Below, in pieces: positions 1 to 14,652 of a stretch of 14,652 nucleotides of DNA. Under the pieces are notes generated by a model. That model did not search any database. It was given only the letters and a program-made list of their open reading frames with translations, and was not told the DNA's origin. The position numbers were made by a program, and so were the translations under genes. The first letter of the stretch is position 1. Every line of letters begins with the position of its first letter. The stretch is from Candidatus Fraserbacteria bacterium (lineage in GTDB: Bacteria; Bipolaricaulota; Bipolaricaulia; RBG-16-55-9), in NCBI GenBank assembly GCA_037443265.1, contig JBBIOR010000002.1, positions 22,755 through 37,406 of the forward strand, in the 5' to 3' direction.

Positions 1-95
1 ATCTGGCCTCGAATGTTGCGCAGTCTCTTGATCGTCTCCATTCTCACCGTGGGCCGCATGGTGAGTTGGGTGCAGCATGCTTCTCGTGTGGCCAT
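1..95 (-). CDS. CsoR/RcnR-family metal/sulfur-sensing transcriptional repressor, N-terminal part only (runs off the left edge)
   Basis: Manual translation from ATG at 95: MATREACCTQLTMRPTVRMETIKRLRNIRGQ(I). RLRNIRGQI matches the family helix-1 motif RLxRIxGQ(V/I). AAGGAG RBS at 109-104, and a CsoR-type operator upstream at 165-183. Confidence 0.85.
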   Translation of the reverse strand, partial: MATREACCTQLTMRPTVRMETIKRLRNIRGQ

Positions 96-147
96 TGCGA
101 TCACTCCTTGGTAGTTGTTGAGTTTAGATCTACAAAGGGGTGTTGTC

Positions 148-163
148 TGTAAGCCGGCTTACA
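148..163. promoter_or_regulatory. Perfect 16-bp palindrome TGTAAGCC|GGCTTACA; candidate transcription factor site or hairpin core
   Basis: Read directly. Geometry TGTAA-N6-TTACA matches CRP/FNR-family spacing (TGTGA-N6-TCACA; NtcA TGTA-N8-TACA). It overlaps the predicted start site of the csoR-like promoter. Confidence 0.5.
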
Positions 164-164
164 C

Positions 165-183
165 TACACCCCCCTGGGGTGTA
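165..183. promoter_or_regulatory. CsoR/RcnR-type operator TACACCCC-CCT-GGGGTGTA
   Basis: Perfect 8-bp inverted repeat with TAC...GTA ends flanking C/G tracts, the established architecture of CsoR/RcnR/FrmR operators. It lies about 70 bp upstream of the csoR-like ATG, in the spacer of a possible minus-strand promoter (CTGATT 190-185, 18 nt, TAGTGT 166-161). Confidence 0.75.
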
Positions 184-252
184 TAATCAGATCAAGCCCT
201 GGCGCTCCAGTTCGCCCAAGCAGCAGACGGATCAACTTCTGGGCTTGGAGGC

Positions 253-339
253 CTAGACCATCTCTTCTGGGCCAGAGACGCCGTAGATGAGATGCCCCAT
301 AAAGCTGCCCAGCACCAGCAAGGGAGCATTCCTGCGCAT
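253..339 (-). pseudogene. 28-aa ORF, possible remnant of a membrane-protein gene
   Basis: Translates MRRNAPLLVLGSFMGHLIYGVSGPEEMV*. GSFMGHLIYGV resembles the C-terminal 'SLxGHLxYG' helix of uncharacterised small membrane protein families. No clear RBS. Confidence 0.3.
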
Positions 340-350
340 TAAAACATGAT

Positions 351-385
351 GCTCTGCAGCTGATCTGTCAGCGTGTTTACAGAGC
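351..385 (-). terminator. Imperfect stem-loop downstream of the FAD-subunit gene; possible terminator of the hcr-like operon
   Basis: GCTCTG(351-356)/CAGAGC(380-385) outer stem and GCTGA(359-363)/TCAGC(368-372) inner stem, 16 nt after the stop at 402. The minus-strand T-tract (TGTTTT) is offset by several nt, so termination efficiency is doubtful. Confidence 0.35.
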
Positions 386-401
386 TTCCCTCTAGGGGAT
401 T

Positions 402-1436
402 TTATTGAGAAGTCAATGCCAGTAGTGCACGCTTGACGTAGACGGCCGCCATGCGCTTCCTGTAGAAGAGATGATAGTCTGTGTTGTCCAGCGGGCGCAC
501 GGGCTGGAAGACCACTTGGGCCACGGCCTCAAGCACTTCGGGCGCAATCTTCTGCCCAATCAAGAGCTGCTCGGCTTGGGTCATCTGCAGGGGAGAAGAG
601 CCCACCCCGCCCAGCACGATCTTCGCATGCTCCACCCTTCCATCCGGTGCTTGTTTTAACGCCACGGCCACCCCCAGCACCGGGAAATCAAACGAGCCGC
701 GCCGACGCAGTTTCCAGTACGTGCTTTTGGCACCGTTGGCCGGGGGTATGTGAATTTCCGTAACCAGCTCATCGTGTTGCTTATTGAGATAGAACATGCC
801 ATCGTCACGATAGAGATCTCTTACGGGAATGAGGCGTTCACCATTGCGGCTGATGAGCTTCACTTTGGCATCGAGCGCGATGAGCATGGGTGCGCTGTCA
901 GTGGATGAGACGGCCCAGCAGCGTGGGCTGCCGGGGGCCACACGACAGGGGACTTCGTTTTTTTCAGGAGCCGACTCTGGTGCAAAGGGCCAGCCCTTGG
1001 GGCCGGGAGCTTTCATGCACCAGCCGAGGGCCGCGCGCCAATGGTGCGTCTGATCGTAATAATTGCAGCGGGTGTCCAGACACAAATTGCCACCGATGGT
1101 GCCCATGTTTCTCAAAATGGGTGTGGAGATGACCCCCGTAGCTGTTGCCAGGCCGGGATAGCTCTCTCGCACCATGGGATGATTGCTGACTTCGGTGAGC
1201 GAGGTGCCCGCCTTTATGACGAGACCAGAATGTGCGTTGCCCTGAATACCCTTTAGTTCGTTCAGATGGCGGAGCCCGATGAGGTATTTGGGCAGAAATT
1301 GCCGTCGTTTCATCTTGGGGTAGACGTCGGTGCCTCCGGCGACGGGCATGGCCTCTGGCCCATAGTCCGCGAGCATCTTCACGGCTTCGCTCAGCGACTT
1401 GGGCGCAAGATATTCGAATCTGGGCAGGCGTAGCAC
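402..1436 (-). CDS. FAD-binding medium subunit with [4Fe-4S] insertion, 4-hydroxybenzoyl-CoA reductase beta (HcrB/HbaD)-like
   Basis: AGGTD and RNMGTIGGNL FAD motifs, KLRRRGSFDF, and Cys motif C124-X15-C140-X23-C164-X8-C173 typical of the 4Fe-4S-carrying subfamily. GTG start with AGGAG RBS. Confidence 0.92.
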   Translation of the reverse strand: MLRLPRFEYLAPKSLSEAVKMLADYGPEAMPVAGGTDVYPKMKRRQFLPKYLIGLRHLNELKGIQGNAHSGLVIKAGTSLTEVSNHPMVRESYPGLATATGVISTPILRNMGTIGGNLCLDTRCNYYDQTHHWRAALGWCMKAPGPKGWPFAPESAPEKNEVPCRVAPGSPRCWAVSSTDSAPMLIALDAKVKLISRNGERLIPVRDLYRDDGMFYLNKQHDELVTEIHIPPANGAKSTYWKLRRRGSFDFPVLGVAVALKQAPDGRVEHAKIVLGGVGSSPLQMTQAEQLLIGQKIAPEVLEAVAQVVFQPVRPLDNTDYHLFYRKRMAAVYVKRALLALTSQ

Positions 1437-1451
1437 GAGTGTTTATCTCCT

Positions 1452-1682
1452 TTAGCTCTTCAACAAGCGTAGAAACTCGTCGCGTGAGATCTGCAAGTCG
1501 CGCATGATCTTTCGAAGAAGTCCAGGACCGATGTCTTGGCCTCCATGTATCGGGATGGGAATCGTCTTTTTGCCAGGCTTTGTGTAGTGTGCATGTCCAC
1601 CCCTGTGCCGAGCCTTATGATAGCCGAGCCGTTCCAGCACGCGGATTACCTCGCGCGCTTTCAACACCGGCAGGCGATTCAT
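1452..1682 (-). CDS. hicA: HicA-family mRNA interferase toxin
   Basis: 76 aa, basic; LP(V)LKAREVIRVLERLGY...RHRGGH...IPIHGGQDIGPGLLRKIMRD, the HicA pattern with catalytic His retained. 4-nt ATGA overlap with hicB. Confidence 0.92.
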   Translation of the reverse strand: MNRLPVLKAREVIRVLERLGYHKARHRGGHAHYTKPGKKTIPIPIHGGQDIGPGLLRKIMRDLQISRDEFLRLLKS

Positions 1683-1924
1683 ACTGTAATCTTGTGGATA
1701 CCGACAAATCGAACCTCAGGTTCATCTTCACCGTTTTCTTCCTCAAGGCAGAGTTGGATGACTTCCTTGATGTTCTTCATAAGTTCATCCAGAGTGCGGC
1801 CTTGAGTATAGCAAGCCTGTAGCTGAGGGACCTCACCAACATAAAAACCGTCCTCGTCTTGCTCAACGATAACGTAGAACTCTCGCTGCTTTCGCTTTTG
1901 GTCTACCTTTAGGGATTTAGGCAT
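1679..1924 (-). CDS. hicB: Short HicB-family antitoxin (partial RNase H fold only)
   Basis: FYVIVEQDEDGFYVGEVPQLQACYTQGRTLDELMKNIKEVIQLCLE is the HicB core. Start placed at ATG 1924 because GAGGTG lies 6 nt upstream; the ORF-track GTG at 1933 is inside that RBS. Confidence 0.9.
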   Translation of the reverse strand: MPKSLKVDQKRKQREFYVIVEQDEDGFYVGEVPQLQACYTQGRTLDELMKNIKEVIQLCLEEENGEDEPEVRFVGIHKITV

Positions 1925-1959
1925 ATAACTCACCTCATGTTATTCTACTCCGTCACATC

Positions 1960-4344
1960 TCAGTTGTCTTCCAAGCTTTTGGGCGGCTCGACCTTGATGG
2001 GATCGGGAAATTTATAGTCGGGAATCCCCTCCGGGCCAACACGCGCTAGCCTGCCCTTCGCTTTCTCTTCCAGAGCTTTCAGCACCTTCTCCGGCGTGAT
2101 CGGGATCTCATCCATTCTAATCCCCAGAGCGTTGTAAACGGCGTTGGCCACCGCTGGAATGACGGGATTAAGCGGCCCCTGGCCCGCTTCTTTGGCCCCA
2201 AAGGGTCCCCGCGGCTCGTCCGTCTCAACGAGAATCGACTCTACTTCTGGCATCTCTTTGAATGTCAAGCTCTTATAGTCGAGCAACGAAGGGCACTTGT
2301 GAAGATTTTTGCGAAAGATCTGCTCTTCCATCAGCGCTTCACCCAGGGCCATATAGACGCTCCCCTCGATCTGGCCCTCGACCAGCAGGGGATTGATCGC
2401 CCGCCCAATGTCATGCGCCAGCCAGATCTTCTCGACTCTCACAGCGCCCGTCTCTGAGTCGCAATCCACTTGGGCCACACAAGCGGAAAAGCTGTAGGCG
2501 GGCGAAGGACCCACACCTGAACCCTTGTAATTGCCCATCTTCTGAGGGGGCTTATAGCTGCCTACAGCCCCGATTAAGCCAAATCGAGCTTCCGCACTGC
2601 GTGCGGCCTCCGCAAAAGAGAGAGCCCGCTTGGGATCTTCTCTGTCGAAGATGCGCCGCTCTTTAGCGACTAAATTTTTGACCGGCACGCCCAGTCTCTC
2701 TGCCGCGGCCTTGAAGACGAGTTTGCGGGCTTTCATCGCAGCTTGATAGGCCGCGTTGCCCATCATCATCGTCACCCGACTGGAATAGCTTCCCAAATCA
2801 ATGGGCGTCAAGTCTGTGTCGGCCGTGACCAGCTTGATGTCTTGGGGGTAGAGCCCCAGCACCTCGGCAATGACCGTCGCCAGCACCGTGTCTGAGCCCT
2901 GGCCAATATCAATCGCACCGGAGAATGCTGTGACTGCACCCGTGCGGTCGATCTTGATTTGCACTTCCGAGTGGGGCATGTCATTCCAGTAGATGGGCAG
3001 TCCAGCCCCACAGATATATGTGCTGCAGGCAAAGCCTACTCCCTTTCCTGGAGGTAGTTTCTTGTATTTCTCCCTCCAGCCCGAGGCTTCGATCACTCTT
3101 TCAATGCATTTCTTGAGGCCGTTGCTGGTGATCTTGAGCCAGTTGACGGTGATGTGATTGGACCCCGTAAGATTTCTCAGGCGCAGCGTGATGGGATCTA
3201 TCTTCAAATCTTCGGCGAGCTTGTCCAGGTGAATCTCCAGGGCATAGCGCGGCTGGGGGGTGCCATGGCCCCGCTTGGGGCCGCAGGGTGGCTTATTAGT
3301 AAAAACCCGCATCCCCTGAAAGCGATACGCGGGAATCTTGTAAGTGACCGTCTGGAGCGCGCCGGTGTAATACGTGCTGGCGACCCCGTAGGAGCCGTAG
3401 GCCCCGCCGTCTAGAAAAGATTTGAAATGCATAGCTGTGATCTTCCCATTCTTCTTGACGCCCGTCTTCACCCACATCAGCACGGGATGGCGGCCTCGAT
3501 GGGCATAGAACACTTCCTCGCGGGTGAGCGTGATCTTGACAGGGTGCCCCGTCAAGAGGCTGAGCTTGGCTGCACAGATCTCGTGTGAGAAGGGATCGTC
3601 CTTTCCGCCGAAGCCTCCGCCTACGGGGGGAGCGACCACCCGAATCTTCTGCTCCGGCAATTGGAGCACTTTCGCCAAGGCGCGATGGACATAATGGGGC
3701 GTCTGGGTTGAACTCCAAAGAGTCAGCTTCTCTTCAGCGGGGTCCCAGTATGCCAAGGCCGAGTGCTGCTCCATGGGAAGATGCGTGTTGCCCTGATAGA
3801 AGAAGACGTCTTCGCGAATATGATCCGCCTCGGCAAAGCCCGCGTCTACCTCGCCGAACTCCAGAGAGACTAATTTGTGAATATTGCCCTCGGGGCCGTA
3901 GTCGTGGATGCGCGGCTCTTGGGTGTTGAGAGCTTCTTCAATGGACATGATGGGCTTAAGCGGCTCGTATTCGATGTGAATGAGTGCGAGGGCTTCTTCT
4001 GCGATTTCTTCATCGATGGCGGCCACGGCCGCCACAGGCTCGCCCACATAACGAACCTTCTCGACGGCCAGGGCCGTCTCGTCTTGGGAGACGGGCATGA
4101 TGCCGTACTTGATGGGCAGATCTCTTCCCGTGATGACGGCCAGCACTCCAGGCAAGCTTTCGGCTCTGCTGGTGTCGATGCGCTTGATGAGCGCATGGGG
4201 CTGCGTGCTGGGCAGGAGGCGTCCAAAGAGCATCCTTGGCAGATAAAGATCGTCGGCATATTTGGCGCGTCCGGTGACTTTGGCCCAGGCGTCCACACGG
4301 GCAAGGGGCTGGCCGATCACAGAGAATTCCTTCGTTTTGCTCAT
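1960..4344 (-). CDS. Molybdopterin-binding large subunit, xanthine dehydrogenase family, 4-hydroxybenzoyl-CoA reductase alpha (HcrA/HbaC)-like
   Basis: KVTGRAKYADD, STQ, GGGFGGK, PPCGPKRGHG, DIGQGS, DLGSYSSRVT, GQIEG, GPFGAKEAGQ. RGHG, GSYSSRVT and GAKEA are characteristic of the Hcr clade. 4-nt overlap with the small subunit gene. Confidence 0.93.
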   Translation of the reverse strand: MSKTKEFSVIGQPLARVDAWAKVTGRAKYADDLYLPRMLFGRLLPSTQPHALIKRIDTSRAESLPGVLAVITGRDLPIKYGIMPVSQDETALAVEKVRYVGEPVAAVAAIDEEIAEEALALIHIEYEPLKPIMSIEEALNTQEPRIHDYGPEGNIHKLVSLEFGEVDAGFAEADHIREDVFFYQGNTHLPMEQHSALAYWDPAEEKLTLWSSTQTPHYVHRALAKVLQLPEQKIRVVAPPVGGGFGGKDDPFSHEICAAKLSLLTGHPVKITLTREEVFYAHRGRHPVLMWVKTGVKKNGKITAMHFKSFLDGGAYGSYGVASTYYTGALQTVTYKIPAYRFQGMRVFTNKPPCGPKRGHGTPQPRYALEIHLDKLAEDLKIDPITLRLRNLTGSNHITVNWLKITSNGLKKCIERVIEASGWREKYKKLPPGKGVGFACSTYICGAGLPIYWNDMPHSEVQIKIDRTGAVTAFSGAIDIGQGSDTVLATVIAEVLGLYPQDIKLVTADTDLTPIDLGSYSSRVTMMMGNAAYQAAMKARKLVFKAAAERLGVPVKNLVAKERRIFDREDPKRALSFAEAARSAEARFGLIGAVGSYKPPQKMGNYKGSGVGPSPAYSFSACVAQVDCDSETGAVRVEKIWLAHDIGRAINPLLVEGQIEGSVYMALGEALMEEQIFRKNLHKCPSLLDYKSLTFKEMPEVESILVETDEPRGPFGAKEAGQGPLNPVIPAVANAVYNALGIRMDEIPITPEKVLKALEEKAKGRLARVGPEGIPDYKFPDPIKVEPPKSLEDN

Positions 4345-4826
4345 GGTGTTATTTTAGTAGAAGAGGGTCGCGCTGCCGCCAGCTCTACGGCTTCGATGAT
4401 TTTTAAATACCCCGTGCAACGGCAGAGATTGCCCGAAAGCGCTTCTTTGATCTCTTCGCGTGAGGGGCTTGGGTTTCTGTCAAGAAGAACTTGCGCTGCG
4501 ACTAGCATCCCCGGCGTGCAGTAGCCGCATTGGGCCGCTCCACGCTCAGCGAACGTGATTTGCAGGGGATGCAGCCGGCCATTCTGCTCTAAGCCCTCGA
4601 CGGTTGTGATCTCATGGCCCTGTGCTTCGATGGCCAGAGTTAAGCACGAGAGCACCAGCTCGCCGTCTATTAGAACGGTGCAGGTGCCGCACTCGCCCAG
4701 CTCGCAGCCATGCTTGGTGCCCGTCAGCTTGAGCTCCTCGCGCAACACCTCGAGGAGGGTCTTCTGAGCAGGCACGGCTAGTTCATAGCGCTCGCCGTTG
4801 ACACATAACTGGATGAGATGCTTCAT
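4341..4826 (-). CDS. 2x[2Fe-2S] small subunit (HcrC/CoxS/XdhC-type)
   Basis: GTKHGCELGECGTCTV...SC and QCGYCTPG...NLCRCTGY motifs. Confidence 0.96.
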   Translation of the reverse strand: MKHLIQLCVNGERYELAVPAQKTLLEVLREELKLTGTKHGCELGECGTCTVLIDGELVLSCLTLAIEAQGHEITTVEGLEQNGRLHPLQITFAERGAAQCGYCTPGMLVAAQVLLDRNPSPSREEIKEALSGNLCRCTGYLKIIEAVELAAARPSSTKITP

Positions 4827-4834
4827 GCCGCTCC

Positions 4835-4864
4835 AGTCTAAGCAACTGGCAGTAGGGTTGTCAA
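4835..4864 (-). promoter_or_regulatory. Sigma70-type promoter for the hcrCAB-like operon
   Basis: TTGACA (4864-4859), 18 nt, TAGACT (4840-4835). The ATG is only 8 nt beyond the -10 box. Confidence 0.6.
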
Positions 4865-4866
4865 TC

Positions 4867-4896
4867 TTGAATTGCTTCAGTCCCGACTGCTATTGT
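4867..4896 (+). promoter_or_regulatory. Sigma70-type promoter for the moeB-like gene
   Basis: TTGAAT (4867-4872), 18 nt, TATTGT (4891-4896), with extended -10 TGn. Confidence 0.5.
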
Positions 4897-4914
4897 CTTT
4901 ACTGTGAGAGTACG

Positions 4915-5928
4915 ATGAGCAGGCCTTATGATCGCCAGATTCGCTTTGCCGGCATCGGCCAAAAGGGACAAGCAAAGCTTCAAAAAGCCCGCGTGGTCCT
5001 CGTCGGCTTAGGCGCCATCGGCTCCGTGCTCGCAGAAAGAATTACCCGAGCCGGCGTGGGATTTTTACGCCTCATCGATCGAGATTTCGTCGAGCCGGAG
5101 AATCTCCACAGCCAGGCGCTCTACGACGAGGAAGACGCAAAGCAGTGCCTTCCCAAGGCCATCGCCGCCGAGAGGAGATTGAGAGCGCTTAACTCCGAGG
5201 TGACCATCGAAGCCCTCGTAGTCGATCTCAACCCGGAGAACGCCGAAGAGTTACTGACAGATGCAGATCTCATCGCAGATGGCACGGATAATTTCGAGAC
5301 ACGCTTTCTCATCAACGACGTCTGCGTCAAGTCTCGCACGCCCTGGATCTATAGCTCAGCCGTGGAGAGCTATGGCACCACCATGACGATCCGTCCAGGC
5401 GAGACGCCCTGCTTGCGCTGCCTTTACCCCGAACTTCCCACGCCCGGCACCCTGCCCACCTGCGAGACGAGCGGCCTTTTGGGCAGCATCCCAAGTACCA
5501 TCGCCTCCATCGCCTCGGCTGAGGCCCTCAAGCTGCTCGTGGGAGGAGGCACGCCCAATCCCGGTCTACTGTACCTGGATCTCTGGGAGGGCCAATGGAA
5601 AGCCTTTCCGGTGAAACGGCGAATGGATTGCCCAACGTGCGCCTTGGGACGCTTCGAGTATCTGGACGCTCAAGGAGAGACCATGGCTGCCACGCTTTGC
5701 GGGCGAGATGCCGTCCAGCTTCGCTGCGCTCACTCCAAAGCGCTGGATCTGGTCGCGCTTGCCGCGCGCCTTCGCTCCGCAGGCGATGTCCGGCTGAACG
5801 AATATCTTTTGCAGTTCCGAGATGAGGGCATCGAGATCGTGCTCTTTGCCGATGGTCGGGCCATCATCAAAGGGGCGTCCAATGTGTCCACCGCCCGCCG
5901 CTGGTACGCCAAATACATTGGCCTATAG
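4915..5928 (+). CDS. MoeB/ThiF-family E1-like adenylyltransferase with C-terminal extension
   Basis: YDRQI, GLGAIG, IDRDFVE, DGTDNF, Zn pairs CLRC and CPTC, TCETSG Cys, C-terminal TLCGRDAVQ...FADGRAIIKG. Start moved to ATG 4915 because the longer ORF overlaps the divergent gene and the promoters. Confidence 0.92.
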   Translation: MSRPYDRQIRFAGIGQKGQAKLQKARVVLVGLGAIGSVLAERITRAGVGFLRLIDRDFVEPENLHSQALYDEEDAKQCLPKAIAAERRLRALNSEVTIEALVVDLNPENAEELLTDADLIADGTDNFETRFLINDVCVKSRTPWIYSSAVESYGTTMTIRPGETPCLRCLYPELPTPGTLPTCETSGLLGSIPSTIASIASAEALKLLVGGGTPNPGLLYLDLWEGQWKAFPVKRRMDCPTCALGRFEYLDAQGETMAATLCGRDAVQLRCAHSKALDLVALAARLRSAGDVRLNEYLLQFRDEGIEIVLFADGRAIIKGASNVSTARRWYAKYIGL

Positions 5929-5930
5929 AT

Positions 5931-6842
5931 TTAACGCTGCAAGGCGGCGCGCAGGGCAGGCTCTAGCTCGGGGAAGCGAAACGAATACCCAATCTCTTGA
6001 GCCCGCTGGGGCAGCACCCGCCGGCTGGAGAGCAACTCACCGGAGAATGCTCCCAACACCAGCTTGAGTGCGAAAGCCGGTGCCGGCAGAAACGCCGGAC
6101 GTTGCAAGACTCTTCCCAGAGTGCGGGCAAATTCTCTCTGTGGCAGGGGCTGCGGGGCCGTGGCATTCACAGGCCCGCTCAGATGGCTGTCCAGCAGCGC
6201 ATGCTCCATCAAGCCCACAACATCATCGCGATGGACCCAGGACCACCACTGACGGCCTGAGCCGAGCGGCCCTCCTAGACCCAGCTGGAAGAGCGGCTGC
6301 ATGGCAGACAGAGCGCCTCCGCCGGGGCCGAGCACGATCCCAATGCGCAACCTTACGACCCGCAAAGAAAGCTCCTCGGCTTTGAGGGCCTCTTCTTCCC
6401 ATGCACGACAGACTTGGGCTAGAAAATCCGAGCCCGGTGGAGATTCTTCCGTGAGCGCCTCATCATCGCGATGGCCGTAGTAGCCGATCGCGCTCGCAGA
6501 GATCAACACTTTGGGTGGAGTCTTAAGCTCCTTCATGGCTTCTACGAGATGGCGGGTGCCCAAGACGCGGCTGTCATGGATGAGCTGCTTCTTGGCAGGC
6601 GTCCAGCGGCCAGCCACTGTCTCGCCCGCCAAGTGAATTACGGCCTCCACGCCGTCAAACGCTTCCGCCGGAGGCAGAGATTGGATCGGAGCCCAGGGGA
6701 AGACTTGATCGACCATCGGCATCCGCTGCTTGGCTGAGGCAGGATCGCGGGAGAGCGCCACCAGCGTGTGCCCGGCTTCCTGGAGCGCTTGGCAGAGGCG
6801 CGTGCCGAGAAAGCCTGTGGCTCCGGTGACTAAGATTCTCAT
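5931..6842 (-). CDS. TIGR01777 / YfcH / SDR39U1-family atypical SDR oxidoreductase
   Basis: MRILVTGATGFLG, IHLAGE, SASAIGYYG, FLAQVCRAWE, LGGPLGSGRQWWSWVH, GPVNATAP, FRFPELEPAL. Start at ATG 6842, 2 nt after the upstream stop. Confidence 0.93.
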   Translation of the reverse strand: MRILVTGATGFLGTRLCQALQEAGHTLVALSRDPASAKQRMPMVDQVFPWAPIQSLPPAEAFDGVEAVIHLAGETVAGRWTPAKKQLIHDSRVLGTRHLVEAMKELKTPPKVLISASAIGYYGHRDDEALTEESPPGSDFLAQVCRAWEEEALKAEELSLRVVRLRIGIVLGPGGGALSAMQPLFQLGLGGPLGSGRQWWSWVHRDDVVGLMEHALLDSHLSGPVNATAPQPLPQREFARTLGRVLQRPAFLPAPAFALKLVLGAFSGELLSSRRVLPQRAQEIGYSFRFPELEPALRAALQR

Positions 6843-6844
6843 CT

Positions 6845-7681
6845 CTAGCCCTTGTAGCTGACGACGCGACCCCACAGGCTCTTCGTCCCCCAGATCCCTG
6901 AGCGCAAGCACTCCAATTGCACAATCTGACTGTGATCCACGAAGAGATTGACTTCCGGACCATAATTTTTAATATACCAGGCGAAGACCTCTGGATCGGA
7001 AGCCTCAAACATCACGCGCTCTAGCCCCAGCTCGCTCACAAATTGTGCGGGCACATCCGTCCGCCAGCTCTTGACGCTCTCCGTAATCCCTTCAGATTCG
7101 ACCATGATCATGTACGCTCCGGCCTCCAAGAAGCGCTTGGCTTGGGCGATGGCCCAGCCGACGTCGCGCATCCCTTCCGTTTCGAGCTCCTCGGCAGCGC
7201 TAGCACCTCCCGCTCCGAACTGAATGCCCACCTCCGGCTTGGCTTTGAGCCCAGCCTCTTGAACTTTCTCAACGATCCGGAGCCAATCGTCTGTGGGAAT
7301 TGTGATAAACCCGCTAGAGATCTCAATGATGTCGAAGCCCAGCTCTTTGCATTCTTTGATGTAGCGATCGACGGCCTCCGGGCCATAAGTCAAAACACGC
7401 TCGATGAAGCCGCCGGTTGAGACCAGCACCTCATGTCGATGACAGAGATCGATGAGATCTTTGATGGCCCGGCGGGGCATGAGGGCAAACGATCCGCCGG
7501 CAAATTTAAGCGCATCCACGTAAGTGCCCACCGTATCGAGAATGTCTTCAAGATAGTGCACGCCCATGGGCGTATAATATGGGCCTCGGATCTCTGTAAT
7601 TCCGCGCGTGCGCGGCTTGGCCTGCCTTTCGTTTAGCTTAAGAAAAGAGAACGCCCTTTCATGGCCTTGAGATTTCGCCAT
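6845..7681 (-). CDS. Phosphosulfolactate synthase (ComA)-fold TIM-barrel protein, HSA32-like subfamily; function unknown
   Basis: KPRTRGITEIRGPYY, VDALKFAGGS, VSTGG, ECKELGFDIIEIS, LEAGA, LGLERVMFEA, YGPEVNLFVDHSQIVQLECLR. AAGGAG RBS. Confidence 0.88.
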   Translation of the reverse strand: MAKSQGHERAFSFLKLNERQAKPRTRGITEIRGPYYTPMGVHYLEDILDTVGTYVDALKFAGGSFALMPRRAIKDLIDLCHRHEVLVSTGGFIERVLTYGPEAVDRYIKECKELGFDIIEISSGFITIPTDDWLRIVEKVQEAGLKAKPEVGIQFGAGGASAAEELETEGMRDVGWAIAQAKRFLEAGAYMIMVESEGITESVKSWRTDVPAQFVSELGLERVMFEASDPEVFAWYIKNYGPEVNLFVDHSQIVQLECLRSGIWGTKSLWGRVVSYKG

Positions 7682-7687
7682 CGCGCA

Positions 7688-9073
7688 TCACTCCTTTTCG
7701 TTGGCTTCCGGTACCTGCACTTTCGCCAGCAGGAGTGTCAGATCCTTTGCGGAAATCTCTTCAAGATGCTCGACGGCCTCGATGATCTTCCGACGGAGCG
7801 AGACCGTCGTGTACGACCGGCTCAAGCGCTCGAATTTTTCGATCACGGTCTGCCAACGCATCGGACGCGTGTGGAAGCCTTCATAATCGCACTTCTCTGC
7901 CGTGAGCTTGCGGCCGTCTTTGAGCGTTACCGTGAGGCGACAGGGCATCTCGGCTGGAAAGCGTCGACTGTACTCCTCAGAAGGGCGTACGACGACTCTG
8001 CGAAGCAGCGTCTGCACGTCTTGACGCTGGATGCGCTCCCGCTCATACTGCTCGGGCATGACTTGATTGTCTAGAAGCGCCACAGCGATCATATAGGGCA
8101 AGCTGTGATCGGCTTCTTCTTTGGTGCGCACGATCGTCTTGTCTCCTTCCTCGCCTCCGCCGATGATGTGATACGCCACATCAAAGATCTCAATCTCAAT
8201 ACTCTTTACATCATCAGCCCTAAAGCCATGCTGTTGCTTCAGCTCTAAAATGCCCTCGATGGCCGACTGAGAGTGAATCTCTGCGTTGTACTTTTTGATG
8301 ATCGTGCGCGTCACCCTTTCTAAGTCTTCTTTGGACCAGTCGAGCTCGAATCTTCCGGCGATAGAGTCCATGAAGCCCTTGTTGCCCTCAAAGACTTCCA
8401 AGGGCCCTGTAATGCCGCGCCGAGCCAGAAACGCCGCATGAGTGCCGCCGAAGGCCGTGTTGGGATACGCTAAGCCTTTCCAGTGGGAGAGCGCTCCGGT
8501 TCGAGTGACCCTAAGCGCGTTAAAGGCCGTCCCGCTGATGGCTAGGGCGTTGGCCGTCTGCTCCGCATTTAAGTTGAGAGCTTTGGCCACGCCCGCGGCC
8601 ACGGCATACGAACCCTGCGTGGTGTGATCAAAGCCCTTGGCCCGCACCGGGGCGACGTCGCTCAGCCGACACTGCACTTGATAGGCCACCGCCAGCGCCG
8701 TAAGAAAATCTCGCCCGTTGCGATCCGCGTATTCGGCCGCAGCCAGCACGGCCCCTAAATTATCGCTGGGATGGCACGTCTCGCCCTGGGCCAAATAGCT
8801 ATCGTTGAAGTCGAGATAGCGCACCAGAGCGCTGTTGTAGAACGCCGCTCGATCCGGCGCAGATCTTCCGCCGCCGATGAGAGTACAGTGCCCTGCTCCT
8901 CCAAAATCTCGAAGGTGCTTGCGAATCATGCGCATGGGCTCGCCTGCGATGGCTCCAATGGCGCAGCCTAAGGCATCCAGCACGCGAATCTTAAGCTGCT
9001 CGCAGGCCTGGCGAGAAAGATCGTCCAAAGAGGCTCGAACGACGAACTCGGCCAGCTGCTCTACCAGGGCCAT
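7688..9073 (-). CDS. MmgE/PrpD-family protein (2-methylcitrate dehydratase-like)
   Basis: LDALGCAIGA, RYLDFNDSY, CHPSDN, DHTT, RTGALSHWKG, KKYNAEIHSQ, EEADHSLPY. Confidence 0.92.
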   Translation of the reverse strand: MALVEQLAEFVVRASLDDLSRQACEQLKIRVLDALGCAIGAIAGEPMRMIRKHLRDFGGAGHCTLIGGGRSAPDRAAFYNSALVRYLDFNDSYLAQGETCHPSDNLGAVLAAAEYADRNGRDFLTALAVAYQVQCRLSDVAPVRAKGFDHTTQGSYAVAAGVAKALNLNAEQTANALAISGTAFNALRVTRTGALSHWKGLAYPNTAFGGTHAAFLARRGITGPLEVFEGNKGFMDSIAGRFELDWSKEDLERVTRTIIKKYNAEIHSQSAIEGILELKQQHGFRADDVKSIEIEIFDVAYHIIGGGEEGDKTIVRTKEEADHSLPYMIAVALLDNQVMPEQYERERIQRQDVQTLLRRVVVRPSEEYSRRFPAEMPCRLTVTLKDGRKLTAEKCDYEGFHTRPMRWQTVIEKFERLSRSYTTVSLRRKIIEAVEHLEEISAKDLTLLLAKVQVPEANEKE

Positions 9074-9077
9074 AGTT

Positions 9078-9581
9078 TCAATCCTCGTCTTCGGGCTTGC
9101 GCTCGCCCAGCTCCCTGTCCAGCAAGAGCAGCGCCCCGGGGTGATCTTTGATCAGCTCCAGCTTAGAGACCACTTCGCTCGTGCTCTTCTCTTCTTCCAC
9201 CTGTTCCTCGATGAACCACTGCAGCATCACTTCCGTGGGGTAATCGTCCTCGTCGTCGGCGAGATCGTAGAGCTTGTGTATTAAGCCCGTGATGTGCTTC
9301 TCGTGGGCCAGGGCCTTCTGGAAGGCGTCCAGCGGCGATTTGTATTGAGAAGGCGGCTGCGGGATCGCCTGAAGCTCCACTCGACCGCCTCGGTCGATGA
9401 CGAAATTAAAAATCTTCATGGCATGCTCCAGCTCCTCTTGGCGCTGAAGCCGCATCCAGTGGGCAAAGCCCTTTAGATTTTCCGCCTCAAAGTGAGCTAC
9501 CATCGACAGATAAAGATAGGCCGAATAGAGCTCGTGCTTGATCTGCTCGTTGAGCGCGTCTTGAAGCTTCCTGCTCAGCAT
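9078..9581 (-). CDS. ftn: Non-heme prokaryotic ferritin
   Basis: LNEQIKHELYSAYLYLSM, EELEHAMK, HEKHIT, LQWFIEEQVEEE ferroxidase ligands. AAGGAG RBS. Confidence 0.96.
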   Translation of the reverse strand: MLSRKLQDALNEQIKHELYSAYLYLSMVAHFEAENLKGFAHWMRLQRQEELEHAMKIFNFVIDRGGRVELQAIPQPPSQYKSPLDAFQKALAHEKHITGLIHKLYDLADDEDDYPTEVMLQWFIEEQVEEEKSTSEVVSKLELIKDHPGALLLLDRELGERKPEDED

Positions 9582-9609
9582 CTCTGCTCCTTTCTCATGA
9601 GTTGAAGGG

Positions 9610-10842
9610 CTATGTGCCGAATTTCTCTAGCCAGTTGTTGTAGCCAGCCAAAAGGGGCACGACGTTGCCCGAGATCCGCCCTAAGCCCCCCTGCATTACA
9701 CTCTTCTCATCGAAGGAGACCACATCGTCGGGGAGGACGTTCGGGCCGGCGATCACCAGAGGCACCGGCTCTGCCGTGTGATCCCCATAGACAATGGGCG
9801 TGCAGTGATCCCCTGTGAACGCCAGATGCGTCTTGTCCCCATCGAGGTTTTCTAATAAAAAGCCCATGGCCTCGTCGATCTTCTCGATGAAGGCGATCTT
9901 GGCCAGCGCATCTCTATCATGGCCGGCGGAGTCTGGGCCCTTGATGTGCACAAACACGAAATCTTTCTGTTGGAGTTCTTGCACTGCGAGCTTCATCTTA
10001 TTCATCACGTTGGAATCGAGCCGGCCCGTGGCCCCTTCAGCCCGCTTGAACTCTAAGCCGGCGAGTCTTCCAATCCCAATGTAGAGCGCCCCGGCGGCGA
10101 TGACGCTGCCTGTGATGCCGTAAAGCTCCGTCACCCTGCGCAAGTGGGGCACGGTGGAGGCACCACGCACCAGAAGAATATTGGCCGGGGGGTTCCCCTG
10201 ACGCTCGCGCCTTTTGTTGAGCGGGAGATCTTTCAAGATCTCGTAGGACTGACGGGTCAACTCGTTGACGAGCTGGGCCGTGCGCTCGGCCTGCGGCGTC
10301 TTCTCCCGGGGCCGAACTTCTAAGACTCTCTGGCCCACAGCGTGCGGATCGGCCTCGGTGATGGCCGGCGAAAGACCTTCGCCGCGCAGCACCAGCGCCC
10401 CGCGATGTTCCGTGCTCGCTTTGAAAAGCACTTTCACATCCGGAGCGGATTTGGGCCTAAGCCCTTGAAGCGCGCGCTCCAGTTCCTCTTGACCCTCGTC
10501 AAGCCGCCCCGCCCGGCGATCTTGGATCAAAAAATCTTCGTCGACCGTGGCGAAGTTCGTCCGGAAGCAGATGTCTCCCTCTTGTACCTCTAGGCCGAGG
10601 CCCACCGCTTCAAAGACCCCCCGGCCGGGATACTCTCGAAAGGGATCATAGCCGAAGATCGACAGATGAGCCGTATCACTGCCGGGGCGCACGCCCGGCT
10701 TGATGGGATCTAAAAGCCCATTGATCCCGCGTCGCGCCAGCTCATCCAGATGGGGCTTTCGGGCCGCCTGAAGACACGTCTTGCCCTGCCAGTCTGTGGG
10801 CCGCCCCCCTAGACCATCGGCAATGACCAGAATCCCTTTCAT
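9610..10842 (-). CDS. apgM: Archaeal-type 2,3-bisphosphoglycerate-independent phosphoglycerate mutase
   Basis: DGLG, PGSDTAHLSIFGYDP (catalytic Ser), YPGRG, DRRAGR, HIKGPDSAGHD, TGDHCTP, HTAEPVP. ATG 10842 overlaps the gdh stop (TGATG). Confidence 0.9.
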   Translation of the reverse strand: MKGILVIADGLGGRPTDWQGKTCLQAARKPHLDELARRGINGLLDPIKPGVRPGSDTAHLSIFGYDPFREYPGRGVFEAVGLGLEVQEGDICFRTNFATVDEDFLIQDRRAGRLDEGQEELERALQGLRPKSAPDVKVLFKASTEHRGALVLRGEGLSPAITEADPHAVGQRVLEVRPREKTPQAERTAQLVNELTRQSYEILKDLPLNKRRERQGNPPANILLVRGASTVPHLRRVTELYGITGSVIAAGALYIGIGRLAGLEFKRAEGATGRLDSNVMNKMKLAVQELQQKDFVFVHIKGPDSAGHDRDALAKIAFIEKIDEAMGFLLENLDGDKTHLAFTGDHCTPIVYGDHTAEPVPLVIAGPNVLPDDVVSFDEKSVMQGGLGRISGNVVPLLAGYNNWLEKFGT

Positions 10843-12188
10843 CAAGCGTAGAGGCCGCGGGCGCGTGCCGCTGTGGCGACCCGATCCACGGCCACCATGT
10901 AAGCTGCCGTGCGCATGTCGATCCGCTCACGCTCCGCCGTCTCCCACACCCGCCGAAACGCCCGCCGCATGAAATTCTCTAGATGGCGATCGACTTCCTC
11001 CGCGCTCCAGAACCAGAACGAGCGATCCTGCACCCATTCAAAATAACTGACCGTCACACCCCCGGCGTTGGCCAAAATATCGGGCACGACGAAGATGCCG
11101 CGCTCGTAGAGGATGCGATCGGCCTTAAGCGTCGTCGGGCCGTTGGCCAGCTCAATCACCACTTTCGCTTGGAGGCGATCCGCGTTCTCTTCTGTGATTT
11201 GATCCTCAATGGCCGCCGGCACCAGCACGTCGACGCCCAACTCCAGAAGCTCCTCGTTCGTGATGGGCTCGGCACAAGGATAGCCGCGAACGGTCTTCGT
11301 CTGCCGGACGTGCTCCCTAAGATGAAGCGGATCGATGCCCTCCGGGTTGTACAGTCCGCCGTAGACGTCGCTTACGGCCACGATCTTGGCTCCGGCCTCG
11401 TGGCAGAAGCGGGCCATGTGCGCACCCACGTTGCCGAAGCCCTGGATGGCCATGGTCGCCCCTTTAAGCTCCCGATGGAGATGCTTGAGCGTCTCCTGGG
11501 CGATGAAGAACCCGCCCCGACCCGTTGCGCCGTCTCGCCCCTCGGAGCCTCCCAGCACCTTGGGTTTTCCAGTGACCAGCCCCGGCATGAACTGGCCCTC
11601 GTGATGCATGCTGATCGTGTCTACCATCCAGGCCATCTCCCGCTCGGTGGTATAGACATCCGGAGCCGGGATGTCCACATCGGGGCCGATCATAAATGAT
11701 ATTTCAGCCGCATAGCGGCGGGTAATGCGCTCTAGCTCCCCCAGGGAAAGCCTTGAGGGATCGCATTTGACGCCGCCTTTGGCCCCTCCAAAGGGCAGAC
11801 CCGCCACAGCGCACTTCCAGGTCATCAAAATGGCCAGACCCTCGACTTCTTCGAGGGTGACATCGGGGTGATAACGAATGCCGCCTTTGGTCGGCCCTAA
11901 GACGGGATGGTGCTGGACGCGATAGCCCTCAAAGTGCCTCAGGCGGCCGTCGTCTAGGAGCACGGGGAAGACGACCGTGAGTTTGCGCTTGGGATAGCGC
12001 AAAAGCTCGCGGACTGGCTCTTCGAGTTTTAGGCGCTCGGCGGCCGCATCGTAGAAATGACGCGCCAGCTCCAGCATCTTGATCTCGGAGCTTCGGCGAA
12101 TCTCGGAGCGATTGGGACTCTGCGCATTCATGTTCTGCCGCGTATCGCCACTGGATGTCGTTACCCGCAAGGAGGCCTGAGGTTCCAT
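10842..12188 (-). CDS. gdhA: NAD(P)-dependent glutamate dehydrogenase (Glu/Leu/Phe/Val dehydrogenase family); start uncertain (12188, 12131 or 12077)
   Basis: GPTKGGIRY, MTWKCA, GGAKGG, DIPAPDVYT, VTGKP, GFGNVG, ANGPTT, NAGGVTVSYFEWVQ. Glutamate-specificity Lys and Ser are retained. Confidence 0.92.
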   Translation of the reverse strand: MEPQASLRVTTSSGDTRQNMNAQSPNRSEIRRSSEIKMLELARHFYDAAAERLKLEEPVRELLRYPKRKLTVVFPVLLDDGRLRHFEGYRVQHHPVLGPTKGGIRYHPDVTLEEVEGLAILMTWKCAVAGLPFGGAKGGVKCDPSRLSLGELERITRRYAAEISFMIGPDVDIPAPDVYTTEREMAWMVDTISMHHEGQFMPGLVTGKPKVLGGSEGRDGATGRGGFFIAQETLKHLHRELKGATMAIQGFGNVGAHMARFCHEAGAKIVAVSDVYGGLYNPEGIDPLHLREHVRQTKTVRGYPCAEPITNEELLELGVDVLVPAAIEDQITEENADRLQAKVVIELANGPTTLKADRILYERGIFVVPDILANAGGVTVSYFEWVQDRSFWFWSAEEVDRHLENFMRRAFRRVWETAERERIDMRTAAYMVAVDRVATAARARGLYA

Positions 12189-12191
12189 GAG

Positions 12192-12821
12192 CTATTTGGT
12201 TGTTCGCTGTGCCCTTTCAAAGCGTTGTGCGACGTCTGTCCAGTTGACCACATTCCACCAGGCGTTGACGTAGTCCGCGCGCCTGTTTTGGTACTTCAAA
12301 TAGTAGGCGTGCTCCCAGACGTCCAGGCCCAAAAGGGGGATGAATCCTTCCGTCCGTGGACTCGTTTGATTGGGCATCGTCTTGATTTGAAGCTTCTTAA
12401 GGAGCGGGTTGAAGACCAACCAAGCCCAGCCACTGCCCTGCACGCCTGCGGCGGATTTCGAGAACTGTTCCTTGAAGGCCGCGAAGCTCCCAAAGGTGTG
12501 CTGAAGGGTGGTGGCCAGTTCTCCTTTGGGCTCGCCTCCGGCCTTGGGCGCCATGTTCTGCCAGAAGATGGCGTGGTTTTCGTAGCCCCCGCCGTGGAAG
12601 TTGACCGCGCCCCGAATCTCCTCGGGAATCGTGCTGATCTTCGACAGCAGCTCTTCAATGGGCTTGGACGAAAGATCGGGGTATCTCTCCAAAGCCGCGT
12701 TCAGGCCATCGGTGTAGGCCTGATGGTGCTTATCGTGGTGGAGGCGCATCGTCTGCTCATCGATGTGAGGCTCCAACGCCTTGTAGTCATAAGGCAGAGG
12801 TGGAAGCTCAAATTTGGGCAT
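12192..12821 (-). CDS. sodA: Fe/Mn superoxide dismutase, Mn-type signature
   Basis: LPPLPYDYKALEP, MRLHHDKHHQAY, GGGYENHAIFW, GSGWAWL, PNQ, DVWEHAYY. Met, GGG and the late Gln indicate Mn specificity. AAGGAG RBS. Confidence 0.95.
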   Translation of the reverse strand: MPKFELPPLPYDYKALEPHIDEQTMRLHHDKHHQAYTDGLNAALERYPDLSSKPIEELLSKISTIPEEIRGAVNFHGGGYENHAIFWQNMAPKAGGEPKGELATTLQHTFGSFAAFKEQFSKSAAGVQGSGWAWLVFNPLLKKLQIKTMPNQTSPRTEGFIPLLGLDVWEHAYYLKYQNRRADYVNAWWNVVNWTDVAQRFERAQRTTK

Positions 12822-12862
12822 GCTCTCACTCCTTTACGGGATTATTGCTCGATTCTATTTGC

Positions 12863-12891
12863 ATCTTAGCCCCCAAGGGAGTGCCTTTCAA
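12863..12891 (-). promoter_or_regulatory. Sigma70-type promoter for the sod-led operon
   Basis: TTGAAA (12891-12886), 17 nt, TAAGAT (12868-12863), followed by an AT-rich leader and AAGGAG. Confidence 0.65.
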
Positions 12892-12914
12892 GTGTTGTGA
12901 CCGCGGAATAGGCT

Positions 12915-13784
12915 TTAAATGGCTGTCAGTTCGTGATAGGCGGCCTGGAGCAGGCGGCGATGGAATTTCGGGCTGAGGAAGCTCGTAGAGTTGAATCGTT
13001 TGTCGAAGGGAACCGAAGAGAGAATCTCGGCTTCACCGGCCCCTGAACGGATGAGGGCGCGGACCATCTGAAAGAGCTCGCGACAGTACGCACGGAGCTT
13101 CTCGAAGGTCAGACGCCCATAGTGGGCCTCATGGCCGGGTACGTAGATTTCTACTTCCAGCGGAGCTACGTAGTCTAGGAGCTGCAAGAGGCGCAAGAAG
13201 CGCCCTTCGACTCCCTCACGGAAGTAGAAGGCGTCGCCTAAGAAGAGCACGCGCTCATAGGGCAGATAGACTCCGATGCTGTCGTCGCTGTGGGCTCCGC
13301 CCAGGGGGAAGAGCCTGACGGTCGTTCCCTTCAGATCCAGAACCAGCTCGCCCTCAAAGCTCAGGGAGGGAGGCACAAGTCTTAGGCCCTGAAAGTCCGC
13401 CGGGTTGAGCGTCGAGATATGGGAAAACATCGCCTCGTGGAGCCAGCGGTGGACGCGCTGAGGAGCCCAGTCCTCTTGAAGATTTTGAGAGAAACGCTCG
13501 CGGCAGCGGCGGCTGGCGATGACCGGGGCATCAAACGCCTGGTTGCCAAAGACATGATCGAAGTGCCGATGGGTGTCTATCACATAGAGCACGGGTCGCT
13601 CACGGATCTCTTGCATGGCCTCGTAGACGCGACGGCCGTGAGCCGGGGAGTTCCCACCGTCAATGGCAACCCAACCCTGATCGGTGAGCACCATGCCGAT
13701 GGCTGGCTCCAGACGCTGCCAATCGTGCCGGTAGATCCAGACGTGATCCGAGAGTTGGTGTACCCGCGAGCCTGTGCACCTCAT
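12915..13784 (-). CDS. Metallo-beta-lactamase-fold hydrolase, substrate unknown
   Basis: VAIDGG, THRHFDHVFGN (HxHxDH), AHSDD, LFLGD, VPGH. ATG 13784 with AAGGGA upstream and downstream of the predicted promoter. Confidence 0.88.
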   Translation of the reverse strand: MRCTGSRVHQLSDHVWIYRHDWQRLEPAIGMVLTDQGWVAIDGGNSPAHGRRVYEAMQEIRERPVLYVIDTHRHFDHVFGNQAFDAPVIASRRCRERFSQNLQEDWAPQRVHRWLHEAMFSHISTLNPADFQGLRLVPPSLSFEGELVLDLKGTTVRLFPLGGAHSDDSIGVYLPYERVLFLGDAFYFREGVEGRFLRLLQLLDYVAPLEVEIYVPGHEAHYGRLTFEKLRAYCRELFQMVRALIRSGAGEAEILSSVPFDKRFNSTSFLSPKFHRRLLQAAYHELTAI

Positions 13785-13804
13785 AAGGCATCCCTTTGAC
13801 CGTG

Positions 13805-13833
13805 AGCTTAGCACAAGCTCCCCTAGGCTTCAA
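13805..13833 (-). promoter_or_regulatory. Sigma70-type promoter for the MBL gene, overlapped by a 6-bp inverted repeat
   Basis: TTGAAG (13833-13828), 17 nt, TGc-TAAGCT (13810-13805). GAGCTT-N5-AAGCTC at 13804-13820. Confidence 0.55.
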
Positions 13834-13870
13834 CAGTCGAGTCGGCGCGGGCACTCTAGGGAGAGGGAGT

Positions 13871-14638
13871 CTATCCCTGCCCTCTATTAGATGGGGAAAG
13901 CCGCTGCAGGACCGGCTTATATCCCCGCCAGCTCACCCAGCCCAAGGGCAGCAGAATGAGAGGAGCTGCCCAGAAGAGCACACGCCACCACAACGAGCCA
14001 TAGGGTGGGATAAAGCGCAGACCCTCCCAGGACCGAGAGGATGAACCGCTGCCTGTGCCACTGACGCTTTGGGTTTGGCCCTCTATTGAGAAGCGTTGGG
14101 GCTGGCTTAAGTCACCGTGCGCGTAGGTGTAAAGGTGATAACCGAATGCAGCGGGTATGAGTAAGAGGAGCGTGATCAATGCCAGTAAAAGCATTGGATA
14201 AGCTCCTCTCAGGCTGATTCTTTTAACTAAGCCTAGGCCCCAGGCGATGCTCAGAACTGCTCCTAAGATGATGGCTAGGAGCAGGCCCATCTGCCATTCG
14301 TTAGCGAGGCGCTCTTGAGTTGCTTTCATGTTTTCCACTAGAGCAGTGTATTCATCAGGGATGTTAACCGAACTGTACTGTGCCTGCATGAAGGATATAT
14401 CGTTCGCACTCAGGCGGAGGAACGTAGCCATCTGGTCTTCAATGCTGAGATAAATCTGATGTACTACCAGATAGGAGATGGATATCAAATAGAGTAACGC
14501 TGAGAACAACAAAGCGGATCTGAAGTCGATGAGTTGCGCTGGCTTGCTTGAGGAGGAGACCGCAAGGGAGTTGAATAGAAATCGAATTAGGAGCGCAAAG
14601 AGAACCAAACCAAGAATAGCTATAACGGCATACCCCAT
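13871..14638 (-). CDS. Hypothetical multi-pass membrane protein (may extend beyond the right edge)
   Basis: About 5 hydrophobic segments and a Ser/Gly-rich linker (SVSGTGSGSSSRS). No in-frame stop between 14638 and the window end, so the start is unconfirmed. Confidence 0.7.
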   Translation of the reverse strand: MGYAVIAILGLVLFALLIRFLFNSLAVSSSSKPAQLIDFRSALLFSALLYLISISYLVVHQIYLSIEDQMATFLRLSANDISFMQAQYSSVNIPDEYTALVENMKATQERLANEWQMGLLLAIILGAVLSIAWGLGLVKRISLRGAYPMLLLALITLLLLIPAAFGYHLYTYAHGDLSQPQRFSIEGQTQSVSGTGSGSSSRSWEGLRFIPPYGSLWWRVLFWAAPLILLPLGWVSWRGYKPVLQRLSPSNRGQG

Positions 14639-14652
14639 GGTGGCAAGACCGA

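Follow-up and report, generated by a model that had tools for sequence, protein, structure and literature searches.

The question raised by this locus concerns a residue, the glutamate beside the molybdenum, that is treated as indispensable in reviews of the xanthine oxidase family (PMC13653126). In a window of 14,652 nucleotides (the whole stretch of DNA analyzed here) from a Candidatus Fraserbacteria genome, a molybdenum subunit of this family reads glutamine instead. We asked whether the substitution is genuine, how widely it is shared and what an enzyme bearing it might do.

Glutamine 722 in the column of the catalytic glutamate

The gene in question (1960..4344, minus strand) encodes an HcrA-like molybdopterin subunit of 794 amino acids, the best solved relative of which is 1rm6_A (E 5.6e-191). 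Within this reading frame (4344..1960), the minus-strand codons AAA GAA GCG GGC CAG GGG CCG yield K718-E719-A720-G721-Q722-G723-P724, with the CAG codon of Q722 at 2179..2181 on the minus strand. In a phmmer comparison with PDB sequences, the segment 'gpfgakeagq', which ends at residue 722, aligns without gaps to 'gpfgakease' of 1rm6_A, which ends at residue 726, and because of this ungapped alignment Q722 is placed in the column of the catalytic glutamate, E726, of Thauera HcrA. An earlier sequence-only reading of this DNA had assigned CAG at 2181-2179 to Gln722, and both translation and alignment bear it out. The same reading had considered that E719 might be the equivalent residue; HcrA, however, has a glutamate in the E719 column as well as E726. 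The conserved glutamate acting as a base on Mo-OH, a family trait, is thus absent from this subunit.

GAG and CAG differ by one base, and a sequencing or assembly error, or a mutation private to this genome, would suffice to produce the change. The conservation of the glutamine rules this out. Gln is present in all 119 homologs listed (66-95% identity), contrary to the possibility, also entertained earlier, that close homologs would all carry Glu. Of 80 genome loci, 79 have it as well, and the remaining one (L005) breaks off at residue 623. These homologs and loci are drawn from about ten phyla, and the frequency of Gln is far above chance. The reads likewise offer no backing for the GAG-to-CAG error that the earlier reading had wished to exclude: in the probable source run, which does not constitute independent evidence, a contig spans the whole Mo gene at depth 16 with zero differing letters. 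We regard error or private mutation as extremely improbable. Full cover of the Q722 codon was seen only in the probable source run, two hot-spring runs providing short, diverged pieces. Q722 is a genuine, clade-defining swap of the active-site glutamate in an HcrCAB-like three-subunit enzyme, for which the predicted cofactors are Mo (MCD), FAD and Fe-S centers.

Phylogeny and conservation of the Gln-bearing forms

The Gln forms constitute a single clade in the tree (19 rows, SH-like support 98), the sister of which is the Glu-type sequence P0125. This clade is nested in a larger Hcr-like one (35 rows, SH-like support 100) that includes the true HcrA equivalog, P0143, which bears Glu and branches further out than the Glu-bearing neighbors of the Gln clade. 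In the 135 full-length representatives (at 50% identity) that are closest to the query, column 722 holds E in 117, Q in four, D in three, a gap in three, M in two, S in two and R, I, L and N in one each. When 116 clade members are compared with 16 Glu-type Hcr-like relatives, column 722 is Gln in every one of the former and Glu in every one of the latter, and 14 clade-specific positions emerge in the Gln-type Mo subunit. Residues 322-334 (3343..3381, minus strand), with three clade-specific positions (A322, Q331 and T334), are probably part of the substrate-pocket wall, assuming the pocket to be laid out as in xanthine oxidase structures. Residue 306 is His in 114 of the 116 clade members, where Glu-type relatives have D, Q, E or K. 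Column comparison also reveals that the C terminus is extended by about 30 residues (1963..2052, minus strand), with conserved R768, P775, V785 and P788. This stretch is restricted to the Gln clade: between 8 and 15 of the 16 Glu-type relatives show gaps at its columns. The identity of the Mo subunit across phyla is at least 63% in the 80 loci.

The Gln forms are, in short, a well-conserved clade across many phyla within the xanthine oxidase family's Hcr-like branch and, as judged from their sequences, a large sister branch of 4-hydroxybenzoyl-CoA reductase, hereafter 4-HBCR, marked by the glutamine. A whole clade without the glutamate, yet under strong selection, spans soil, hot-spring and subsurface phyla. 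In the literature covered, which did not extend to Unciuleac 2004 and Boll 2005, we found no paper on a Gln variant of the family or on Glu726 of 4-HBCR.

Subunit composition, locus organization and profile scores

The three genes follow the order C-A-B, all on the minus strand (4826-4341, 4344-1960 and 1436-402). The HcrC-like small subunit (4341..4826, 161 aa; Pfam Fer2 and Fer2_2) presents two [2Fe-2S] motifs, C41, C46, C49, C61 and C100, C103, C135, C137. The Mo subunit matches PF01315 (111.1), PF02738 (267.9) and PF20256 (222.3), and the HcrB-like FAD subunit (402..1436, 344 aa), with 1rm6_B as its best solved relative (E 4.9e-48), contributes FAD_binding_5 and CO_deh_flav_C; the domain set of the xanthine oxidase family is therefore present. 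The FAD subunit also harbors a Cys-rich [4Fe-4S] loop (C119, C124, C140, C164 and C173; 918..1082, minus strand), recognized by alignment to that of 1rm6_B and bearing a 16-residue extra insert. Four of these cysteines (C124, C140, C164 and C173) show no variation in all 51 linked FAD subunits, 49 of which also have C119; Unciuleac and coworkers reportedly established in 2004 that the aligned Thauera cysteines are cluster ligands. In 4-HBCR the electron flow that this loop serves is inverted and runs from ferredoxin to Mo.

The earlier statement that all three subunits are intact holds, but a hicB-hicA pair lies between the Mo and FAD genes, ahead of the latter. It comprises a HicB-like antitoxin frame (1679..1933, minus strand, 84 aa; PF15919 33.3, cut-off 27) and a HicA toxin frame (1452..1682, minus strand, 76 aa; PF07927 67, E 1.6e-18) that overlaps the hicB stop by 4 bases. 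Locus L001 has no hicB at the matching place, its FAD gene directly following the Mo gene. On the other side, a divergent gene (4798..5928, plus strand) encodes, according to its profile matches, a MoeB/ThiF-family adenylyltransferase for Moco or thiamine sulfur-carrier activation. In L001 and L004, the genes next after hcrCAB are those for XdhC, two MobA/MocA-like transferases, MoaA, MoaE and MoaC-MoaB, and in the Fraserbacteria genome an XdhC/MobA-MocA-like/Moa block lies about 7 kb further on from the hcr genes. The vicinity of such a maturation block to hcrCAB therefore points to a matured molybdoenzyme.

This bears on the idea of a Mo site devoid of catalytic activity, in a complex that would act solely as an electron-transfer or regulatory module, an idea that would agree with the loss of a residue held essential (PMC13653126). 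Against it, conservation extends to the Moco-binding motifs, the Mo subunit shows 63-95% identity over its whole length, genes for XdhC and MCD synthesis lie alongside, and the clade-specific positions number only 14, in a pattern that looks selected. We consider a dead site very improbable.

All three subunits score under the curated NCBIfam equivalog cut-offs for 4-HBCR: 880.6 against 994.55 for the alpha subunit (TIGR03194), 197.7 against 257.8 for gamma (TIGR03193) and 254.7 against 404.55 for beta (TIGR03195). The Glu-bearing representative P0143, used as a positive control, reaches 1301.7 on TIGR03194. The earlier proposal that this is not a true 4-HBCR is thus upheld by profile, and that of a distinct Hcr-like subfamily gains support from the single Gln clade together with the three sub-threshold scores. 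Metagenome annotations nevertheless routinely name such genes '4-hydroxybenzoyl-CoA reductase', despite the missed thresholds and the lost key residue. Identities as CO dehydrogenase, XDH, Pao or glyceraldehyde dehydrogenase were rejected on scores far under the respective cut-offs. CoxL, of aerobic CO dehydrogenase, has a Cu-binding Cys in its active-site loop; here TIGR02416 gives 329.2 against a cut-off of 991.15 and the loop reads PKRGHG.

Active-site motifs and candidate replacement bases

The active-site loop P356-K-R-G-H-G361 (3262..3279, minus strand) retains the Hcr-type His360, with RGHG starting at R358 after K357, as formerly noted, and 76 of the 80 loci contain PPCGPKRGHG letter for letter. 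The lysine of this loop had been regarded as unusual, but it is no peculiarity of the Gln type, since the Glu-bearing relatives P0125, P0126, P0129 and P0134 have PKRGHG too. The GGKDD loop, also described before, begins at G246 (G246-G-K-D-D250; 3595..3609, minus strand) and forms the end of the GGGFGGK Moco loop; across Hcr-like relatives, position 249 is variable (T, S, D, L) and position 250 is D or E.

These motifs are pertinent to whether the protein could still be an ordinary hydroxylase in which the role of base has moved to another residue, such as the clade-specific H306 (114 of 116 members) or E719, which lies three residues ahead of Q722. E719, K357 and H360 were each rejected as a clade-specific compensating base, since all of them also occur in Glu-bearing relatives; the E719 column in particular holds Glu in Thauera HcrA and in 40 of the 135 representatives, these 40 retaining the catalytic Glu as well. 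Moreover, the conserved HcrB-type [4Fe-4S] loop fits reductive electron flow, and variants of Rhodobacter XDH with Gln or Ala at the equivalent Glu are reportedly inactive. A base-catalyzed hydroxylase is hence unlikely, in line with the opinion of the sequence-only reading.

Genomic context and benzoyl-CoA pathways

In this genome, BzdN, BzdO and BzdQ score above curated cut-offs (499.8, 642.2 and 447.3), in a benzoyl-CoA reductase cluster that lies on another contig than the hcr genes and is accompanied by genes for a 2-oxoacid:ferredoxin oxidoreductase, a crotonase and an acyl-CoA dehydrogenase. Neither Oah nor a benzoate-CoA ligase was found above cut-off in the genome, which presents sub-threshold matches only, and the best ligase match, which has genes of the ABC-transporter, IOR-like and SDR kinds around it, resembles a generic acyl-CoA ligase. 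There is no PF02730 match indicative of an AOR/BamB-type reductase in this genome (88% complete). Among 41 relatives, the Gln type occurs in four of five BzdO genomes, the fifth being without it, and BzdO in 4 of 11 Gln-type carriers (seven lack it) against 1 of 30 non-carriers, kin that are not independent. Beyond Fraserbacteria-like genomes a general tie to the bzd-type reductase was rejected: of 50 other carrier genomes, MAGs of unknown completeness, two have BzdO above cut-off.

A different partner appears in the Methylomirabilota/Rokubacteria, which account for all 12 of the 80 loci with BoxC directly downstream; BoxB comes next after BoxC in 8 of the 8 genomes checked among these. In L029, BoxC (905.2, cut-off 712.3) and BoxB (861.6, cut-off 499.1) lie on one strand with the hcr genes, and a PaaK-like ligase accompanies them; 14 of the 80 loci, belonging to two phyla, have such a ligase adjoining. 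BoxB exceeds its cut-off in 12 of 51 carrier genomes, again MAGs of unknown completeness. The gene context thus suggests, in at least two lineages, the pathway position of 4-HBCR, from aroyl-CoA to benzoyl-CoA, where the earlier reading had put forward a different chemistry or substrate.

Some of the same data would fit another job for this scaffold, with the Gln clade acting on a substrate other than an aroyl-CoA (examples are an N-oxide or a small oxo-compound, from which an oxygen atom would be abstracted, a heterocycle or a cofactor precursor) and the Box and Bzd links being lineage-specific recruitments. About two thirds of the carriers have neither a BzdO nor a BoxB link above cut-off, in a search aimed at these two consumers of benzoyl-CoA. 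Only C-A-B and Moco maturation genes recur across phyla, with no conserved catabolic neighbor, and the high identity across phyla would suit a common, conserved metabolite, as would the changes in residues 322-334 a different substrate. The Dormibacterota-type loci, the largest group, offer only PaaF-like and PcaF-like genes, sub-cut-off and several kb away, and are surrounded by chorismate synthase, polyprenyl synthase and UbiE genes. On the other hand, the tight hcr-boxC-boxB-ligase operon, present in 12 of 12 Methylomirabilota loci, and the excess of BzdO among carrier relatives speak against such a role, as does the fact that 4-HBCR is by far the nearest characterized enzyme, scoring 640 bits where the next solved relative reaches 328. 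We view another substrate as possible but doubtful.

Proposed function

It seems reasonable to postulate, with about even confidence, that the Gln-clade enzyme is a reductive aroyl-CoA dehydroxylase feeding benzoyl-CoA pathways. The enzyme would run in the reductive direction, electrons from a low-potential donor passing the [4Fe-4S] cluster, then FAD and both [2Fe-2S] clusters, before arriving at Mo, where a ring substituent, most likely a hydroxyl, would be taken off an aroyl-CoA to give benzoyl-CoA. The latter could be consumed by the bzd-type benzoyl-CoA reductase in this genome and would be by the adjacent BoxB/BoxC in Methylomirabilota. In this direction there would be no need for a glutamate that, as a base, activates Mo-OH to attack carbon, and Gln, being neutral, could form a hydrogen bond to the oxygen on Mo, prevent the reverse hydroxylation and take away a negative charge beside Mo. 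Counting against the reductive reading, the characterized phenol dehydroxylases Thauera HcrA and UcdO (E741; PMC11760930) retain Glu, and for xanthine oxidase it has been suggested that this Glu acts as proton donor in oxygen abstraction (PMC10420851). The Gln clade is a natural test of the role of glutamate in the reductive direction.

More tentatively, these enzymes might represent an unrecognized class of aroyl-CoA dehydroxylases that discarded the base and turned the xanthine oxidase scaffold into a one-way reductase, channeling hydroxybenzoates to BoxABC in aerobes or microaerobes and to benzoyl-CoA reductase in anaerobes. If so, soil phyla would possess a hybrid route for breaking down phenolic acids, widespread yet undescribed, by which plant-derived hydroxybenzoates enter the oxygen-dependent BoxABC pathway or, in anaerobes like this Fraserbacteria-like organism, benzoyl-CoA reductase. 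The BoxBC tie in Methylomirabilota and the bzd-type reductase here make this a concrete, testable hypothesis on phenolic-acid catabolism.

Comparison with known systems

Both large subunits have their best solved relative in HcrCAB of Thauera aromatica (PDB 1RM6/1SB3), which shares with the Gln-type enzyme the C-A-B order, the three subunits, a pair of [2Fe-2S] sites, a [4Fe-4S] loop rich in Cys in the FAD subunit, the RGHG histidine and the AKE motif. It differs in having E726 where the Gln clade has glutamine, in reading AMRGHG and GARTE instead of PKRGHG and GGKDD, and in lacking the C-terminal extension and the 14 clade-specific positions. As with 4-HBCR, of which HbaBCD of Rhodopseudomonas palustris is another example, a benzoyl-CoA reductase is present in this genome; in contrast, Gln-type carriers belong mostly to soil, hot-spring and subsurface phyla, and many have oxygen-dependent Box genes rather than the anaerobic reductase. 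The Glu-bearing Hcr-like relatives (P0125, P0126, P0129 and P0134), the closest at 52-58% identity, share PKRGHG, AKE and GGFGGK and also fall under the TIGR03194 cut-off, but they keep the Glu, lack the C-terminal extension and, in several cases, carry a fused N-terminal Fe-S domain (930-950 aa).

The urolithin C 9-dehydroxylase UcdCFO of Enterocloster is likewise a three-subunit, MCD-containing reductive phenol dehydroxylase of the xanthine dehydrogenase family, but it keeps Glu (E741) and acts on a free polyphenol, not a CoA ester (PMC11760930); it would be a more distant relative. Xanthine oxidase/dehydrogenase and the aldehyde oxidoreductases, finally, have the fold and cofactor set in common with the Gln-type enzyme, but they are hydroxylases relying on the glutamate as base (PMC13653126, PMC10420851), and the second xanthine oxidase-family enzyme of this same genome retains that glutamate (GVKGVGEPP).

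Operon structure and the residue at position 722

The three genes form an operon on the minus strand of the window, and ORF translation yields a [2Fe-2S] subunit of 161 aa (4826-4341) with all eight [2Fe-2S] cysteines present, a molybdopterin (Mo) subunit of 794 aa (4344-1960) and an HcrB-like FAD subunit of 344 aa (1436-402). The minus-strand DNA bears out the CAG codon that the sequence-only reading had placed at 2181-2179, since 2193-2173 reads AAA GAA GCG GGC CAG GGG CCG, which translates as K718-E719-A720-G721-Q722-G723-P724. In a phmmer search of the PDB, the best solved relative of the Mo subunit was Thauera HcrA (1rm6_A), the alpha subunit of 4-HBCR (4-hydroxybenzoyl-CoA reductase), with 640 bits versus 328 for the next, and '...gpfgakeagq' (end 722) pairs with its '...gpfgakease' (end 726) in a gap-free alignment. 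Hence, Q722 falls in the same alignment column as the HcrA glutamate, which reviews present as the base essential to xanthine-oxidase (XO) family enzymes (PMC13653126; PMC10420851).

A toxin-antitoxin pair, hicB (84 aa) and hicA (76 aa), lies between the Mo and FAD genes (1452-1933, minus strand); in the nearest relative, locus L001, these two genes are 7 bases apart and have no hicBA insert. The FAD subunit aligns to Thauera HcrB (1rm6_B, E 4.9e-48), including a Cys-rich insert not found in ordinary family members. Of 56 FAD subunits in the cluster, the 51 linked ones with 300-420 aa all share C124, C140, C164 and C173 (51/51), and 49 of them have C119. Inside the [4Fe-4S] loop (918-1082 in the window), the window and its nearest relatives, including Acetothermia locus L011, carry 16 extra residues between the third and fourth conserved Cys, a stretch missing from the other sampled lineages.

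Conservation of the glutamine

Among 5.8 billion proteins searched, the matches listed comprised the query itself plus 119 others with 66-95% identity across residues 300-794; the motif was checked by regular expression in 90 of the 120 rows and by eye in the remaining 30, and Gln was present in all 119 others among the matches listed. A one-genome-per-species scan returned 80 loci at 63-91% identity, 79 of which contain [FY]GAKE[AV]GQGP, the 80th (L005) stopping at residue 623. These counts rule out the sequencing error or private mutation that the sequence-only reading had considered, under which close homologues would have Glu. In the probable source run the gene is covered at depth 16 with zero variants, which is not independent evidence.

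According to their record titles, some of them doubtful, the loci come from Fraserbacteria (nearest, 91%), Bipolaricaulota/Acetothermia, Acidobacteriota, Chloroflexota, Dormibacterota, Methylomirabilota/Rokubacteria, Armatimonadota, Bacillota, Actinomycetota, Gemmatimonadales and one Halobacteriales archaeon. Loci titled Nitrosopolaris, Sulfotelmatobacter and Acidoferrum (L064, L022 and L053) have the Dormibacterota-type neighbours chorismate synthase, HAD and KDPG aldolase, and the gene tree pairs Bacillota with Armatimonadota and Clostridia with Acidobacteriota. Such mismatches mean that contigs were mis-binned, that genes moved horizontally, or both.

Position within the family

When 1.84 billion 50%-identity representatives were searched exhaustively with HMMER, 55,106 matched. 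In the 135 representatives of at least 700 aa among the best 150 of these, the Glu column holds E in 117, Q in 4, D in 3, a gap in 3, M and S in 2 each, and R, I, L and N in 1 each. Glu is dominant, but not universal, among uncharacterised relatives, and the distribution suggests that it has been lost several times independently. The uncharacterised full-length representatives with R, D, I, M, L, S or N (11 of these 135, among the best 150 of 55,106) are P0173, P0175, P0199, P0211, P0217, P0222, P0225, P0229, P0231, P0241 and P0257.

For a FastTree tree of 87 rows, we combined the window with the first 70 full-length representatives and with 16 loci of different phyla, leaving out fragments and lower-ranked representatives. 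In it, 19 Gln rows form one clade (SH-like 98), the sister of which is the Glu-type P0125, and both fall within a larger Hcr-like clade (35 rows, SH-like 100); an additional Gln row, P0159, is placed elsewhere. The Hcr-like clade also contains P0143, which keeps Glu and scores 1301.7 with TIGR03194 (cut-off 994.55). The window subunits score below all three 4-HBCR cut-offs, and P0124, P0125, P0126, P0127 and P0129 likewise fall below the 4-HBCR cut-off. Several Glu-type Hcr-like proteins (P0125, P0130, P0134, P0135, P0155, P0166 and P0177) are 890-950 aa long and match the query from about residue 160-185, which fits an Fe-S subunit fused at the N-terminus.

Comparing 116 Gln-clade with 16 Glu-type Hcr-like sequences, we found 14 positions that reach at least 95% fixation within the clade and hardly occur beyond it: L289, T294, M305, H306, A322, Q331, T334, R678, Q722, D745, plus four within a C-terminal extension, roughly 30 residues long, that is missing from the Glu-type sequences. 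Position 722 is Gln in 116/116 clade members versus Glu in 16/16 Glu-type sequences. These results show that, in an Hcr-like enzyme complete in other respects, Gln has replaced the Glu throughout the clade. Stretch 319-334 presumably corresponds to the substrate-pocket wall of XO-family structures. E719, K357 and H360, put forward earlier as possible replacements for the base, must be discarded as Gln-specific stand-ins because each is found beyond the Gln forms: E719 in Thauera HcrA and in 40 of the 135 representatives (among the best 150 of 55,106), K357 (PKRGHG) in P0125, P0126, P0129, P0134 and others, and H360 across the Hcr-like group.

Genomic context

Directly after hcrCAB, loci L001 (Fraserbacteria) and L004 (Acetothermia) encode XdhC, two MobA/MocA-like nucleotidyltransferases, MoaA, MoaE and MoaC-MoaB. 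The window's own genome has the same Moco/MCD block about 6.5-7 kb beyond the FAD gene (L087, contig C2, 8000-23200: MoeA, TauE-like, MoaC-MoaB, MoaE, MoaA, two MocA-like, XdhC); the intervening stretch encodes a CsoR-like repressor, a peroxiredoxin, a YjeF_N protein and an NfeD/SDH-type protease, along with unknown genes. In the window, a MoeB/ThiF gene lies in divergent orientation to hcrC. A second, Pao-like XO-family enzyme on another contig keeps Glu. It comprises Fe-S, Mo and FAD subunits (L088, contig C1, 46453-50461) and resembles PaoABC or glyceraldehyde dehydrogenase; its FAD subunit has its own Cys-rich insert, and a stretch of N interrupts its Mo gene, which reflects a gap in the assembly and not a split gene.

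The same genome (about 1.69-1.9 Mb, 88% complete) encodes a bzd-type benzoyl-CoA reductase, unexpected in a small Fraserbacteria-like genome: BzdN scores 499.8 (cut-off 453.8), BzdO 642.2 (448.6) and BzdQ 447.3 (380.2), with a second activase-type subunit. Its neighbours (L086, contig C6, 1-18000) are a three-subunit KorABC-like 2-oxoacid:ferredoxin oxidoreductase, a crotonase, an amidohydrolase and an acyl-CoA dehydrogenase. Across this genome and 40 relatives, which as kin are not independent, the Gln type (at least 66% identity) occurs in 11, BzdO in 5 and both in 4. Beyond the Fraserbacteria-like lineage, only 2 of 50 genomes with the Gln type have BzdO over its cut-off. BoxB, of the oxygen-dependent pathway, exceeds its own cut-off in 12 of 51 carrier genomes. 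By coordinates, the hcr genes, BoxC and BoxB directly adjoin one another in that order in 8/8 Methylomirabilota genomes searched. BoxC adjoins the hcr genes in 12 of the 80 loci, and a PaaK-like ligase does so in 14 of the 80, from two phyla. Locus L029 carries, on one strand, hcrC, hcrA (Gln type, 872 bits), a region holding the FAD gene, BoxC (905.2), BoxB (861.6), an HTH regulator, a PhzF-family gene and a PaaK-like ligase. Dormibacterota-type loci offer no more than PaaF-like and PcaF-like genes, which score below threshold and lie some kb off among housekeeping genes. In an Actinomycetota locus (L037), aconitase-like large and small subunits lie upstream of the Gln-type hcr genes, and an HMGL-like enzyme and a 2-oxoacid:ferredoxin oxidoreductase-like protein downstream.

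Comparison with characterised dehydroxylases

Like 4-HBCR, the Gln-type enzyme may run reductively, so that the base would not be needed, and in at least two lineages it would provide benzoyl-CoA for a system that attacks the ring. A full-text literature search found no description of a Gln variant of this enzyme family. Among the characterised dehydroxylases of the family, HcrA of 4-HBCR keeps Glu, as does UcdO (E741; PMC11760930, PMC13753352), whereas the clade described here has Gln; given that both keep it, loss of the Glu is unusual even for a reductase of this family.

Follow-up and report, generated by a model that had tools for sequence, protein, structure and literature searches.

A PrpD-like gene and a ComA-like gene stand side by side in the DNA analysed here, and their pairing is not due to chance. 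By operon and Rosetta-stone criteria, namely adjacency in distant taxa together with naturally fused forms, the two proteins are functionally coupled. The pair is widespread in bacteria and archaea and is unusually conserved; both parent families are well known, but no reaction has been assigned to this pair of subfamilies. We regard it as fairly probable that the pair constitutes a horizontally mobile, self-contained two-enzyme module, in which two enolate-type reactions would, by chemical analogy, follow one another on a small acid, probably one resembling a C4 dicarboxylate and perhaps with sulfite taking part. In databases the two proteins are mislabelled, one as an enzyme of CoM biosynthesis and the other as methylcitrate dehydratase.

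The window, meaning the entire stretch of 14,652 nt that was analysed, originates from Candidatus Fraserbacteria bacterium (GCA_037443265.1, JBBIOR010000002.1, positions 22,755-37,406, forward strand). The features relevant to the pair, in window positions, are as follows.

7688..9073, minus strand: MmgE/PrpD-family protein (PrpD-like), 461 aa, first gene of the pair (ORF listing and sequence, Pfam)
7682..7687, minus strand: 6-nt spacer from the PrpD-like stop codon TGA to the ComA-like ATG (sequence)
6845..7681, minus strand: TIM-barrel protein of the ComA family (PF02679), GPYY and putatively HSA32-like subfamily (ComA-like), the 278-aa second member of the pair
5931..6842, minus strand: TIGR01777 SDR, a same-direction neighbour (NCBIfam, 347.6 bits against a cut-off of 207)
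9078..9581, minus strand: ferritin (Pfam Ferritin, 157.8 bits), 4 nt upstream of the PrpD-like gene and in the same direction

The open reading frames and the sequence confirm the layout described in an earlier note on this DNA, with the two genes 6 nt apart and the SDR gene 2 nt further on, counted from the ComA-like stop codon TAG to the SDR ATG at 6842. Pfam also detects a SOD gene in the window besides the ferritin gene. The same note had seen no prpB, prpC, acnD or comB-E in the window; none occurs among the 13 window ORFs searched with Pfam and NCBIfam, and tblastn of the window with E. coli PrpB and PrpC, Legionella ComB and Xanthobacter XcbA, XcbC, XcbD and XcbE returned zero matches. 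A promoter and terminator scan of positions 5600-13000 yielded counts not above those of shuffled sequences (5 versus 2.0±1.4; 8 versus 5.8±2.5), with one promoter-like site ahead of the SOD gene and the gene string itself free of terminators.

Conservation of the pairing

The related loci compared with the window are the best-scoring 80 of at least 585 matches to the ComA-like protein in species-representative genomes, and the locus counts therefore describe the close subfamily only. At more than 50% coverage, the gene immediately upstream of the ComA-like gene is PrpD-like in 67 of the 80 loci, 66 of them with both genes on the same strand, and PrpD 3' ends were recovered at the contig edge in three further loci. 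Combined, the PrpD-like gene is directly upstream in 70/77 testable loci from at least ten phyla, and seven loci have no adjacent PrpD-like gene despite sufficient upstream room, both counts referring to the best 80 of at least 585 matches. The estimated spacer in the 66 same-strand loci has a median of 24 nt, with 9 overlaps and 32 gaps of 0-30 nt. Plasmid records, haloarchaeal ones among them, carry the pair as well: the genes are adjacent in 15/26 and lie on the same strand 0.7-7.2 kb apart in a further 8/26. The records with the pair within 8 kb (23/26) include those of Haloferax mediterranei, Methylosinus trichosporium OB3b and Salinibacter ruber, and the pair of Methylosinus OB3b is flanked by IS5, IS6 and IS66 elements. 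The locus tags of the pair are HFX_RS16230/16225 in Haloferax mediterranei and CQW49_RS23010/23005 in Methylosinus OB3b.

The two genes also occur as natural fusions. Eight full-length proteins combine PrpD_N, PrpD_C and ComA, with 55-74% identity to the first one found (P0241) and with variable linkers; the order PrpD then ComA was confirmed by Pfam in the five fusions scanned of these eight, and none of the 80 related loci contains a fusion. The earlier note had suggested that the two genes work as one unit lying outside the two textbook pathways, and had named gene-neighbourhood analysis of the PrpD linkage as a test. This part of its interpretation is supported by the linkage retained in the testable loci and plasmid records and by the existence of the fusions. 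Database relatives of each protein number more than 8000. The distance matrices of the PrpD-like and ComA-like proteins correlate (Mantel r 0.64, a value reached by 0/2000 permutations), and identity between phyla has a median of 78% (ComA-like) and 67% (PrpD-like). Complex prediction for the PrpD-like and ComA-like proteins gave ipSAE values of 0.00 and 0.00, which answer neither way, and the AlphaFold2 model of fusion P0241 (mean pLDDT 72.3, pTM 0.59, 8-row alignment) is too weak for judging the domain interface.

Relation of the two proteins to characterised enzymes

The PrpD-like protein has the two-domain MmgE/PrpD architecture (MmgE_PrpD_N, 254.9 bits; MmgE_PrpD_C, 165.7 bits), and its nearest solved structure is 5MUX (E 1.9e-26). 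It failed all the NCBIfam PrpD equivalogs, scoring 163.8, 150.8 and 118.5 bits against cut-offs of 950, 575 and 458 bits. With PrpD and the other characterised MmgE/PrpD enzymes, namely cis-aconitate decarboxylase, IDS epimerase and methylsuccinate isomerase, it has the same five active-site residues in common. These are D93, H103, H159, K207 and K272 in hCAD, described as family-wide active-site residues (PMC6789909), and their equivalents D88, H101, H150, K199 and K260 are present in the alignments and invariant in 22 relatives. A motif reading 'NAEIH' is nearer to the 'PAEFH' of the dehydratases than to the CAD sequence. The PrpD-like protein belongs to a subfamily distinct from the textbook 2-methylcitrate dehydratase PrpD (EC 4.2.1.79).

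Phosphosulfolactate synthase ComA (EC 4.4.1.19) forms phosphosulfolactate from PEP and sulfite; in the M. jannaschii enzyme, Lys137 is presumably catalytic. The ComA-like protein matches Pfam ComA PF02679 with 284.1 bits, residues 17-265 aligning to profile positions 1-242 of 243, and M. jannaschii ComA (PDB 1QWG) with E 6.6e-15. Against arch_ComA (NCBIfam TIGR03849) it scores 98.5 bits versus a cut-off of 280, and 0/22 of the nearest full-length representatives reach that cut-off (35-160 bits). Residues R24, D56, K59, E120, S122, E150, E195, E226 and R260 are common to the window protein, four clade members, XcbB and the Legionella and Bradyrhizobium proteins, and G90-G91 is likewise invariant in both the ComA-like clade and ComA/XcbB. 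In contrast, the motifs TEIRGPYY, WRT and DHSQ are invariant in the ComA-like clade only; all 22 relatives compared keep the GPYY motif itself (G33 P34 Y35 Y36), which none of the canonical ComA proteins aligned contains.

A further difference concerns the basic K/R-K dyad that follows EVG in XcbB, in the Legionella and Bradyrhizobium proteins and in M. jannaschii ComA. This dyad is replaced in the ComA-like clade: the window protein has I153-Q154 at the site (EVGIQ rather than EVG(K/R)K), with Q154 invariant in 22 relatives, and the clade carries an insert of approximately 11 residues. Owing to the replaced dyad and the insert, the clade may have lost the ability to bind PEP or sulfite, and the loss of the dyad means that the substrate of the ComA-like protein may not be PEP plus sulfite. 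As judged from sequence, both proteins retain the core catalytic residues of their families, and neither is the textbook enzyme.

Neighbouring genes and candidate chemistry

Several genes were considered as further conserved partners of the pair and rejected. Homologues of the window neighbours SDR, ferritin, apgM, GDH, SOD and MBL each occur in 0/80 loci, so the TIGR01777 SDR does not hold as a member of the module, and a molybdoenzyme large subunit, a molybdoenzyme Fe-S subunit and ThiF were found in 1/80 locus each. For DUF488, the literature found gives no function. LysR, IclR and GntR regulators adjoin the pair in some loci.

Sulfur-related neighbours are few by raw count and scattered: a sulfurtransferase lies between the two genes in Halorussus, two DsrE genes accompany the pair in Salinibacter, and cysK, a rhodanese and an APS kinase were seen elsewhere. 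An SdhB-like gene lies near the pair in 7/80 loci and in 2/6 of the HSA32-type plasmid contexts inspected, while an aconitase (L075), a fumarase-class lyase and MDH directly flank the pair in one locus each. These TCA-type neighbours are at least as frequent as the sulfur-related ones and point to ordinary di-/tricarboxylates over sulfonates. Anecdotally, iron and oxidative-stress genes also occur near relatives, namely Dps in Salinibacter and a Dyp peroxidase, MsrB and Nramp-Usp elsewhere. A solo PrpD-like gene in Caballeronia (46% identity) is adjoined by ferritin-like proteins, Mn catalase and hemerythrin.

A chemistry in common can be proposed for the two enzymes. The accessible part of PMC12290011 attributes a C4-dicarboxylate backbone to all characterised MmgE/PrpD substrates and describes the enolate mechanism as common. 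The ground on which both families meet would be a carboxylate-stabilised enolate. The PrpD-like protein would bind an acid whose backbone resembles a C4 1,4-dicarboxylate, one carboxylate being replaceable by a sulfonate, and would make or use a C=C through elimination of water or phosphate, or else epimerise the adduct. The ComA-like barrel would add a small nucleophile across the C=C or remove it, the nucleophile most likely being sulfite by family precedent. The two steps would run consecutively on one metabolite, in the direction of either synthesis or breakdown. Because the pair has no constant third gene, its substrates and products are expected to be common metabolites, and this would fit the scavenging of sulfite or reactive acids, or the production of a protective solute, more readily than a long dedicated pathway.

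Instead of sulfite, the nucleophile could be water. The two proteins would then form an Fe-S-independent hydro-lyase couple for citrate, aconitate or a similar acid of the TCA cycle, with the PrpD-like protein dehydrating and the ComA-like protein re-hydrating, and would step in where oxidative or iron stress disables Fe-S enzymes of the aconitase type. One NCBIfam PrpD model is indeed called 'bifunctional 2-methylcitrate dehydratase/aconitate hydratase', and loss of the basic dyad fits a changed nucleophile or substrate. The TCA genes near the pair are also consistent with this explanation; besides those listed above, the citrate-synthase family is represented in 3/81 sources (L015, L046 and L052; none in the window), the sources being the window plus the 80 loci. 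The same is true of the iron and oxidative-stress neighbours, from the ferritin and SOD of the window to the Dps of Salinibacter and the Caballeronia set. However, these neighbours are heterogeneous and were chosen post hoc, without a background control; homologues of the window ferritin and SOD stand beside the pair in 0/80 loci, and an ordinary aconitase adjoins it in L075. Moreover, PF02679 is not known to include a hydratase activity. We consider this explanation unlikely.

An explanation already disfavoured is that the proteins have only their canonical activities, as 2-methylcitrate dehydratase and phosphosulfolactate synthase, with the other pathway genes elsewhere and an adjacency devoid of functional meaning. 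The database names say as much, and both Pfam families match full-length. However, all equivalog cut-offs are missed by far, that of ComA by every representative scored. Identity to E. coli PrpD is 24-31% (27% for the window protein), and identity to the validated XcbB of X. autotrophicus is 24-30% (27-28% for the window protein). A sharp gap separates the ComA-like clade from the CoM-type enzymes, with identities of 56-68% followed by values of at most 29%. PrpB and PrpF are encoded in 0/81 sources, and the same holds for ComB and XcbA/C/D/E, the ComA-like protein having a PrpD-family protein as its partner instead. Adjacency in 70/77 loci, together with the natural fusions, is also hard to account for without coupling, and we judge this explanation very unlikely.

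The module reading, in which the pair acts on a small acid outside both pathways, finds a partial parallel in the Bradyrhizobium plasmid operon p53363, where genes of the PrpD family, PrpF and the ComA family lie beside TctC (a tricarboxylate-transporter binding protein) and IclR. As in the pair, genes of the ComA and MmgE/PrpD families are transcribed together. However, the p53363 proteins belong to other subfamilies (23% and 28% identity to those of the pair), that of the ComA protein being a distant one, and this ComA protein keeps the R-K dyad, unlike the ComA-like clade. With its extra PrpF gene and tricarboxylate-transporter binding protein, the operon looks catabolic. According to the accessible part of PMC9457059, bacterial phosphosulfolactate is handled by a fumarase-superfamily lyase. 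In the accessible parts of the literature on phosphosulfolactate synthase, sulfolactate, PrpD/MmgE and PF02679/COG1809/COG2079, a description of the pair was not found, papers since 2018 that name the synthase being judged by listed titles and abstract openings; one paper names phosphosulfolactate synthase and PrpD, in separate SAR11 gene islands, and does not describe their pairing.

A possible connection to plant HSA32

The ComA-like half of the pair appears to belong to the subfamily of the plant heat-memory protein HSA32, as suggested by cluster taxonomy and by fungal members. The ESM Atlas cluster nearest to the window protein (score 0.98) is 62% Eukaryota, with Streptophyta commonest, which is a lead only, and fungal ComA-domain proteins of the same subfamily have 43-60% identity. 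Like the ComA-like protein, HSA32 is a ComA-family TIM barrel. Its known role, however, is genetic rather than enzymatic and acts via HSP101: the accessible part of a preprint (bioRxiv 10.1101/2024.10.15.618377) calls its molecular function unclear and gives stabilisation of HSP101 as the known role. Since MmgE/PrpD proteins are reported absent from plants in the accessible part of PMC12290011, HSA32 stands alone there, and the ComA-like half can act without a PrpD-like protein.

That the ComA-like protein is a non-enzymatic stress protein working through protein-protein contacts, as has been proposed for HSA32 with HSP101, with the PrpD-like protein as its client or partner, would match the HSP101 role of HSA32, the high between-phyla identity of the ComA-like protein, as in partner-constrained proteins, and the stress genes near the pair in some loci, but it seems highly improbable because the residues common to validated sulfolactate synthases and the PrpD-like catalytic set are all invariant and the adjoining LysR, IclR and GntR regulators suggest small-molecule metabolism.

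Within the enzymatic module reading, a more specific and rather speculative possibility is that the HSA32-type ComA and the PrpD-like protein perform a two-step reaction outside the pathway maps, which would make or destroy a small stress metabolite such as a sulfonated or re-hydrated C4/C6 acid. In a sharper version, the reaction would let cells under oxidative or iron stress circumvent aconitase-type steps without Fe-S chemistry. If this were true, the prokaryotic pair would offer the first biochemical handle on HSA32. The question is directly testable, as the pair occurs in cultured organisms, among them Haloferax mediterranei, Methylosinus trichosporium OB3b, Salinibacter ruber, Thermogemmatispora aurantia and Ktedonospora formicarum.

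Arrangement of the pair in the window

The PrpD-like and ComA-like genes sit in a tight co-directional string (SOD, GDH, apgM, ferritin, PrpD-like, ComA-like, SDR), whose gaps in that order measure 3, about -4, 28, 4, 6, and 2 nt.

9078-12821, minus strand: Fe/Mn SOD, GDH, archaeal-type cofactor-independent phosphoglycerate mutase, and ferritin, head-to-tail, running into the pair
7688-9073, minus strand: PrpD-like gene, 461 aa; Pfam MmgE_PrpD_N and MmgE_PrpD_C
6845-7681, minus strand: ComA-like gene, 278 aa; full-length Pfam ComA match, 284 bits
Start 6842, minus strand: SDR gene; NCBIfam TIGR01777, 347.6 bits against a cut-off of 207

Reading of the sequence upheld the spacing proposed in the earlier note, with 6 nt between the PrpD-like stop codon and the ComA-like ATG and the SDR, assigned to TIGR01777 by NCBIfam, 2 nt past the ComA-like gene. 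The reported absence of prpB, prpC, acnD, and comB-E likewise held among the 13 window genes in Pfam, NCBIfam, and tblastn searches. A promoter and terminator scan found nothing convincing internal to the string; a single promoter-like site (n=1) lies upstream of the SOD gene at 12891-12863. Elsewhere on the minus strand, a three-subunit xanthine-dehydrogenase-family molybdoenzyme (402-4826; FAD, Mo, and 2Fe-2S subunits) best matches 4-hydroxybenzoyl-CoA reductase alpha, beta, and gamma, with scores all under the equivalog cut-offs (880/995, 255/405, and 198/258 bits) and a Cys-rich insert in the FAD subunit (344 aa). A predicted membrane protein of 255 aa (13871-14638) has no Pfam or NCBIfam match.

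Conservation, fusion, and mobility of the pair

The two genes make up a single coupled and mobile unit, and neither encodes a canonical enzyme. One genome from each species was searched with an alignment of 22 relatives of the ComA-like protein. At least 585 stretches encoded a relative; the best 80 were taken with 8-kb flanks, subjected to crude ORF calling, and searched by tblastn with all window proteins. Among these best 80 of at least 585, 77 loci could be tested, and 70 of them carry a PrpD-like gene on the upstream side of the ComA-like gene, so that the earlier note's refuting condition, a linkage not conserved in other genomes, did not apply; L004, L010, and L046, with less than 220 nt upstream, were left out as unjudgeable. 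The PrpD-like gene is immediately upstream and 62-78% identical in 67 of the 80 loci (66 same-strand; L063 divergent), its 3' end meets the contig edge in L019, L042, and L071, and it is missing despite sufficient room in L002, L031, L034, L035, L045, L049, and L077. The estimated spacer (n=66) has a median of 24 nt; the genes overlap in 9 loci, lie 0-30 nt apart in 32, and are separated by over 300 nt in 4. The loci belong to Chloroflexota (32), Acidobacteriota (13), Thermodesulfobacteriota (9), Planctomycetota (8), Nitrospirota (3), Myxococcota (2), and a further five phyla that contribute a single locus apiece; 8 have no assigned phylum.

A tblastn search of 72,556 plasmids divided the ComA matches into two classes, namely 26 records 56-68% identical to the ComA-like protein and CoM-type enzymes at no more than 29%. 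According to the coordinates of two tblastn searches, the pair is adjacent in 15 of the 26 records; in 8 they share a strand with 0.7-7.2 kb between them (Haladaptataceae, where genes have been inserted), and in 3 the PrpD-like gene is absent or distant. Annotated records include Haloferax mediterranei pHM300, Salinibacter ruber pSR116, and Methylosinus trichosporium OB3b pOB3b2, where IS5, IS6, and IS66 transposases bracket the pair (L082:3343-10496) in the manner of a mobile two-gene cassette. Thus, the module occurs in both Archaea and Bacteria and appears mobile.

Gene fusion and sequence covariation were also observed. A search for longer proteins recovered 8 full-length proteins of 746-808 aa, plus 3 partial ones, combining PrpD_N, PrpD_C, and ComA, and Pfam confirmed the order PrpD then ComA in all five tested. 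As the eight are 55-74% identical to P0241, the first natural fusion found (mean column identity 67%), vary in linker length and sequence, and keep every core residue, they represent genuine fusions that have diverged, not isolated sequencing errors. Pairwise distances were compared between the two proteins across the 60 loci that retain both genes intact, and they correlate (Mantel r 0.64; none of 2000 permutations as high). Identity between phyla (78% ComA-like, 67% PrpD-like) nearly equals that within phyla (80% and 68%), as would be expected under strong constraint, horizontal spread, or both; the best-80 selection biases all of these figures upward.

The two families were found together in a second, independent setting. 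An operon on Bradyrhizobium guangxiense plasmid p53363 (L087:5367-8795) encodes MmgE/PrpD-family, PrpF-domain, and distant ComA-family proteins beside a tripartite tricarboxylate transporter binding protein (TctC) and an IclR regulator; the identical match is listed for seven Bradyrhizobium plasmid records. Unlike the window pair, this operon carries a PrpF-domain gene, and its ComA belongs to a separate, distant subfamily; linkage between the two families has therefore arisen at least twice. Separately, proteins P0253-P0307 from Aspergillus, Penicillium, and other fungi contain a ComA domain that shares 43-60% identity with the window protein; as annotated (~860-1120 aa), it is N-terminal to Zn2Cys6 and fungal transcription-factor domains, and a fusion and a merged gene model are both conceivable.

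Divergence from PrpD and ComA

Against PrpD equivalog models in NCBIfam, the PrpD-like protein scores 118-164 bits, where the cut-offs are 458-950. Its best solved relative is the Bacillus subtilis 2-methylcitrate dehydratase 5MUX (E 1.9e-26), and E. coli PrpD is 27% identical. In PMC6789909, D93, H103, K207, and K272 of human cis-aconitate decarboxylase (hCAD) are described as strictly conserved in CAD, IDS epimerase, and methylcitrate dehydratase, with H159 also conserved and one residue shifted in the last. In our alignments these five correspond to D88, H101, K199, K260, and H150, respectively, all invariant in 22 relatives. PMC12290011 states that every characterised MmgE/PrpD member acts on a C4 1,4-dicarboxylate backbone via an enolate, that the majority of homologues have yet to be characterised, and that the family is missing from plants.

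The archaeal ComA equivalog model (NCBIfam cut-off 280) gives the ComA-like protein 98.5 bits, and none of 22 full-length representatives, 35-63% identical to that protein, reached the cut-off. The ComA-like protein matches the Methanocaldococcus jannaschii ComA structure 1QWG at E 6.6e-15 and is 27-28% identical to Xanthobacter autotrophicus XcbB, whose activity with sulfite and PEP is documented in PMC9457059. Aligning it with four members of its clade, with XcbB, with a ComA from Legionella that adjoins ComB, and with the Bradyrhizobium protein showed R24, D56, K59, G90-G91, E120, S122, E150, E195, E226, R260, and R272 to be invariant throughout. Canonical enzymes carry EVG(K/R)K, whereas the clade carries EVGIQ, with Q154 invariant, followed by an insert of about 11 residues; TEIRGPYY, W206-R207-T208, and D249-H250-S251-Q252 are its specific invariant motifs. 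From these patterns, we infer that the clade combines the canonical catalytic core with a remodelled anion-binding site.

Neighbouring genes and candidate chemistry

No constant third gene was found beside the pair in the 80 loci. All neighbour frequencies are raw counts taken without a background comparison; flanks were scanned with Pfam for one ORF on each side (149 ORFs). Strong SdhB-like matches (succinate dehydrogenase/fumarate reductase), 35-48% identical, were found no more than 8 kb from the pair in 7 of 80 loci (L008, L010, L013, L015, L023, L044, L052) and on the OB3b (L082:10750-12425) and archaeal Haladaptatus (L085:12912-13766) plasmids. Citrate-synthase family genes occur in 3 of 81 sources, alongside SdhB-like genes in L015 and L052. 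These neighbours hint at C4-dicarboxylate metabolism. Sulfur-related neighbours are sporadic: a sulfurtransferase gene that separates the pair in Halorussus halophilus, two DsrE in Salinibacter, cysK in Haloferax and L013, rhodanese, and APS kinase. Iron and oxidative-stress genes recur anecdotally near the pair or its relatives.

We consider it rather probable that the pair forms a coupled module with sulfite as the leading, though unproven, nucleophile. Each protein would perform one of two successive enolate-type steps on a single small acid. The PrpD-like half suggests a C4-dicarboxylate-like skeleton, and the ComA-like half suggests that a nucleophile is added to, or eliminated from, a C=C bond, for which sulfite is the precedent. 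Sulfolactate is the sulfonate analogue of malate, and phosphosulfolactate that of phosphomalate. A fumarase-superfamily lyase is described as handling phosphosulfolactate in PMC9457059. Both the loss of the basic dyad and the presence of TCA-type genes nearby leave room for chemistry that uses water or involves no sulfonate. A hydro-lyase pair acting on TCA-type acids is unlikely. Canonical activities for both enzymes are highly improbable, given that both proteins fall far under the equivalog cut-offs. A non-enzymatic stress role is the least credible reading.

No paper found among open-access articles and bioRxiv describes the pair; the families themselves are already known. In bioRxiv 10.1101/2024.10.15.618377, the molecular function of HSA32, the ComA-family plant heat-memory protein, is still called unclear. 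The pair is found widely, carries wrong database names, and is open to experiment, and it may bear on what HSA32 does.

Other recurrent neighbours were DUF488 genes, which 26 of 80 loci from at least four phyla carry no more than 8 kb from the pair (22 co-directional, 16 within 1.5 kb) and near the OB3b plasmid pair (L082:13015-13383), with none in the window. Examples (L013:8530-8859, L036:8843-9169, L018:5570-5899) best match the Pfam "inactive DUF488-N3 subclade", and the Thermodesulfobacteriota-type loci L018, L022, and L028 share the order DUF488, HAD hydrolase, PrpD-like, ComA-like. GTP cyclohydrolase I lies near the ComA-like gene in 14 Chloroflexota and Acidobacteriota loci (L012, L017, L026, L027, L038-L042, L045, L065, L072-L074), directly downstream in 10; HPPK nearby in 6 loci and pterin-4a-carbinolamine dehydratase in L017 indicate an association with pterin biosynthesis. 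Pyr_redox_2 flavoproteins (11 loci), LysR regulators (9, all Ktedonobacteria), and HAD hydrolases (7) were also found, while 3 of 80 loci have one homologue each of a molybdoenzyme gene or ThiF. As travelling partners, SDR, ferritin, apgM, GDH, SOD, and MBL were rejected (0 of 80 loci). On a Caballeronia plasmid (L090:3943-10734), a solo PrpD-like gene, 46.5% identical, on a replicon devoid of ComA-like genes, neighbours two ferritin-like genes, hemerythrin, manganese catalase, and CinA, then a phosphatidylserine-decarboxylase-family gene, a setting that looks like a stress island.
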